64,000 nt of DNA from Thermodesulfovibrionales bacterium. GTDB taxonomy: Bacteria; Nitrospirota; Thermodesulfovibrionia; Thermodesulfovibrionales; SM23-35. Position numbers and translations under genes: made by a program. Below, piece after piece: positions 1 through 64,000 of this stretch. The stretch covers positions 1 to 64,000 of the forward strand of contig CAVQRT010000006.1 of the NCBI GenBank assembly GCA_963715195.1, written 5' to 3'. Numbering within the stretch: position 1 is the first letter of the stretch; the number at the start of each line of letters is the position of its first letter. The notes under the pieces are model-generated. The model was not told the origin of the DNA. It made no database searches and worked only from the letters and a program-made list of their open reading frames with translations.

Positions 1-785
1 TCCTGCATATCGTAGAGTCCCGGCTGTCTCCCGGAAAGCCAGAGCGCTGCCCTCAGGGCACCTCTCGCAAAGGTGTCCCTGCTCGATACCTTGTGGGTCA
101 CCTCTATTCTTTCACCGAGGCCACCGAACAGAACGGTGTGCTCCCCGACTATATCGCCGGCCCGGATTGTCTGGATGCCTATCTCCTTGGGGGTTCTCTC
201 CCCGATAATTCCCTTGCGGGCATACACGGCGACTTCATCCAGATTCCTGTTGAGGGCATCTGCAATCACCTGAGCCATTTTTAAAGCGGTTCCGCTCGGA
301 GCATCTTTTTTCATCCGGTGATGCGCCTCGATGATCTCGATATCATAGCCTTCTCCGAGAACCCGTGCGATATCCTGGAGAACTTTCAGGAGCAGGTTAA
401 CGCCCATGCTCATGTTGGAGGCCATGACACAGGGGATCTTTGTCGTAAGTCCGGTGACCTCTTTCAGGTTTTCTTTTGAAAATCCTGTCGTGCCGATGAC
501 CATGGCTTTTCCCCGTGAGGAGGCAAGCTTCAGATGTTCAAGGGATGCCTCAACCGTGGTAAAAGAGATGATGAGGTCAACAGCGTCAATGATCGATTCA
601 GGGCTGTCGGCAAGAAGAACCCCTGTATTACCGATTCCCGCGAGAGGCCCAACATCCTTGCCGATGTCCTTGTGGCCCTTCCGTTCGAATGCGCCTGCCA
701 ACTGCAGGCCTTGATACTCCTGCGAGAGAGCAGTAATCCTGCTCCCCATTCTGCCCGCCGCACCTGCAACAGCTATTTTGACCAT
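1..785 (-). CDS. dapB: 4-hydroxy-tetrahydrodipicolinate reductase (3' end runs off the window)
   Basis: Manual translation, absent from the ORF track: MVKIAVAGAAGRMGSR...EAHHRMKKDAPSGTA...IRAGDIVGEHTVLFGGLGERIEVTHKVSSRDTFARGA; SD AAGGAGG upstream. Confidence 0.95.
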   Translation of the reverse strand, partial: MVKIAVAGAAGRMGSRITALSQEYQGLQLAGAFERKGHKDIGKDVGPLAGIGNTGVLLADSPESIIDAVDLIISFTTVEASLEHLKLASSRGKAMVIGTTGFSKENLKEVTGLTTKIPCVMASNMSMGVNLLLKVLQDIARVLGEGYDIEIIEAHHRMKKDAPSGTALKMAQVIADALNRNLDEVAVYARKGIIGERTPKEIGIQTIRAGDIVGEHTVLFGGLGERIEVTHKVSSRDTFARGALRAALWLSGRQPGLYDMQ

Positions 786-985
786 GACAACCTCCTCCTT
801 GATATGTCTTAGCCCGAAAAAAGTATTTGAAAAGTGTAGATGTTGTGAGAAAAATTATTTTTCGATACCTTAGTGTACATTGAACCGATGCTTAAATGAA
901 TATTGTTATCCAAAGAGCGATGATAGATATTTCAATCAGATTATCGAGTTAAATTATTTTTCGAACAAGGTCAGCACTTTTCGGG

Positions 986-1162
986 TTAGGAAGTTTCTTT
1001 TTGTTTTTCCTGTACCTCTTCTTTTCTTGTTTCGGCAACTTTATATTCCTCGGTTACCCACTTACCAAAATCGACCAGCTTGCACCTTTCTGAACAGAAG
1101 GGCCTCCAGGGATTTTCCTCCCAGGTTGTTTTCTTCCGGCAAACAGGACAGATAATGATCAT
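986..1162 (-). CDS. yacG: DNA gyrase inhibitor YacG (58 aa zinc-binding protein)
   Basis: Manual translation MIIICPVCRKKTTWEENPWRPFCSERCKLVDFGKWVTEEY...; CPxC and RPFCSERC motifs; ATGA overlap with the upstream gene. Confidence 0.92.
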   Translation of the reverse strand: MIIICPVCRKKTTWEENPWRPFCSERCKLVDFGKWVTEEYKVAETRKEEVQEKQKETS

Positions 1163-1686
1163 TGAATCACATTCTGTATTGTTTGGCCGGAATTTTTCAA
1201 GTTTTTTATCAGCATTTCCGATATGAACCCGTTGAGTGTGCCTGTCAGCGTCCCGAGAAGCATAATGAGTGGTGTAATAAGGAGGATCGCTTCAATCCTC
1301 TGAACGAAGAAGAAATAGGCGATGATGAGCTGGGCAATATTATGGGTCAAAGCCCCTACGATACTGAGACCAACTGCGCTGAATAACCGCGGCATTGCTA
1401 TGAATACGATGCCCATGGCAAGGATGCTCGTTGTTCCTCCGCCGAGACTGAGCAGAAAGGCCGGGCCAAGAAATGTACCGGAGAGCAGGGAGCCAAGGAC
1501 AACGCGAATGAGCGTAACCATGACGGCGGGATACAGACCATACAATATCAAGGTCACAAGGGTTATAATGTTTGCAAAGCCTGGTCTCAGCCACGGAATT
1601 GGTGTTGGAATTAAACTTTCAATACCGTGGATCCCCAGGGCAAATGCCGACAGCAGGGCTATGCGGTACCTATCGCGTAACTGCAT
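1159..1686 (-). CDS. Gx transporter family membrane protein (heptaprenyl diphosphate synthase component I-like)
   Basis: IESLIPTPIPWLRPGFANII, LSLGGG and SIVGALTHNIAQL motifs; hydrophobic; start may be 1701. Confidence 0.85.
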   Translation of the reverse strand: MQLRDRYRIALLSAFALGIHGIESLIPTPIPWLRPGFANIITLVTLILYGLYPAVMVTLIRVVLGSLLSGTFLGPAFLLSLGGGTTSILAMGIVFIAMPRLFSAVGLSIVGALTHNIAQLIIAYFFFVQRIEAILLITPLIMLLGTLTGTLNGFISEMLIKNLKNSGQTIQNVIQ

Positions 1687-2059
1687 CAATTCCCCTGTCA
1701 TCGCTTTCAGGGCCTTGGATTGTGATGACGACGCTGTTCGGCAGGCATACCAGCGAACCTTTCTGTATCCAACCTTGCTTCACGCAGAGCTTGTGCGGGC
1801 AGGGAGAATCAATGATACGAACCCTGTTCCCTTTGATCTCCACAATTGTTCTCCCCTGTGGGCCTTCGACAGCAATAGTCCTGTTTTCCTGAAGCGGAAA
1901 AACATATGCAGTTTTTCCATTCACATCGATCAGGACAGACCGGCTCTCAGGAAGGAGTTCCCTGACGAAGAAAATTCCCGAAATTGATAGCATGAACAGG
2001 ATCAGGAAGAGAAAACGGTCAGCAGCAGTTGTTATATCAAAGAGATTCCGTAAGTTCAA
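1670..2059 (-). CDS. NusG domain II-containing protein (DUF1312)
   Basis: N-terminal TM helix, then SPCPHKLCVKQGWI...LVCLPN; TTG at 2059 taken as the likely start (ORF extends to 2122). Confidence 0.85.
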   Translation of the reverse strand: MNLRNLFDITTAADRFLFLILFMLSISGIFFVRELLPESRSVLIDVNGKTAYVFPLQENRTIAVEGPQGRTIVEIKGNRVRIIDSPCPHKLCVKQGWIQKGSLVCLPNSVVITIQGPESDDRGIDAVTR

Positions 2060-3083
2060 GATAACCCCTGATTCCGGGAGTTGCGTGCACGATGCCATTG
2101 CGGTCAATAATAATACCTTCAAGCCCGGCTTTTTCGATTGCTTTTAGTCCTTTTTCCGGACCAAGAATGAATATTGCAGTGGAATATGCATCAGCGAAAG
2201 CACCATCAGGTGATACAATGCTGACACTCTGGCACCCTTCTGCAGGGTAGCCTGTTTTGGGAGAGATAAGGTGATGAATTCGTCTGCCGTTCAGGACAAA
2301 GAAACGTTCATAGTCTCCTGATGTTGAAATTGACATGTCGCTGAGCTGAATCACTCCAATTATATCATCCTGTCCCTTTCCTCTTGGATGACGTATCCCG
2401 ACCCTCCAAGGCTTGCCGTCTGGTTTCAATCCAAAAGTCCTGATATCACCTGCGACAGCAACAATGCCGGAGCGTATGCCATGTTTTTTCAAAACTTCGG
2501 CAGCTCTCCCGGCAGCATACCCTTTCATGATTCCGCCGGCATCGATGAGCATCCCGCTTTTTCTGAGGAAGACCGTTGACTGTTCCCTGTTAATAGACAT
2601 ATTGCGGTAACCGACCAATGAAAGGGCTTCTCGGACCTCCGAATTTCCGGGGTTTATTTCATTGCGAAAATCATACAGAGATATGACTGGCCCAATGGTC
2701 AGATCAAAAGCACCATCAGTCACCTCGGATACCTGACGTGCTTTTGTCAGAAGATCAAGGATATCGGGTGAAACCTTTACCGGAGATGTGCCCGCATTCA
2801 GGTTGATTCGTGATATTTCACTGTCCGGTGAATAAAAGGTTGCTGCCTTTTCGAGCCGCTCGATTTCATGGAATGCCTTATCGATTGCCTCATCAGCACC
2901 GGTTGATGTGCGTGCAACAACCGTAATGGTGACGAAGGTATCCATAACGGACCTGCTTTTTTTGAATACCCGTTCCTTCTGCGGAGCACAAGCAAAAACA
3001 GAAAACAGCAGGCAGGATACAGTAATGGAAAAGAAAAGAAAGATAACCCCAAGTCTGCACGGTTTGTAGTTGCATATCCTCAT
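2037..3083 (-). CDS. apbE: FAD:protein FMN transferase (ApbE lipoprotein)
   Basis: [47 protein letters not shown]; lipobox-like VFAC. Confidence 0.93.
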
Positions 3084-5602
3084 GATGCTGCCCGGATAAA
3101 ATTGTGGCGGATCAGTTTGTCTCTCAGGAATCTTCCCGTGTAGGATACGGGATTCATGCTAACCTGCTCAGGGGTTCCTTGGGCGATAACCATCCCTCCC
3201 TCATCTCCACCTTCGGGACCGAGATCTATCAGATAGTCAGCAGATTTTATCACGTCAAGATTATGTTCGATGACAATAACCGTATCGCCGGCATCAACCA
3301 GGCTGTTTAAAACCGTCAGCAGTTTCTGAATATCAATAAAATGGAGGCCGGTTGTTGGTTCATCGAGGATATAGAGAGTTTTGCTCTTTTTCCCTTTCCC
3401 GAGTTCCCTCGACAGCCTCACCCTTTGGGCCTCTCCACCGGAAAGGGTTGAAGCAGGCTGCCCAAGCTGCAGATACCCGAGCCCTACATCCTCAAGTACT
3501 TCGAGTTTCCGGCGAATCGGTGGGATCGATGAGAAGAATTGCAGGGCTTCCGAGATGGTCATCCCGAGTATTTCCGCGATATTCTTCTCCCGGTATTGTA
3601 TTTCAAGGGTTTCCCTGTTATACCGTTTCCCCTTGCAGGAGTTGCACGGAATATAAACATCCGGGAGAAAATGCATCTCTACCTTGATCAGGCCGTCTCC
3701 GGCGCATGATTCACAGCGCCCCCCGGAGAGATTAAAACTGAACCGTGAGGCAGAATAGCCGCGCACCCGTGAATCAGGAACCTGAGCAAACAGTTCCCGT
3801 ATGAATGAGAAGACGCCGGTATACGTTGCGGGATTGGAACGGGGTGTTTTTCCCAACGGCGACTGGTCAACACTGATTACACGGTTAATCTTGTCAATGC
3901 CCTGTATTTCTGAATATCTCCCGGGTGCAGGTTTGCTGCCGTAAAGTTCCCTGCAGAGAGCCTTGTACAAGACCTCATAGACGAGGGTGCTCTTCCCTGA
4001 TCCTGAAACACCGGTAACGCAGGTAAAGATTCCGAGCGGGATATTCACTGAAATGTTCTTCAGATTGAATGCCCGGGCTCCGGTGATCCTGATCATCTTC
4101 TCCGGTTCACGTCTCCTGAAGGGGGTTTCCACCGACAGAGATCCGTTGAGGTATTGGCCAGTAACGGAATTCCCGTTTCTCATGATCTCTTCCGGTCCGC
4201 CGGAGGCGACAACCCAGCCGCCCCTCAGCCCTGCTCCCGGCCCCATGTCAACGATATGGTCGGCCCAGCGTATCGTTTCCTCATCATGCTCAACGACGAT
4301 CACCGTATTGCCGGCATCCCGGATTGAGGAGAGGCTTTCGAGAAGTTTCCTGCAGTCTCGCGGGTGCATTCCGATGCTTGGTTCATCCAGAATATACAGA
4401 ACGCCAGTCAGAGAGGAGCCGAGCTGGGTCGCGAGACGTATTCTCTGCGCTTCTCCTCCGGAAAGTGTCAAGGAAGACCTGCTCAGGGTGAGATAATCCA
4501 GACCGACTTTTTCCATAAAATGGAGCCTGTCTTTTACTTCTTTCAAGATGCGCGAGGCGATAACCTGTTCCCTCTCGGTGAGGGTGAGGCTCTCGACGAA
4601 TGCAACGGCCTCCCGAGCCGTAAGGTCTGCGAATTCGCCGATATTTTTCCCCTGCACCCTGATGCTCAGGGCTTCCTTCCGCAATCTCATTCCATTGCAA
4701 AGCCTGCAGTGCCGGTATTCCAAAAGTTCATCGGAATCTTCATCAACATCTTCGTATCCGAGTCCGTTGCATCTCTGGCAGGCACCTTGGGCGCTGTTAA
4801 ATGAGAAGAACATCGGATTGATTTCCGGATAACTGATGCCGCAGTGCGCACAGACAGCGGATTTCGAAAAGAGGATGTCCCTGTTGTCTTTCAGGAGATT
4901 GATAACAACGGTATCCGAATAGCCAAGTGCCGTTTCTATGGAGTCTTCTATCTGGCGGTTGATGCCGGGCTTTATGATCAGCCTGTCGATAACGATCTCG
5001 ATCGTATGGCGTTTCTGTTTCAGCAGGCGTATATCCCCGGTCAGGTCTCTGATCTCTCCGTCGATGCGGGCCCTGATAAAACCTTCCCTCCGCATTGTCT
5101 GGAGCTCTTTGCGGTATTCTCCCTTCCTGTCCCGGACGAGCGGCGAAAGTATCTGAATTCTGCTCCCCTCCGGCAGGGACATTACCGATTGCATGATATC
5201 CGCTGATTCCTGTTTGGTGATCATCGAATCGCAGTTATAGCAGTGCTGCTTTCCTATCCTCGTATAGAGGACCCTTAAATAATCGTATATTTCGGTTATG
5301 GTACCGACTGTTGAACGGGGGCTCTTGTTTCCGGTTTTCTGATCTATTGATATGGACGGCGAGAGTCCCTCGATATAATCAACATCCGGTTTGTGGAGTT
5401 GCTCGATGAACTGCCTTGCATATGCAGAAAGACTTTCAACATACCGTCTCTGACCTTCGGCATAAATGGTATCGATTGCGAGTGATGACTTGCCTGAGCC
5501 AGAGGGCCCCGTTATAACGGTCAATGATTCCCTGGGTATCGAGAGATCGATATTCCTGAGGTTGTGTTCGCGTGCACCCTTGATGATTATGAAATTCTGC
5601 AT
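3080..5602 (-). CDS. uvrA: Excinuclease ABC subunit A
   Basis: GAREHNL, two Walker A motifs ([16 protein letters not shown]), LSGGEAQR twice, zinc fingers. Confidence 0.97.
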
Positions 5603-5683
5603 AGGGGTATCATTTCACTATACCTGAAAATAATCATGGAGTTAAAGCATGTATTTTCTGAAAAAAATGTGTACTATAGTTCT

Positions 5684-6052
5684 ATGAAAAAAATAGTCTT
5701 TTTGGTATGGCTGTTTCTTATTCCCGCTATCTCCTTTGCCGAGCCTTCCATAGCCTTCGATGATGAAATGAAGGATTTTGGCAAAGTGACAGCCGGGGAT
5801 ATTTTGGAACACGGATTCGAGGTCAGAAATACCGGGGATAAGGAGCTGATTATCGAAAAGGTGATTCCCTCCTGAGGGTGCGCTGCAGCAATGGCCAGTT
5901 CGGACCATGTCAATCCCGGAGACACCGGAAAGATCACCGCAAAGATAGATACAAAGGGCAGAAGAGGGCTGGTATCTAAGGGAATTCAGGTGTTTTCAAA
6001 CGACCCCAAAAGACCGGTTGTGACCCTTTACCTGAAAGCAGTCATAAAATAG
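5684..6052 (+). CDS. DUF1573-domain exported protein, probable selenoprotein (TGA at 5873-5875 read as Sec; 122 aa)
   Basis: Signal peptide, DFGKV...FEVRNTGDKELII...PS-TGA-GC, frame continues AAAMASSDHVNPGDTGKITAKIDTKG...VFSNDP...LYLKAVIK-TAG; TGA sits at the first Cys of the family CGC motif. Confidence 0.8.
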
Positions 6053-6058
6053 TTCGTT

Positions 6059-6304
6059 ATGTCGTTGAAGGAGAGCTGCCCGGGGAGCAGGGAGATTCGA
6101 ACACCATATCCTGAAGAAATAACCTGTATCTGGTGTGATGCCGTCTCAGAGATATGGTCAGATGAAGCAGAAATCATCTGTAAGAATTGCAAGAAAACCA
6201 TATCTCGGGAGATGCGGCCTACCTGCATCGAATGGTGCCCTGCAGCAAAAGAATGTATCGGTGCCGAGCGGTATGAACGGCTGATGAAGTTCAGAAGACG
6301 ATAA
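6059..6304 (+). CDS. Small Cys-rich (zinc-ribbon-like) hypothetical protein
   Basis: CPG...CxxC...EIWSDE...CxxC...CIEWCxxAxEC; 8 Cys in 81 aa. Confidence 0.75.
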   Translation: MSLKESCPGSREIRTPYPEEITCIWCDAVSEIWSDEAEIICKNCKKTISREMRPTCIEWCPAAKECIGAERYERLMKFRRR

Positions 6305-6329
6305 GTATTGAAGCACAGAAGGCAACAAG

Positions 6330-7175
6330 TCAGGGCTGCAGCAGGCAGATCTCGTCAGCTTCCCTCTTGAGCATCCTCGCAGTCTGGGTGTCGAGGCCGC
6401 TTCGTGAAAGAAATGTTTCCTGATCGATGACGGCGATATCCTTTGCCAGAATAAATTTGTTGCGGAAGAGAATATCGAGGATGTTTCTTTTCACCGATGT
6501 CAGGATGGTTACGGGATACAGTCTCCTGTTTTCGATCATCTTCTCGAGGCTCTCTTTCTGAGGATATCTCCAACTGACTATCCTCAGACCCATACATTCT
6601 GCAAACTTTATTGCATCAGTAGAACATCGGGTATTGGTTACGAGCCATCCCTGTTTTATGACGACGGCATTTGCAGTGTTGGATTCGTAAGCCTTTTTAA
6701 TATCATTGAATCGTGAGTAGATATACAGCGCTGTTTTCACGTCGGTAGGAATTCCGCCGTTGCTGTGGTATTTGCACTCGATGACGAAACCGGCATTATC
6801 CCTCAGGGCAAACACATCGACTTCATGCGTGACGCAGTATCCATTCAGAATCCTGTTGACCTCAACCGAATAGCCATACTCCCTCAGGATCCGGGCAAAA
6901 TACTGCTCGAACTGATAGCCTGCGGGTCCGAGAGAATAAATTGCCCTCTTGATTGAATACCTCATGTCGGCAGCCCGGTTGTATTTTCGCAATAACTTCC
7001 TCGCCATTCTGAAGATATGTTTTGTGCGTGCGTGCGGAGTAATCTGCGCTGCGACTTTCTGCGCGATCTCCAGTGCAATGTCTTCAGACGCGCCTGAGCG
7101 GACGAGCGAGTCGACGAGTTTCCGGATGTCGAAATCTTCTGACTGACCCGATGCTTTTACAATAGATACCGACAT
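6330..7175 (-). CDS. ATP-cone domain + Mrr-like restriction endonuclease domain protein
   Basis: N-terminal IVKASGQSEDFDIRKL (ATP cone); FEQYF...HEVDV...IECK...GWLVTN PD-(D/E)xK-type motifs. Confidence 0.8.
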   Translation of the reverse strand: MSVSIVKASGQSEDFDIRKLVDSLVRSGASEDIALEIAQKVAAQITPHARTKHIFRMARKLLRKYNRAADMRYSIKRAIYSLGPAGYQFEQYFARILREYGYSVEVNRILNGYCVTHEVDVFALRDNAGFVIECKYHSNGGIPTDVKTALYIYSRFNDIKKAYESNTANAVVIKQGWLVTNTRCSTDAIKFAECMGLRIVSWRYPQKESLEKMIENRRLYPVTILTSVKRNILDILFRNKFILAKDIAVIDQETFLSRSGLDTQTARMLKREADEICLLQP

Positions 7176-7211
7176 TGAGAAATACTATACCATATGGAAG
7201 TAAGGTGAGAA

Positions 7212-7240
7212 AGGCAGCCAGGGAGGGTTTCTGGCTGCCT
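7212..7240 (-). terminator. 10-bp GC-rich hairpin, possible terminator of a short minus-strand RNA
   Basis: AGGCAGCCAG(7212-7221)/CTGGCTGCCT(7231-7240); only a weak TTTCTC tail on the minus strand. Confidence 0.45.
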
Positions 7241-7274
7241 GAAGGAGTGAATAGAAGAATCGCTTTTGAAAGGT

Positions 7275-7344
7275 ATCATACTTCAAAAATGTGATGAAAC
7301 AGTGAAGAAAATATGAAGGATTCATGAATAAAAATGATGAATCC
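7275..7344 (-). promoter_or_regulatory. Five phased 10-11-bp direct repeats 10 bp upstream of a TATGAT -10 box (OmpR/PhoB-type box array)
   Basis: GTGATGAAACA GTGAAGAAAAT ATGAAGGATTC ATGAATAAAA ATGATGAATCC starting at 7291, 7302, 7313, 7324, 7334; minus-strand TATGAT at 7280-7275. Confidence 0.5.
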
Positions 7345-7538
7345 GGTACAAAACGGATGACATCCTCTGTCTTATTCCGGTAGCCACATCATGACGATAT
7401 TTGTCAAACCAGACCAGGACCGCCGGCTATTAGGAAAAATATCGATAAATATCAATAGAATACGTATCTCTCCTTGTGGCAAAATTCTTGCTGATATGGT
7501 ATACCATGAAGAAGAAAATTGGAGAGAATCCCAAAGGA

Positions 7539-8006
7539 ATGTTTAACCGGGTTCTTTTTGCTGTCTGCATCATCTGGATCCTTTCATCATCAGCATATCC
7601 GGCTGACTGGTGTTTTGTTGCCTCTTCAAAAAATCATTACTATTATGTTGATTCAGAGAGCATCAGTTGCTACAGAAAAAACATAACCTTCTGGATTGTT
7701 CAGCAGGATATCGAATCGGGTGAACCTCGCTATAAAAAACAATTTACGATTAACTGTGAGGATGAAACTGTGGCCCTGAGAAAAGCAGAGCGATTTGGTG
7801 TTTCAGGCTCCGTCAGGGATTTCTTTACGGACGAACGATACGATGAATGGGCCGAGATCCGGCCTCATTCAAAGATGCGTGCAGTCCACAACATAGTATG
7901 TTGCGACAGCAGGCCGAGAGGAAATTTAAGAGAATATCTGCAGAAAACGATGGTGAAAAAAGAGGATTTCAGGGCATCCTCTGAAAAGTCATCAGAAAAG
8001 AACTGA
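7539..8006 (+). CDS. Exported hypothetical protein, surface-adhesin E-like fold
   Basis: Signal peptide, then ADW...YYVDSESI...FW...INC...W..I.P.S...IVC pattern; start uncertain (7476, 7506 or 7539). Confidence 0.55.
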   Translation: MFNRVLFAVCIIWILSSSAYPADWCFVASSKNHYYYVDSESISCYRKNITFWIVQQDIESGEPRYKKQFTINCEDETVALRKAERFGVSGSVRDFFTDERYDEWAEIRPHSKMRAVHNIVCCDSRPRGNLREYLQKTMVKKEDFRASSEKSSEKN

Positions 8007-8009
8007 TCA

Positions 8010-8171
8010 TCAGGCTGTCTGTTTCCTCCGCTCATATTTATTGAGCAGATCTCTGATTGCTTCCTCCAGCAGTTGATTAATCGATTTTTCCTGATACGCT
8101 GCAAGGATTTTAATCTCCTTTATTGTTTCTCTGTCTAGTCTTGTCGTAAACATTTTCTTATCGGCATCCAT
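8010..8171 (-). CDS. Ribbon-helix-helix DNA-binding protein (53 aa)
   Basis: MDADKKMFTTRLDRETIKEIKILAAYQEKSINQLLEEAIRDLLNKY; SD GGAG upstream. Confidence 0.8.
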   Translation of the reverse strand: MDADKKMFTTRLDRETIKEIKILAAYQEKSINQLLEEAIRDLLNKYERRKQTA

Positions 8172-8310
8172 GACTTGCTCCCGAATGATTGAACTGTAGA
8201 TAGTATATTCATATATATTTATATAAGTCAATAAATAATTATTGACATATAATATAAAATTATGATTTAATGATTGACATATGTACATATTATTATTATG
8301 GAGGTGTAAG

Positions 8311-8529
8311 GTGAAAAAATATTTTCCGATGGAATGGTATTCAGCATGCTATGAAAAATTACTGGATGTCATGAGAAACAGGAAGGGATTAACACACTTT
8401 GAACTGCTTGAATATTTCCTGCTCATCGTTATGGTGATTGGGGTTGCACTTGTTTTAGGGACATCGTTCTCTGAGGTCCAGGCAAAAATCTGGGCGACGT
8501 TACACAATGAGCTGTTGAGTTTGAACTAA
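8311..8529 (+). CDS. Flp/type IVb pilin-like small membrane protein
   Basis: SD GGAGGT then GTG; basic leader ending RNRKG, then LTHFELLEYFLLIVMVIGVALVLG hydrophobic helix. Confidence 0.5.
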   Translation: MKKYFPMEWYSACYEKLLDVMRNRKGLTHFELLEYFLLIVMVIGVALVLGTSFSEVQAKIWATLHNELLSLN

Positions 8530-8619
8530 GGCATGGAAAAGGTCCGCAAATGAATCATTATTTGTTTGCCATGATACAATCAGAAAAAAGATTTTCCTAC
8601 ATAATTTCGGGAGGGAGAA

Positions 8620-8970
8620 ATGGTCGAACAGTGGATCAGAGAAATAAAAGAGAACTCGGATTTTAAGGATCTCGGCATGTTTCTCGTGCATCATGGGGTG
8701 GTTCGGGCTACTGCAAAAGACGGGACGCCTGTAAAAGGAATGCAGCTCTCCTACGACAAGAAGAAATTAACAGACCTTGTGAACGGGTTGAGCATGAGAG
8801 AGGGCATTACTTCAATAAAGGTATGGATAAATGAGGGCTTGCTCCACGTGGGGGACGACATCATGTATGCACTTGTTGCGGGAAAATTCAGGACGGATGT
8901 TTTTCCGGTGCTTGAAGAGCTTGTTTCGCGGATAAAAAAAGAAATTGTTTCCGAAGCGGAGAATTTTTAA
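8620..8970 (+). CDS. moaE: Molybdopterin synthase catalytic subunit-like (short MoaE family)
   Basis: LGMFLVHHGVVR, GLLHVGDDIMYALVAGKFRTDVF, IKKEIVSEAE. Confidence 0.8.
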   Translation: MVEQWIREIKENSDFKDLGMFLVHHGVVRATAKDGTPVKGMQLSYDKKKLTDLVNGLSMREGITSIKVWINEGLLHVGDDIMYALVAGKFRTDVFPVLEELVSRIKKEIVSEAENF

Positions 8971-8976
8971 AGATTA

Positions 8977-9507
8977 TTAGTAAAAAGAAGCTTTTCTCCG
9001 GAGGTCTTCGACAACCCGCTTGATATGGTAAACACCTCTGATGTTCAATTCACCTGCTCTTGTTTTCAGCAGGAGAGAACCGATATGAAAAGGCGCCTCA
9101 ATCAAATTCTGCTTGAAAGAGATTTCATGAATATCAGAGACGAGGATAAACTCTTCTTTCCGTGCCAGATGTCCCGTCAGCAGGCGGATGCGGGTCGTAT
9201 CTATTTCATAGTAACTCATGATATTCCACAGTAATATCCGCAGGCCGTAGACAAGAAAGGGTATTGATAGAAGCTTCCCGTACGGCAGATTCTGCAGAAG
9301 TCTGATGCGGGGGGTATGAAGGTTTGCAATGAGACTGACAATGGTTTTGGAGACGACCGGAGAATATTTAATCAACAAATAAGCACTGCCAAAGCAAATG
9401 GCGTAAATGACGAGAAAAGAAATTGGTGAGGGTTTTTGTCTGTAATAGAACTCAGCTTTTTCCAAAAAGAATTCCTCCGTGTAATTCACGCATCCGCCTG
9501 AATGCAT
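8977..9507 (-). CDS. Membrane protein with bacterial PH (bPH_2) domain
   Basis: Two TM segments, then YEIDTTRIRLLTG...IHEISFKQNLIEAPFHIGSL; start uncertain. Confidence 0.65.
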   Translation of the reverse strand: MHSGGCVNYTEEFFLEKAEFYYRQKPSPISFLVIYAICFGSAYLLIKYSPVVSKTIVSLIANLHTPRIRLLQNLPYGKLLSIPFLVYGLRILLWNIMSYYEIDTTRIRLLTGHLARKEEFILVSDIHEISFKQNLIEAPFHIGSLLLKTRAGELNIRGVYHIKRVVEDLRRKASFY

Positions 9508-9584
9508 GGCGGGGTGGACGGGACTTGAACCCGCGACCTCTGGCTTGACAGGCCAGCGTTCTAACCGGGCTGAACTACCACCCC
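9507..9584 (-). tRNA. tRNA-Asp(GTC)
   Basis: GGGGTGG-TA-GTTC...CTGGC CTGTCAA GCCAG...GCGGG TTCAAGT CCCGT-CCACCCC-GCCA folds as a cloverleaf. Confidence 0.97.
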
Positions 9585-9735
9585 CTTATTGGCAAAACAG
9601 AAAGCAGAAAAATGTATACGGGCTGAGGAAAATAATCAGAAAGCATCCGTACAATCGGATAAAACCGATCTATTATACCTGTTTTCCGAATATATTTCTT
9701 TTAAAACCTTTTTTCTGCTTCTGTGTACACACTCA

Positions 9736-9811
9736 TGGTAGGCGGAACAGGGCTTGAACCTGTGACCTCAGCCTTGTAAGGGCTGCGCTCTCCCAACTGA
9801 GCTATCCGCCC
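9736..9811 (-). tRNA. tRNA-Val(TAC)
   Basis: GGGCGGA-TA-GCTC...CAGCC CTTACAA GGCTG...ACAGG TTCAAGC CCTGT-TCCGCCT-ACCA folds as a cloverleaf. Confidence 0.97.
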
Positions 9812-10100
9812 AGGAATTAATTTTATACACTATCAAAACGTTTGTTGTCAATTGACTTGCATGGATGTGCAACGGATGTGAATGAATTCCTGGGAACCGG
9901 ATGTTTATGAAAAAAGTTTTCATATTTGATGATATATGGGAAAAACCACTTTACCTGAAAAATCACTTTGTGTTATTGTCATGTAACCCGAATGCACAGT
10001 TGATTTGTTTATGATGTATTAATGATTGCTAAAAAAAAGGTAACGAAGGGCGATCCGGAAATTCCCGGACCGCCCTTCATAGTCAAAAAGGAGCATTTAT

Positions 10101-10883
10101 ATGCTGATCATTGGTGAAAAGCTGAGCATCATAGCCAAGAGGGTTCGTGAAGCAATGATGAAGAGAGAGAAATCGCCAATACAGGATATCGCAATTGCCC
10201 AGTGGAAGGCGGGTGCAGGGATGATCGATGCCAATATAGGCCCTGCAGAGGATGGCGGTGACGCCTTAATGCAGTGGATGGTTACAACGATTCAGGAAGC
10301 AGTTCCCCTGCCGGTTTGCCTTGATACAACAAATTACCAGGCAATAGAAGCCGGGCTCGGGGTTCACAATAACCAGTGGGGAAGGCCCCTTATCAATTCA
10401 ACCTCAAATGATCCGGAACGGTTTCCCATGCTTGAACTGGCAGCAAAGCATCGTTCCCAGATCATCGGCCTGACGGTAGGGAAGGGCGGACTCCCTGCCG
10501 ACGCTGAAGAAAGAGCATCCATCGCTGCGGAAATTATGGCGCGGGCTGCAGAGTTTGGTGTTCCTCTGGAGGATGTATATCTTGATCCGCTTGTGCTCCA
10601 GATAGCTACTTCCCAGGATCATGCCCTGAAGGTGGTAAAGGCTGTTAAAATGTTTCAGGAATTAAATGATCCGCCCATGAAGACGGTGGTGGGTCTCAGC
10701 AATATCTCGAACGGCTGCCCCAAACATGTAAGGCCGATTATGAATAATTTCTATCTGTCTCTTTTAATATACGAAGGACTTACTGCTGCGATAGCCGATC
10801 CTCATGATGTTTCACAGACGGTAAAGACTATTGACGTGATATTGGGCAATACCCTGTATGCCCATTCGTATCTGGAAATGTAA
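10101..10883 (+). CDS. acsE: Methyltetrahydrofolate:corrinoid iron-sulfur protein methyltransferase
   Basis: MLIIGEK, LDTTNYQAIEAGL, LINST, VYLDPL, VGLSNISNG pterin-binding barrel; first gene of the acs cluster. Confidence 0.92.
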   Translation: MLIIGEKLSIIAKRVREAMMKREKSPIQDIAIAQWKAGAGMIDANIGPAEDGGDALMQWMVTTIQEAVPLPVCLDTTNYQAIEAGLGVHNNQWGRPLINSTSNDPERFPMLELAAKHRSQIIGLTVGKGGLPADAEERASIAAEIMARAAEFGVPLEDVYLDPLVLQIATSQDHALKVVKAVKMFQELNDPPMKTVVGLSNISNGCPKHVRPIMNNFYLSLLIYEGLTAAIADPHDVSQTVKTIDVILGNTLYAHSYLEM

Positions 10884-10888
10884 AAATA

Positions 10889-10980
10889 GGGTCCGAAGAT
10901 TCAAGGGGTCAAGGATTCAAGTGATAAAATGAAATTTCACTGAAATCCCCGAATCCCTGGGTCTCTGAATCCTTTTAACC
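10889..10980. repeat. Intergenic hairpin built from 8-bp-period repeats (GGATTCAA-like / TGAATCC-like)
   Basis: GGGTCCGA AGATTCAA GGGGTCAA GGATTCAA GTGA ... TCAC TGAAATCC CCGAATCC CTGGGTCT CTGAATCC. Confidence 0.75.
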
Positions 10981-10996
10981 AGGTTCAGGAGGTGAT

Positions 10997-11938
10997 ATGC
11001 CATTTACCCGCCCGAGAGAGAGTTATGCCGGTAAGGTTTATCCTGTCGCAATAGGTACAGAACCCCGTGAGATTGTCTTTGGTGGTGAGAATGTGTTTCC
11101 TTTCCATGCCTTCGAGGGATCGATCCCGCATAAACCGGTCATTGCATATGAAATTCAGGACATTTTTCCTGATGACTGGCCTGCAGAGGTTCAGAAGCCG
11201 TATGCGGATGTCTTGAACAACCCTGTTTCATGGGCTCAATTCTGCCGTGACACCCTGAATGCTCAAGTCATTGCGCTCAGACTTGCAGGGACTCATCCGG
11301 ACAGGGCAGACCGTTCCCCTGAAGACGCTGCTGCCACCGTGCGGGAAGTACTCTCATCAGTAGATATCCCTTGCATACTGCTCGGAAGCAATCATGCGGA
11401 AAAGGATGCTTCCGTCCTCATAGCGGCTGCCGAGGCTGCAAAAGATAGGAACTGCATTATCGGCAAGGCGCAGGAATCGAATTACAAGACGATCGCCGCT
11501 GCCGCAATGGCAAATAATCATAAGCTCGTGGCGATGTCTGAGCTCGACATCAATCTCTCGAAGCAGCTGAATATCCTTGTTACACAGATGGGGTTCGATA
11601 AAGAGAAGATTATTATCGATCCGATGTGTTCGGCTCTTGGTTACGGAATTGAGTATACCTATTCTGTCATGGAGCGGATACGTATGGCTGCTCTTGCGCA
11701 AAATGATCCGACCATGCAGCAGCCTATGCTCGGTGATGTGGGTATGTACGTATGGAAAGTAAAAGAGACGCAGGCAGGTGAAGACGACGTGCCGAACTGG
11801 GGAAGCCTGAAAGAGCGTGGTATTGCATGGGAGGCTGTGACAGCCATGACCCTTCTTTTGGCAGGAACCGAAATCCTCATCATGCGGCACCCGGAAGCAA
11901 TAAAGGCAGTTGAAAAAGTGATCGAAGAATTAGCCTAA
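10997..11938 (+). CDS. acsD: Corrinoid iron-sulfur protein small subunit (delta)
   Basis: GGENVFPFHAFEG, DINLSKQLN, ALGYGIEYTYSVMERIR, WEAVTA...MRHP. Confidence 0.95.
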   Translation: MPFTRPRESYAGKVYPVAIGTEPREIVFGGENVFPFHAFEGSIPHKPVIAYEIQDIFPDDWPAEVQKPYADVLNNPVSWAQFCRDTLNAQVIALRLAGTHPDRADRSPEDAAATVREVLSSVDIPCILLGSNHAEKDASVLIAAAEAAKDRNCIIGKAQESNYKTIAAAAMANNHKLVAMSELDINLSKQLNILVTQMGFDKEKIIIDPMCSALGYGIEYTYSVMERIRMAALAQNDPTMQQPMLGDVGMYVWKVKETQAGEDDVPNWGSLKERGIAWEAVTAMTLLLAGTEILIMRHPEAIKAVEKVIEELA

Positions 11939-12016
11939 GGTGATCAAGGATTCAAGGATTCGGCGAAAATTAACAATCAATTACCCGAACCCTTTGACCC
12001 TTGACGACTTGAATCC
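11939..12016. repeat. Second 8-bp-period repeat hairpin
   Basis: GGTGATCAA GGATTCAA GGATTCGG ... CCGAACCC TTTGACCC TTGACGAC TTGAATCC. Confidence 0.75.
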
Positions 12017-12036
12017 TATGAGTTCTGGAGGTTTTG

Positions 12037-13380
12037 ATGGCGTTAACTGGCGTTGAGATATTCAAACTCCTTCCGAAAACAAATTGCAAGAAATGCGGGT
12101 TCCCTACCTGTCTGGCCTTTGCGATGAAACTCGCCCAGCGGCAGGCATCTCTGGATTTATGTCCGGATGTTTCAGATGAGGCAAGGCAGAAGCTCGGTGA
12201 GGCATCTGCTCCTCCGGTACGGCCGATAGTTCTCGGCTCGGGTGAAAAAGCAGTAAAGATGGGGGAAGAAACCGTGCTTTTCAGACATGATAAACGGTTT
12301 GTGAACCCCTGTGCTTTTGCACTGGAAATAAAAGATACGTTGACCGACGCGGAAATAAAGCAGAAGGTAGCGGAAGTCATTCACTCGGAAATCGACAGAG
12401 TGGGGCAGAAACTCAGGATTGATGCGATAGCACTGGTGAATGACTCTGCCGATGAAGGGAGATTCGCGAGTGCGGCATCTGTCGTTGCTTCGGATGCCCC
12501 TGCTGTTCCCGTAATATTGTGCACTGCGAACCCGCAAACTGCCGAAAGTGCACTGAAGATATTTCCCGACAAGAAGCCGGTCATCTGCGGGATGAATTCA
12601 GACAATATCGAAGCCATGGCAGCCCTTGCAAAATCCTGGAAGGCGACACCCGGAGTGTCTGCAAAGGGACTGGATGAACTCGTTCAACTTACGGAAAAAG
12701 CGAAGGCTCTCGGTATTGAGGACATGGTGATCGACTCAGGCGGCCGGACTGCAAAAGAGATCCTCGAGCACAACACCCTGATCAGGAGATCTGCCGTCAA
12801 GAAGAATTTCAAGCCTCTCGGTTATCCTGTGATAACATTTGCACAGCGGGAAAATACCCTTCTCGAAACGCTGATTGCAACAATTGGAATAGCGAAATAC
12901 TCTTCGATCATAGTCCTGAGTAGTATCGAACAGTGGAAAACCCTTGCCCTATTTACGCTCAGGCAGAATATTTACACTGACCCGCAGGTTCCGATGCAGG
13001 TGGAGCAGAAGATTTACAAAATCGGTGAGCCGACGCCGACATCACCTCTGTTTATTACGACGAATTTTTCGCTCACCTATTTTATTGTCTCAGGTGAAAT
13101 AGAGAATAGCAAAACGCCAGGGCACCTTGCTGTTATGGACTGTGAGGGGCTTTCTGTTTTGACAGCTTGGGCAGCAGGCAAATTTACCGCATCAAAAATT
13201 GCCCAGTTCATACACGAAAGCGGCGTAGAGAATCAGATTCGGCACAAAGAGCTAATCATTCCTGGTTATGTAGCGATATTAAGCGGTGCACTCGAAGATA
13301 AGCTTGAAGGCTGGAAGATTACGGTTGGACCCCGGGAAGCAAACGGAATCAGCGCATTTCTCAAGTCCAAACACCAGTAG
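12037..13380 (+). CDS. acsC: Corrinoid iron-sulfur protein large subunit (gamma)
   Basis: LPKTNCKKCGFPTCLAFAM...CP Fe-S motif; LRQNIYTDPQ, TTNFSLTY, GLSVLTAWAAGKF. Confidence 0.97.
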   Translation: MALTGVEIFKLLPKTNCKKCGFPTCLAFAMKLAQRQASLDLCPDVSDEARQKLGEASAPPVRPIVLGSGEKAVKMGEETVLFRHDKRFVNPCAFALEIKDTLTDAEIKQKVAEVIHSEIDRVGQKLRIDAIALVNDSADEGRFASAASVVASDAPAVPVILCTANPQTAESALKIFPDKKPVICGMNSDNIEAMAALAKSWKATPGVSAKGLDELVQLTEKAKALGIEDMVIDSGGRTAKEILEHNTLIRRSAVKKNFKPLGYPVITFAQRENTLLETLIATIGIAKYSSIIVLSSIEQWKTLALFTLRQNIYTDPQVPMQVEQKIYKIGEPTPTSPLFITTNFSLTYFIVSGEIENSKTPGHLAVMDCEGLSVLTAWAAGKFTASKIAQFIHESGVENQIRHKELIIPGYVAILSGALEDKLEGWKITVGPREANGISAFLKSKHQ

Positions 13381-13537
13381 ACAGCAGGTAGTTGGAAAGA
13401 ACTAAGAACTAAAACATGACAACGATGAGCAAATGGTAGGCAGGATAAAGGTTGTGGCGATAATACAAAGAAAGATAGAATGTTTTTCCCCGTCTGCAAT
13501 CTATTACATTGCTATCTACTGATTAAGGGGGATTATC

Positions 13538-15736
13538 ATGTCAAAGTTTATAGCCTCGGCAGCGATTAAAGGTGCTCAGAGAATTACCAGAGAGGCTGAA
13601 GAGATGCTCCGAAAGGCTGTTGCCGAGAAGGGCGAAAATTACAGTTTCGAATTTCCGGACACTGCATACTACCTTCCCTTGTTCTATGCCCTGACGGGAT
13701 TCCCCGTGAAGACACTCTCGGACATGAGGGTCGCACTCGGCATGGTACAAGAAATGCTCCATCCGGATCCTGAGGAGCAGATCTGGACGCCTTATCTGGG
13801 AGAAGCACTCGATTCAGGAATGGCGACACTCTTCTCTGAAGAGATCATTATGGCGATACGCTATATATATGGCCTTGAGCCAGCAGTCGATCCCGAAACG
13901 GGCTATATATACAACGGCTTCGTCACTGATACAATCCAGCGGAATCTTGGTATACAGCTGGTGGATGGAACAATGCCGGGGTTTGCTGCCATTATCGGTG
14001 CAGCTCCGGATGATGATACTGCAGTAAAAATAATACGGGAGCTTCAGGAAAAGAATATCCTGATCTTTCTCTCAGGTCATGTGCGTGGCAATAGTATGAC
14101 GAAACAGCTCCTCAGAAAAGGGATTGAACTCGGTTGGGATACGAGAATTGTCCCTGTTGGTCCGGATACGGAACATACCGTTTATCCGCTCAATTGGTCT
14201 ATCAGGGCCTCTCTCATTTACGGTGGGAGAAAACCCGGGGATTTTAAAGGCCATTTGAAATACACGAAAGACAGGGTTTTTGCCTTTGCACTCGTACTCG
14301 GTGAGCTCGATGATATGAAGTGGTCAAACGGTGCCGGTGCCATCAATATGGGGTATCCGGCGATATGCGATACAGACGTCCCTGTTATTCACCCGACGGG
14401 TGTATGCACGTATGAGGAGGTGGAGAAAGAACTTGATCATACGAAGATTGTCCAGAAGGCGATAGAAGTCAGGGGACTGAAGATTACTGTTGAAAAGCCG
14501 CCAATACCCGTTGCCTATGGGCCGGCATTTGAAGGGGAAAGAATTCGCAAGGAGGATATGTTTCTTGAGTTTGGCGGAGCCCGTACCTCATCATTTGAGT
14601 GGGTCCGGATGAGGGAGATGGATGAAATTGAGGACGGAAGGGTTGAAATTGTCGGAAACAATTGGCATGAAACCTATGAGAAAGGTGGTCAGATGCCGTT
14701 GGCCATTGTCATCGATGTTGCCGGGCGAAAAATGCAGAAAGATTTTGAGGGAGTTATTGAAAGAAAGATTCATCATAATATCAATGAGGCGCAGGGCATT
14801 TGGCACATGGGGCAGCGCGATATCAACTGGATGCGGATAAGCAATAATGCAAAAAAGGACGGTTTTACCCTGGAGCATCTCGGCATCCTTAATGCAACTA
14901 TGACCCATAGCAGGTTCAGATCCATTGTTGATAAGGTACAGGTTACTATTTATACGGACGAAGAAGATGTCGTAAGACTCCGGGAAGAGGCAAGGAAATC
15001 ATACAAAGAGCGTGATCAGAGGCTTGGCGGTCTTGTGGATGAATCAGTGGACACATTCTATTCGTGCCTCCTCTGCCAGTCATTTGCGCCAAGCCATGTC
15101 TGTGTCATAAGCCCCGAGAGGCTCGGCCTCTGCGGTGCATATAACTGGCTTGACTGTAAGGCTGCTTTCGAGATAGACCCGACAGGGGGAAATCAACCGA
15201 TTCTAAAGGGTACACAGATTGATACACGGTTCGGCAGATATACGGGAATCGATGATTATCTGAAAAAGGCTTCGGGTGGTGCCGTTGAGACGCTGAACCT
15301 TTATACCATCATGGAAAACCCGATGACTTCATGCGGATGCTTCGAGTGCATTGTTGCAATTATTCCCGAAGCGAACGGTGTTATGATCGTCAACCGAGGT
15401 CATACTGGAATGACGCCGGCGGGAATGAAATTTTCGACGCTGGCGGGAACAGTCGGCGGCGGAACCCAGAATCCCGGATTCATGGGCATAGGCAGAAATT
15501 TTATTGTCAGTAAGAAATTTCTTGCCGGAGACGGGGGAATCAGGCGGATCGTCTGGATGACAAAAAATCTGAAAGAAAGTCTCAGAGAAGATTTCGAAAA
15601 AAGAGCTGCTGAAGAAGGGGTGTCGGACCTTTTCGACAAGATAGCGGACGAAACAATCTGTGAGGAACCTGAGAAGCTGGTCGAGTTCCTCACGGGCGCA
15701 GGACATCCGGCACTCGAAATGGAGCCGATGTTTTAA
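13538..15736 (+). CDS. acsB: Acetyl-CoA synthase subunit of CODH/ACS
   Basis: FPDTAYYLP, FYSCLLCQSFAPSHVC...RLGLCGAY, PMTSCGCFE A-cluster motifs. Confidence 0.97.
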   Translation: MSKFIASAAIKGAQRITREAEEMLRKAVAEKGENYSFEFPDTAYYLPLFYALTGFPVKTLSDMRVALGMVQEMLHPDPEEQIWTPYLGEALDSGMATLFSEEIIMAIRYIYGLEPAVDPETGYIYNGFVTDTIQRNLGIQLVDGTMPGFAAIIGAAPDDDTAVKIIRELQEKNILIFLSGHVRGNSMTKQLLRKGIELGWDTRIVPVGPDTEHTVYPLNWSIRASLIYGGRKPGDFKGHLKYTKDRVFAFALVLGELDDMKWSNGAGAINMGYPAICDTDVPVIHPTGVCTYEEVEKELDHTKIVQKAIEVRGLKITVEKPPIPVAYGPAFEGERIRKEDMFLEFGGARTSSFEWVRMREMDEIEDGRVEIVGNNWHETYEKGGQMPLAIVIDVAGRKMQKDFEGVIERKIHHNINEAQGIWHMGQRDINWMRISNNAKKDGFTLEHLGILNATMTHSRFRSIVDKVQVTIYTDEEDVVRLREEARKSYKERDQRLGGLVDESVDTFYSCLLCQSFAPSHVCVISPERLGLCGAYNWLDCKAAFEIDPTGGNQPILKGTQIDTRFGRYTGIDDYLKKASGGAVETLNLYTIMENPMTSCGCFECIVAIIPEANGVMIVNRGHTGMTPAGMKFSTLAGTVGGGTQNPGFMGIGRNFIVSKKFLAGDGGIRRIVWMTKNLKESLREDFEKRAAEEGVSDLFDKIADETICEEPEKLVEFLTGAGHPALEMEPMF

Positions 15737-15759
15737 GAAACAGGAAATTTGGAGGTTGT

Positions 15760-17745
15760 ATGGATAAAGTTGTAAAGAGTGCAGATGAACAGTCTGAAAG
15801 GATTATAGAGTGGAGTGAATCTCAGAATATAGAGACATGTTTTGAGAGGGCTCAGAAACTGAAACCATGCCCTATTGGTTCTGCCGGAGCCTGCTGCAGG
15901 ATGTGCCATGTCGGACCATGCCGCCTTGTGGGACAGAATGCCGAAGAAGATGCAACAGGGGTATGCGGCGCAACTCTGCCCACTATAGCAGCCAGGAATT
16001 TCCTGCGCATGGCTGCAGCCGGATCAGCTGCCCATTCAGACCATGCGCGTGGTATGGCATTTACCCTCCTGTCTGTTGCGAATGGAGAAGTGGATGACTT
16101 CAGGATAACGGATGTGAAAAAACTTTACAGAATAGCAGGAATTCTCGGGATTGAATTTGAATCCCGGCCGGTGAATGACGTTGCACGGGATGTGGCAATG
16201 AAGCTGATCGAGGACTTTGGACGACAGAGAGGCACGCTGTACTTCATGCAAAGAGCACCTGAAAAGACCCGGCAACGGTGGAAACAGTGGGGAATCATGC
16301 CGAGGGGCATTGACAGGGAAATAACGGAAGCGCTGCACAGGACGAATATCGGCGTTGACCATGAACCGGATAATCTCCTTCTGAGCGCACTCAGGGTTTC
16401 CCTTGCGGACGGGTGGGGCGGATCGATGATATCAACGGATATTACGGATATTCTTTTCGGAACCCCAAGGCCGAAGAAGGCTGAAGCGAGTTTCGGGATA
16501 TTCAAGGAAGACGAAGTTAACCTTGTCGTGCACGGACATGAACCGTCACTTGCGGAGATCCTCGTGGATGTGGTGGATGAACCCGAGATGATCGCATATG
16601 CGAAATCGAAAGGGGCTGCGGGGATCAACCTCGGAGGGATGTGCTGCACGGCAAATGAAGTATTGATGAGGCACGGCATTCCGACGGCCGGAGGGTTCAC
16701 CAACCAGGAACTCGCTGTTCTGACCGGTCTTGTCGATGCTATGACCGTGGATGTTCAGTGCATCATGCCAGCACTGACAGGGCTTGCAAAGAAATTCCAC
16801 ACAAAGATCATCACAACGTCCTATAAGGCAAAGATGCCCGGGGCGATGCATATCGAATTTGACGAACACCGGGCACGGGATATAGCCCGACAGATCGTGA
16901 AGATTGCCGCAGATAATTATGTTAACAGGAAAACGAAGGGGAGTTTCATTACCGATACCTTCCCCGTGATTGGCGGGTTTTCCCATGAGTATATTGAATA
17001 CATGCAAGGGGGTCGGTGGAGGGCCTCTTTCAGACCACTCAATGATGCAATCATGGCAGGGAGAATCAGGGGGGTTGTCGGGCTTGCAGGATGTGACAAC
17101 CCCAGGGTGCCTGCCCAGGGGCTTCACCGTTTTCTTGCCTCTGAATTGATCAGGAAGGATGTGCTTATTGTATCTACAGGATGCGGTTCTGCCGCATGCG
17201 GGACTGCCGGTTTTTTAACACCGGAGACAGCTTTGGAAATTGCAGGCCCCGGATTGAGAGAAGTGTGCGAGGCAATCGGAATTCCGCCAATTCTGCATCT
17301 CGGCGCCTGTGTCGATAATTCACGGATTCTGACCATTATTTCAGCTATGGCTGAAGAAGGTGGACTCTCCGACGAGATCGGGGGAATGCCTGCAGTCGGC
17401 ATTGCACCTGAATGGATGTCAGAGAAAGCGGTAGCAATTGGGTGTTATCTTGCTGCATCAGGCGTGCCGGTTATTTTTGGCGGCGAATCCCCTGTCGGAG
17501 CAAGCAAACAGGTGACACACATCATGACCGAGGTCTGGTTTGAGCGATTCAGGGGTGCCTTCCATTTTGAACCTGATCCCGAAAAGATGCTAGCCCTTGC
17601 CCTGAACTATATCGACAGGGCCCGTGAAAGCCTGAAGCTCAGGAAATATGAGCCCGGAAAGTTCGGAGGTGAGAGGGTTCTCATGGATATGGCTGCGCGG
17701 CGTGAAATTGAGAGGGCGGCAAAACCTCATCTCGGAATTTATTAG
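15760..17745 (+). CDS. cooS: Anaerobic Ni-carbon monoxide dehydrogenase catalytic subunit (AcsA)
   Basis: CCRMCHVGPC B-cluster; HGHEP, GMCCTANE, DVQC, AGCDN, STGC, GACVDNSR C-cluster ligands. Confidence 0.96.
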   Translation: MDKVVKSADEQSERIIEWSESQNIETCFERAQKLKPCPIGSAGACCRMCHVGPCRLVGQNAEEDATGVCGATLPTIAARNFLRMAAAGSAAHSDHARGMAFTLLSVANGEVDDFRITDVKKLYRIAGILGIEFESRPVNDVARDVAMKLIEDFGRQRGTLYFMQRAPEKTRQRWKQWGIMPRGIDREITEALHRTNIGVDHEPDNLLLSALRVSLADGWGGSMISTDITDILFGTPRPKKAEASFGIFKEDEVNLVVHGHEPSLAEILVDVVDEPEMIAYAKSKGAAGINLGGMCCTANEVLMRHGIPTAGGFTNQELAVLTGLVDAMTVDVQCIMPALTGLAKKFHTKIITTSYKAKMPGAMHIEFDEHRARDIARQIVKIAADNYVNRKTKGSFITDTFPVIGGFSHEYIEYMQGGRWRASFRPLNDAIMAGRIRGVVGLAGCDNPRVPAQGLHRFLASELIRKDVLIVSTGCGSAACGTAGFLTPETALEIAGPGLREVCEAIGIPPILHLGACVDNSRILTIISAMAEEGGLSDEIGGMPAVGIAPEWMSEKAVAIGCYLAASGVPVIFGGESPVGASKQVTHIMTEVWFERFRGAFHFEPDPEKMLALALNYIDRARESLKLRKYEPGKFGGERVLMDMAARREIERAAKPHLGIY

Positions 17746-17765
17746 GTTAAGGATCGGGAGAAACG

Positions 17766-18260
17766 ATGAACGTGGATGAACTGCATATCGATGACGAGAT
17801 CGGAGCTGTCGGCAGGATACTCTCCGATAACGAAAAGAAAAAGGGAATTCTGATCCATGCATTGCATACGATTCAGGAAGATCAGGGGTATCTGCCTGAA
17901 GATGTTCTCAGAAGACTTTCGAATAACCTGAATATCCCCCTGTCTGATATCTACAGCGTGGCAAGTTTCTACAAGATGTTTCACTTCAAACCCCGGGGGA
18001 AAAAGATTGTGAAAGTCTGCCTCGGTACCGCATGTTACGTGAGAGGGTCTAAACATCTTCTCACAACTCTCGAAAACGAATTTCATGTCCAGAACGGAGA
18101 GACAACAGAAGACCTTGCGATGACACTCGAGACGGTAGGGTGCGTCGGATGCTGCGGCCTTGCGCCAGTATCCACAATTAACGATGAAGTCACCGGAGAA
18201 ATAATCGGAGACAGGAGAATAGAACAGTTTATCCAATTAATAAAAAATGGTTCTGAATAA
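17766..18260 (+). CDS. NuoE/HydC-like [2Fe-2S] subunit
   Basis: VCLGTACYVRG and VGCVGCCGLAP. Confidence 0.92.
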   Translation: MNVDELHIDDEIGAVGRILSDNEKKKGILIHALHTIQEDQGYLPEDVLRRLSNNLNIPLSDIYSVASFYKMFHFKPRGKKIVKVCLGTACYVRGSKHLLTTLENEFHVQNGETTEDLAMTLETVGCVGCCGLAPVSTINDEVTGEIIGDRRIEQFIQLIKNGSE

Positions 18261-18293
18261 ATACTGGTGCAATCTGTCGGACTGAATATCTAC

Positions 18294-20624
18294 ATGGCAA
18301 AGCTAAACAATATCGACGATCTCAGAAACCTGAGGGCTCTCCTCCGGGAAGCCTCCAGAACCGGAAAGGACACGCTTAAGGTCTGTTGTGGTCTCCCATG
18401 CAGCACTCTGGGATCCCAGGCTGTTGCACGGGAACTGGAAACGGAGGCGGCAAAAAGCGGTCTGGAAGTAGAGATCGTCAAAACCGGTTGTCAGGGTTTC
18501 TGTCAGAGAGGCCCGCTGTTGCAGGTTGACCCGTATGGCTATTTTTATCAAAAGGTACAGCCGGACAAAGCAAAAGAAATCATTTCTCTCACGTGCTCTA
18601 GCGGGTTGCCTGTGAGAGACTTATCTTACAGGGATACTTTTCTTAATACCCCTAAGGAATTTATAAGGGATATACCGTTTTATGCAAAGCAGATGAAGAT
18701 CGCGCTCAGGAATACGGGCACTATCGATCCTTTCAGTATCCACCAGTATATTGCCGCCGGTGGCTATTCAGCAGCAGAGAAGATGTTTTCCTCCATGAGC
18801 CCCGAACAGGTGCTTGAAGAGGTTAAAAAAGCAAACCTTAGGGGGCGCGGTGGTGCCGGGTTCCCTGCAGGGATAAAATGGGCGCACACAAAGCGGGCAC
18901 TGGGAAATATAAAGATGGTCATTGCCAACGGAGACGAGGGCGACCCCGGTGCTTTCATGGACAGGTCAATCATGGAAGGGGATCCGCACAGCCTCCTCGA
19001 AGGGATGCTCGTCTGTGCCTATGTAATCGATGCAAAATACGGGTTTATTTATGTACGGCACGAATATCCTCTTGCCATTAAGACATTGAAAACAGCCATC
19101 AAGCAGGCAGAAGAAATTGGCCTGCTGGGAACGAATATTCTTGGCACCGGTTTTGATTTTACCGTCCAGATCAGGGAAGGGGCAGGTGCTTTTGTTTGCG
19201 GGGAGGCCACCTCGCTCGTTGCTTCAGTGGAAGGAAACCGTGGATTTCCCCATGCGCGGCCTCCCAGGGTTTCGGAAGTCGGAGGCGGCCCATGGGGGTA
19301 CCCGGCCAATCTGAACAATGTAGAAACCTTTGCATGTGTTCCGCCGATTATCGAGAAAGGTGCAGACTGGTTTCTCGGTATCGGCACCCAGGGGTCGCCG
19401 GGAACAAAAGTTTTTTCCCTGGCCGGGAAAGTCAAACATACGGGACTGGTGGAAGTGCCAATGGGAATAACGTTGCGGGAAATTATCTTCGATATCGGGG
19501 GAGGGATCATAGGAAACAAACAGTTCAAGGCCGTACAAACCGGAGGACCGTCCGGAGGATGCATCCCTGAGCAGTATCTCGACCTTCCGGTCGACTTTGA
19601 TTCTCTCTGGAAAGTCGGTTCTATCATGGGTTCAGGCGGCATGGTTGTCATGGACGAGGACACCTGCATGGTGGATATCGCGAAATACTTCCTTTCTTTT
19701 ACCCAGGCGGAATCGTGCGGAAAATGTCCTCCGTGCAGGGTCGGTACTTACCAGATGCTGCAGATACTGCAGAGAATAACGTCCGGAGAGGGTAAGCAGG
19801 GCGATATAGAGGAACTCGAGAGACTCGGGCATCTTGTGGTTGCAGGATCCCTCTGCGGACTGGGAAAAAGCGCACCGAATCCTGTTCTCACTACCATCAG
19901 ATATTTCAGGAATGAGTATGAAGAGCATGTCCATGAAAAATACTGCAGGGCGAACGTGTGCAACATCGGGTTCTTCATGATCAATCAGGAGGAGTGTATC
20001 CTCTGCGGGCTCTGCAAACAAGCGTGTGCATTTCAGGCTGTTAGGGAAACACGGAAGGGGTTCTTCATTGACCGCGATTACTGCACGAAGTGCAAGGCAT
20101 GCTATCATGTTTGTCCGGTCAATGCGGTACAGATTCTCAAGAAGACATACGTAAGGCTTGAAGAGGAACTGAGATTGGCGCCTGAGAGTCTTGAGTTCAT
20201 CGAAAGGAGACGCAAGATGACGTTAAAGGATATCCTTGAGTCAAGACCTTCTGAGATCGTAACGATCACCACAGACCATACGGTTTCAGAGGCTGTCATC
20301 CGCATGAGGGAAAAGCATGTGAGCGGACTTTTTGTTGTTGATGAACATAACCGGCTGGTGGGCATTTTCACTGAGCGGGATATCGTCCGGTGTGTTTACG
20401 ATAATATTTCGACGGCAGAAAAACTCGAAAACCTCATCATGCGCGATATCATTACCTTTGATCCGGGAACAGATGTCAGCACGGCGATTTCCGTTGCATC
20501 GAGGAAGAAGATACGGCATTTGCCGGTCGTCGAGGATAAAACCATTGTAGGAATGATCACCTTCAGGGATCTGGTCTCGTATCTTCTCCCCGAGATCTGT
20601 TTCATGGCAGATACGATGTATTAG
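18294..20624 (+). CDS. NuoF/HydB-like NAD(P)H-binding flavoprotein with N-terminal [2Fe-2S], C-terminal 2x[4Fe-4S] and fused CBS pair
   Basis: GRGGAGFP, NGDEGDPGAFMDRS, GGPSGG, ESCGKCPPCRVG, two CxxCxxCxxxC; then VSGLFVVDE..LVGIFTERD and IRHLPVVE..IVGMITFRDL. Confidence 0.92.
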   Translation: MAKLNNIDDLRNLRALLREASRTGKDTLKVCCGLPCSTLGSQAVARELETEAAKSGLEVEIVKTGCQGFCQRGPLLQVDPYGYFYQKVQPDKAKEIISLTCSSGLPVRDLSYRDTFLNTPKEFIRDIPFYAKQMKIALRNTGTIDPFSIHQYIAAGGYSAAEKMFSSMSPEQVLEEVKKANLRGRGGAGFPAGIKWAHTKRALGNIKMVIANGDEGDPGAFMDRSIMEGDPHSLLEGMLVCAYVIDAKYGFIYVRHEYPLAIKTLKTAIKQAEEIGLLGTNILGTGFDFTVQIREGAGAFVCGEATSLVASVEGNRGFPHARPPRVSEVGGGPWGYPANLNNVETFACVPPIIEKGADWFLGIGTQGSPGTKVFSLAGKVKHTGLVEVPMGITLREIIFDIGGGIIGNKQFKAVQTGGPSGGCIPEQYLDLPVDFDSLWKVGSIMGSGGMVVMDEDTCMVDIAKYFLSFTQAESCGKCPPCRVGTYQMLQILQRITSGEGKQGDIEELERLGHLVVAGSLCGLGKSAPNPVLTTIRYFRNEYEEHVHEKYCRANVCNIGFFMINQEECILCGLCKQACAFQAVRETRKGFFIDRDYCTKCKACYHVCPVNAVQILKKTYVRLEEELRLAPESLEFIERRRKMTLKDILESRPSEIVTITTDHTVSEAVIRMREKHVSGLFVVDEHNRLVGIFTERDIVRCVYDNISTAEKLENLIMRDIITFDPGTDVSTAISVASRKKIRHLPVVEDKTIVGMITFRDLVSYLLPEICFMADTMY

Positions 20625-20633
20625 GATTGGACT

Positions 20634-21245
20634 ATGACTGATAAGAAGGAACGAAACACGGGCGATATTATACAGGAGGCAGGCAGTCTGTCCTGTCCGG
20701 TACAGAAGGCTGCGTATTATATGGATGCATTTCTCAAAGAGCTCATGTGCGGCAGGTGTTTCCCCTGTGCTTTCGGAACCTATGAGGCGGCAATTATCCT
20801 GAAGAAGATCATATCCGGCAACGCTGCAACTGCTGATATTGATGCATTGCGCCGCATCGCGGACGTGATGCTGACTGCTTCGCGGTGCAAAAAGGGCAGG
20901 GAGACGGCGCAGTTTATGGCTGAGTTACTAAAGTCAGAGACATTTCCCGAACACGTCGAAGGCAGGTGCCCTGCCCGGGAGTGCATATCGTTTATCGAAT
21001 ACCGGATTATCCCTGAAAAATGTATTCTCTGCGGTGAGTGTATGAAGGTATGCAGATATAATGCAGTCGCCGGCGAGAAAAAAGTTGCATATCTGAGTGG
21101 TTACCTGCCGTTTGAGATCGTGTCCAAAAGATGCACGCAATGCGGTGAGTGCATGAAGGTATGCCCGAATGATGCGATAATCATTGTTGACAAAAGAGAG
21201 CTCGCAGAAGAAATAGCAGACAGGCAGCAATATGCCCGTCCTTGA
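20634..21245 (+). CDS. Stand-alone NuoF/HydB C-terminal Fe-S module
   Basis: SCPV, MCGRCFPCAFG, SRCKKG, EHVEGRCPAREC, CILCGECMKVC, CTQCGECMKVCP. Confidence 0.8.
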   Translation: MTDKKERNTGDIIQEAGSLSCPVQKAAYYMDAFLKELMCGRCFPCAFGTYEAAIILKKIISGNAATADIDALRRIADVMLTASRCKKGRETAQFMAELLKSETFPEHVEGRCPARECISFIEYRIIPEKCILCGECMKVCRYNAVAGEKKVAYLSGYLPFEIVSKRCTQCGECMKVCPNDAIIIVDKRELAEEIADRQQYARP

Positions 21246-21269
21246 GTGGTACATCAACCGGAGGTAGCT

Positions 21270-23291
21270 ATGTCGAATATGATAACCGTCACCATCGACG
21301 GAAAAGATGTCCAGGTCACCGAAGGGATAAACATCATAGATGCTTCGGAGATTGCAGGGATTCACATACCGAATCTCTGTTATTTGAAGGGAATGAAGGG
21401 AATGGGTGCATGCAGACTCTGCCTCGTTGAGGTGGAGGGTCTCAAAGCACCGGTCCTCGCTTGCAATACGAAAGTCAGGGATGGCATGGCGGTGCGAACG
21501 ACGACTGATAAGATTCAGGAAGTCAGAAAGTTCGTCATCGATCTCCTTCTTTCCATGCACCCTCTCGACTGCATGACATGCACAAAAGCAGGAGTATGTA
21601 ACCTTCAGCGGTATGCCTATGATTTCGGGCTGAAGGAGTCTTCGTTCAGCAGGAAAACGTTCGGATATACGGTTGATGATGCGAATCCGTTCATCAAACG
21701 GGATCCTGATTACTGTATTCTCTGCGGACGCTGCGTAAGGGTATGCAAAGAACAGGGAACGCATGTCCTTGAGTTTATGGGGAGAGGCATAGAATCAAAG
21801 GTCATTACCGCCGGGGACAGGCCTTTGCAGGAGTCATCATGCACGTTCTGCGGAAGCTGTGTGGATGCGTGTCCGGTGAATGCCCTGCTCGAATCAGACC
21901 GTTGGCGCACGGGCAGGGAATGGGAATACCAGAAAATGCACTCCGTCTGTCTCCTCTGTGGAAATAGCTGTGCCATAACGGCAAGCACAAAAGACGGCAG
22001 AATTCAGAAAATCAATGCGGGGGCGAACGCGGGTTCTGCCGAACGCTATATCTGTGCATATGGCAGGTTCGGTTTCGACAGTATTGAAGCCGACACCAGG
22101 CTGACAAGACCGATGAAAAGAATGAACGGTGAACTGAAAGAGACAACGTGGGAAGATGCCTTTGAGACTGTTGCGAGCCGGTTGAAGCATGCCGCCAGGG
22201 AGACAGGGTTCATCAGTACTGCGGGGATTACCAATGAGGATGCCCTGATCCTGAAGAAGTTCGCCAGGGACGTCGTGAAAACAGAGAACCTTGACACGAC
22301 CGTAAGCCTCTATGCAGACGGTGATTTTTTCATCCAGTCACAAAAGGCCGACATCGATCGTGCTGATCTGATAATACTGGTGGATATGAATCCATCCCAG
22401 TGGAAAAGGGTTCTCCCGGCTCTCGATGCCTCCGTGCGAAGGCGGGTTGAGAGGGGTGCAAAGCTCATCGTCATCAATCAATCCGAAAGCGCGCTTGGGG
22501 AGATTGCAACCGTCAATCTGACGGGAGAAGTCATATCTGCTTTGAAGGGTACTGCAAAAATTCTTATCGAAAAGGGATTGAAGGCAGACAGAAAGTTCAG
22601 GGCATCTGTGCAGAATGTTGAGGTGACGGAAGAGTTGGAAAAAGCAGCGGACCTTATCGCTGGAGCGAGCGAACCCCTTATTTTTTCATCTCCCTCTTTC
22701 TTCGAAGCTTCAGCCAACATTGCACTGTTGAAAGGAAAGATCATCGCTGTTCCCCTCGAAAGTAATGCAAAAGGTGTTTCCCTGATGGGCCTGACTTCCG
22801 TCGGCAAATCCTTCAGGGAGATGCTAAGCGGAAAAACGAAAGTTCTCTATACTGTTGGAGATGTGCCGGTCAGCCAGAGACCGGATACGGATTTCCTTAT
22901 TGTACAAAACCCGCATCTCACGCCACTTGCCGAACAGGCTGATCTTGTGCTTCCATCAGCTGCTTTTTGGGAAGTCTCCGGCACAGTGGTTGATTCCATG
23001 GGGAGATTGAAGCATTTGCATAAAATTGTTGAGCCCTACGGAGAATCAATGAGCCACAGGGATATCTTTATCGGTCTTTCCAAGTCCATGGGGGCGGCAT
23101 TGCAGAGACCGACGGAGGCTGAGGTCAGGAAGTCGGTGAGTGTGAAGATGAAGATCAGGTTCAGCCCATTTGTCAGGAATGAACGGTTCGACATCGCCTC
23201 TGAAGAGTTTATCGAAACGATGAATGCATCGGTGATTCTTGGTTCGCGATTGCTGTGGCTCAAAGAGACGGCGAAAGTGGCAGCAGGATGA
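21270..23291 (+). CDS. NuoG/formate dehydrogenase alpha-like Fe-S protein with degenerate molybdopterin domain
   Basis: IPNLC..ACRLCLVE, HPLDCMTC..C, CILCGRCVRVC, CTFCGSCVDACP, VCLLCGNSC..ICAYG; no H-cluster or Mo-ligating (C/U)H motif seen. Confidence 0.85.
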   Translation: MSNMITVTIDGKDVQVTEGINIIDASEIAGIHIPNLCYLKGMKGMGACRLCLVEVEGLKAPVLACNTKVRDGMAVRTTTDKIQEVRKFVIDLLLSMHPLDCMTCTKAGVCNLQRYAYDFGLKESSFSRKTFGYTVDDANPFIKRDPDYCILCGRCVRVCKEQGTHVLEFMGRGIESKVITAGDRPLQESSCTFCGSCVDACPVNALLESDRWRTGREWEYQKMHSVCLLCGNSCAITASTKDGRIQKINAGANAGSAERYICAYGRFGFDSIEADTRLTRPMKRMNGELKETTWEDAFETVASRLKHAARETGFISTAGITNEDALILKKFARDVVKTENLDTTVSLYADGDFFIQSQKADIDRADLIILVDMNPSQWKRVLPALDASVRRRVERGAKLIVINQSESALGEIATVNLTGEVISALKGTAKILIEKGLKADRKFRASVQNVEVTEELEKAADLIAGASEPLIFSSPSFFEASANIALLKGKIIAVPLESNAKGVSLMGLTSVGKSFREMLSGKTKVLYTVGDVPVSQRPDTDFLIVQNPHLTPLAEQADLVLPSAAFWEVSGTVVDSMGRLKHLHKIVEPYGESMSHRDIFIGLSKSMGAALQRPTEAEVRKSVSVKMKIRFSPFVRNERFDIASEEFIETMNASVILGSRLLWLKETAKVAAG

Positions 23292-23475
23292 GGAAGCTAC
23301 ATGATATTTTAAAATATGTTATGATATCCGGCAGAATAAATCTCAATACGGCAGACAGGGACACTGATAAATAGATCCCGTTTCGGGAACCTCACCTTTT
23401 AGCAGCATCCCGGAAGAGACAAGATTGCATTGGATAAGGAGCACATACAGATATAGGAAAGGCAGGAGATGATCT

Positions 23476-23673
23476 ATTATCGAGATAAAAGTAATCGGCA
23501 ATGATGTAGAACAAGCCATTAAAATTCTTAAACGCAAAGTCCAGATTGAAGGACTTCTCAAAGAGCTCAAGACGAGAAGTTTCTATGAAAAGCCTTCAGT
23601 CAAGGAGAAACGGAAGCGGGCAGAAGCACGCAAGAAGCGGGCAAAGGCACAGAGATACCGGAGAAGCCGGTAG
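23476..23673 (+). CDS. rpsU: 30S ribosomal protein S21 with non-canonical start (ATT or ATC)
   Basis: Manual translation IIEIKVIGNDVEQAIKILKRKVQIEGLLKELKTRSFYEKPSVKEKRKRAEARKK; SD AGGAG at 23464-23468; in-frame TGA just upstream. Confidence 0.9.
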   Translation: MIEIKVIGNDVEQAIKILKRKVQIEGLLKELKTRSFYEKPSVKEKRKRAEARKKRAKAQRYRRSR

Positions 23674-23720
23674 AAGGCCGAAAAGGCATACCGGAAGACC
23701 GGTTGTATTGCTAAAATTAT

Positions 23721-24134
23721 CTATGCTGTCTTAAGCGCCTTAGCTGCTTTGCTCAGGTCTTTCGGCTTTACCCACAGGATTGCGGCATAGCGACCGGCAC
23801 CCGCTGATACGGCGTCGATCGCCGTTACATTGATCTTCTTGTCTGAAAGCTTCTGCAGAATCTCAGCTACAGCACCTTTCCGGTCATTACCCTGTATTAA
23901 GAACCCGAACTTCTGTGGACGTGTCTTAATCTTCAACAGTCTGACAGCTTTCTTGAATCTGTTTGCATCTTCAGGGATAATATCGAGCTGGGACTTCCTT
24001 CCGCTCGGAAAACCTGAAAATGCCAGGAGATTTACTCCTGCATCTGACAGGGCGCTCAGTATTCGTGATCCTTCACCCGGCTTGTTTTGTACATCCAATG
24101 CAAAATATGCGACTTTCCGTACACTGTCTCCCAT
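23721..24134 (-). CDS. ACT domain protein (tandem ACT)
   Basis: VQNKPGEGSRILSALSDAGVNLLAF; NDRKGAVAEILQKLSDKKINVTAI. Confidence 0.8.
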   Translation of the reverse strand: MGDSVRKVAYFALDVQNKPGEGSRILSALSDAGVNLLAFSGFPSGRKSQLDIIPEDANRFKKAVRLLKIKTRPQKFGFLIQGNDRKGAVAEILQKLSDKKINVTAIDAVSAGAGRYAAILWVKPKDLSKAAKALKTA

Positions 24135-24207
24135 AACGATTTCCTCCTTTTTCTGATAATGATAAGGTTATAGTAACACAAACTGCGCAAAGGAAATGAT
24201 CAATCTC

Positions 24208-25170
24208 CTATTTCAGAAAAAACTGTGAAATATATCGTATTGCAAGCGAAATGATAATGATTCCAAGGATAAGCTTGATAATCTTTTGAGGAACGAATTT
24301 CTGGAAACGGGCGCCGAGGTATATGCCGACAAATCCACCAACTCCAAAAAGAAAACCAAGCATCCAGTCGGGTGATGTCACCATCCCGGCCTTTGCGGGT
24401 ATGATGCTGTAGAATATTACTCCCAGAACCGAAGTGAGAAAGGTCCCGAGGAGGGCTGCGCCGGCGACGGTATATACCGGTAAATGAAAAACGGCTACGC
24501 AGAAAGGCGCGATGATGGCTCCCCCTCCGATTCCATAGGTGCCGCCAATGACGCCAACAACAAAAGCGAGGAGAAACATGCCAATTGTACTGAATGAAAA
24601 CCTCTCTCCCCAAAATTCATATTCAACTTTCTTCAGGTTTACCGATACGGTTTTTACAACAGCTTCAGGCGGAAGTCCCGAAGCGACTCTGCTCTTTTGT
24701 TGTTCCCTGAGCTCTTTTGTCCTTTCCCTGAATTTATCCTCGAGTGCCTTCATCTTTGCCTTGCCGGCCGAGGCTTTCCCGGTGAGTTCATAAACGAGGC
24801 GTATGCCGATATACAACAGTACACATCCCACAAAAAGCTTAAATTCTCTTGGGTCGGGAAGATACAAAACTCTCAGATAGTAGCCAATGAATACCCCCGG
24901 AAGCGTCCCTATGATCACTACCCAGGTGAGAGGCCACGCCATCCTGCCTTCTTTAAGATAGCGGTATACACCGCTCGGAATTGCAACGATATTAAAGACG
25001 AAATTGGTGGCGCTTACAGAAGGACTGGTGAAGTTTAAGACACTCATCTGAAACGGGAGTAAAAGGAAGGCACCTGAAACGCCGCCCATGGATGTGAAGA
25101 AGGAGACAACGAGTGCAACAAGGGGAGGGATCCACGGTGCAACTTCTATCCCGGCAGTCCAGAAAAACAT
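24208..25170 (-). CDS. Sulfite exporter TauE/SafE family membrane protein
   Basis: SMGGVSGAFLLLP and GTYGIGGGAIIAP repeats; multiple TM helices. Confidence 0.88.
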   Translation of the reverse strand: MFFWTAGIEVAPWIPPLVALVVSFFTSMGGVSGAFLLLPFQMSVLNFTSPSVSATNFVFNIVAIPSGVYRYLKEGRMAWPLTWVVIIGTLPGVFIGYYLRVLYLPDPREFKLFVGCVLLYIGIRLVYELTGKASAGKAKMKALEDKFRERTKELREQQKSRVASGLPPEAVVKTVSVNLKKVEYEFWGERFSFSTIGMFLLAFVVGVIGGTYGIGGGAIIAPFCVAVFHLPVYTVAGAALLGTFLTSVLGVIFYSIIPAKAGMVTSPDWMLGFLFGVGGFVGIYLGARFQKFVPQKIIKLILGIIIISLAIRYISQFFLK

Positions 25171-25261
25171 GAGCACCCTCCATTATGCATATATGGCAAA
25201 GAGTTACAAGTATATCGTATTTCTCGACAAATATCATCTCGCTCTGCTACTATGAACCATC

Positions 25262-26023
25262 ATGGAGCCATGTGTAAAAAGAAAAGTCGTCAAAAGAGTT
25301 GGAAACGCTTCAGAAGAAGTGGATGACCTTCTTGCAACAGAGAGACAGATCATTATTTCCGTCAATGAAAAGAAAGTATTACGTCTCTATTGCACTCCCA
25401 CCATGATAAGAGAATTTGCTGTCGGTTTTTGCCTGAATGAAGGAGTCATCAAAGGACATTTTTGCGCCGATGCCATTACCATTCAGTATACTGATGACAT
25501 GGCAATCCATGTGAATATCCCTGCTGACGGAGAGGCCTCAACAGAAGGAATGGTGCGAACTACGGGCTGTATCGGCGGGGTGACTTTCGAACGGAAAGAT
25601 TACAGAGAACCTTCCGACAGTTTTTTCGTTGCTCCGGAAACCGTAAGAACTCTGTACAGCGAATTCAATCAGAGGGCGGCACTTTTCAAAGCAACCGGCT
25701 GTATGCACAGTGCTGCAGTCTCTGATGGGAATAAAATTCTGGTTATGGCAGAGGATATAGGACGGCATAATGCTGTTGACAAGGTAATAGGACATTGCAT
25801 TATTGAGAATCTGCGCATGAATGATAAAATGATGCTGGTCAGCGGGAGGCTTTCATCGGAGATTGTATCAAAATGCGCGAGATGGGGGATTCCGGTCCTG
25901 GCGAGCAGGACTTCACCGACAAGCTATGCGGTCGAGATAGCCGAGAAGGCGAAAATTACCCTCATCGGATTTGTCAGGGGGGAGCGCTTCAATATATATA
26001 CAAATATGCAAAGAGTTCTTTAA
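25262..26023 (+). CDS. fdhD: Formate dehydrogenase accessory sulfurtransferase
   Basis: TTGCIGG, FKATGCMHSAA, EDIGRHNAVDKVIG, SGRLSSEIV, LIGFVRG. Confidence 0.95.
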   Translation: MEPCVKRKVVKRVGNASEEVDDLLATERQIIISVNEKKVLRLYCTPTMIREFAVGFCLNEGVIKGHFCADAITIQYTDDMAIHVNIPADGEASTEGMVRTTGCIGGVTFERKDYREPSDSFFVAPETVRTLYSEFNQRAALFKATGCMHSAAVSDGNKILVMAEDIGRHNAVDKVIGHCIIENLRMNDKMMLVSGRLSSEIVSKCARWGIPVLASRTSPTSYAVEIAEKAKITLIGFVRGERFNIYTNMQRVL

Positions 26024-26030
26024 GCGTGCA

Positions 26031-26067
26031 GAAAGAAAAATGCCCTCCTGTTTATTGGGGAGGGCAT
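26031..26067 (-). terminator. Intrinsic terminator between convergent fdhD and the permease gene
   Basis: ATGCCCTCC/GGAGGGCAT stem followed by a T-rich run on the minus strand. Confidence 0.65.
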
Positions 26068-26106
26068 GACAGCCTAATCAAATAGTACTCTATGGACATA
26101 TTTTAT

Positions 26107-27279
26107 TTATTCGACTATTGCACCAAAAATTATTCCTGAAACCGTTGCCATTAGCACAACAAGACATACAAACACAACGGTCTTTTGTGTTCCAATGGCA
26201 CGTCTGATAACCAGCATGTTCGGCAGACTCAGCGCAGGTCCCGCAAGCAATAGGGCAAGCGCAGGTCCTTTCCCCATGCCTGAACCGATCAATCCTTGAA
26301 GAATAGGGACTTCTGTGAGGGTGGCAAAATACATAAATGCTCCGACTACAGAAGAAAAGAAATTGGCAAACAGAGAATTACCCCCCACAAGAGTGGCAAT
26401 ATACTGCGACGGGATAATCCCTTCATACCCGACTCTTCCAAGTAAAAACCCGGCTGCGAGGACGCCGCCCAGAAGGAGGGGGAGAATCTGCAGCGCAAGT
26501 ACCCACGATTGCTGCGTCCATTCTTTGAGTTCATTCTTGTTGAACCATTTTATGAGCATGCCTGATAAAGAAATAACAAAAAGGCCGGTAATCCACCATT
26601 TGTACTGATAGATGAGCCACCAGAAACTATTGCTTTCTTCAGGCGGTTTACCCCAGTTCGCAAAAACAAGGATTGCTACCATCGAAAAAAAGTAGGGAAT
26701 TGTTTTGCCCAAAGAATGAACCTCTCTGGCATTGCTGAAATCAAAGTCCTCTCCCGAATGCCGTTTCCTCTCCTCCTTCAGAAAAATAAGATGCATGAGA
26801 AGGCCGATGATAATGCTGAAAACAACAGCGCCGATTGCCCGTGCCAATCCAAGTTCCAAGCCCAGTATCCGGGCGGTAAGGATAATCGCCAGCACATTGA
26901 TTGCAGGCCCGGAATAAAGGAACGCAATTGCCGGACCAAGACCTGCTCCTCTTTGATATATGCCCATAAACAAAGGAAGGATCGTGCATGAGCAAACAGC
27001 AAGAATCGATCCCGACACTGAAGCCACCGAGTATGAAAGGAATTTATTTGCCCTGGCTCCGAAATATCTCATCACCGAGGCCTGGCTGACAAATACAACT
27101 ATTGCACCTGCGATGAAGAAAGCCGGAATGAGGCAGAGCAGAACATGTTCCTGTGCATACCACTTTGTCAATGCAAGAGACTCATTTATTGCGTTGGTAA
27201 ACCGGGCGTTCTCGATCGGGAGAAAATAGCAGATAAGAAATACTGCCAGGACAATGAGAAATTTATATCGCTCTTTCAA
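26107..27279 (-). CDS. ArsP-like (DUF318) permease
   Basis: EHVLLCLIPAFFIAG, LAVCSCTILP, FLYSGPAIN, MYFATLTEVP, GPALSLP. Confidence 0.88.
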   Translation of the reverse strand: MKERYKFLIVLAVFLICYFLPIENARFTNAINESLALTKWYAQEHVLLCLIPAFFIAGAIVVFVSQASVMRYFGARANKFLSYSVASVSGSILAVCSCTILPLFMGIYQRGAGLGPAIAFLYSGPAINVLAIILTARILGLELGLARAIGAVVFSIIIGLLMHLIFLKEERKRHSGEDFDFSNAREVHSLGKTIPYFFSMVAILVFANWGKPPEESNSFWWLIYQYKWWITGLFVISLSGMLIKWFNKNELKEWTQQSWVLALQILPLLLGGVLAAGFLLGRVGYEGIIPSQYIATLVGGNSLFANFFSSVVGAFMYFATLTEVPILQGLIGSGMGKGPALALLLAGPALSLPNMLVIRRAIGTQKTVVFVCLVVLMATVSGIIFGAIVE

Positions 27280-27641
27280 GCGTCCTGCCCTATAAGAGAT
27301 ACGACTTTTGATTTTTGATGTTTTCTTTTTAGAAAATCTGCTAACCTCCTATTGTCTTCCAGAACAGTTTTGGGGGAAATTCGCTCCATTATTGACAACA
27401 ATAAAAATCTCCTGAATATATCTGATTCGTTTAGACGGTAATGAACCCATTTGCCCTGCTTCCTGTCTTTGATAAGGCCGGCGTCTTTCAGGACCGCAAG
27501 ATGAAAAGATACTTTCGGCTGTATCATATCCAGGGCGGCAACGATGTCGCAAACGCAGAGTTCTCCCTGTTCAAGCAGCTTGAGAACTCTCAGCCTTGTC
27601 TCATCTGACAGTGCCTTGAAGATGATTAAAATATCCTGCAT
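27276..27641 (-). CDS. ArsR/SmtB family metalloregulator
   Basis: FKALSDETRLRVL..ELCVCDI...VSFHLAVLKDAGLI..RKQGKWVHY (alpha3 CVC site). Confidence 0.93.
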   Translation of the reverse strand: MQDILIIFKALSDETRLRVLKLLEQGELCVCDIVAALDMIQPKVSFHLAVLKDAGLIKDRKQGKWVHYRLNESDIFRRFLLLSIMERISPKTVLEDNRRLADFLKRKHQKSKVVSLIGQDA

Positions 27642-27642
27642 T

Positions 27643-27885
27643 TCAAAGCTCTTCCCTTATCAATTCCTTAACTCTTTCTACAGTCGGTAAAGGTTTTCCT
27701 TTATGCTTCAGTTTTCCGTTCAGCATAAGACCTGGAGTTGACATCGTATACTTCATAATCTGAATCATGTCTGTAACCTTGTCTATCTTTGCATCAATAC
27801 CGAGCTCAATAACAGCAGTTTTAACCATCTCCTCCAGCTTATGACAATTCGGACAACCAGGTCCCAGCACCTTAATTTCCATCAC
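27643..27885 (-). CDS. Small thioredoxin-like redox-active disulfide protein (MTH895 type)
   Basis: IKVLGPGCPNC...STPGLMLNG. Confidence 0.9.
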   Translation of the reverse strand: MMEIKVLGPGCPNCHKLEEMVKTAVIELGIDAKIDKVTDMIQIMKYTMSTPGLMLNGKLKHKGKPLPTVERVKELIREEL

Positions 27886-27944
27886 GACAACCTCCTTGGT
27901 TCAATAGTCTTAGGTCATGCATAAAATCTTCTTGTTGTTAATCT

Positions 27945-28020
27945 GTCATTCCGGCTTGGCCGGAATCTTTCTGAAAGTCTATCAGAAGGATTCCCGATGC
28001 TCTTCACTTGCCGGAATGAC
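27945..28020. repeat. RPE/REP-like palindromic element, copy 1
   Basis: GTCATTCCGGCTTGGCCGGAATC...GATTCCCG...CGGAATGAC. Confidence 0.8.
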
Positions 28021-28186
28021 GATCCTGGTAGTATCATTTAGACTATTTTGAAAGACTCAAAAATTGTTAAAAAGCCTTGACAAAGGGTTATTTAAAATAG
28101 AAATATATGTATGCAAAAATAATCTAAACTTGAATTTGATTTAGCAACCATATCTAATATATAAAAATATATTTATATAAGTCAAC

Positions 28187-28495
28187 ATGAAAATCGATTG
28201 TTACTTGTCGAAAGGGTGTGCATCGGAGGATACTCTGCGGGAGAATATCAGTCAGGCTCTTGACCGGGAGTCCATGAATGCAGTAGTGAAATGTTACAGA
28301 ATAACAGACAAAGAGGCAGAAGCGCTTGGACTGAAAGGCTCCCCGGCAGTCTTAATAAATGGAAGAGAGATCCAACCGTTGAATATCCAAGGATTTTCAT
28401 GAAGAATGTTTATTGATGAGTCCGGGGGGCTCTTGCCAGTTCCTTCCATTGAAACTGTAAGGCTTTCTATCCGGGAAGCGGCAGTAAAGGCTTAA
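28187..28495 (+). CDS. Thioredoxin-like protein, probable selenoprotein (TGA at 28400-28402 read as Sec; 102 aa)
   Basis: KGCAS...GLKGSPAVLINGREI...GFS-TGA-RMFIDESGGLLPVPSIETVRLSIREAAVKA-TAA; resembles the GSP..I.G...SCR(L/T)Y thioredoxin family; hairpin at 28418-28432. Confidence 0.75.
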
Positions 28496-28526
28496 TTCAA
28501 TCTCCTAGTATATAATATCACCGAAG

Positions 28527-29264
28527 ATGGAAGATATCATCAATATAAAAACCCCTGTATTTGAAGGGCCGTTTGATCTCCTCCTGCACCTGATCAGGGA
28601 AAACAAAATAGACATTTATGACATACCGATATCCCTGATTACCGGACAGTATCTCGCATATCTCGAAATCATGAAAGAACTGAACCTTGAGATAGCAGGT
28701 GATTTTCTCGTCATGGCTGCCACCCTGATCCAGATCAAATCCCGGATGCTTCTCCCTCCTGATGAAGAAACCTCTGCTGAGGAGCAGGAAGATCCCCGGC
28801 GTGAACTTGTTCAGCGGCTCCTTGAATACCAGAGATACAAAGGGGCCGCGGTGGACTTCAGGATGAAAGAGGAGGAGTGGCTGAAGGTGTTCAGCAGGGA
28901 ACCGCTGTCTGATGAAGATGAGGGTGAACTGTATCTCTTTGACCTCGGCCTTTTTGATCTCCTCGATGCATTCAAAAAGATCCTCGACAAGGCGCCCCCT
29001 GAAATTGTGTCCATCACCAAAGAAACCATGACGGTCAAAGACCGTATGTCTACAATTATGGAGATTCTCGAGGAACACGAAGCGGTCAGATTTGAAGATC
29101 TTTTCAGGGAAGGGATAACGAGGATTTACCTGATTGTAACCTTTGTTGCGCTCCTGGAACTGATACGGCTTGGTTTAGTGAGAGCTTACCAAGAAAAGAA
29201 TTTCGGAAACATCTGGGTAATCAACCCGGCCAGGCAACCGTCAGGGCTTACCAATCATTCATAG
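28527..29264 (+). CDS. scpA: Segregation and condensation protein A
   Basis: FEGPFDLLLHLI..IDIYDIPI, AGDFLVMAATLIQIKSRMLLP, VTFVALLEL. Confidence 0.95.
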   Translation: MEDIINIKTPVFEGPFDLLLHLIRENKIDIYDIPISLITGQYLAYLEIMKELNLEIAGDFLVMAATLIQIKSRMLLPPDEETSAEEQEDPRRELVQRLLEYQRYKGAAVDFRMKEEEWLKVFSREPLSDEDEGELYLFDLGLFDLLDAFKKILDKAPPEIVSITKETMTVKDRMSTIMEILEEHEAVRFEDLFREGITRIYLIVTFVALLELIRLGLVRAYQEKNFGNIWVINPARQPSGLTNHS

Positions 29265-30365
29265 CATTTTCTCATAAATTTTATATGTTTTGTATAATCT
29301 TCCGCCGATCATCCCGATAAGCCTCTGGACAGGAATATTGTCCTCAAGTATCCAGGAGAATTCAACCCGCTGATATCCTCCCCGCTTGACTCCCTTGAAC
29401 CCCTCGCGGAACAGGAGAGCGTCTATGCCCTTATTCCTGTATTCGTATTTGATGCCGAGAAGAAGCAAACGCAGGTCTTTAATTTTCCTCGACCAAGCAA
29501 AGGCTTTCATGATAGTGATTGGGTTCAGTTTTCCCTGCATCTGTTTAAGGGCAACATTGAAATCGGGCAGCATCCCCAAAAATCCTACCGGCTCCCCGTT
29601 CTTTTCTGCAATCAGGGTGAGATCAGGTACGACGACAGATTTAAGGTTGTGTCCGAGATAGGCAATCTCCTCATCGGTTAAGGGGATGAATCCCCAGTTC
29701 CTGGCCCACGCGGAATTGTATACATCCCCGAAGATAAGCATATCACGCTCAAAATGCCTTTTGTGCAATGGTCTGACGGTCACCCCCGTCTTGGCCACAA
29801 GATCAGCTACCCGGTGAATTTTCTGCGGGAGCTCGTCCGGAATATCGAGGATATAGGCATAGAGATCCCTGGCCTTGCGGAGTCCGTACTTTTCCATCAG
29901 ATCAATATAGTAAGGGGGGTTGTACGGAGTCATGAGCAGCGGCGGGAATTGAAAACCTTCTGCGAGAAAACCGCACTCCTCATTGGTCGAAAAACTCATC
30001 GGGCCGCGCATGATTGCCATGCCTTCACTCTTCAGTTCCTGGGCAACTCTGTCGAGGAGGGCTGATGATATCGCATCCTCGTTGATAGATTCAAAGAAAC
30101 CGAAGAATCCGGCTTTTTCACGCTGAAATTCAATGTGTCGTCTGTTGATGATCGAAACGACTCTTCCCTGCAGTTTGCCTTGCTGTTTTGCAAGAAAGTA
30201 TCTGACCTGAGCATGCCGGAGAAAGGGATTTCGCCCGGAAAAGTGTTTCCGCATCTGGCGTATTAAAGGAGGAACAAAGCGGGTGTCATGCGAGTACAGT
30301 GTGAGGGGAAATCTGATAAAGTCATTGAGGTCCCTCTTCGATCTAACCTCAATGACTTCCGTCAT
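29259..30365 (-). CDS. GNAT-fold N-acyltransferase, bacterial ceramide synthase-like
   Basis: [43 protein letters not shown]; directly downstream of the Spt-like gene. Confidence 0.75.
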
Positions 30366-31561
30366 GCAATAAGGCCTAACTTCTTACCCACCTTCTCAAA
30401 TGCATGGAGCACGATATCGAGATGCTCGTCGGTGTGCGTTGCCATGTAACTGGTGCGGATAAGCGCCATGCCGGCAGGAACAGCCGGAGTCACAGCAACA
30501 TTTACGAATACGCCCTCCTCATGGAGCATCATACCCATCATGAAAGCCTTTTCATCATCGCCGACAATTACCGGAATAATTGGTGTCTGACTCAGTCCGG
30601 TATTGAATCCAAGAGACCTGAAACCATTCAGCATCTTCGCGGTATTTTTCCACAACTGCGCTCTTCTCTCCGGTTCGTTCTCTATGATATCAATCGCGGC
30701 ACTGACAGAGGCAACCGATGCTGGTGGCGGACTTGCACTGAATATGAGGGACCGTGCACTGTGTTTTATATAATGGATGACATCTGTCGAACCGGAGATA
30801 AAACCGCCGATTGATGCGAGTGATTTGCTGTAGGTTCCCATGATGAGGTCAACCTCGTGCTCAAGCCCGAAGTGTTCTGATGTGCCTCTTCCGCTTTTCC
30901 CCAGCACACCGATTCCGTGAGCGTCATCAACCATAAGCCGTACGCCATATTTTTTCGCTAGAATCACAATTTCAGGGATGGGAGCGATATCACCCTCCAT
31001 GCTGAAAACGCCGTCAACAACAAGCAGTTTGTCCCTATCTTCATTCTCGCTGAGGACTCTCTCAAGATCCGCCATGTCATTGTGCTTATACTTGCGTATT
31101 TCTCCGAAGGAGAGCCTGCATCCGTCGATAATGCTCGCGTGGTCCATCTTGTCGATGACGACCAGATCGTCTTTTCCCACAAGAGCGGAAATGGCGCCCA
31201 GATTGACCTGAAAACCGGTGGAGAAGATGAGGGCCGCTTCTTTCCGCATGAACCGGGCAAGTTTTTCCTCGAGCTGGACATGGATATCGAGGGTACCATT
31301 CAGGAACCGGGAACCGGCGCAGCCTGTGCCGTATTTTTTGATCGCCTCGATAGCAGCCTCTTTCACTTTTGGGTGATTGGTAAGGCCAAGATAATTGTTG
31401 GAACCTATCATGATCATTCTGCGGCTGTTCATGGTAATCTCCGGATCCTGTGCACTTTCGATTACCCTGAAATAGGGATACAGGCCGCTGGAAATAAGCA
31501 TCTTTGCTTTATCGAATTTGAGACACTTGCTGAAGATGTCTGCTGATTTTTTTACAGCCAT
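30362..31561 (-). CDS. Serine palmitoyltransferase-like alpha-oxoamine synthase
   Basis: [43 protein letters not shown] (Spt-type, unlike the GTLGKA of BioF/Kbl). Confidence 0.8.
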
Positions 31562-32514
31562 CTGTGTATCCTGTACCAGTCTGCTGTCCATCGAATCCCT
31601 TCTTTCATTCCAACCCTCGGTGAAAATCCCAGTTCTTGCCGTGCTTTGCCGGCATCACATATCCAGTGTGAATGCCTGAAGTCCTGCACCCTGTCCCTGT
31701 TGATAATTCCCTGTTTATTAAACTTTTCGCTTATTGCGGCAAAAAACGGCATAGTGAACTTTGGAACTTTCACAGGCCTCGCTTTCACCTGCAAAACGGA
31801 GGAGATTTGCATAGCTATTTCCTCACCGGTATACACATTACCATCACACAGAAAATAGATTTTCCCGGCGGCTTCCCTGGTCTCCGCAGATAATAGTATA
31901 CCCTGAACGAGGTCCTCAACATATAGCAAAGAATAATAACATTTTCCGAGATCAAAGAAGAAACCTTTTTTGATCATCTGAAACATCACCAGCATGTCCC
32001 TGTCCCGCGGTCCGTACACGGCAGGGGGTCTCAGGATAGTTACGGGGAGAATGTTTCTGTATTTCAATACAGCGTTTTCACCCTCGAGTTTGCTCTTGCC
32101 GTAGTTTGAAACAGGGGATGGTGATATGTCCTCGCGTACAGGAATGTTGTCCCTGCCCGGACCGGCTGCGGCAAGGCTGCTGAGATAGATGAACCGTTTC
32201 ACTGATGGGTTTCTCTCTGCAACTGTTTTTACGAGGTTTTCAGTGCCCCTGGCATTGACAGAGAAAAAGTCATCAGGAGAACAGGATTTTGTCAAACCGG
32301 CAAGATGAAAGACATAATCAAAATCATCGGGAACCTCGAGGAGAGATTCCCTGACCGTACAGTCGCCCTGAACGCATCTGATATTCAGGGTCTCGATCCA
32401 TGACTGCTTGGCAGTATTCCTCGAGAGGCAGGTGACATTGTATCCCCGCCGGATCAGCTCTTCACATAAGTGACTTCCGATGAATCCGGTTGCGCCTGTT
32501 ACAAGAGCCTTCAT
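31552..32514 (-). CDS. NAD-dependent epimerase/dehydratase (extended SDR), candidate ceramide/3-oxo reductase
   Basis: [23 protein letters not shown]; overlaps the Spt start. Confidence 0.8.
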
Positions 32515-32579
32515 ACCGCCGAACTCTTCCGCGTAATAAACAAAGACAGAGTTAAGTCACCATACTGTCAGCTCACCGG

Positions 32580-33422
32580 TCAATGGCTCATGGACTCGAG
32601 CCGGGCGATACGCTCCTCAATCGGGGGGTGCGTACTGAAGAGTTTGAGAAATCCACGGCCCGAGAATGGTTTGACAATGAACATATGGGACGTTGCAGGG
32701 TTTGCATGCATCGGTATTTGCTGGGATGCCATATGGAGCTTTCTCAGCGCACCTGAAAGGTATCGCGGGTTTCCGGCGATACCTGCGCCGACCGAATCAG
32801 CAGCATATTCCCGTGACCGTGAGATAGCCATCTGAATGATCATGGCAGCGATTGGTCCGACAATCATCATGATGAAGGCGGCAATCGGGCTTCCACCTTC
32901 ATCATCATCTCCCCGGTGACCGCCGAAAATCATCGCCCACTGTGCCATCTGCGCGAGATAACTGATTGCACCGGCGATTGTTGCGGCTATGGTGCTGATG
33001 AGAATGTCCCGGTTTTTAATATGCGCGAGCTCGTGACCGATAACACCCTGCAGCTCCTCCCGGGTCAATATCCGCAGAATCCCGGTTGTGACGGCAACTG
33101 CCGCATGTTTCGGATTCCTCCCGGTGGCAAATGCATTCGGCTGTTCCTGATTCATGACATACACTTTGGGCATCGGCAGCCCGGCTTTTTGGACAAGACT
33201 TCTGACGATAGTATATAGGTCCGGGGCTTCTGCTTCTGTTACCTGTTTTGCCCTGTACATTTTGAGGACGATCTTGTCACTGAACCAGTATGAGATTAAG
33301 TTCATTGCCAAAGCAATAATGAGCGCAATCGTCATGCCCTGTTTGCCGCCCAGCGCGCCGCCTGCCCAAACAAGCACGAGGGTTAATGTGACAAGCAAAA
33401 AAAGCGTTTTTATGTTATTCAT
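32580..33422 (-). CDS. htpX: Zinc metalloprotease HtpX
   Basis: [31 protein letters not shown]. Confidence 0.96.
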
Positions 33423-33489
33423 CCGGTATACCTCCTTCAGATAACCTTCATACGTATGCTATCTGAAAAAAAATGAAAGATGCAAGTGG

Positions 33490-34572
33490 CTATTGAGAAC
33501 CGTATGAATGAAGTCCGGAAAGCAGCAAGTTGACCCCGAGATAGGTAAATATGACAGCCGTGAAACCGACAACCGCGACGATTGCTACCTTTTTCCCCCT
33601 CCACCCCCGTATCATCCTGGCATGCAGATAGAATGCATAGATTAACCAGGTGATCAATGACCAGGTCTCCTTCGGATCCCAGCTCCAGTAAACGCCCCAT
33701 GCCTGGTCAGCCCAGATGGCGCCGAAGATCAGACCGCCGAGCGTGAATATCGGAAACCCCACCGCAATACTTTTGTACGTAACCTCATCGAGCATATCAG
33801 GGGTAACATTGAATTTCGTTAAGACGGTTCTCAGAAGATAGCCATATCGCCAGACGATGAGAAGACCTGCAGCACCCAGAATATAGCTCACGATCTTAAC
33901 CGCAGCAGACGGATGGAGAAATGAGGTCCTGAAGAGATAGTTATGAATAAATATTTCAGGTCTTACCCTGACATGGAAGGTCAGGAAATCGAGCCCCATA
34001 GACACCAGGAGTAAAGCGAAGAGTCCAAGCGTAACTGTCCAGAAGATATACGAAGGCTCTGTCCGTTTTTCTGTTCTGAGGATCAGGTACATGATTCCGG
34101 TGCTGAAAGAGAGTGAAAAAGCGGCATATGCTATGAAACTCATGGTGACATGGGCGAGAAGCCAGTTGCTCTTCAGGGCCGGGACGAGCGGCTGAATATC
34201 TTTTGAGACACCCGACAAATCGATAAATGCCAGTGCAAGCCCTGCAATAGGAGTGACAAATGCTCCAAAGGAGCGGTTCTTGAACCTGAACTCGATGATC
34301 AGATATCCCAGGATCAGACACCAAACAAAGAAAACCAGCGACTCATACAGGTTGGTCATCGGTGCGGAACGGAGGAACCCCATGCCGCTCAAATCCGCGA
34401 ACTCCTTCCATCGCAGGATGATGGCAAAGGTCTGCGAGACAAGTCCTGCAACGGTTATAGTGGTAGCCATGATGCCGATTTGGGATTTCCTGAATGCCAG
34501 GTAAGCGATATATGTCATCATGGCGGTAATATACGCCATGGTTGATAGTCCGAAAAAAAGGGAACTGTCCAT
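33490..34572 (-). CDS. ccsA: System II cytochrome c biogenesis protein CcsA/ResC
   Basis: PALKSNWLLAHV, GAIWADQAWGVYWSWDPKETW (WWD domain), GLHSY. Confidence 0.93.
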   Translation of the reverse strand: MDSSLFFGLSTMAYITAMMTYIAYLAFRKSQIGIMATTITVAGLVSQTFAIILRWKEFADLSGMGFLRSAPMTNLYESLVFFVWCLILGYLIIEFRFKNRSFGAFVTPIAGLALAFIDLSGVSKDIQPLVPALKSNWLLAHVTMSFIAYAAFSLSFSTGIMYLILRTEKRTEPSYIFWTVTLGLFALLLVSMGLDFLTFHVRVRPEIFIHNYLFRTSFLHPSAAVKIVSYILGAAGLLIVWRYGYLLRTVLTKFNVTPDMLDEVTYKSIAVGFPIFTLGGLIFGAIWADQAWGVYWSWDPKETWSLITWLIYAFYLHARMIRGWRGKKVAIVAVVGFTAVIFTYLGVNLLLSGLHSYGSQ

Positions 34573-36009
34573 CTATTTATCTCCTTCCTGCTGTTTTCCG
34601 AGGATCGAAACGATCTTGTCAACCCTGCGCTCCAAAGCAGACCTGTTCTTATTGGTCGTCGCCCCGATCATTACCCTTGTCGTATTTTTCTCCTCAACCA
34701 ATGTGACCCACAGCCTCGGGTGGCTCATGAAAAATGCGATGAACAGGCCGATACTCATTGCAATGCACCCGAAGTATACAATCCACACCCCGGGATCTTT
34801 TCTGACCTGAAGGCCGGTAAATTCGACTCCCCAATAGTCAAGAAACTCAACTCTGCTGCCATTGGGAAGCTGCCATGTTTCCGGATGTCTTTTCAGCAGC
34901 CAGCCGGAAAACGTATTTTTTCCGCTTTCGGAAAATTCTATAAGAACCGCAGGATTATTCATCTGGTTCGCATACGTGACGGCATGTCCATGCTCATCGA
35001 CCCTGAGCGCAGGACTGAAGTCGATAATTTTTGCGCTGATTCCGGTGCCCGGTATGTCAAACGAGTCGCCGAGCCTCGGATTGATTGTAGTGCTCTTCCC
35101 ATCCTTTGAGACTGTGTTGAATATAAAGATTCCCTGGTTGAGACTGCCGGGCACGATGCCGTAACTCGACTGGTAGAAGGTGATGCCCTCGTACGTGAGG
35201 GGATCATTAACCGTGATAGACTTTCTGAGAACCTCCCTGCCGTTTTTGAAAACAGTCAGCCAACTTCTGTATTCCTTCGGCATATCCGAATTGCCGTAAA
35301 AATCAACATGGAAAGTATCACAGCGTATTTCGAACCCAAACCGGATCTCCCTGCCATTGCCCGAAAAAGCGGCCGCTGAAACCGCCCCTTCGGGGAGATT
35401 CAGGTGTGCCTTGAATCCAAAACGGATTCCGATGAGGGCGCCAATTAGAATAAAGAGAATGCTGAAATGGGTAATAAAAACACCGAGCCTGCTGTATTTG
35501 CCCTGCTGGGCAAAGAATGAGTACCCTTGCTCTTCTTTTACCTCACCGGCATGGAACCCTGCCTTTCTGAGTGCAAACACAACGGAATCCTTGGCGGAAT
35601 CGGGTTTGCCTCTGATCGTGAATTCCTTTCCGACGGCGAATTTCCTGATTTTTTCCGCGGGAAGGGGGCCGATCGGTTCATGGATGAGCTTCCATATTCT
35701 CGGTAATCTGTCGATGGAACAGATGATAAGATTGACGGAAAACAGCACCAGGAAGCCGGTAAACCACCATGAATGATACATGTCCATGAACCCGAGTTTT
35801 TCAGAGATGGAAAAGAGTGTCGGCGCAAGAGATTCTCCGAATAGCCTGGTCAGGATCTGAAGATTATTTGCCGGGTCGCCTCTCTGTTCAAGAATGGTTC
35901 CGATGATGGAAGTAATTGCGATGAGGGCAAAAATGACAATGGCAAGTTTTACAGATGCCAGGAAGTCCCATATTTTGTCGGCTATTGTCTTCTTTTTTTC
36001 CTGTTCCAA
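34573..36009 (-). CDS. resB: System II cytochrome c biogenesis protein ResB/CcsB
   Basis: LASVKLAI, YHSWWF, NLIICS, ITHFSIL, VNDPL, FYQSSY, KDPG. Confidence 0.92.
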   Translation of the reverse strand: MEQEKKKTIADKIWDFLASVKLAIVIFALIAITSIIGTILEQRGDPANNLQILTRLFGESLAPTLFSISEKLGFMDMYHSWWFTGFLVLFSVNLIICSIDRLPRIWKLIHEPIGPLPAEKIRKFAVGKEFTIRGKPDSAKDSVVFALRKAGFHAGEVKEEQGYSFFAQQGKYSRLGVFITHFSILFILIGALIGIRFGFKAHLNLPEGAVSAAAFSGNGREIRFGFEIRCDTFHVDFYGNSDMPKEYRSWLTVFKNGREVLRKSITVNDPLTYEGITFYQSSYGIVPGSLNQGIFIFNTVSKDGKSTTINPRLGDSFDIPGTGISAKIIDFSPALRVDEHGHAVTYANQMNNPAVLIEFSESGKNTFSGWLLKRHPETWQLPNGSRVEFLDYWGVEFTGLQVRKDPGVWIVYFGCIAMSIGLFIAFFMSHPRLWVTLVEEKNTTRVMIGATTNKNRSALERRVDKIVSILGKQQEGDK

Positions 36010-36138
36010 GCGCAGAATCCTTTAAAGGCTTTAAAGATATTTATTTTAAAATTATTAATTAAATAAGACAAGGAGTTTTCGTCTTATTGCTACAGAAATG
36101 CTTATCGTGTTACAATGAGCGATATTTTAAGGGTATAT

Positions 36139-37599
36139 ATGCTTGATGATCATATCAAGATAGGATTAACCTTTGATGACGTTCTCCTGATGCCTTCCAA
36201 GTCGGAAGTCCTCCCGAAGGAAGTTGATGTCAGTACACATCTTACAAAGAATATCAGAATTAACATCCCGATCGTCAGTGCTGCTATGGATACTGTCAGC
36301 GAATCGGACCTCGCAATAGCGATCGCGCGTGAAGGTGGCATAGGTTTTATTCACAGGGCTATGAGTCCGGAAAGACAGAAAACCGAGGTTGATAAGGTCA
36401 AAAAATCTGAAAGCGGAATGATTGTGGATCCTATTACCATCCCTCCTGATGCCCCCATATCCGAGGCCCTGGCCTTAATGCAAAAATACAGGATATCCGG
36501 AGTACCGGTAACGCAAAAGGGAAAACTGATCGGAATCATCACAAACCGCGATCTGCGTTTTGAGACGCAGTTTTCCAAAAAAGTCTCTGCCGTGATGACG
36601 AAGGATAAACTCATTACTGCATCAGTGGGGACGGACCTTGATAAGGCACAGCGGATTCTGCATAAATACAAAATCGAAAAACTTCCAATTGTGGACAAAG
36701 ACAAAGTCCTGAAAGGGCTGATTACAATTAAGGATATTGAAAAGAGGAAGAAATATCCGAATGCCTGCAAGGACACGCTTGGGAGGCTCTGTGTGGGGGC
36801 TGCCATCGGCACCGGTGCGGATGCGCTCTCCAGGGCCGAAATGCTTATCAAGGCGGGAGTTGATGTTATTGTCATAGATACCGCACATGGACACACGAAT
36901 GCGGTGATCGAGACCCTGAAGGCGTTAAAGAGAAGATGTGATATCGATGTGATTGCCGGGAATATCGCAACTCCTGAAGCAGCTCTGGATCTTATCAAGG
37001 CAGGAGCAGACGGCATTAAGGTCGGTATCGGGCCTGGATCTATTTGTACTACCCGCATTGTTGCGGGCGCCGGGGTGCCTCAGATTACCGCCATCAAGAG
37101 CTGTTATGATGTCGCGAAGCGATTTTCCGTCCCGGTTATAGCAGACGGCGGTATAAAGTACTCCGGAGACATTACGAAAGCACTCGCAGTAGGCGCCTAT
37201 TCGGTAATGATCGGAAGTCTTTTTGCCGGAACGGATGAATCGCCCGGAGAAATTGTTCTCCTCCAGGGACGCAGCTATAAGGTTTACCGGGGTATGGGTT
37301 CCATCGGGGCAATGGAGCAGGGGGCGAAGGACAGGTATTTCCAGGCAGGAGTAACGTCATCGAAGCTGGTGCCCGAAGGAGTTGAAGGCAGAGTTCCCTA
37401 TAAGGGTCCGCTGTCCCATAGCATTCATCAATTGATTGGAGGGTTATGCTCGGGAATGGGCTACTGCGGATGCAGAGACCTCGATACCCTCAGGAAGAAG
37501 GCTCGCCTGATCAGAATTACCAGTGCCGGCCTGAGAGAAAGCCATGTGCATGATGTAATCATTACAAAGGAAGCTCCAAATTACCGGCCCGAATGGTAG
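36139..37599 (+). CDS. guaB: IMP dehydrogenase
   Basis: [28 protein letters not shown] subdomain. Confidence 0.98.
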
Positions 37600-37671
37600 A
37601 ACAGTAGGTAGTAGGTAGTATACGGCAAAAAGCAGACATCACAAAGCCACTCAAGGACAGCTACAAAAATA

Positions 37672-39210
37672 ATGTACGAAAACAGAATCTTAGTTCTCGA
37701 TTTCGGCTCTCAATATACGCAACTCATCGCACGGCGTGTCAGAGAAAACAAGGTCTATTCAGAGATATACCCGTATAACGCTCCTGTCGAGCGGATTGTG
37801 AATTTCCGTCCCAGGGGAATTATTCTTTCCGGGGGGCCATCAAGCATCTATGACCAGGGTGCTCCAATTCCTGACCTTAAGGTTTTTGAGCTTTCTATCC
37901 CTGTTTTGAGCATTTGTTACGGCATGCAGCTCATGGCTCACTGCCTTGGCGGAAAGGTTGCCAAGGCTCAGAAAAGGGAGTATGGCCAGGCAGAGCTCGT
38001 CATCGACCACAGGGCAGACATTTTCGATGGTATCCCTAAAAAAACCATTGTCTGGATGAGTCATGGCGACCGGATTGAACGAAGCCCTGTCCTTTTTCAA
38101 CCAATTGCACATACCGTCAACTCCCCGATTGCCGCAATGGCGAACCGCCAGAGAAAATTGTACGCCCTGCAATTTCATCCCGAGGTTGTACATACCCCGC
38201 AGGGAAAGAAGATCATCAGAAATTTCGTGCTGAAGATTTGCGGCTGCAAGCCTGCCTGGACGATGGAGTCATTTATTGGGACGACGACGGATGAAATACG
38301 GCGGATGGTGGGAAAGAAAGAAGTCGTCTGCGGGGTCAGCGGGGGTGTGGATTCCACCGTTACTGCTGTGCTGGTGCATAAGGCGATAGGCAGGCAGCTT
38401 ACCTGTATTTTTGTCGACAACGGCGTTCTCAGGGCGGGAGAGGCGACAAAAGTGGAAGAGACACTGAGAAGGAACTTCCATATGAACATTGACTGCGTGG
38501 ATGCCTCAGAAAGATTCCTGAAAAAACTGAAGCATGTAACTGACCCCGAGAAGAAGAGAAAGATCATCGGAAACGAGTTCATTCGGGTGTTTGAAGAGGA
38601 GGCGAAAAAAATCAAAGGTGTCGAATTTCTCGCCCAGGGTACCCTGTACCCTGATGTCATCGAGAGCGTATCATTCAAAGGTCCGTCAGCAACCATAAAA
38701 AGCCATCATAACGTTGGCGGTCTCCTGAAGCGGATGAAACTGAAGCTCATCGAACCCCTGAGGGAACTGTTCAAAGATGAGGTTCGCGTGCTTGGAAAAG
38801 ACCTGCTTATCCCTGATGAAATCATCAACCGTCACCCTTTCCCCGGTCCCGGTCTTGCAATCCGGATTATCGGTGCAGTGACGAAGGAACGATGCGATGT
38901 CCTGAGAAAGGCCGATAGGATTGTTCTTGAGGAAATAAAAGGCGCAGGCCTTTATCCGAAATTGTGGCAGGCCTTCGGGGTGCTCCTTCCTGTAAAGAGT
39001 GTCGGGGTCATGGGTGATGAGAGGACGTATGAGAATGTCATTGCAGTAAGAGCCGTAAACAGCCTTGACGGCATGACTGCCGACTGGGCACGAATCCCCT
39101 TCGAGGTGATGGGGGGGATTTCGAACCGGATCATCAATGAGGTGAGAGGCGTGAACAGAGTGGTTTATGATATCAGCTCAAAGCCGCCGAGCACAATCGA
39201 ATGGGAATAA
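37672..39210 (+). CDS. guaA: GMP synthase (glutamine-hydrolysing)
   Basis: [35 protein letters not shown]. Confidence 0.98.
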
Positions 39211-39282
39211 TAACAATAGGTAGTAGGCTGTGGATAGGAGGCAGGATCCTGAATAATATCTGTAGAATCTAAGACTTTGAAA

Positions 39283-40242
39283 ATGGACATAAAGTCATAT
39301 CTTGAAGAAAAACGCGGATTCATTAATGTGTATCTGAAAGCGTATTTTGCATCAACCATGTTACCTGACGCGCTTTATAAGTCGATAACATATTCCCTCT
39401 TTGCCGGAGGCAAGAGGATACGGCCGATTCTTGCTCTCGCCTCTTATGAAGCATGCGACGGACATGCACAGGACATCCTGCCGCAGGCTGCGGCCCTTGA
39501 ACTTATTCATACCTATTCCCTTATCCATGACGACCTCCCTTCAATGGATGACGATGACCTGCGGCGTGGCCAGCCGACAAACCACAAGGTCTTTGGTGAG
39601 GCAATCGCCATTCTTTCAGGTGATGCACTCCTGACGGAGGCCTTTTTTATGATGTCGAATATGCAGTCTCACGATGCACGATCCACAATGCACGATACCG
39701 GTGAGGAATATCATAATCATCGTGAACATTCACCAAAATATTCCTCTCCTATAACCTGTCGCCTTTTATTAAGAGCTCTGAGTGAAGTTGCTTTTGCATC
39801 AGGTATTCGCGGCATGGTTGGGGGGCAGGCGCAGGATATCCTCGCAGAAAATTCTGAACCGGACAAGGAAACCCTCGATTTTATCCATCTGCACAAAACG
39901 GCGGCACTTATTGCTGCTTCTGTGCGTATCGGACCGATTCTCGCTGACAGCGGCACGGGGAGGCTTAACGCATTGACACGATACGGCGAAAGCATCGGGC
40001 TGGCCTTTCAGATCGTTGATGACCTGCTGGATGTCGAGGGTACAACGCGGGAACTCGGGAAACCTGTCGGCTCAGACCGTAAAAAAAGAAAATTGACTTA
40101 CCCGTCTCTTTACGGTATAGATGTCGCCAGGAAGAAGGCAGAAGATTGTCTGACGGAGGCACTGCATGCACTGAAGGAATTTTCATCGTCAGCGGATCCC
40201 CTGAGAGAGATTGCACATTATCTTGTCCTGAGGAGGCACTAA
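39283..40242 (+). CDS. ispA: Polyprenyl (farnesyl/geranylgeranyl) diphosphate synthase with an internal insertion
   Basis: GGKRIRP, SLIHDDLPSMDDDDLRRG, GQ, KT, FQIVDDLLD. Confidence 0.93.
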   Translation: MDIKSYLEEKRGFINVYLKAYFASTMLPDALYKSITYSLFAGGKRIRPILALASYEACDGHAQDILPQAAALELIHTYSLIHDDLPSMDDDDLRRGQPTNHKVFGEAIAILSGDALLTEAFFMMSNMQSHDARSTMHDTGEEYHNHREHSPKYSSPITCRLLLRALSEVAFASGIRGMVGGQAQDILAENSEPDKETLDFIHLHKTAALIAASVRIGPILADSGTGRLNALTRYGESIGLAFQIVDDLLDVEGTTRELGKPVGSDRKKRKLTYPSLYGIDVARKKAEDCLTEALHALKEFSSSADPLREIAHYLVLRRH

Positions 40243-42125
40243 TGCATCTGGAGCAGATCACATCGCCGGAAGATATCAAGAGACTTTCCGTAAGGGAATT
40301 GAGACGACTTGCGCGGGAGATAAAGAATACGATCATAGAGCGTGTCTCCCTGAACGGCGGTCATCTGGCTTCAAACCTTGGTGTGATAGAACTGACCCTG
40401 GCACTTCATTATGTCTTTGATTCCCCTGACGATAAAATCATCTGGGATGTAGGACATCAGGCATATCCCCATAAGCTCTTGACCGGCCGGTACAGCCGTT
40501 TTTCGAGCATCAGGAAATATCGTGGCCTTTCCGGTTTTCCCAAGAGAAACGAAAGCGAACATGATCCGTTTGGAACCGGGCACAGTTCAACGTCGATATC
40601 TGCAGCACTGGGAATTCTTGAAGGCAGGGATAAGAACAATGAACAGTTCAAGGTCATCGCCGTCATCGGCGACGGAGCAATGACAGGTGGCCTTGCTTTT
40701 GAGGGATTGAACAACGCAGGCCATGTCGGGAAGGATCTGATCGTAATTCTCAATGACAACGAAATGTCCATCTCGAAGAATGTCGGAGCGCTCCCTGCAT
40801 ATCTTAACAGGATGCTTACGGGTGATTTGTATCAGAAGATCAAGAAAGAGACGAAGTCGCGTCTTGAGAGTATTCCCAAGGTGGGTGGGAGAGCGGCGAA
40901 GTTGGCACAGAAGACGGAAGAAATGTTCAAGAGACTGTTTCTTCCCGGAATCATCTTTGAAGAACTGGGGTTTACCTATGTCGGTCCCGTTGACGGACAT
41001 GATGTCGAACTGTTGATCAGAACATTGAAGCGCGTTCAAAATGAATCGACACCGACGCTTGTGCACGTTATAACGAAAAAGGGCCGTGGGTACGAATTTT
41101 CCGAGAAATACCCTTCCCTCTACCACGGGGTTGGGCCGTTCAAACTCGAAACAGGGTCGCCGGTTCGAGCAAACCGCCTCACCTACAGTGAAATATTCGG
41201 GAATATCCTCACGGAGTTGGCAGAGCGTGATCCGAAAATTATTGCGATTACCGCGGCCATGAAAGAAGGCACAGGTCTTGAACTATTTGCGAAAAGACAT
41301 CCCGACCGGTTCTACGATGTCGGAATAGCCGAGCAGCATGCGGTCACTTTTGCCGCTGGTCTTGCAACGCAGGGGCAGAAACCTTTTGTTGCGATATATT
41401 CGACATTTCTCCAGAGAGCGTACGATCAGATTATTCATGACGTCTGTCTTCAGAATCTTCCGGTTATTTTCGCAATTGACAGGAGCGGGATTGTCGGGGA
41501 AGACGGGCCGACTCACCACGGCACATTCGATATCTCCTATCTGCGGCATATCCCGAACATTACCGTTATGGAACCGAAGAACGAAACCGAACTTGCAGCG
41601 ATGATGGAACTGGCAGTCTCCTGTAAAGGCCCTGTTGCCATCCGTTACCCAAGGGGCACTGCAGAGTCTCTTCCTCAACATGCTCCGGCTCAGTGCCCGT
41701 TCAGGATCGGGGAAGCAGAGATTCTGAAGGAAGGAAAGGATGTTGCTCTCATTGCATTGGGGAGGACAGTATACGCAGCCCGGCGTGTTTCGGAGAAACT
41801 CGAAAAAGACGGTATTTCCGCAATGGTCATCAATGCACGTTTTGTAAAGCCTCTCGACCATACCCTGCTTTCTTCTGTTGTTTCCCTGGTTCCCCGGATA
41901 GTCACGATAGAAGAAAATGCCCTTCAGGGCGGATTCGGAAGCGCAATTCTCGAATTCCTGAATGAAATAGAAGCATCCCACATTCGGGTCAGACGTGTCG
42001 GCATACCGGATGTGTTTGTTGAGCAGGGTAATCAAAACGAATTGCGACGGCAATACGGACTAGATGATGAAGGGATCTACCTTGCAGTCCATTCTTTCCT
42101 GACGGAACCGACCTATACCTATTGA
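40242..42125 (+). CDS. dxs: 1-deoxy-D-xylulose-5-phosphate synthase
   Basis: GGHLASNLG, WDVGHQ, GDGAMTGG, DVGIAEQH, DGPTHHG; TAATG overlap with ispA. Confidence 0.98.
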   Translation: MHLEQITSPEDIKRLSVRELRRLAREIKNTIIERVSLNGGHLASNLGVIELTLALHYVFDSPDDKIIWDVGHQAYPHKLLTGRYSRFSSIRKYRGLSGFPKRNESEHDPFGTGHSSTSISAALGILEGRDKNNEQFKVIAVIGDGAMTGGLAFEGLNNAGHVGKDLIVILNDNEMSISKNVGALPAYLNRMLTGDLYQKIKKETKSRLESIPKVGGRAAKLAQKTEEMFKRLFLPGIIFEELGFTYVGPVDGHDVELLIRTLKRVQNESTPTLVHVITKKGRGYEFSEKYPSLYHGVGPFKLETGSPVRANRLTYSEIFGNILTELAERDPKIIAITAAMKEGTGLELFAKRHPDRFYDVGIAEQHAVTFAAGLATQGQKPFVAIYSTFLQRAYDQIIHDVCLQNLPVIFAIDRSGIVGEDGPTHHGTFDISYLRHIPNITVMEPKNETELAAMMELAVSCKGPVAIRYPRGTAESLPQHAPAQCPFRIGEAEILKEGKDVALIALGRTVYAARRVSEKLEKDGISAMVINARFVKPLDHTLLSSVVSLVPRIVTIEENALQGGFGSAILEFLNEIEASHIRVRRVGIPDVFVEQGNQNELRRQYGLDDEGIYLAVHSFLTEPTYTY

Positions 42126-42895
42126 AAGAACGTCTGGATAAGATTCTTGTCTCAAGAGGCCTTGTGAAGAGCAGGGAGCTTGCGAGATCCCTTATTATAG
42201 AGGGCAGAATCTTTGTTGACGGCAGGAAGATTACCAAGGCGGGGACGCCGGTCAGCGATGTTTCTGAAATACTTCTGAGAGAAACTGGGGTGCCCTTTGT
42301 GAGCAGGGGAGGGTTGAAGCTCGATGCCGCGTTAGACTTTTTTGCCGTTGACGCGACGGACAAAGTTTTTATTGATGTCGGTTCCTCATCTGGTGGTTTT
42401 ACTGACTGTCTTCTCAAAAGGGGTGCTCGAAAAATCTATTGCATTGACGTCGGATACGGACAGCTCGCCTGGACATTGCGGCAGGATTCAAGAGTGGTAC
42501 CGCTCGAGCGGACAAACATCAGGAATCTCGATGGTATGGTGCAGCAGAAAGATCCCAAAATAGAACGTGAAGTATTTGATGACCTGAAAATGAAAAGAGT
42601 GGACATGGCCGTCATCGATGTATCTTTTATTTCTCTTATACTAGTTGTTCCGGAAACGCTGAAATTCCTGAAAGAAACGGGTGAAGTGCTCGCCCTCGTG
42701 AAACCCCAGTTCGAGGTAGGCAAAGGAGAGGTAGGCAAAGGGGGAATCATAAGGGATGAAGACAAAAGATGGTCCGCGGTTAGAAGAGTTCGGGGTGAAC
42801 TTGAAGCTGTCGGATTGCGAGCCGCAGGTGTTTTTGAGTCTCCCGTCCCGGGGCAGAAAGGCAATATCGAATATTTTCTGTATATGAAAAGGTAG
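42122..42895 (+). CDS. tlyA: TlyA family rRNA (cytidine-2'-O)-methyltransferase
   Basis: S4 domain; VSRGGLKL, DVGSSSGGFTD, DVSFISL, KPQFE, GNIE. Confidence 0.95.
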   Translation: MKERLDKILVSRGLVKSRELARSLIIEGRIFVDGRKITKAGTPVSDVSEILLRETGVPFVSRGGLKLDAALDFFAVDATDKVFIDVGSSSGGFTDCLLKRGARKIYCIDVGYGQLAWTLRQDSRVVPLERTNIRNLDGMVQQKDPKIEREVFDDLKMKRVDMAVIDVSFISLILVVPETLKFLKETGEVLALVKPQFEVGKGEVGKGGIIRDEDKRWSAVRRVRGELEAVGLRAAGVFESPVPGQKGNIEYFLYMKR

Positions 42896-42902
42896 GTGTA
42901 CG

Positions 42903-43577
42903 ATGGAAAAAAGACTGTTATTGGATATCGATTATTCGAAAGCATCCCCGGTTCTGATAGAATTAATCCTTGAAGAAGCTTCAGAGCCTGCTCTTTTCGA
43001 AGAGATAGCGCAGGCGAATATGCAGAGACCAGAGATTCTTCATATTCTCATGCACCATCCGGGCACTCCACATGAAGTGAGAGAGCCCATAGCCGGCATC
43101 CTCCGCCTTCCGGTTAAACCGAAAACCGAAATCGCAGAAGTCCGGAAAACACCTGAGGAGAGGTCGCAAACGATACTGCAGAGAATTCAGAGACTCAGCG
43201 TCTCCGAGAGAATTCAACTTGCTTTCAAGGGGGGAAAGGAGATCAGAACAATCCTTCTGCGTGATCCGAACAAGGAAGTCTCACTGACTGTCCTGGATAA
43301 TCCGAAACTGACGGACACGGAGGTCGAATTGGTCGCAAAGTCACGCTCGATACCGGATGAAGCGCTGCGAAAGATAGCAAAAAAGAAGGAATGGATGAAA
43401 AATTATCATATCATCATGGCGCTGGTGACGAATCCGAAAACACCCGCGGGAATTTCCATTCCCCTTGTCTCTGATATTAAGACGAAAGACCTTGCACTTC
43501 TCGGAAAGAACAAGAATGTTTCTGAGGGGGTACGATCAATTGCCAAAAAAATATTCAGGGCCCGTCAGGCTCATTAA
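42903..43577 (+). CDS. Conserved helical-repeat hypothetical protein
   Basis: Open 224-aa ORF in operon context; RTILLRDPNK, VLDNPK, ALVTNPKTP repeats. Confidence 0.7.
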   Translation: MEKRLLLDIDYSKASPVLIELILEEASEPALFEEIAQANMQRPEILHILMHHPGTPHEVREPIAGILRLPVKPKTEIAEVRKTPEERSQTILQRIQRLSVSERIQLAFKGGKEIRTILLRDPNKEVSLTVLDNPKLTDTEVELVAKSRSIPDEALRKIAKKKEWMKNYHIIMALVTNPKTPAGISIPLVSDIKTKDLALLGKNKNVSEGVRSIAKKIFRARQAH

Positions 43578-43703
43578 AACAGGAAAATCTGTTGAAAATT
43601 CGGAACAAATACCGTTAAATAAAAAACTTGTAATTATCCATTGAGAGATTCCGATAGAAAGTGAAACAGAAGTCCATACATTTAAATATACTCTAATGAA
43701 TTT

Positions 43704-43767
43704 GTCATTCCCGCTTGTCGGGAATCCTTCCGAAAAGCAAGAAAGATTCTGGTCAAGCCGGAATGAC
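43704..43767. repeat. RPE/REP-like palindromic element, copy 2 (inverted relative to copy 1)
   Basis: GTCATTCCCGCTTGTCGGGAATC...GATTCTGGTCAAGCCGGAATGAC. Confidence 0.8.
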
Positions 43768-43806
43768 AGACTCAGTGACTGAAAATAACTTGATAAAGCA
43801 TATTTT

Positions 43807-44970
43807 ATGCTGAGGACATTCAAAGTAGACAAGGCTCATGCAGGGATTGTCCCTGAATCAACCCTTTTCAAGACGTTGAGGTATCTCGACAGAGAGCGGG
43901 TGGAAACCCCTTTTCTCCTCATAGACAAGGATAAGGTGCGGGAGAAGACGTCCCTGATCGGACGCCGTATAAAGAATTCCCGGATATTCTATGCAGTAAA
44001 GGCGAATCCGGATATCGCCATACTCAGGTACCTCAATACGCTGAAGATGAATTTTGAAATTGCATCGGAAGGTGAACTGGAAATTGTATCTTCAATCGGA
44101 GTAAAACCTTCGCGGATCATATCGAGCAACCCCGTGAAGTCGTTGAAATTTTTGCGGATGGCAGCGATAAAAGGCATCTGTTTCTTTTCTTTCGATTCTG
44201 AAGAAGAGGTCAACAAGCTTGCAGAATTCATTCCGCATGCAAACGTATACATCCGGCTCTCTGTTCCCAACGAAGGAAGCGAATGGCCGCTCAGCAAGAA
44301 ATTCGGTGTTGAACTTGATGAGGCTCTGGACCTTCTCTCGTATGCAAAAGACAAAGCGCTCAACCCGGTCGGTATTACCTTTCATGTCGGCTCCCAGTGC
44401 ACCAATATCTACAGCTGGAATATTGCACTGGATAAGGCGAAGGTGCTGTGGGACCTTGCAGAAAGGAAGGGTATCCCCTTGCAGATTCTGAATATCGGGG
44501 GAGGGTACCCGATACGCTATACCAAGCAGGTTATCGGGATCGAAGCAATAGAAAAAAATGTCAATAGTCTTATCTTCGAACGGTTTCCGGGGGATATACA
44601 CGTTCACATTGAACCGGGAAGAGCGGTTGTTGGTGATGCGGGGATACTAGTTACCACGGTTATCGGCAAGGCACGGAGAGGGGATGAAAACTGGGTTTAT
44701 CTCGATGCGGGTGTTTTCAACGGACTGATGGAAAGCGTGGGCGGTATTAAGTACAGTTACCTTGTCGAGGGCAGTGAACAGGCAAGAGCACGGAAGGATT
44801 GGACGATAGCCGGACCCAGCTGCGACAGTTTCGATGTCATCGACAAGAATGTTAAACTACCGGAGCCAACGATCGGCAGCCTCATGCTTATCCTGTCGAG
44901 TGGTGCTTATACCGTTTCCTATGCTTCAGAATTCAATGGATTTTCGATACCGAAAACAATTCTTGTATAG
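43807..44970 (+). CDS. Fold-type III PLP-dependent ornithine/lysine/arginine decarboxylase
   Basis: FYAVKAN, LSKKFG, FHVGSQ, NIGGG, EPGR, GPSCDSFD, GAYT. Confidence 0.9.
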   Translation: MLRTFKVDKAHAGIVPESTLFKTLRYLDRERVETPFLLIDKDKVREKTSLIGRRIKNSRIFYAVKANPDIAILRYLNTLKMNFEIASEGELEIVSSIGVKPSRIISSNPVKSLKFLRMAAIKGICFFSFDSEEEVNKLAEFIPHANVYIRLSVPNEGSEWPLSKKFGVELDEALDLLSYAKDKALNPVGITFHVGSQCTNIYSWNIALDKAKVLWDLAERKGIPLQILNIGGGYPIRYTKQVIGIEAIEKNVNSLIFERFPGDIHVHIEPGRAVVGDAGILVTTVIGKARRGDENWVYLDAGVFNGLMESVGGIKYSYLVEGSEQARARKDWTIAGPSCDSFDVIDKNVKLPEPTIGSLMLILSSGAYTVSYASEFNGFSIPKTILV

Positions 44971-44981
44971 AGAGGTGGACA

Positions 44982-45821
44982 ATGATTAAATTTACTGAAA
45001 GGGCTCCGTATGCGCCGGTGGAATACCAGTATGACGTTGAAGAGATTCTCTACAAGGGTAAGAGCGCTTATCAGGAGATTATGGTTATCAGAAATCCCTA
45101 TTACGGGAAGATGCTGATACTGGACGACGTTGTCCAGATGACAGAACGGGATGAATTTTTCTACCATGAGATGTTAACTCATGTTGTCTTGCATGCCCAT
45201 CCGGGCCCGAAGAAAGTTATAGTTATCGGGGGGGGGGACGGAGGTGTTGTGAGAGAGGTTCTGAAACACAAAACCATCGAAAAAGTCTTCTTTGTGGAAA
45301 TCGATGAGGAAGTGATCAATATCTCAAGGAAATTTTTTCCGAATGTGTCTTCTGGTGTCGACGATCCCCGTGTCGAAATCAAGATTATGGATGGCGCGGA
45401 TTTTGTGGCCAGAAGGAAGGCTTCCGACATAGATGCCGTTATCATCGATTCTACAGATATTATCGGTTTTGCACGGAGTCTTTTTACCCCCGCATTTTTT
45501 ACAGCAGTCAGGAATTGCCTTTCAGATCAGGGTATGTTTGTGACCCATACCGAGTCACTTCACTTTCACAAGGATATGGTTATTGAAATTCAGGAAGCAC
45601 TGAAAAAAATTTTCCCGCTTGTTGATCTCTATACTGCTGCCATTGCTACCTATCCAGGCAACTGGTGGGCGTTCGCAATTGCGTCCAAAGGAGTGTCCCC
45701 TCGTGAGGTGAGGAACAAAAGAAAAATAAAAGCAAGATATTACAGCACTGAAGTCCATCAGCAATCATTCATGCCCCGGGAATTGTATGAAAAGCTTATG
45801 AAAAGGAAACTGGAATGGTAA
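44982..45821 (+). CDS. speE: Polyamine aminopropyltransferase (spermidine synthase)
   Basis: SAYQEI, DEFFYHEML, VIGGGDGG, VEID, IIDSTD. Confidence 0.9.
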   Translation: MIKFTERAPYAPVEYQYDVEEILYKGKSAYQEIMVIRNPYYGKMLILDDVVQMTERDEFFYHEMLTHVVLHAHPGPKKVIVIGGGDGGVVREVLKHKTIEKVFFVEIDEEVINISRKFFPNVSSGVDDPRVEIKIMDGADFVARRKASDIDAVIIDSTDIIGFARSLFTPAFFTAVRNCLSDQGMFVTHTESLHFHKDMVIEIQEALKKIFPLVDLYTAAIATYPGNWWAFAIASKGVSPREVRNKRKIKARYYSTEVHQQSFMPRELYEKLMKRKLEW

Positions 45822-45827
45822 TGAATT

Positions 45828-46712
45828 ATGAAGCGTAATCAGGCGACCGAAGCCTGGTTTATCGATGAGAATAGCCCGTATCACTGGATTTACCATCGCA
45901 TAAAGAAGCATGTTGTTTCTGTCAGAACACCATTTCAGCATGTCGATATTCTTGATACCTATGAATACGGACGTATGGTGGTTCTCGACGGGCAGATCCA
46001 GTCTGCTGAGTCGGACGAGTTCATCTACCATGAGATCCTTGTCCATCCGGCCATGATAACGCATCCGAAACCTGTTCATATCCTGATCCTCGGGGCTGGT
46101 GAAGGTGCAACGCTCCGGGAGGTTCTCAGGCATCCAACTGTAGGGAGAGTTGTTATGATCGACATCGACAGGGACTTTGTGAGACTCTGTAAAAGATATT
46201 TAAAAAAATGGCATAGGGGGTCGTTTACAAACCAGAAAGTCGAACTGGTCTATGATGATGCTATTGCCTATCTCCAGAAGACCACAGACAAATTTGATGT
46301 GATCATCGCTGATATCAGCGACCCTGCTGATAATGGTCCCGCTCATTCGATCTATACGGAAAAATTCTATGCCCTGATCAAAAAAGCGTTGATGTCCGAC
46401 GGGATCTTCGTCACACACACGACTACTGTTTATTATGTTCCGCATAAAAATTATTCCTCCGGGATTATGAAAAAACTCCTGAGAATATTTCCGAATGTCG
46501 ATCCATATTACGAATATATTCCGAGTTTCGGGACCTTATGGTCCTACGCAACCGGTTCTTCTAAGTACAGTCCGAAGGCGATATCCGCAAAACTCATTAA
46601 ACAGAGAATGAGAATGAGGGGAATCAAAAACCTTTCCTATTACACCCCCGAAATGCATAAAAGATTATTCATAATGCCACCCTGCCTGAAAAAGAATCTC
46701 CCATTCGATTAA
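45828..46712 (+). CDS. Second aminopropyltransferase (spermine/thermospermine synthase-like)
   Basis: TPFQHV, LDGQIQSAESDEFIYHE, LGAGEGATLRE, ADISDP, YIPSFG. Confidence 0.85.
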   Translation: MKRNQATEAWFIDENSPYHWIYHRIKKHVVSVRTPFQHVDILDTYEYGRMVVLDGQIQSAESDEFIYHEILVHPAMITHPKPVHILILGAGEGATLREVLRHPTVGRVVMIDIDRDFVRLCKRYLKKWHRGSFTNQKVELVYDDAIAYLQKTTDKFDVIIADISDPADNGPAHSIYTEKFYALIKKALMSDGIFVTHTTTVYYVPHKNYSSGIMKKLLRIFPNVDPYYEYIPSFGTLWSYATGSSKYSPKAISAKLIKQRMRMRGIKNLSYYTPEMHKRLFIMPPCLKKNLPFD

Positions 46713-46763
46713 GACGATATATGATATAATGAAGATTATTGGTCAGCAGGAGGTCTCGCGGAG

Positions 46764-47072
46764 ATGCCGATTTATGAATATGTATGTGATGACTGTGGTA
46801 AGCAGCGTGAAGTGATACAAAAAATTACTGATCAGCCGTTAAGGACCTGCCCCGATTGCGGGGGGAAGGTACATAAGCTTATATCACAAACGTCTTTTGT
46901 TTTAAAAGGAAATGGCTGGTATGTGACCGATTATGCCTCACCGGAAAGGAAAAAGGCGCAGGAGGCTGATGCGCCTGTTTGTTCAAAGAAACAGGAGAAA
47001 ACAGATATAAGGACAGAGGGGAAGGCGGAGACAAAGGCAGAATCCCACGCAGGGACGGTATCCAAGAGCTAG
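46764..47072 (+). CDS. FmdB family zinc-ribbon protein
   Basis: [12 protein letters not shown]...[22 protein letters not shown]. Confidence 0.9.
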
Positions 47073-47827
47073 TGGTCAATCCGCACGTTCATGTCCCCTT
47101 TGACAGGGTGGGGCAGTATCTCGGGTTTATTAACGACAAAAGAGTCAATCTTGAGCTTTATTTCCCGTCGACGGTCATTGATTCCGTCAGGAGTACTGAC
47201 CTCATTCATTTCAAAAAGACTCTGAACTATACACCTGCTCTGAGCATTCATGCACCTTTTATGGATCTGTCCCCGGGTGCCGTTGATCCCAAGATCCGAG
47301 CAGTTACCATTGAGCGGTTCCTTCAGATTTTCGATATTGCTGAAATTCTTGAGCCGAAATCGATTGTGTTTCACTCAGGATATGAGAAATGGAAATATGC
47401 CTTGGATGTGAACCTCTGGCTGGAAAAAAGTCTGAAGACATGGCCGGTCCTTATAAGAAAAGCCGTTGACAGGAATATCAAAATTGTTATCGAGAATGTC
47501 TTTGAAGATGAACCGGGCAATTTACGCCTGCTGATGGAGAACATAGGGTCCGATCATTTCGGACTGTGCTTCGATACCGGACATTGCAACCTTTTCTCAA
47601 CCGTTCCACTCGATGAGTGGATGGAACAACTGAAGCCCTACATTCTTGAATTGCATCTCCACGACAATAGCAGGGCAGCCGACGACCACATGGCTGTAGG
47701 AGATGGAACGTTTGATTTTAATCTGCTCTTTTCATCATTGAAAGGCCGCGACATGATCTATACTATTGAAGGGCATACCCCTGAAGATGTCACGAAAAGC
47801 ATGCAGAAACTGAATGAGTATCTATAG
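47072..47827 (+). CDS. Sugar phosphate isomerase / AP endonuclease 2-like TIM-barrel protein
   Basis: SIHAPFMDL, VFHSG, IENV, CFDTGH, HLHDN...DDH. Confidence 0.85.
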   Translation: MVNPHVHVPFDRVGQYLGFINDKRVNLELYFPSTVIDSVRSTDLIHFKKTLNYTPALSIHAPFMDLSPGAVDPKIRAVTIERFLQIFDIAEILEPKSIVFHSGYEKWKYALDVNLWLEKSLKTWPVLIRKAVDRNIKIVIENVFEDEPGNLRLLMENIGSDHFGLCFDTGHCNLFSTVPLDEWMEQLKPYILELHLHDNSRAADDHMAVGDGTFDFNLLFSSLKGRDMIYTIEGHTPEDVTKSMQKLNEYL

Positions 47828-48958
47828 TGTCCCCGCCTGATTTCTCATGGAAAAGCCTTGCATCTGTGGATACCCTCTCCCTTTGTATTGCACCATCACC
47901 TTATGGGTTTCACCGAGAGTGCCGGGAAAAATCAATCTCTTGATGCGGGCAACCTCGAAGAGATAGTCCGCAGAGTTCTTTAGAAGATTTTGAATCTCCC
48001 GGTCGATTCCGAGTGATATCAGATACGTTCCCTGGCGGCAGAATCCGATGGTCTGAAATCCCACACACTCGCCCCATTTCTTGACCGATGAGAAATTGAC
48101 ATGAGCGGTTATGTCCTGATGACCGATATTTATATAGGGATTTTCATGGACCTGATGTTGAAAGTAACAGAGCAGGGTGCCCCTGTTGCGATCCTCACTG
48201 TAATATTCAAGTGCAGGGTAGCCATAATCAACGGTAAGAATGAACCCCTCCGACAGGACATCAGCGGCTGAGCGTAACCATTCCTTAATTCCGAGATTAA
48301 TTTCAGTTTTGTATCCCTTCGGGAGTTGTATCGCGAATTCTTGCAAGTAATCAATCAGGGAATCTGTGTGGGGATTGCGGTTCACTTCCTGAAAAGGAGG
48401 CGTTGATTGCCCACCTTGTCTGTTCAGATCAAGGTAAATTTCCCTGAGTTCCTCTTCCATCTCTATCAGGTGAACCGGGAAAGCATCGAGGAGTTCATTC
48501 GAGAGGATGCACCCCTTTCTCCTTCCCGCCTGCTCCAGGGAAGAAATCCATCTGACCTTGCCCGCATATTTATTGAGGACACTCCTCTGCTTCAGGATTA
48601 CTGAGGGATTTGTCTCCACAATCAGATAGGTGAATGAGGAAAAAAAGTCACGGTTCTGAAGATAATGCAGGATATCCAGGCACATGAGTCCAGCCCCGGC
48701 GCCGGGCTCGATCGCAGAAAAGTCTGAAGGTCTTCCTAGGAGTTCCCACATCTCTTCGATTTGTCTGGCAATCATTGCGCCGAATACAGGATGAACATGC
48801 TGGCTTGTGTAAAAATCGCCAGCCTTGCCGATCTCGATATGTTCCGACGCATAATATCCGAGTCCGGGTTCATAAAGTGCCATATGCATGAACGTTTCAA
48901 AGGAAATCGGCCCTTCCGTTTTGATCTTGTCGATAATCTTTTTTTCAAGCAGATTCAT
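47822..48958 (-). CDS. SAM-dependent methyltransferase, MidA/NDUFAF7 family
   Basis: FMHMALY..GYY, GDFYTS, EPGAGAG, SNELLDAFP, DYG, QDITAHVNF. Confidence 0.92.
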   Translation of the reverse strand: MNLLEKKIIDKIKTEGPISFETFMHMALYEPGLGYYASEHIEIGKAGDFYTSQHVHPVFGAMIARQIEEMWELLGRPSDFSAIEPGAGAGLMCLDILHYLQNRDFFSSFTYLIVETNPSVILKQRSVLNKYAGKVRWISSLEQAGRRKGCILSNELLDAFPVHLIEMEEELREIYLDLNRQGGQSTPPFQEVNRNPHTDSLIDYLQEFAIQLPKGYKTEINLGIKEWLRSAADVLSEGFILTVDYGYPALEYYSEDRNRGTLLCYFQHQVHENPYINIGHQDITAHVNFSSVKKWGECVGFQTIGFCRQGTYLISLGIDREIQNLLKNSADYLFEVARIKRLIFPGTLGETHKVMVQYKGRGYPQMQGFSMRNQAGTL

Positions 48959-49077
48959 CGTCGCTATACATTTTCTCTGAAACAGCAGGTGTATATCAAG
49001 ATGCCGGCTGGTTTGGGCATTTCGCCATAGTATTTACAAAGATTACAAGACGAAGAGTTTGTTGTGAATGACGTGTT

Positions 49078-50160
49078 TTAAAGTACTTTTGACGGTTCTT
49101 TATGACTGGTTGAGAGTTTCAAAGACGGGAGCTTCAGTTTGACGACCTTGCCTTTTTCTCCGAGAGGCCCGATATCTTGTCCGTTAAATATTATTTTCGT
49201 TCCGCCTGCATTACCAATTCTGAGAGAAAAACCACTTTTAGCCGTCCATTTTACACGAGCACCCGGTTTCAGTAACCTTTCCCTTGATTCCCTGTCATCG
49301 ATGGTGACGGAAATCCAGGTTTCTTCGTTAGCGATAAGTTCAAGAGTATGGGAGGATGACTGTTGAATGACCGGATACGCTTTCTCATTTTTGTGAGGGT
49401 CTTCTACCTGGTTTCTCTGTTCTTGCTCAGTTCCTTGAACGGTATCATTCGGAATCACTCTTTCATCTGATTCTGCTGTTGCTTCTTTCGTGACTTCCTG
49501 AAGAACGGCAACAGGTTCATCTATCTGATTCTGTGAGGTTGTAACGGTGGCGTTGTTATTTTCATGATCCTTCCTCAGTGTCTGTAGTCTTGCGAGGATT
49601 TCCTTCAACTCGCCATCAAATCTGCTTGCGTCTGCTTCCAATGCCCTCATTTTTATCTTTTCTTCTTCCAGCAGAAATCTGAGATTATCCCTCTCTTCGG
49701 TAATCTGTGTCAGAATTTTATCTGTCCGTGCTTTTTCATTCCTGAGCGCCTGAATTTCCGAGTCAATCTTTTCAATTGCGGTCTTTGTTTCTTTTCCTGC
49801 ATCAGGAGTGTTTATCGTCTCCAATTCTCTCTCTGCATACATGATAAACGGGCTGTCAGGGATTTCCTGCTTGAGTTTCGAAAAAATCTGTTTTGCCTCT
49901 TCATAACGCCGAAGCGACACGAATGACCTCCCGAGCCAGAACAGAGCAGCGTCTTTGGCAGAGCTGTCCGGGAACTCATTCAAGAAAACATGAAAGCTTT
50001 CCACGGCTTTTTCAGGCTCGTAGGAGAGGTAATATCCATATCCCTGATCAAAAAGGGCTAACTCCTCCTGAGACGCATACGTATGAATCGCTGCAAGAAA
50101 GACTGCGAAAATGATTACTATTGCGGCAGTTCCGGATTTCTTAAGAAAATGTGTTCCCAT
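49078..50160 (-). CDS. Exported protein: TPR pair + coiled coil + RodZ C-terminal (DUF4115) domain
   Basis: Signal/anchor; FLNEFPDSS..DAALFWLG TPR; C-terminal ETWISVTID...LRIGNAGG..IIFNG..LGEKGKV. Confidence 0.75.
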   Translation of the reverse strand: MGTHFLKKSGTAAIVIIFAVFLAAIHTYASQEELALFDQGYGYYLSYEPEKAVESFHVFLNEFPDSSAKDAALFWLGRSFVSLRRYEEAKQIFSKLKQEIPDSPFIMYAERELETINTPDAGKETKTAIEKIDSEIQALRNEKARTDKILTQITEERDNLRFLLEEEKIKMRALEADASRFDGELKEILARLQTLRKDHENNNATVTTSQNQIDEPVAVLQEVTKEATAESDERVIPNDTVQGTEQEQRNQVEDPHKNEKAYPVIQQSSSHTLELIANEETWISVTIDDRESRERLLKPGARVKWTAKSGFSLRIGNAGGTKIIFNGQDIGPLGEKGKVVKLKLPSLKLSTSHKEPSKVL

Positions 50161-50266
50161 GATCTATTAACGGAAAATATCGTCCGGTAAGCAATCCTAC
50201 CCGGGTAGGGCATAATGATTTGATGCAAATTCTGATATGATAAAACAATAAAAAGGAGGACAGACC

Positions 50267-50569
50267 ATGGATGTGAACACATTCTGTGGAGTGATGCAAA
50301 CAGAAATCAATTCGTTAAAAGCGCGGGTCTATGACATTATGCGGTCAGTTGAAAAGACGAAGGGTAAGAAGAAAAGAGCAGATGCTGCTCAACTGACAGA
50401 ATTGCACGCCCTTATCGAACACCTCTCCGAGATGAATGAGAAACTTGCAAGGGCATGCCCGCTCGACTGGAGCAAAGAAAAGAAAGTAATAGAGGAGAAA
50501 AAGGCGGAATTGGCAGAAAAAATTGATATCTGGGATTCTGAACACCTGGCAGGATTGGTAGATAATTAG
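50267..50569 (+). CDS. Hypothetical helical protein
   Basis: SD AAGGAGG; 100-aa ORF with ACPLDW motif. Confidence 0.7.
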   Translation: MDVNTFCGVMQTEINSLKARVYDIMRSVEKTKGKKKRADAAQLTELHALIEHLSEMNEKLARACPLDWSKEKKVIEEKKAELAEKIDIWDSEHLAGLVDN

Positions 50570-51219
50570 CCCGGACGATCAGTAATCTGTCCATCTTTTA
50601 TGCAGAGCACTTCGTCGCCAAGCCGTTTGGCCTGCGCCAAATCATGGGTTGTCATGACAATGGCCCTGCTGTCCTTGCGGATTTTACGGATGATATCTTC
50701 AATGATCTCTGTATTTTTTACATCGACAGAGGCTGTCGGCTCGTCGAGAAAGATTATCTCCGGTTCAACGACAAGTGCTCTCGCAATGCCAAGTCGCTGC
50801 GATTCGCCACTCGAAAGCGTCAGTGCATTCTGATTTTTTTTCTGCAGCAGACCGACAAAATCGAGAGCATGCTCTGCTCTTGATGCACTATCGATCTTCA
50901 GGTTTCTTATCTTCAGTCCATAGGCAACGTTTTTGTATACACTTGTATTGAAAACGCCGATTTTGGGCAAGAGGAGAGTAATTCTTCTCATCAATGAAAT
51001 GTCCTTTATGACAGGCTTGCCCTCAGAATAAAAATTGATATCACCCGAATCAGGCGCTTCGAGAAGGGCACATATCCTGAGGAACGTCGATTTGCCGCTG
51101 CCATTCGGGCCCATAAGGACATAAATTCTACTGCTATTGAAAGTGAATGAGCAGTTTTTCAGCACGGTATCATTGCTGTAACTTTTCGAGATGTCTGAAA
51201 CAACTAATTCAAGACTCAT
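50566..51219 (-). CDS. tupC: Tungstate ABC transporter ATP-binding protein
   Basis: GPNGSGKS, LSSGESQR, FLDEPT; follows tupB. Confidence 0.8.
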   Translation of the reverse strand: MSLELVVSDISKSYSNDTVLKNCSFTFNSSRIYVLMGPNGSGKSTFLRICALLEAPDSGDINFYSEGKPVIKDISLMRRITLLLPKIGVFNTSVYKNVAYGLKIRNLKIDSASRAEHALDFVGLLQKKNQNALTLSSGESQRLGIARALVVEPEIIFLDEPTASVDVKNTEIIEDIIRKIRKDSRAIVMTTHDLAQAKRLGDEVLCIKDGQITDRPG

Positions 51220-51923
51220 CGTATTGTCCTGACCATTCCTTTTTTCTGAATGAGGTGCAACCCGATGTTGATCAGAAGGGAGATAATCAAGAGAATGATT
51301 CCGAGGGCAAGTGCAAGCTCGAAATTCCCTTTGTCGGTCTCAAGGGCAATTGTTGTGGTCATTACCCTGGTATATCCTGCAATATTACCTCCAACGATGA
51401 GAATGGCGCCGACCTCACCCATGGCCCTGCCAAGCCCTGCTATAACTCCAGACAGTATACCGTACCTCGCTTCTTTGACGACAGCCAATGCAGCCTGGAA
51501 GGGAGTTGCACCGAGTGTTAGTGCAGCCCGTCTTATTATCGGATCAACACTGATGACAGCAGAGTGACAGAGGGAAGTTACGATAGGAAATATAAGAATT
51601 GTCTGTGCCATCATCATTGCAGAAGGAGTATAGAGCAGTGCCATAAATCCGATAGGCCCTCTTCGTGAAAGCAAAAGATACACAAAGAGTCCGACGACAA
51701 CCGGAGGGAGGCCCATGAAAGTATTCGAAAGGCTTATGGCAAATCCCCTTCCTCTGAATTTCTTTAGACCAAGGATTGAGCCTGCAGGGATACCGAGGGA
51801 TGAAGCGATGAGAAGAGCAATTCCAGAAACCTCCAGGGACAGTACGATAATTCTCAGCAGTTCAGGGTCGAGATGGATGATCAGAGAAAATGCCTGAACG
51901 AAACCCTCTACCATGAAATCCAT
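51216..51923 (-). CDS. tupB: Tungstate ABC transporter permease
   Basis: MGLPPVVVGL, LSRRGP, GRAMGEVGA..IVGGNI..TRVMTT. Confidence 0.88.
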   Translation of the reverse strand: MDFMVEGFVQAFSLIIHLDPELLRIIVLSLEVSGIALLIASSLGIPAGSILGLKKFRGRGFAISLSNTFMGLPPVVVGLFVYLLLSRRGPIGFMALLYTPSAMMMAQTILIFPIVTSLCHSAVISVDPIIRRAALTLGATPFQAALAVVKEARYGILSGVIAGLGRAMGEVGAILIVGGNIAGYTRVMTTTIALETDKGNFELALALGIILLIISLLINIGLHLIQKKGMVRTIR

Positions 51924-51941
51924 GAATGCGTTTAACCAGGT

Positions 51942-52760
51942 CTATTTTGCATTTGGTATAAAAAGCTGATTCCCGTTTTTATCTTTGAAAGATCCGATAG
52001 CCTGCTGGCCTTCGTTCGAGATGAGCCAGTTAATAAATTCCATCGACTCTTTGTATTTAACATGTGTGTGCTTTTCAGGATTAACTGCCATTACTCCATA
52101 CTGATTAAATAAGATGGGGTCGCCTTCAAGAACAATCATCATCTCCAGTTTGTCCTTGTTTTTTGTTGCAAGCCAGGTACCCCTGTCCGTCAGCGTATAT
52201 GCGCGTTTTTCATCCGCTATTCTCTGTGTCTTTTCCATACCCTGTCCTGCTTCGAGATACCACTTCTGGCCTTTGGGTTCTGTGCCGGCTTTTTTCCATA
52301 TCGTCAGTTCTTTTGTGTGCGTTCCCGAATTGTCACCGCGTGAAACAAAGAGATTAGCGCTTTCACTCAGTTTCCGGAATGCGCCTTCTGCAGATTTCAG
52401 ACCCCTGATCTTTGCAGGATCATTATCCGGGCCGATAATAATAAAGTCATTGTACATGAGGTCATGCCTGTCGACAAAATATCCTTCCTCGACTGCCTTT
52501 AATTCCTGTTCCTTGGCATGAACCATAACCATATCTGCATCACCCCGCTTGCCCATCTCTATTGCGGCGCCTGTCCCCCGCGCAACTACCTTAACTATAA
52601 TACCTGTCTTCTTTTCAAATATCGGAAGGATATAGCTGAATAACCCGGAATTTTCTGTGCTTGTCGTTGACGCGCAGATGATCTCATTCTCTGCTGCATT
52701 TACCCAGGTGTATGTTGTTGAAAGAATAAGTAGCATGAACGATAAACTCATTTTTAACAT
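51942..52760 (-). CDS. tupA: Tungstate-binding periplasmic protein
   Basis: Signal peptide; ASTTSTENSGL, GTG, VHA, MYNDF, SRGDNSGT, LTDRGT, NQY. Confidence 0.9.
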   Translation of the reverse strand: MLKMSLSFMLLILSTTYTWVNAAENEIICASTTSTENSGLFSYILPIFEKKTGIIVKVVARGTGAAIEMGKRGDADMVMVHAKEQELKAVEEGYFVDRHDLMYNDFIIIGPDNDPAKIRGLKSAEGAFRKLSESANLFVSRGDNSGTHTKELTIWKKAGTEPKGQKWYLEAGQGMEKTQRIADEKRAYTLTDRGTWLATKNKDKLEMMIVLEGDPILFNQYGVMAVNPEKHTHVKYKESMEFINWLISNEGQQAIGSFKDKNGNQLFIPNAK

Positions 52761-52781
52761 TTTCGTTCTCCTTATGAAAAA

Positions 52782-53567
52782 TTACCTATTCTTCTTTTCC
52801 ATCAATGATGGAACCGCGTCAGGATAGAATAGGTTAATCCCATGTTTCTTATATGATGCAATGAGATGTTGTCCTTCAGACGATGTTACAAAAGCGATGA
52901 AATCCATAGCCTCTCTATATTTGATTTTTGGGAATTTATCGGGATTGAGAGCAATTACACTGTAATTGTTCCTTAAAATGGGGTCACCTCTGAAAAGAGT
53001 CTTCAGATCAAGTCTGGATTCATATCTCAGAAATGTACCAAGATCGGTCAGTGTATATGCTCTCTTCTGTGTGGCCATCAATAATGTATCTGACATATTC
53101 GCCCCTGCCTCAAAGTACCAGCCTTTTCCCTTCGGATTAATTCCGGCGTCGTCCCAGATATCCAGTTCCTTGATGTTTGTTCCCGAGTCGTCTCCCCTTG
53201 AAACAAAGGATGCTCCCTTCTCAGCAATTTCCTCAAAAACCTCGATGGCAGTTTTTGATTTCCTGATCCCGGCAGGATCTTTTGGAGGGCCGACAACAAC
53301 AAAATCATTATGCATGACAGCCCTTCTGTTAACTCCATAGCCTTCGGCTACAAACTTTTTTTCGCGGAAAGGATCATGAACGAAGAGCATATCTGCATCC
53401 CCCTTCTTGGCGATTCGAATTGCTTTGCCCGTGCCGACTGCAATGATTTCGATTTTTATATTGTATTTTGTAGATTTCTCATAGGCAGGGATTAAAATAT
53501 CGAAAAGTCCCGAATTCTGCGTGCTTGTCGTTGATGCGATCACAAGGGTTGTTTTTTCTATTGCCAT
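52782..53567 (-). CDS. TupA paralogue without signal peptide
   Basis: ASTTSTQNSGL begins at residue 11; MHNDF, SRGDDSGT; SD GGAGG; in-frame TAA six codons upstream. Confidence 0.85.
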   Translation of the reverse strand: MAIEKTTLVIASTTSTQNSGLFDILIPAYEKSTKYNIKIEIIAVGTGKAIRIAKKGDADMLFVHDPFREKKFVAEGYGVNRRAVMHNDFVVVGPPKDPAGIRKSKTAIEVFEEIAEKGASFVSRGDDSGTNIKELDIWDDAGINPKGKGWYFEAGANMSDTLLMATQKRAYTLTDLGTFLRYESRLDLKTLFRGDPILRNNYSVIALNPDKFPKIKYREAMDFIAFVTSSEGQHLIASYKKHGINLFYPDAVPSLMEKKNR

Positions 53568-53617
53568 CCTATCCTCCCGATATTAGTTCTGATGTCAAAA
53601 TAATTCACTCAGCTCGA

Positions 53618-54361
53618 TTAGTTGAGCCGATAGATAATTGGTATGATGATCTGGGCTTCGACAGGAGGTTTTGGAAATGGTGAAGCATTGTTTATCGCTT
53701 TTATAGCACTCTCGTCGAGAATCTCATGCCCAGAGCTTTTGGATATCTTTACCTCTTTTGCGCACCCTGCTGAGGAAATAATAAACGAGGTGATTACCTT
53801 TCCCTCCCACCCCATCTTTTTCGCCTGGGCAGGATAGACAAGATGTTTATGAATGAGGTCTTTTATATAGGAAAAATGAGCCTTGATATATCGCGACCTC
53901 GCCGGTGATACAGAGTCAACTCCGGCACCCCCAGAGTGACCCAACGAAGACGCTTTCTGAAATCCCGCATCAGAGCCACTGCCTTGAGAGGTATACTCAG
54001 AGAACTGGGTAAGATTAACCTTTGCCTCAAAGAAGTTTTGTTGGGCTATCACAGCAGCTGGCTGTGTCTCCACCTGCTCCATTGCCGATGATTCCAGGGT
54101 CATACGTGGCTGCTGAGTTGCTTTGGGAGTGATCTCCGGAGGTGTTGCAGGCTGTGCTACCCGTTTTTTCGGCAGCCTAAAGAGAGATCGGGTGGAAGGT
54201 GCTGAGCCCCCGTCTCTAAGAACTGGTTCATTTCCCATGGTAAAGTCCACAATAAGGACATTTTGCTGTTTCACCACCGGCGCGTGCAGAGTAATGAGAG
54301 CGAGTAAAATTATGCTATGAATAAGGAGAGAAAGCTGCAAGGATTTCCACTGGCTCGTCAT
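53618..54361 (-). CDS. tonB: Energy transducer TonB
   Basis: SLLIH TM motif; YPAQAKKMGWEGKV, SSGHEILDESA, PFP. Confidence 0.88.
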   Translation of the reverse strand: MTSQWKSLQLSLLIHSIILLALITLHAPVVKQQNVLIVDFTMGNEPVLRDGGSAPSTRSLFRLPKKRVAQPATPPEITPKATQQPRMTLESSAMEQVETQPAAVIAQQNFFEAKVNLTQFSEYTSQGSGSDAGFQKASSLGHSGGAGVDSVSPARSRYIKAHFSYIKDLIHKHLVYPAQAKKMGWEGKVITSFIISSAGCAKEVKISKSSGHEILDESAIKAINNASPFPKPPVEAQIIIPIIYRLN

Positions 54362-54414
54362 GTTCTTATCTTCACATGTATCTGTATCAAATCGAATCTG
54401 ATATGCTGAGGATA

Positions 54415-55029
54415 TCAGTAATAGTAGACCGTGTATTCTTTTAAGGTGTTATCATCAGTATAAACGGATTTTTTTATTTTTTCCCCCTTTTCGTCGTAAT
54501 CATTCTTCGTGATTTGTAATATTTTCCCATGCATATCATACTTGGTCTTTGTTGTTGCTTTTCCCTGCGCGTCATATGAATACAACTCGTATGATTTTAA
54601 TTGATTATCAGGAGTATATTCAGTTCTTTTCGTCTTCCTCCCGTTAGCGTCATACTCGAAGGTAAAATAACGTTTGAGCGTGCGATCCGCAGAATAGTCA
54701 GTCTTTTTCGTTCTTTTCCCTTTGGCGTTGTATTCATATGCTGTTATCGAGACCAGCTTGTCAGCGGCATCGTACTCTTGCTTTTCAAGACGTTTTCCGT
54801 CGTTATCATTGGTGTAACGGAAATAACGCAATAGTTGACCAGTTGGAGAGAAATGCTGTCTTTTTGCTTTATCGTATTGATTGTATTCATAGGTGTAGTA
54901 GGACTGCATCTCATGAGCAGCATTGTAAATCTCTTTCTTGACTTTTTCACCTTTGGTTTTCTCCGTGGACAATGTTGTGCATCCTGACACTAACATGCAG
55001 ATACAAAGAAATGAAAATAACGCTTTCAT
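54415..55029 (-). CDS. Lipoprotein composed of ~24-aa YD/Rhs-like beta-hairpin repeats
   Basis: Lipobox LVSGC; repeats YEYNAKGKR, FEYDANGRK, YSYDAQGKA, NDYDEKGEK. Confidence 0.75.
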   Translation of the reverse strand: MKALFSFLCICMLVSGCTTLSTEKTKGEKVKKEIYNAAHEMQSYYTYEYNQYDKAKRQHFSPTGQLLRYFRYTNDNDGKRLEKQEYDAADKLVSITAYEYNAKGKRTKKTDYSADRTLKRYFTFEYDANGRKTKRTEYTPDNQLKSYELYSYDAQGKATTKTKYDMHGKILQITKNDYDEKGEKIKKSVYTDDNTLKEYTVYYY

Positions 55030-55078
55030 ATCGCCTCCTCCTCAAAGTACGACTTAGATGAGTTTTTTATCCTTATCC

Positions 55079-57061
55079 CTAAAGACTGACTGTTATTCCC
55101 CCATAGATAAAGCGACCTGCCTGAGGGAATCCATAACTTTGCTCGTAGTCTTCATCAAAAATGTTATCAGCTCCCAGATAAACATCAAGTTTACCATTCA
55201 GGAAGGCTTGATCGAGCTTCAGATTGACCAATGTATAATCATCCAAATTTCTCTTTCGTACAGGCGTAGTCCTCGAATAATAAACCTGGTCGGCTATATG
55301 CATCACATTCATGTACGCAGATAAACCGAAAGCAAAGGAATATTTGCTTTCGAAGCTAAATGTATGTTCAGGCCTGTACTGTAGTTCGTCCCTTTCAGTG
55401 TCCGGCGACTCATCCTTCGTATATATGTAGGTATAGCCTGTCCTTAGCAAAAGATCTTGCACGTATCGATTCTCTGCAGTCAATTCAATACCCTTAAACT
55501 TATATTCACTGAAGTTCACAAATTTATCACTTACCGTTTCGACATATTCAATATAATCCTGCATATCAATCAGGAAACCGATGAGAGTGGCCTTTGTGTT
55601 CCAGGGGAGTTTCTGTTCTATTCCGACTTCGTAATTGTTGGATTTCTCCGTTTTCAGATCAGGATTTCCCCGACTTATATCATAGAGTTGGCGAATGTCA
55701 GGAAACCGTATCTTTCGTGCAAAAGAGCCCCTTATCCGAGTATTTTCATAGATATCGTAATACACTCCTATGAGGTAACTCCCTTCATTGTCGTCCCCTT
55801 CGTCCTTTTCCAGCCAGTTGTAACCGTAACCAAAAACGAGGCCAAGATTCTTTACGGGTACAACTTCATATTCGAGGGCGGCTGAGTATACGGCGATATC
55901 TTTTTCATCGTGTGTATCTACCCGCCCGGTTTTCGTTATGTCGTACCCATCGGTCTCCCATTCTTCTCCCCGGCCCCTGAGACCGAGTGTTAAAACGCCT
56001 GCTGTCTTCAGATTATACGTTGTCTGGAGGGCAGCCCCCATGACTTGTGTTTCGTTATCATGGTGAAATGCACCATTCCCGGTTATTGAGCTGTAATTGC
56101 CGTCATCATATCGGTTCTCTTCCTCTGCTAATTGGTTGAAAAAGATCCACGATCTCAGTCCGAAAGGTCCGGGCAGATCATAGCTCAGTGAAAGGTGCCC
56201 GGAATAACCCTCAAAATTATCCATTCGCTCGTATCGTTGTTTATCTGAAAAATCATCCTGCGGGGAAATGGTGGTCGAAGGTTTGCCAAATTCTCCATTC
56301 AGGTAATTAAAAACAGCTCCGATGATAACTTTCTCACTCGGGGAAAAATTGACATTTGAGAAGAAATTATTGTTTCTTCTGTCACTATTTTCGCGAATGT
56401 CACCGTCTTCTTCAGGTGTTTCCTTAAAATCATCCGATAGGCGAAAGCCATTGCTGTCAAGCATGCTTCCGCCGATGAAGAAGTCAACCTTTTCGTGGGC
56501 CCCGGATACATTAAAGGTACCAAGATAATGATCTGCCTCTCCTGCCTCTCCTGAGACCATGCCACGAACGCCTGCCGTTCCTTTTTTCGTAATGATGTTG
56601 ATAACTCCCCCAAGACCACCATCTCCGTAAAGCACCGAATGGGTCCCATATGAAACTTTTATCTTCTCGATGCTCTCCGCAGGAATCAGAGAAGGGTCAA
56701 AATTACCATCGTACGTGGAATTGATGGGAATACCATCGAGCAGAAGAATGACGTGTCTCGAACGAAAACCTCTGAGATCAACCCGGGGAACTCCGTCGGC
56801 CCCTGTTCTCATGTATAGACCTGGCAACAACTTCATTGCTTCATCTAGAGTCCGTGCACCTTTGTTTCGAATGTCTTCAGAGGTGATCTCCCTGACCGTT
56901 CCCACCGATTCAACTCCTTCCCGCTCGCCACTCACTATGATTTCGCCAAGAGTATAAGCATGCTTATCAGGCAACATCTCGGCATGAGCATTCAGATAGA
57001 ATGCATGACATGTTAGCAGAACAAATAAACTGATACAACGAATACATTTACACGCAATCAT
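55079..57061 (-). CDS. TonB-dependent outer membrane receptor
   Basis: Signal peptide; TonB-box-like EIIVSG; plug LRGF..LLDGIP..IEKIKVSYG..SVLYG..GGVINIITKKG; GNPDLKTE; DNIFDEDY..GRFIYGGITVSL. Confidence 0.93.
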   Translation of the reverse strand: MIACKCIRCISLFVLLTCHAFYLNAHAEMLPDKHAYTLGEIIVSGEREGVESVGTVREITSEDIRNKGARTLDEAMKLLPGLYMRTGADGVPRVDLRGFRSRHVILLLDGIPINSTYDGNFDPSLIPAESIEKIKVSYGTHSVLYGDGGLGGVINIITKKGTAGVRGMVSGEAGEADHYLGTFNVSGAHEKVDFFIGGSMLDSNGFRLSDDFKETPEEDGDIRENSDRRNNNFFSNVNFSPSEKVIIGAVFNYLNGEFGKPSTTISPQDDFSDKQRYERMDNFEGYSGHLSLSYDLPGPFGLRSWIFFNQLAEEENRYDDGNYSSITGNGAFHHDNETQVMGAALQTTYNLKTAGVLTLGLRGRGEEWETDGYDITKTGRVDTHDEKDIAVYSAALEYEVVPVKNLGLVFGYGYNWLEKDEGDDNEGSYLIGVYYDIYENTRIRGSFARKIRFPDIRQLYDISRGNPDLKTEKSNNYEVGIEQKLPWNTKATLIGFLIDMQDYIEYVETVSDKFVNFSEYKFKGIELTAENRYVQDLLLRTGYTYIYTKDESPDTERDELQYRPEHTFSFESKYSFAFGLSAYMNVMHIADQVYYSRTTPVRKRNLDDYTLVNLKLDQAFLNGKLDVYLGADNIFDEDYEQSYGFPQAGRFIYGGITVSL

Positions 57062-57150
57062 GATTCCCTCCTTAAAAAACAAGAATAGTCATCTTTCATT
57101 CTTGGAGATGGCTCGCTATGATTATCCTAAAAAAAACGAGGAAAAGACGA

Positions 57151-57187
57151 ATGCTTTGTTTTCATGGTAAGCATGAAATTATTGCAT
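57151..57187. promoter_or_regulatory. Two tandem LysR-type T-N11-A sites (ATG-N9-CAT)
   Basis: ATGCTTTGTTTTCAT at 57151-57165 and ATGAAATTATTGCAT at 57173-57187, 22 bp apart, between the divergent receptor and lysR genes. Confidence 0.6.
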
Positions 57188-57210
57188 GACCCCTCTGGAT
57201 GATTCGAGCG

Positions 57211-57239
57211 TTGACACCATCTTTGTGACCCCTTACAAT
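57211..57239 (+). promoter_or_regulatory. Sigma70 promoter of lysR
   Basis: TTGACA(57211-57216)-N17-TACAAT(57234-57239). Confidence 0.75.
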
Positions 57240-57246
57240 AATGCCG

Positions 57247-58152
57247 ATGGAAGACCACAGATTAAAAGCATTCTGTCTTGTTGTAGAGATGGAAAGCTTC
57301 TCCAAAGCAGCTAAAGCGAAATTCATGACCCAATCAGCGATGAGCCATCTCATTAAAAATCTGGAAGACGAACTGGGAGTGAAACTCCTCATCAGAAAAG
57401 GAAAAAAAGTCGTTCTGACGTCTGCCGGAAAGATATTTTACGGGCATGCATGCAAAATACTCGGGCAGTATGAAACGTTAGATCATGATATCAATATGCT
57501 GCTTCATCGTGTAAGAGGGCCTTTGCACATCGGGGCAACCACAACAGCAGCAGGTTATCTTCTGCCTCAGGTTCTCTACAGCTTTTCAAAAAATTATCCG
57601 GATGTGCAGATTACTGTGTCGGTATCGAATACAGAAATGATCCTGCATGAACTTCAGAATGCAAGAATTGAAATGGGCATAGTTGAGGGAAAGGTGAAGA
57701 ATTCGTCGATATGCATGGCAGAGATCGCTGAAGATGAAATTGTTATTATTGCATCTGACGATAACCCCTTAACCGGCAAAAAACAGATTCAACAACAAGA
57801 GCTTTTGTCCCAACCCTTTATAATGCCGGAACCCGGTTCGGGCATCAGGGAGTGCATCGAGGAATTTTTCTCAAGTGCTGAGATTGATCCGAATGCACTC
57901 CTGACATCAATGACACTCGGAAGCACGGAGTTGATCGTGCAGATGGTTAAATCGGGGCAAGGCATCTCTTTTGTATCAAAGTGGTCTGTTTTCAACGCAC
58001 TTAAGGAAGGAACAATATCAATTTTGAACGTTCGCGGCAAGCGACTATTTAGAAAATTTTATCTCGTGACGATTGGCAAGGAACCGGAAACCATGATTTC
58101 GAAAACGTTTATTGAATTTCTGAAAGAATATCGCTTCTTTAAGCCCTTTTAG
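57247..58152 (+). CDS. LysR family transcriptional regulator (CysL-like)
   Basis: LKAFCLVVEMESFSKAA..MTQSAMSHLIKNLEDELG HTH; EPGSGIR, LGSTE; second ATG chosen from promoter spacing. Confidence 0.93.
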   Translation: MEDHRLKAFCLVVEMESFSKAAKAKFMTQSAMSHLIKNLEDELGVKLLIRKGKKVVLTSAGKIFYGHACKILGQYETLDHDINMLLHRVRGPLHIGATTTAAGYLLPQVLYSFSKNYPDVQITVSVSNTEMILHELQNARIEMGIVEGKVKNSSICMAEIAEDEIVIIASDDNPLTGKKQIQQQELLSQPFIMPEPGSGIRECIEEFFSSAEIDPNALLTSMTLGSTELIVQMVKSGQGISFVSKWSVFNALKEGTISILNVRGKRLFRKFYLVTIGKEPETMISKTFIEFLKEYRFFKPF

Positions 58153-58183
58153 ATTGTATCTAGTGTTGTGTCCCTTAAAAAAC

Positions 58184-58257
58184 TTGTCATTACGAAGTTG
58201 ATTCGGAATCTCGCTGTTAGTATGAGGAAAGACCCTGAAACAAGTTAAGGGTCACAA
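58184..58257. repeat. Degenerate RPE/REP-like palindromic element, copy 3
   Basis: TTGTCATTACGAAGTTGATTCGGAATC...GACCCTGAAACAAGTTAAGGGTCACAA; flanked by GTGTCCC/GGGACAC. Confidence 0.6.
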
Positions 58258-58356
58258 TAAATGTTTAGATATTAATGGGACACTAACGGGCAAGATCCTC
58301 CGGAAGTGAATGAACCTTCGGCATCTGACTGTCTTTGATATTTTATGCCTGCAACG

Positions 58357-58914
58357 CTATTTTCTGAATCTCACAAACAGATAGAATCCTATAAGAAAGG
58401 GTTCGAACCGGATAACCATGTTGTCGGTAAACCCCCAGAAAAATTCATAGATAAAGATGCGCAATTGACTGACTGTCTCAAGTTTCATCTTCATGAGAAC
58501 AGTTGTCAGTTCCTTGAGTTCAAAAGTCACAATGAAGAGCAAGTGGACAATGAGCAGTAATATGACTGCTTCACCGTAAGCTCTCAACCTTTTTCGGATG
58601 AACAAGAAGAGGGAAGACATAATAGCCAGCGTCAGGGGACTATTGAATGTATAGGTATTTGTCCTGACCGGAATATCTATAAGGACATCACGGTTGATTC
58701 TGTAAGGGGTAAATGTTACCTGGACACGCTCGTCGTTCTGATCAACCGCATCAATTTCCAGGTCTTTCAGCCCGGCAATGATTTTGGATGCAGTCATCGT
58801 CATTCCGTACCCGTAATAATCCTTTACCTGTATCCAGAGAATGAGAAAAATACAATAGGACAAAATGAAGATGATAACGGTCTTCAGAATGAGATTAAGC
58901 GGCAGCTTTGGCAT
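58357..58914 (-). CDS. Exosortase H-associated membrane protein
   Basis: Multi-TM ORF overlapping the 3' end of the exosortase gene. Confidence 0.65.
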   Translation of the reverse strand: MPKLPLNLILKTVIIFILSYCIFLILWIQVKDYYGYGMTMTASKIIAGLKDLEIDAVDQNDERVQVTFTPYRINRDVLIDIPVRTNTYTFNSPLTLAIMSSLFLFIRKRLRAYGEAVILLLIVHLLFIVTFELKELTTVLMKMKLETVSQLRIFIYEFFWGFTDNMVIRFEPFLIGFYLFVRFRK

Positions 58915-59449
58915 CGGTTTTTGTAAAAGCCAAATAGAGGAAGAATGTTCCGAGAGCGATTGCTATCATGATACCCTGTGCAACATAGATATGAATGTAA
59001 TGAAAGATGCTCTCAAAGTGAACTCCGGCATAGGCCAATCCTACGATTCTTGCAATGTTGATTACCTGAATGATCAGAAACCCTGTCACGATGCCATAGA
59101 CCTTTCTTTTCCACGTCGCAGGAAATGCAAGGACGGCGACTGAATATATCATGACGGCTTCGAGGCCATTGCATCCGAAACGTACGTCGAGGGAAATGGA
59201 CGGGAGATGTATGATTGAGCCAGTGCATGAAGCTGTGATGTGAAGTGCGCTAAGAATCTTTGCGGTTATCAGGACCACCCCTCTGGTATACAAGCCGTTC
59301 ACATCAATAATTCTCTGTAACGGCGTAAAACCGATAATGAAAAAGAAGCCAGCCATCAGTATGAGATACGTGATGATGAAGCGCCTCACGCTTACCTTCT
59401 GGATATCGTCAGGTTTGGATTGCCTGCTTTTAGTACTCTTTTTCTTCAT
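58895..59449 (-). CDS. xrtH: Exosortase H (IPTL-CTERM specific)
   Basis: Catalytic triad context FGCNGLEA (Cys), INIAR (Arg), HIYVAQ (His); adjacent to an IPTL-CTERM protein. Confidence 0.82.
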   Translation of the reverse strand: MKKKSTKSRQSKPDDIQKVSVRRFIITYLILMAGFFFIIGFTPLQRIIDVNGLYTRGVVLITAKILSALHITASCTGSIIHLPSISLDVRFGCNGLEAVMIYSVAVLAFPATWKRKVYGIVTGFLIIQVINIARIVGLAYAGVHFESIFHYIHIYVAQGIMIAIALGTFFLYLAFTKTDAKAAA

Positions 59450-59492
59450 ATGCTGATTAGATAATTAGTGTCTGTTTATTAAACCATTGTTC

Positions 59493-59563
59493 GTCGTCCT
59501 CCGGCTTGACCGGGGGATCCATGAGTTCAAGAATAAATTGGATTCCCGCCAAGCGGGAATGAC
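59493..59563. repeat. RPE/REP-like palindromic element, copy 4
   Basis: GTCGTCCTCCGGCTTGACCGGGGGATCC...GGATTCCCGCCAAGCGGGAATGAC. Confidence 0.75.
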
Positions 59564-59592
59564 AAGTATTGAAACCACGTTCATTATGAAAT

Positions 59593-59627
59593 AAAAGGGG
59601 CAGAGAAATATCTTCCTGCCCCCAAAA
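59593..59627 (-). terminator. Intrinsic terminator downstream of the surface-protein gene
   Basis: GGGGCAG/CTGCCCC stem followed by TTTT on the minus strand. Confidence 0.7.
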
Positions 59628-59645
59628 CAAATTCTGAATGATTAA

Positions 59646-62600
59646 TTAATTCCTGACACGTCTCCTTAGAAAATAGAGAGCAGCCAAGCCCTGCAGTAAT
59701 AAGAGTATTATCATTCCCCATTCATTCATCGTTGGTACTGCAGCAGCACCACGAGATCTCCTCCATACGGTCGGGTCTCCAGGAAGGAGAGGTACCGGGA
59801 TCATCCGTGCATGACGTATCTCCGCCCGGAATCTGAGCACAACCCTGGTTTTCTACCCTCGTCACCGAGGTGCTCATCGTAGTTCTGAATGTGATGACTA
59901 CTTCATTATTTGCCTGGGTTTCATTTAGCGCTCCAGGGTCTGCGGCGACTGTTCCTTCCCATATAATTCTGTTGTTCCCGCTATCAAAGGTACAGGATGA
60001 CGTTGATGAAGCGCCCCTTGGGTCACATACTAAGCTTCCACGACATAGCTCGTATTGTCGGGGATGTCATCGGTAATCATCACACCGACTGCATTAGCAT
60101 TGCCGTTATTGATCCATACCATCCTCCACACCAGTTCAGGATACCCATCGGCGTTGACGGTCTTTGACTCCTAGGTGGATCAAAGAGACGAGGGTTCGCC
60201 AGCTGTAACAGTCTCGGTGTCGGTCGGAGAGGTTACCACGCCGTTGGTAGCAGAGGCAATGTTTGTTACCGAACCGGCATCCAGATCAGCCTGCGTGATG
60301 GTGTAGCTCGATGTGCAGGTGATTGATGCACCGGGGGCAAGATTCGGAGTCACAGGACAGCTTTCGTTAGTTGTCTTGTTGTCATTTACCGTAAAGGGCC
60401 CACTCAGGGTGATATTACCACTGTTGGTGACAAGATAGCTGTAACTAATCAAGGTACCCACTGTGCTGTAGGTGGTCGGTGAAGCAGACTTAACGATCGT
60501 AAGAGCCGGTGATTGAACTGCAGTAACGGTCTCGGTGTCGGTCGGAGAGGTCACTGCGCCATTGGTTGCAGAAGCAATGTTGGTTACCGAACCGGTATTC
60601 AGATCAGCTTGGGTGATAGTATAGCTCGATGTGCAGGTGATGGATGCACCGGGGGCAAGAGATGCGTTGGAGGACAGCTTTCGTTGGTTGTCTTGTTGTC
60701 ACTTACCGAGAACGGACCGCTCAGGGTGACATTGCCACTATTAGTCACGATATAGCTGTAATTGATCACCGTTCCTACTGCGCTGTAGGTCGTCGGCGAG
60801 GCTGACTTGGCAATGCTAAGTGCAGGGTTCGGCTTGATAACTGTCACACTGTCCGTGTTTGATGTCACACCATCTGCAGATGCAGAAGCAGTATTTGTTA
60901 CAAAACCATCTGTCACATCCTGTGCCTGCACAGTATAAGTAGCCGAACAAGAAATGCTCTCGCCAGGGTCCAGATAATTGTCCAAATCGCCTACTGTGTT
61001 TACGTCCGGGCAGGTTTCATCAGCAGATTTATCGTCTGATACTGTAAGAGGCCCGAGCAGCGGATACCCGCCATTGTTTTCAACAACATAATTGTAGGTC
61101 AATAATTCACCAACAGCATTAAATTCGGTCGGATCGGCGCTTTTATCTAATGATAGGGATTTTGTTCCATACCTTGCCGATGAAGTAGACCGGGTTTGTG
61201 GATGCGCTGTCTGGCAGTTCCGTCGAAGTATTCATAAATGGGTTCGGTGTTGGAATCGAAGTTACTGACACAGGCCCGACAATACAAGCTGGCTGATGCA
61301 TCTATTGCAAGTGAAGAGGGCAGGAGAACAGCACGGGGTTGACGTCCGGATCAGTAGACGCTTATACTGCTTAGCGCTGTTTCACCGTCGTTTGAGACCG
61401 TAAATCTGTAATATATATCTCCGAGGCAGGCTTACACCAACAAATTTAAACCAGTTTGTGCCGTCAGTAGAAATTTGTTTATTTAACCCAAGGAGTGGTT
61501 GAGGATTGCTGACAACGAGAGTTGCAGTTGCTGCACTGCCGTCTCCGCCTTCCGAGGATGTAACAGCACTGAGGTTGTATTCTCCTATGAACCGACAGCT
61601 GAACCGGTTACTGTGACATTAAAGGTACACGAGGTATTTGCTGCAAGCGACCCACCTGAAAAAGAGATTGTACTTGGTGCTGTTGTTGTTAGTGACCCAC
61701 CACAGGTCGCTGTTGGTCCACTATTTGCGACAGTCAGACCTGCCGGCAACGTATCTGTGAAACCGATACCACTCAGTGATATTGTTTGATTGGGATTGGT
61801 AATCGAAAACGTCAACGTTGAAGTCTGGCCGACAAGAATCGATGCCGGGGAGAAAGATTTTGCGAGGTCAGGAGGTGCGATCACCGTCAAAGAATCAGTG
61901 GCATATCCGTTCGAGCTGTTATTGTTACCGCTCTCATTAGAGGAAATAAACCCACTGACGTTCTCGTATATACCTTCGATCGCTCCTGTCACCGTTATTT
62001 GGGTAAGCAACTGGCTCCGGCAGCGAGAGATCCGTCTGTTAGTGAAATTGTTCTTGTCGCGGCGGTTGTAGTCAGTGTACCTCCACACACAGGTGAAACA
62101 GTGGAGTCCGAAATTGACAGACCTGCGGCAAGAACATCGGTGAAAGCAATGCCGGTCAAAGCCTTGTTCCCGGGTTGAGTGTTACTGATGGTAAAAGAGA
62201 GCGTTGAATCTGAACCCTTTATAATCGGATTAGGAGAGAAGGATTTAATAATAGTCGGCGGTGGAGCAGGTATCGCACATCCCGTAAATGTAATTACGTC
62301 TAATTCAAGCCTGCACCGCTATTGTCATTCTTAGCGCCCGTAGCGGCAATCCGGAAAGTCGTTGTGCCTGTTGTGCTTGTCAATCCGGTAAAATCGATGC
62401 TCTCGGTGTCCAATCAGTGACAGCCGGCGGAGTTAGCGTTCCCGCAGGCAGCGTTACAAACCCCGATCCGTTGTCATACGAAACCGTCATAGTCGTGGGG
62501 CCGTTGGCAGGATCTGGCATTCTTCAGTTGAAAATCCATCCGAACATCGGTGTATGCTCGGGTGTCAACGGCAAATTGCACATAATTGCCTGTTTTGTAA

Positions 62601-64000
62601 CCATAAGGTCAGCCAGGAAGCAGTGTCATTTGATCCAATATTATCGATTGATGTATCTCGCGGGAAATTGTGCTGAAGCGGAGGCAGTGAAACCGGTATT
62701 ATTTGTTGTAGGACTTCCTGCCCCTCCGGTTCCTGTATCCGGCGGCGTTTGTAGCTCCGACGGGTACAGTCCAAATCACTAGTGTTTGACCCGGCGCACA
62801 GGCCGGAGCTGAGGAAGCTGTGAGCGTATCGCTCCCGGTATTGCCTGTATCCACTGATGTATTAATAAAAAGATTCCCGGTTGTATTGGGATAGGTTCCC
62901 TCGGGTGCCGTTACAGTCAGCGAGATTGTGCAAATGCTATTCGGAGCCAGCGTACCATTCGAAAAAGAAACCGATGTCTCTCCTCCGGTTGGTGCAGGTG
63001 AAAATGTTCCTGCACCGCAGCTGTTATAGGAAACTCCTGGCGTGCTATCAACCGCTAAACCGGCAGGGAAGGCGTCAATAAAATTGACACCGGCAATCGT
63101 TTCAGAAGTCGGGTTGTTAAGCTTAAAGGTCATGGTTGAAGTCCCACCCGGGGAAATTGCTTTCGGGCTGAATGATTTGCCGATTGTCACCGACGATGGC
63201 CCCAGGATATTTATAATGCGAGCGCCAACCCCGTAGTCAGCGTTGTAGTGGAAACTGCTTCCCGAGAAGTCATAGAGCAGGCTATTGAGGGTTTGGCTGG
63301 TGCCTGCACCGCTGAGTATTTTGACTATGTAAGTGGTGACAACATTGCTGCCGCCCGCTTTGCCGGTAAGAGGATCGACGCCGACACACGAGCGATAGTT
63401 CGGGCTGTCGGGATCGTTCTCCCAAAGGCATGCATCGGCATACAACTTGTCATTGGGATTTGAAACATAGCCGGAGCTGTCCGCAGAGTAGGTTGTGCTC
63501 ACAGAAAGAATCTGAAATATCGTATTGGGAAAATTGATAAAGGCTTCAAACTGTTCATATCCCTGGGTTGCAGTGCCACCGTAAAGTTTGATGGTATACG
63601 TATTGCCGACGATCAGTGTCATGGAACCGCCGGCCGGGACATGACACTCCATTGAGCTGTATGTCGGATACTGAGTTGCGGTTCTGAGATATCAGGTGTT
63701 CTACGTACAACTCACGCGGCTGGGGAGAGGATCCCGTTGCGCCGGACACCGAGTCGGTGGCAGTGATATGGTAGCGACGGGTGTTGTCAAAAGCAGCTGC
63801 AACTTTTGTAACTTCAACCTCAAAATACGCATCGGAACAGCTACTGGCCGCAAGAGAGCCGATGGTAATTGATGATAGTGAGCCAGCACGCAGATTAATG
63901 TAATCGTCAGCGTTGACATCACCAACAAACACGCCTTGTCCATCATCCCAAAGAAAAGCGGCAGTTACATTGTTGGCATCCGTAGTTCCTGTGTTACAAA
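59646..64000 (-). CDS. Large Thr/Ser-rich surface protein with DUF11-like Ig repeats and IPTL-CTERM sorting signal; broken by many frameshifts; 5' end outside the window
   Basis: Fragments KSFSP..STLTFSITNPN..FTDTLPAGL and KSASPTTYS..YSYLVTNSGN; C-terminus AVPTMNEWGMIILLLLQGLAALYFLRRR. Confidence 0.8.
60205..60835 (-). repeat. Tandem ~318-bp intragenic domain duplication
   Basis: GTCTCGGTGTCGGTCGGAGAGGT at 60211 and 60529; near-identical translated units. Confidence 0.85.

Follow-up and report, generated by a model that had tools for sequence, protein, structure and literature searches.

CO-linked Bfu enzymes, termed Codh-Bfu or CodhABCSF, have already been predicted (Schut et al. 2022, PMC9304861; Feng et al. 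2025, PMC12318220), and the locus described here resembles these predictions in that BfuABC genes are clustered with CooS and CO is the proposed third substrate; neither enzyme has been purified. The published Codh-Bfu, however, come from Firmicutes only (four sequences, clade 49), are of Type 2, i.e. have a BfuA without A3 and A5, and combine CooF (WorS-like) with a C-terminal Zn-finger/helix of BfuA. By contrast, the module consisting of the genes termed E, F, X and G here occurs in Nitrospirota, features clusters A1–A5 together with a dead Mo domain, and comes with an extra subunit (X), an ACS-linked CODH and an optional CBS pair; no CooF gene is present between acsE and G. This architecture is distinct from that of published Codh-Bfu, whereas linking a Bfu enzyme to CO as such is a prediction already in print. 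Only two of the papers found use the terms Codh-Bfu or Por-Bfu. No description of a Nitrospirota E-F-X-G module was found in the literature covered, with subscription papers and bioRxiv supplements, where one may exist, lying outside this coverage, and the literature found contains no purified or assayed member of the module.

The window, i.e. the whole stretch of 64,000 nucleotides analysed, carries the locus as nine plus-strand ORFs between positions 10101 and 23291, arranged just as the preliminary description had outlined: acsEDCB–cooS and, 20 bp further on, tightly spaced nuoE-like, nuoF-like, small Fe-S and nuoG-like genes. Pfam and NCBIfam profiles uphold the names of all nine. The first five encode the methyl-THF:CFeSP methyltransferase AcsE (10101..10883; PF00809, and NF040758 with E 2e-73, below its cut-off), the small and large CFeSP subunits AcsD (10997..11938; NF003376) and AcsC (12034..13380; NF003195), the acetyl-CoA synthase AcsB (13538..15736; NF040764) and the Ni-CO dehydrogenase CooS/AcsA (15760..17745; TIGR01702), the last four above the cut-offs of the models named; best-specific models lie partly under cut-off for AcsE and AcsD and above it for AcsB and CooS. 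CooS, the proposed catalytic partner of the module, has cluster-ligand Cys and His residues that are invariant across 41 orthologues. The module itself comprises E (17766..18260), a BfuC/NuoE-like [2Fe-2S] subunit with the C1 cluster (PF01257, E 9e-45); F (18267..20624), a BfuB/HydB-type FMN subunit recognized by its domains and bifurcation signatures; X (20634..21245), by profile and alignment an FMN-less copy of the C-terminal half of BfuB with 203 aa; and G (21246..23291), by profiles and ligands a Type-3-like BfuA with clusters A1–A5 and a degenerate molybdopterin fold. Counted to the first possible start, the gaps cooS/E, E/F, F/X and X/G measure 20, 6, 9 and 0 bp; judging from homolog N-termini, F and G more likely start with the ATG codons at 18294 and 21270, respectively, which makes the E/F and X/G gaps 33 and 24 bp. 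Since it recurs across the order, the arrangement is not due to chance.

F has all features previously ascribed to the NuoF-like protein, i.e. an N-terminal [2Fe-2S] site (C41/C45/C75/C79), NGDEGDPGAFMDR at 221, GGPSGG at 426, the Cys/His site and two C-terminal CxxCxxCxxxC motifs. Alignment to HydB of 7T2R places the B2/Zn site, defined by Cys, His, Cys and Cys with Thr common at a fifth position, at C467, H554, C560 and C565, with T505; the Ala-Phe-Met motif (A229, M231), the GAF-loop Phe (F309), the GGPSG loop (G426–G431), an N-terminal B5 site and C-terminal B3/B4 clusters are present as well. From the BfuB domain set, made up of FMN-binding, SLBB, NuoF [4Fe-4S] and ferredoxin-type [4Fe-4S] domains and mapped here from InterPro to Pfam, PF01512, PF10589 and PF00037/PF14697 are strong in F and SLBB (PF10531, E 1.4e-4) falls below its cut-off; according to profile searches, the cluster also supplies a NuoE-like BfuC as well as a BfuA that has both [2Fe-2S] and [4Fe-4S] domains. 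Among PDB matches of F, nine HydB/BfuB chains rank best at E 1e-175 or better, whereas FdsB and NuoF follow at 1e-108 or worse. The top match (E 1.8e-216) is the NiFe-Bfu HydABCSL of Acetomicrobium mobile (PDB 7T2R; Type 3), which, unlike the window, has HydSL as partner, an NAD-type GEET motif, no X and no CBS pair; second comes the NADP-using HydABC of Thermoanaerobacter kivui (PDB 8A6T; PMC10021017), which likewise reads NGDEGD and has lost the Glu (GEST). F reads NGDEGD/GEAT, with Ala314 replacing the NADH-selecting Glu, whereas BfuB of the A. arabaticum Codh-Bfu reads NADEGD/GEET; F also departs from the motif lines given in the supplement of PMC9304861. The Glu rule is imperfect, since 14 of 90 F rows retain Glu and the Wor-BfuB of A. 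mobile reduces NAD+ in spite of its GESS; a literature search for NuoF E183A found nothing.

Three features had been absent from the preliminary description: a CBS pair on F, the nature of X as a copy of the BfuB C-terminal half, and a porCDAB-linked paralogue of the module. The CBS pair, fused to the C-terminus of F (residues 649–774, 20211..20588; PF00571 in two stretches, E 7e-26), occurs in 30 of the 46 genomes with a full CODH-type F sequence and is a candidate adenine-nucleotide sensor; as the strict two-site CBS nucleotide motif is found in only 12 of 34 pairs, its ligand is left unpredicted.

For the NuoG-like protein, residue assignment, profiles and alignment bear out the earlier view of five Fe-S clusters with neither an H-cluster domain nor a (C/U)H Mo ligand. 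All 19 Cys of G can be placed in the five clusters (A1 45/56/59/73; A3 H105/109/112/118; A2 and A4 157–209; A5 235/238/242/270), its own sequence contains no Cys beyond residue 270 and hence no C-terminal Zn finger as in published Codh-Bfu, and the A3 and A5 ligands are present and invariant in 46 rows. Aligned to the formate dehydrogenase of the same genome, G has a gap where the latter has its TGA-His ligand pair; profile searches found neither PF01568 (pterin-binding domain IV) nor an H-cluster domain in G, and no PF02906 in the genome, which is 97.8% complete. G thus lacks what marks the BfuA of Fdh-Bfu (the Mo/W ligand (C/U)H plus domain IV) and that of [FeFe]-hydrogenase HydABC (the H-cluster domain, present in T. 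kivui HydA), and matches A. mobile NiFe-HydA (692 aa), a BfuA of similar size that likewise has no catalytic site. A long G in another locus (G065) proved to be an upstream-start artefact.

The proposed HydABC/Bfu-type identity is therefore borne out by all sequence features tested, and a linkage to CODH rather than to ACS, hydrogenase, FDH or MetF is supported by the genomes in which the module occurs, by its gene orders and by an apparent transfer together with cooS; the further parts of the proposal, bifurcating activity of E-F-X-G and its physical complex with CooS, are inferred. Our best reading, to which we give an even chance, is that E-F-X-G and CooS form a CODH-docked NADP(H)/ferredoxin bifurcating complex that serves as dedicated electron input or output of CODH. 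Electrons from the CODH clusters would enter via X and G, with X docked on G at the place that CooF takes in other CODHs, and would pass along A3/A2/A1 to B1-FMN, to be split there between NADP+ and, via C1-B3-B4, ferredoxin; the choice of NADP+ would stem from the Glu-to-Ala/Ser exchange at the adenosine-ribose site. In reverse, NADPH plus reduced ferredoxin would drive CO2 to CO with ACS pulling, which would halve the need for ferredoxin, and the CBS pair would probably tune activity to energy charge. One argument against this reading is energetic: with electrons at the average of NADPH and ferredoxin, reducing CO2 would cost about 16 kJ/mol at standard state, using potentials close to those in Table 1 of PMC9304861.

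X contains a B1-like [4Fe-4S] site, a Zn/B2-like C/H/C/C site, two [4Fe-4S] clusters and a basic aromatic loop. This loop of the ferredoxin domain is basic in CODH-linked copies (+3.4 and +4.3; G[YF]xP[FY] in 60 of 67) and neutral in POR-linked ones (+0.2), of which 3 of 11 have the motif; such a difference would be expected if the surface were specific to the partner. In a complex prediction, X, G (residues 9–290) and two CooS fragments (1–245) scored 0.57 against 0.00 for the best control, with runs sharing at least 95% of contacts and partner pLDDT of at least 74. This is weak support. Among solved pairs 116 of 157 attain the mark applied, among mismatched pairs 2 of 215, but 18 of the 157 solved pairs and both mismatches do so at no more than 0.60; the pass may also stem from known structures, because BfuB has been solved on BfuA. 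With G replaced, X and the two CooS fragments scored 0.00, which, in a test that misses many true pairs and with CooS cut to 1–245, speaks neither for nor against binding of X to CooS. A conserved C-terminal tail of CooS was dismissed as docking element, since module-less CooS (family f18) align through it and module-bearing CooS (family f20) do not. An apparent X–G fusion (L126) was another upstream-start artefact.

Among 201 Nitrospirota genomes, 78 have X, 99 cooS and 114 acsB. Each of the 78 X-bearing genomes has cooS, and X occurs in none of the 102 genomes without cooS and in none of the 16 with acsB but no cooS; G agrees with X (78 of 201 genomes), and these genomes being kin rather than independent, no P value is given. 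The gene upstream of E, visible in 61 of 80 GTDB loci, is cooS in 50. Synteny, named earlier as a check, shows at least three gene orders with cooS adjacent to the module. In f20, which belongs to another class, the order is E-F-X-G-cooS, with cooS immediately behind G on the same contig in 28 of 29 G-bearing genomes and acsB matches on other contigs or distant from the module. Together with the presence of X in cooS-bearing genomes only, this indicates that the module tracks CooS, not ACS. One genome (G081) has cooS-E-F-X-G without an acs gene upstream, and two have the module sandwiched within the acs operon, as acsC|EFXG|acsB-cooS (G040) or as cooS-EFXG-acsB in a Brocadiia bin (G061). In the latter, cooS, F and G are 75, 66 and 61% identical to those of the window, as against 53, 48, 38 and 30% for acsB, acsC, acsD and acsE, and its cooS and G nest inside the order of the window, so that cooS and the module have apparently moved together; this bin provides the only strong match, besides one weak one, among 81 genomes of the class and could be a binning error.

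It has to be considered that an unrelated NuoEFG-like operon simply lies beside acs without functional tie. Promoter and terminator scans of the locus gave results at shuffle (chance) level, with no clear terminator fold found after G or between cooS and E, and co-transcription is putative; three sequencing runs searched for transcripts (word shares 0.06–0.26, contigs only) contained short exact pieces on acs, cooS, E, F and G, none of which shows a transcript, and NuoE/F/G-like genes near WLP-type CODHs have been noted only as a statistical association (PMC6344411). Nevertheless, the different gene orders, the two sandwiches and the nesting of module presence within cooS presence make such mere neighbourhood highly improbable.

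Exceptions speak against the best reading, and some of them for a further alternative, in which E-F-X-G is a soluble hub. Although co-transcribed with CODH, it would then be connected to that enzyme by free ferredoxin alone, and another complex, such as headless complex I, Hdr-Mvh or a hydrogenase, would bind at the third port (A3/A5). At threshold, 21 of 99 cooS-bearing genomes have no X; one module is frameshifted (G186), and five f18 genomes read have cooS-fhs alone, indicating that CooS works without the module. In three genomes (G047, G146, G223) nfnAB directly follows cooS in its place, which suggests that a soluble NADPH/ferredoxin enzyme can fill the slot; in three others (G041, G049, G053) cooS and the module are on different contigs; and two (G054, G163) retain acsB-E-F-F-X-G, with acsB as the only such neighbour, though the operon has lost its native cooS and the sole strong cooS match is divergent, lying in G054 beside 2-oxoacid oxidoreductase and FDH-like genes. 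Besides a nuo operon without nuoEFG (contig C35), the genome of the window encodes Rnf, HdrA-MvhDGA, two copies of NfnAB and a second NiFe hydrogenase, and Nuo-Bfu has been predicted for Nitrospirae (PMC9304861); the bfuABC genes that mark Nuo-Bfu are not found within this nuo operon. Yet complex I has a ferredoxin-like insert of its own in NuoD, and a generic hub has no need to follow cooS away from acsB, to be missing, as X and all 78 G orthologues are, from genomes without cooS, or to have a second, diverged copy at POR. We consider this hub somewhat unlikely; a hub dedicated to the pathway, the alternative given in the preliminary description, may nevertheless apply.

That second copy, located beside porCDAB on contig C33 of the same genome, joins F and X in one polypeptide that contains six ferredoxin-type motifs, which argues that X belongs to the complex. 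AlphaFold2 models of this natural fusion (pLDDT 61, pTM 0.42) were too low to use. The predicted Por-Bfu of Dehalococcoides and syntrophic Proteobacteria (PMC9304861) also has BfuABC by four-subunit POR genes, but is of Type 2, whereas all 11 POR-linked G copies group in a single clade (SH-aLRT 100) that is nested within the CODH-linked copies of family f1, from whose module the POR copy seems to have arisen within Nitrospirota. In f1, pyruvate:ferredoxin oxidoreductase would thus have gained a copy through a single duplication.

POR-linked and some tandem F copies have a ferredoxin-like arm longer by two [4Fe-4S] motifs, and X repeats this arm. This would fit a docked complex with other wiring: either the low-potential arm carries CODH or POR instead of ferredoxin, or the module is a simple bidirectional CO:NAD(P)+ oxidoreductase whose Bfu motifs are inherited. 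The potentials of CO2/CO (−520 mV) and pyruvate (−500 mV) are those of ferredoxin, and the authors of PMC9304861 themselves regard the necessity of bifurcation here as unclear. However, essentially every F copy read has retained the AFM, GGPSGG, His/Cys and B3/B4 features, which are absent from non-bifurcating homologues, and the low-arm model requires a mid-potential partner at A3, for which no gene is linked in any locus read. Such wiring appears unlikely.

CODH/ACS is regarded as purely ferredoxin-driven. The proposed CODH-docked bifurcating complex and its POR-linked copy suggest that, in these bacteria, NADPH powers part of two difficult CO2-fixing steps. If true, widespread subsurface Nitrospirota couple CO2/CO chemistry to NADP(H) too and, in one family, pyruvate synthesis likewise, which would lower the low-potential electron cost of autotrophy or make acetyl-CoA oxidation possible at very low CO. 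It is conceivable, if doubtful, that X represents a new kind of Bfu subunit, i.e. an FMN-less duplicate of the BfuB cluster arm that plugs a bifurcating core straight into ACS-linked CODH, with duplication of the cassette onto pyruvate synthase placing both low-potential CO2-fixing steps on NADPH plus ferredoxin confurcation, and with interchangeable tandem F (Glu versus Ser/Ala, with or without CBS) choosing the nucleotide and sensing energy charge. Should the module be the electron port of CODH/ACS, the predicted but unpurified Codh-Bfu and Por-Bfu classes would gain a testable representative, since the cultured Dissulfurispira thermophila has an annotated orthologue of X (JZK55_05520).

The genomic evidence that CooS is the partner of the E-F-X-G module is good. 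Of 201 Nitrospirota genomes searched with X, cooS, acsB and G, 78 had matches to X, 99 to cooS and 114 to acsB; all 78 X-positive genomes also carry cooS, and X is absent from 102/102 cooS-negative genomes, 16 acsB-positive ones among them, these genomes being drafts and kin among them not independent. A second set of 80 named loci overlaps with these genomes, and the two sets of counts are not to be summed. Sixty-one of these loci were scorable (16 had no E call and in 3 E was at an edge), and the gene upstream of E was cooS in 50, acsB in 2, acsC in 1 and another gene in 8. In family f20, which belongs to another class, cooS follows the module (E-F-X-G-cooS) in 28/29 G-bearing genomes (the 29th at a contig edge), with acsB located elsewhere. 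The pairing of cooS and module pointed out in the preliminary description recurs across Nitrospirota, with cooS either upstream of E or behind G. Two genomes have the module inside the acs operon, G040 and the Brocadiia bin G061; in the latter, cooS and the module resemble those of Nitrospirota, unlike the acs genes. Set beside this recurrence, a coincidental neighbourhood seems highly improbable. At threshold, 21/99 cooS-positive genomes have no X. Some of these carry a broken module (G186; G183 has G).

Other results speak against the link to cooS. Five loci of family f18 with cooS-fhs, and three genomes with nfnAB directly 3' of cooS (G047, G146, G223), are true alternatives to the module. 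Two genomes (G054, G163) keep the module behind acsB with the native cooS gone, three (G041, G049, G053) have module and cooS on separate contigs, and in G037 and G060 two opposite-strand genes intervene. Such arrangements would fit a soluble hub that does not dock on CODH, a reading that we consider doubtful but credible. A module docked on CODH but wired in some other way is unlikely. The window's genome does offer further possible partners, i.e. HdrA-MvhDGA, a second NiFe hydrogenase, Rnf, two NfnAB and a complex I without EFG, and no [FeFe]-hydrogenase domain was found in it. Judged from sequence, a CODH-docked NADP(H)/ferredoxin bifurcating complex has about an even chance of being correct. 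The complex I operon without nuoEFG (L217:2277-3583, contig C35, minus strand) has a 2x[4Fe-4S] ferredoxin-like domain inserted in the C-terminal part of NuoD, whose gene is split over several frames in this assembly, and is a candidate ferredoxin-input complex I. A divergent cooS (55%) in G054 (L098:4925-12523) has genes for 2-oxoacid oxidoreductase on one side and an FDH-like gene on the other, with a bicarbonate transporter gene next.

The nine genes at 10101..23291 (+), acsEDCB, cooS and the module (17766-23291), have the positions and identities first proposed, as seen from open reading frames and domain and family profiles; their nearest named records are from Thermodesulfovibrionales/Nitrospirota. 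F does carry the HydB-type features ascribed to it: GGPSGG, a [2Fe-2S] domain at the N-terminus, two [4Fe-4S] motifs at the C-terminus and a Cys/His/Cys/Cys site, here with Thr in fifth place. With A229, M231 and F309, these are marks of bifurcating BfuB subunits as defined in PMC9304861 with its supplement and in PMC12018979. A domain search placed a CBS pair at the end of F, seen in 30 of the 46 genomes for which a full-length F of the CODH type was available. Neither this pair nor the nature of X nor the porCDAB-linked paralogue featured in the preliminary description. In G, the five predicted clusters A1-A5 were borne out, with 19/19 cysteines as their ligands, and the remainder, correctly described as devoid of a Mo-ligating motif, is a molybdopterin fold without metal ligand or domain IV, a layout shared with HydA of the A. 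mobile NiFe enzyme, which is likewise empty. X duplicates the C-terminal half of BfuB minus the FMN domain; its predicted structure (pLDDT 93) can be overlaid on chains of BfuB (highest TM 0.71), and all 43 orthologues keep the residues that bind its clusters and Zn site.

What is shown are the parts, ligands and linkage of the module. In the proposed mechanism X would dock on G and relay electrons between CooS and the BfuBC core, which would split them between NADP+ and ferredoxin or, in reverse, merge NADPH/ferredoxin electrons for CO2 reduction. One complex prediction (0.57 vs 0.00) weakly suggests that X sits in a G-containing assembly; a pass in this range frequently proves false, and this one may echo BfuB-BfuA structures already known to the predictor. 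Calculated for the standard state, averaged NADPH/ferredoxin electrons lie at about -435 mV, short of CO2/CO by roughly 16 kJ/mol and of pyruvate synthesis by roughly 12 kJ/mol, and fixation would therefore need the product to be held low by ACS or by the use of pyruvate. At the position where Glu selects NADH over NADPH (PMC12018979, in part), F has Ala314, and 76/90 F rows have Ser or Ala; of the 14 Glu rows one is an unrelated FDH-type F. The NADP-using HydB of T. kivui (PMC10021017, in part) has Ser where the window's F has Ala, but A. mobile WorB uses NAD and yet has Ser, so that NADP(H) is likely, not certain, as the nucleotide of F. More than one F occurs in 13/46 genomes, 4 of these 13 pairing a Glu copy with a Ser copy.

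PMC9304861 predicts Type 2 Codh-Bfu in Firmicutes and Type 2 Por-Bfu in Chloroflexi/Proteobacteria; PMC12318220 has the CODH type using CooF and awaiting purification, and PMC6344411, in the passages covered, lists NuoE/F/G-like COGs in the gene contexts of WLP-associated CODHs but does not interpret them. The module was not mentioned in the passages of PMC10203281, PMC11033732 and PMC8027613 that matched the search terms. The window's system has the sequence characters of the Bfu family but lacks two defining features of the published Codh-Bfu, and therefore appears to be a separate variant, which may nevertheless work like the latter. The E-F-X-G architecture is real and conserved, and in the papers searched it is undescribed.

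The window's genome has four NuoEFG-like sets. Besides that of the window locus, a paralogue (47-65% identical) with fused F and X lies 325 bp upstream of porCDAB. A third (L003:3728-14691, contig C31), with an F lacking the C-terminal ferredoxin domain and a G that has lost the (C/U)H pair, neighbours two glutamate-synthase-like FMN genes and two NrpR regulators. In the fourth (L004:8766-16195, contig C7), E and a frameshifted F accompany a formate dehydrogenase whose gene contains TGA; a Crp-type gene and then fhs come next. In a quick IQ-TREE run of 74 rows, the 11 available G sequences linked to POR make up a single clade (SH-aLRT 100) that sits within the CODH-linked copies of family f1, and 10/11 POR-linked F fall together with the second F of tandem pairs in CODH operons (FastTree), which have two extra clusters too; G044 has a single module with cooS on one side and porCDAB on the other. 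One duplication plus an F-X fusion would be the simplest history of the POR copy. The loop in the ferredoxin domain of X, basic in CODH-linked copies (G[YF]xP[FY] in 60/67) and neutral in POR-linked ones (3/11), is by this comparison altered with the move to POR. The porC at L001:6141-6712 (contig C33) encodes 126 aa vs about 191 aa in relatives, probably owing to a frameshift in the assembly.

Elsewhere, near-complete genomes of family f11 (10/10) and genus g50 (3/3) have acsEDCB operons but no cooS was found in them, a case of ACS without CODH; the loci are L103:7583-13000 (G046), L104 (G058) and L232 (G173). At L215:6566-13306 (contig C3 of the window's genome), folD precedes a 673-aa GltD/DsrL-like flavoprotein, a possible methyl-branch redox partner, and two unassigned genes, purD and metF follow. 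A small gene separates acsC from acsB in L208, L209, L143, L163, L174 and L175; in L208, where it was scanned, it encodes a regulator of the Fur family. In the window, the spacers after acsE and acsD (10884-10996 and 11939-12033) contain short repeated words of the CAAGGATTCAAG type with inverted copies, and a strong hairpin just upstream of acsE (10043-10080, z -5.0), itself preceded by tRNA-Asp and tRNA-Val (9507-9811), is terminator-like for the minus strand.
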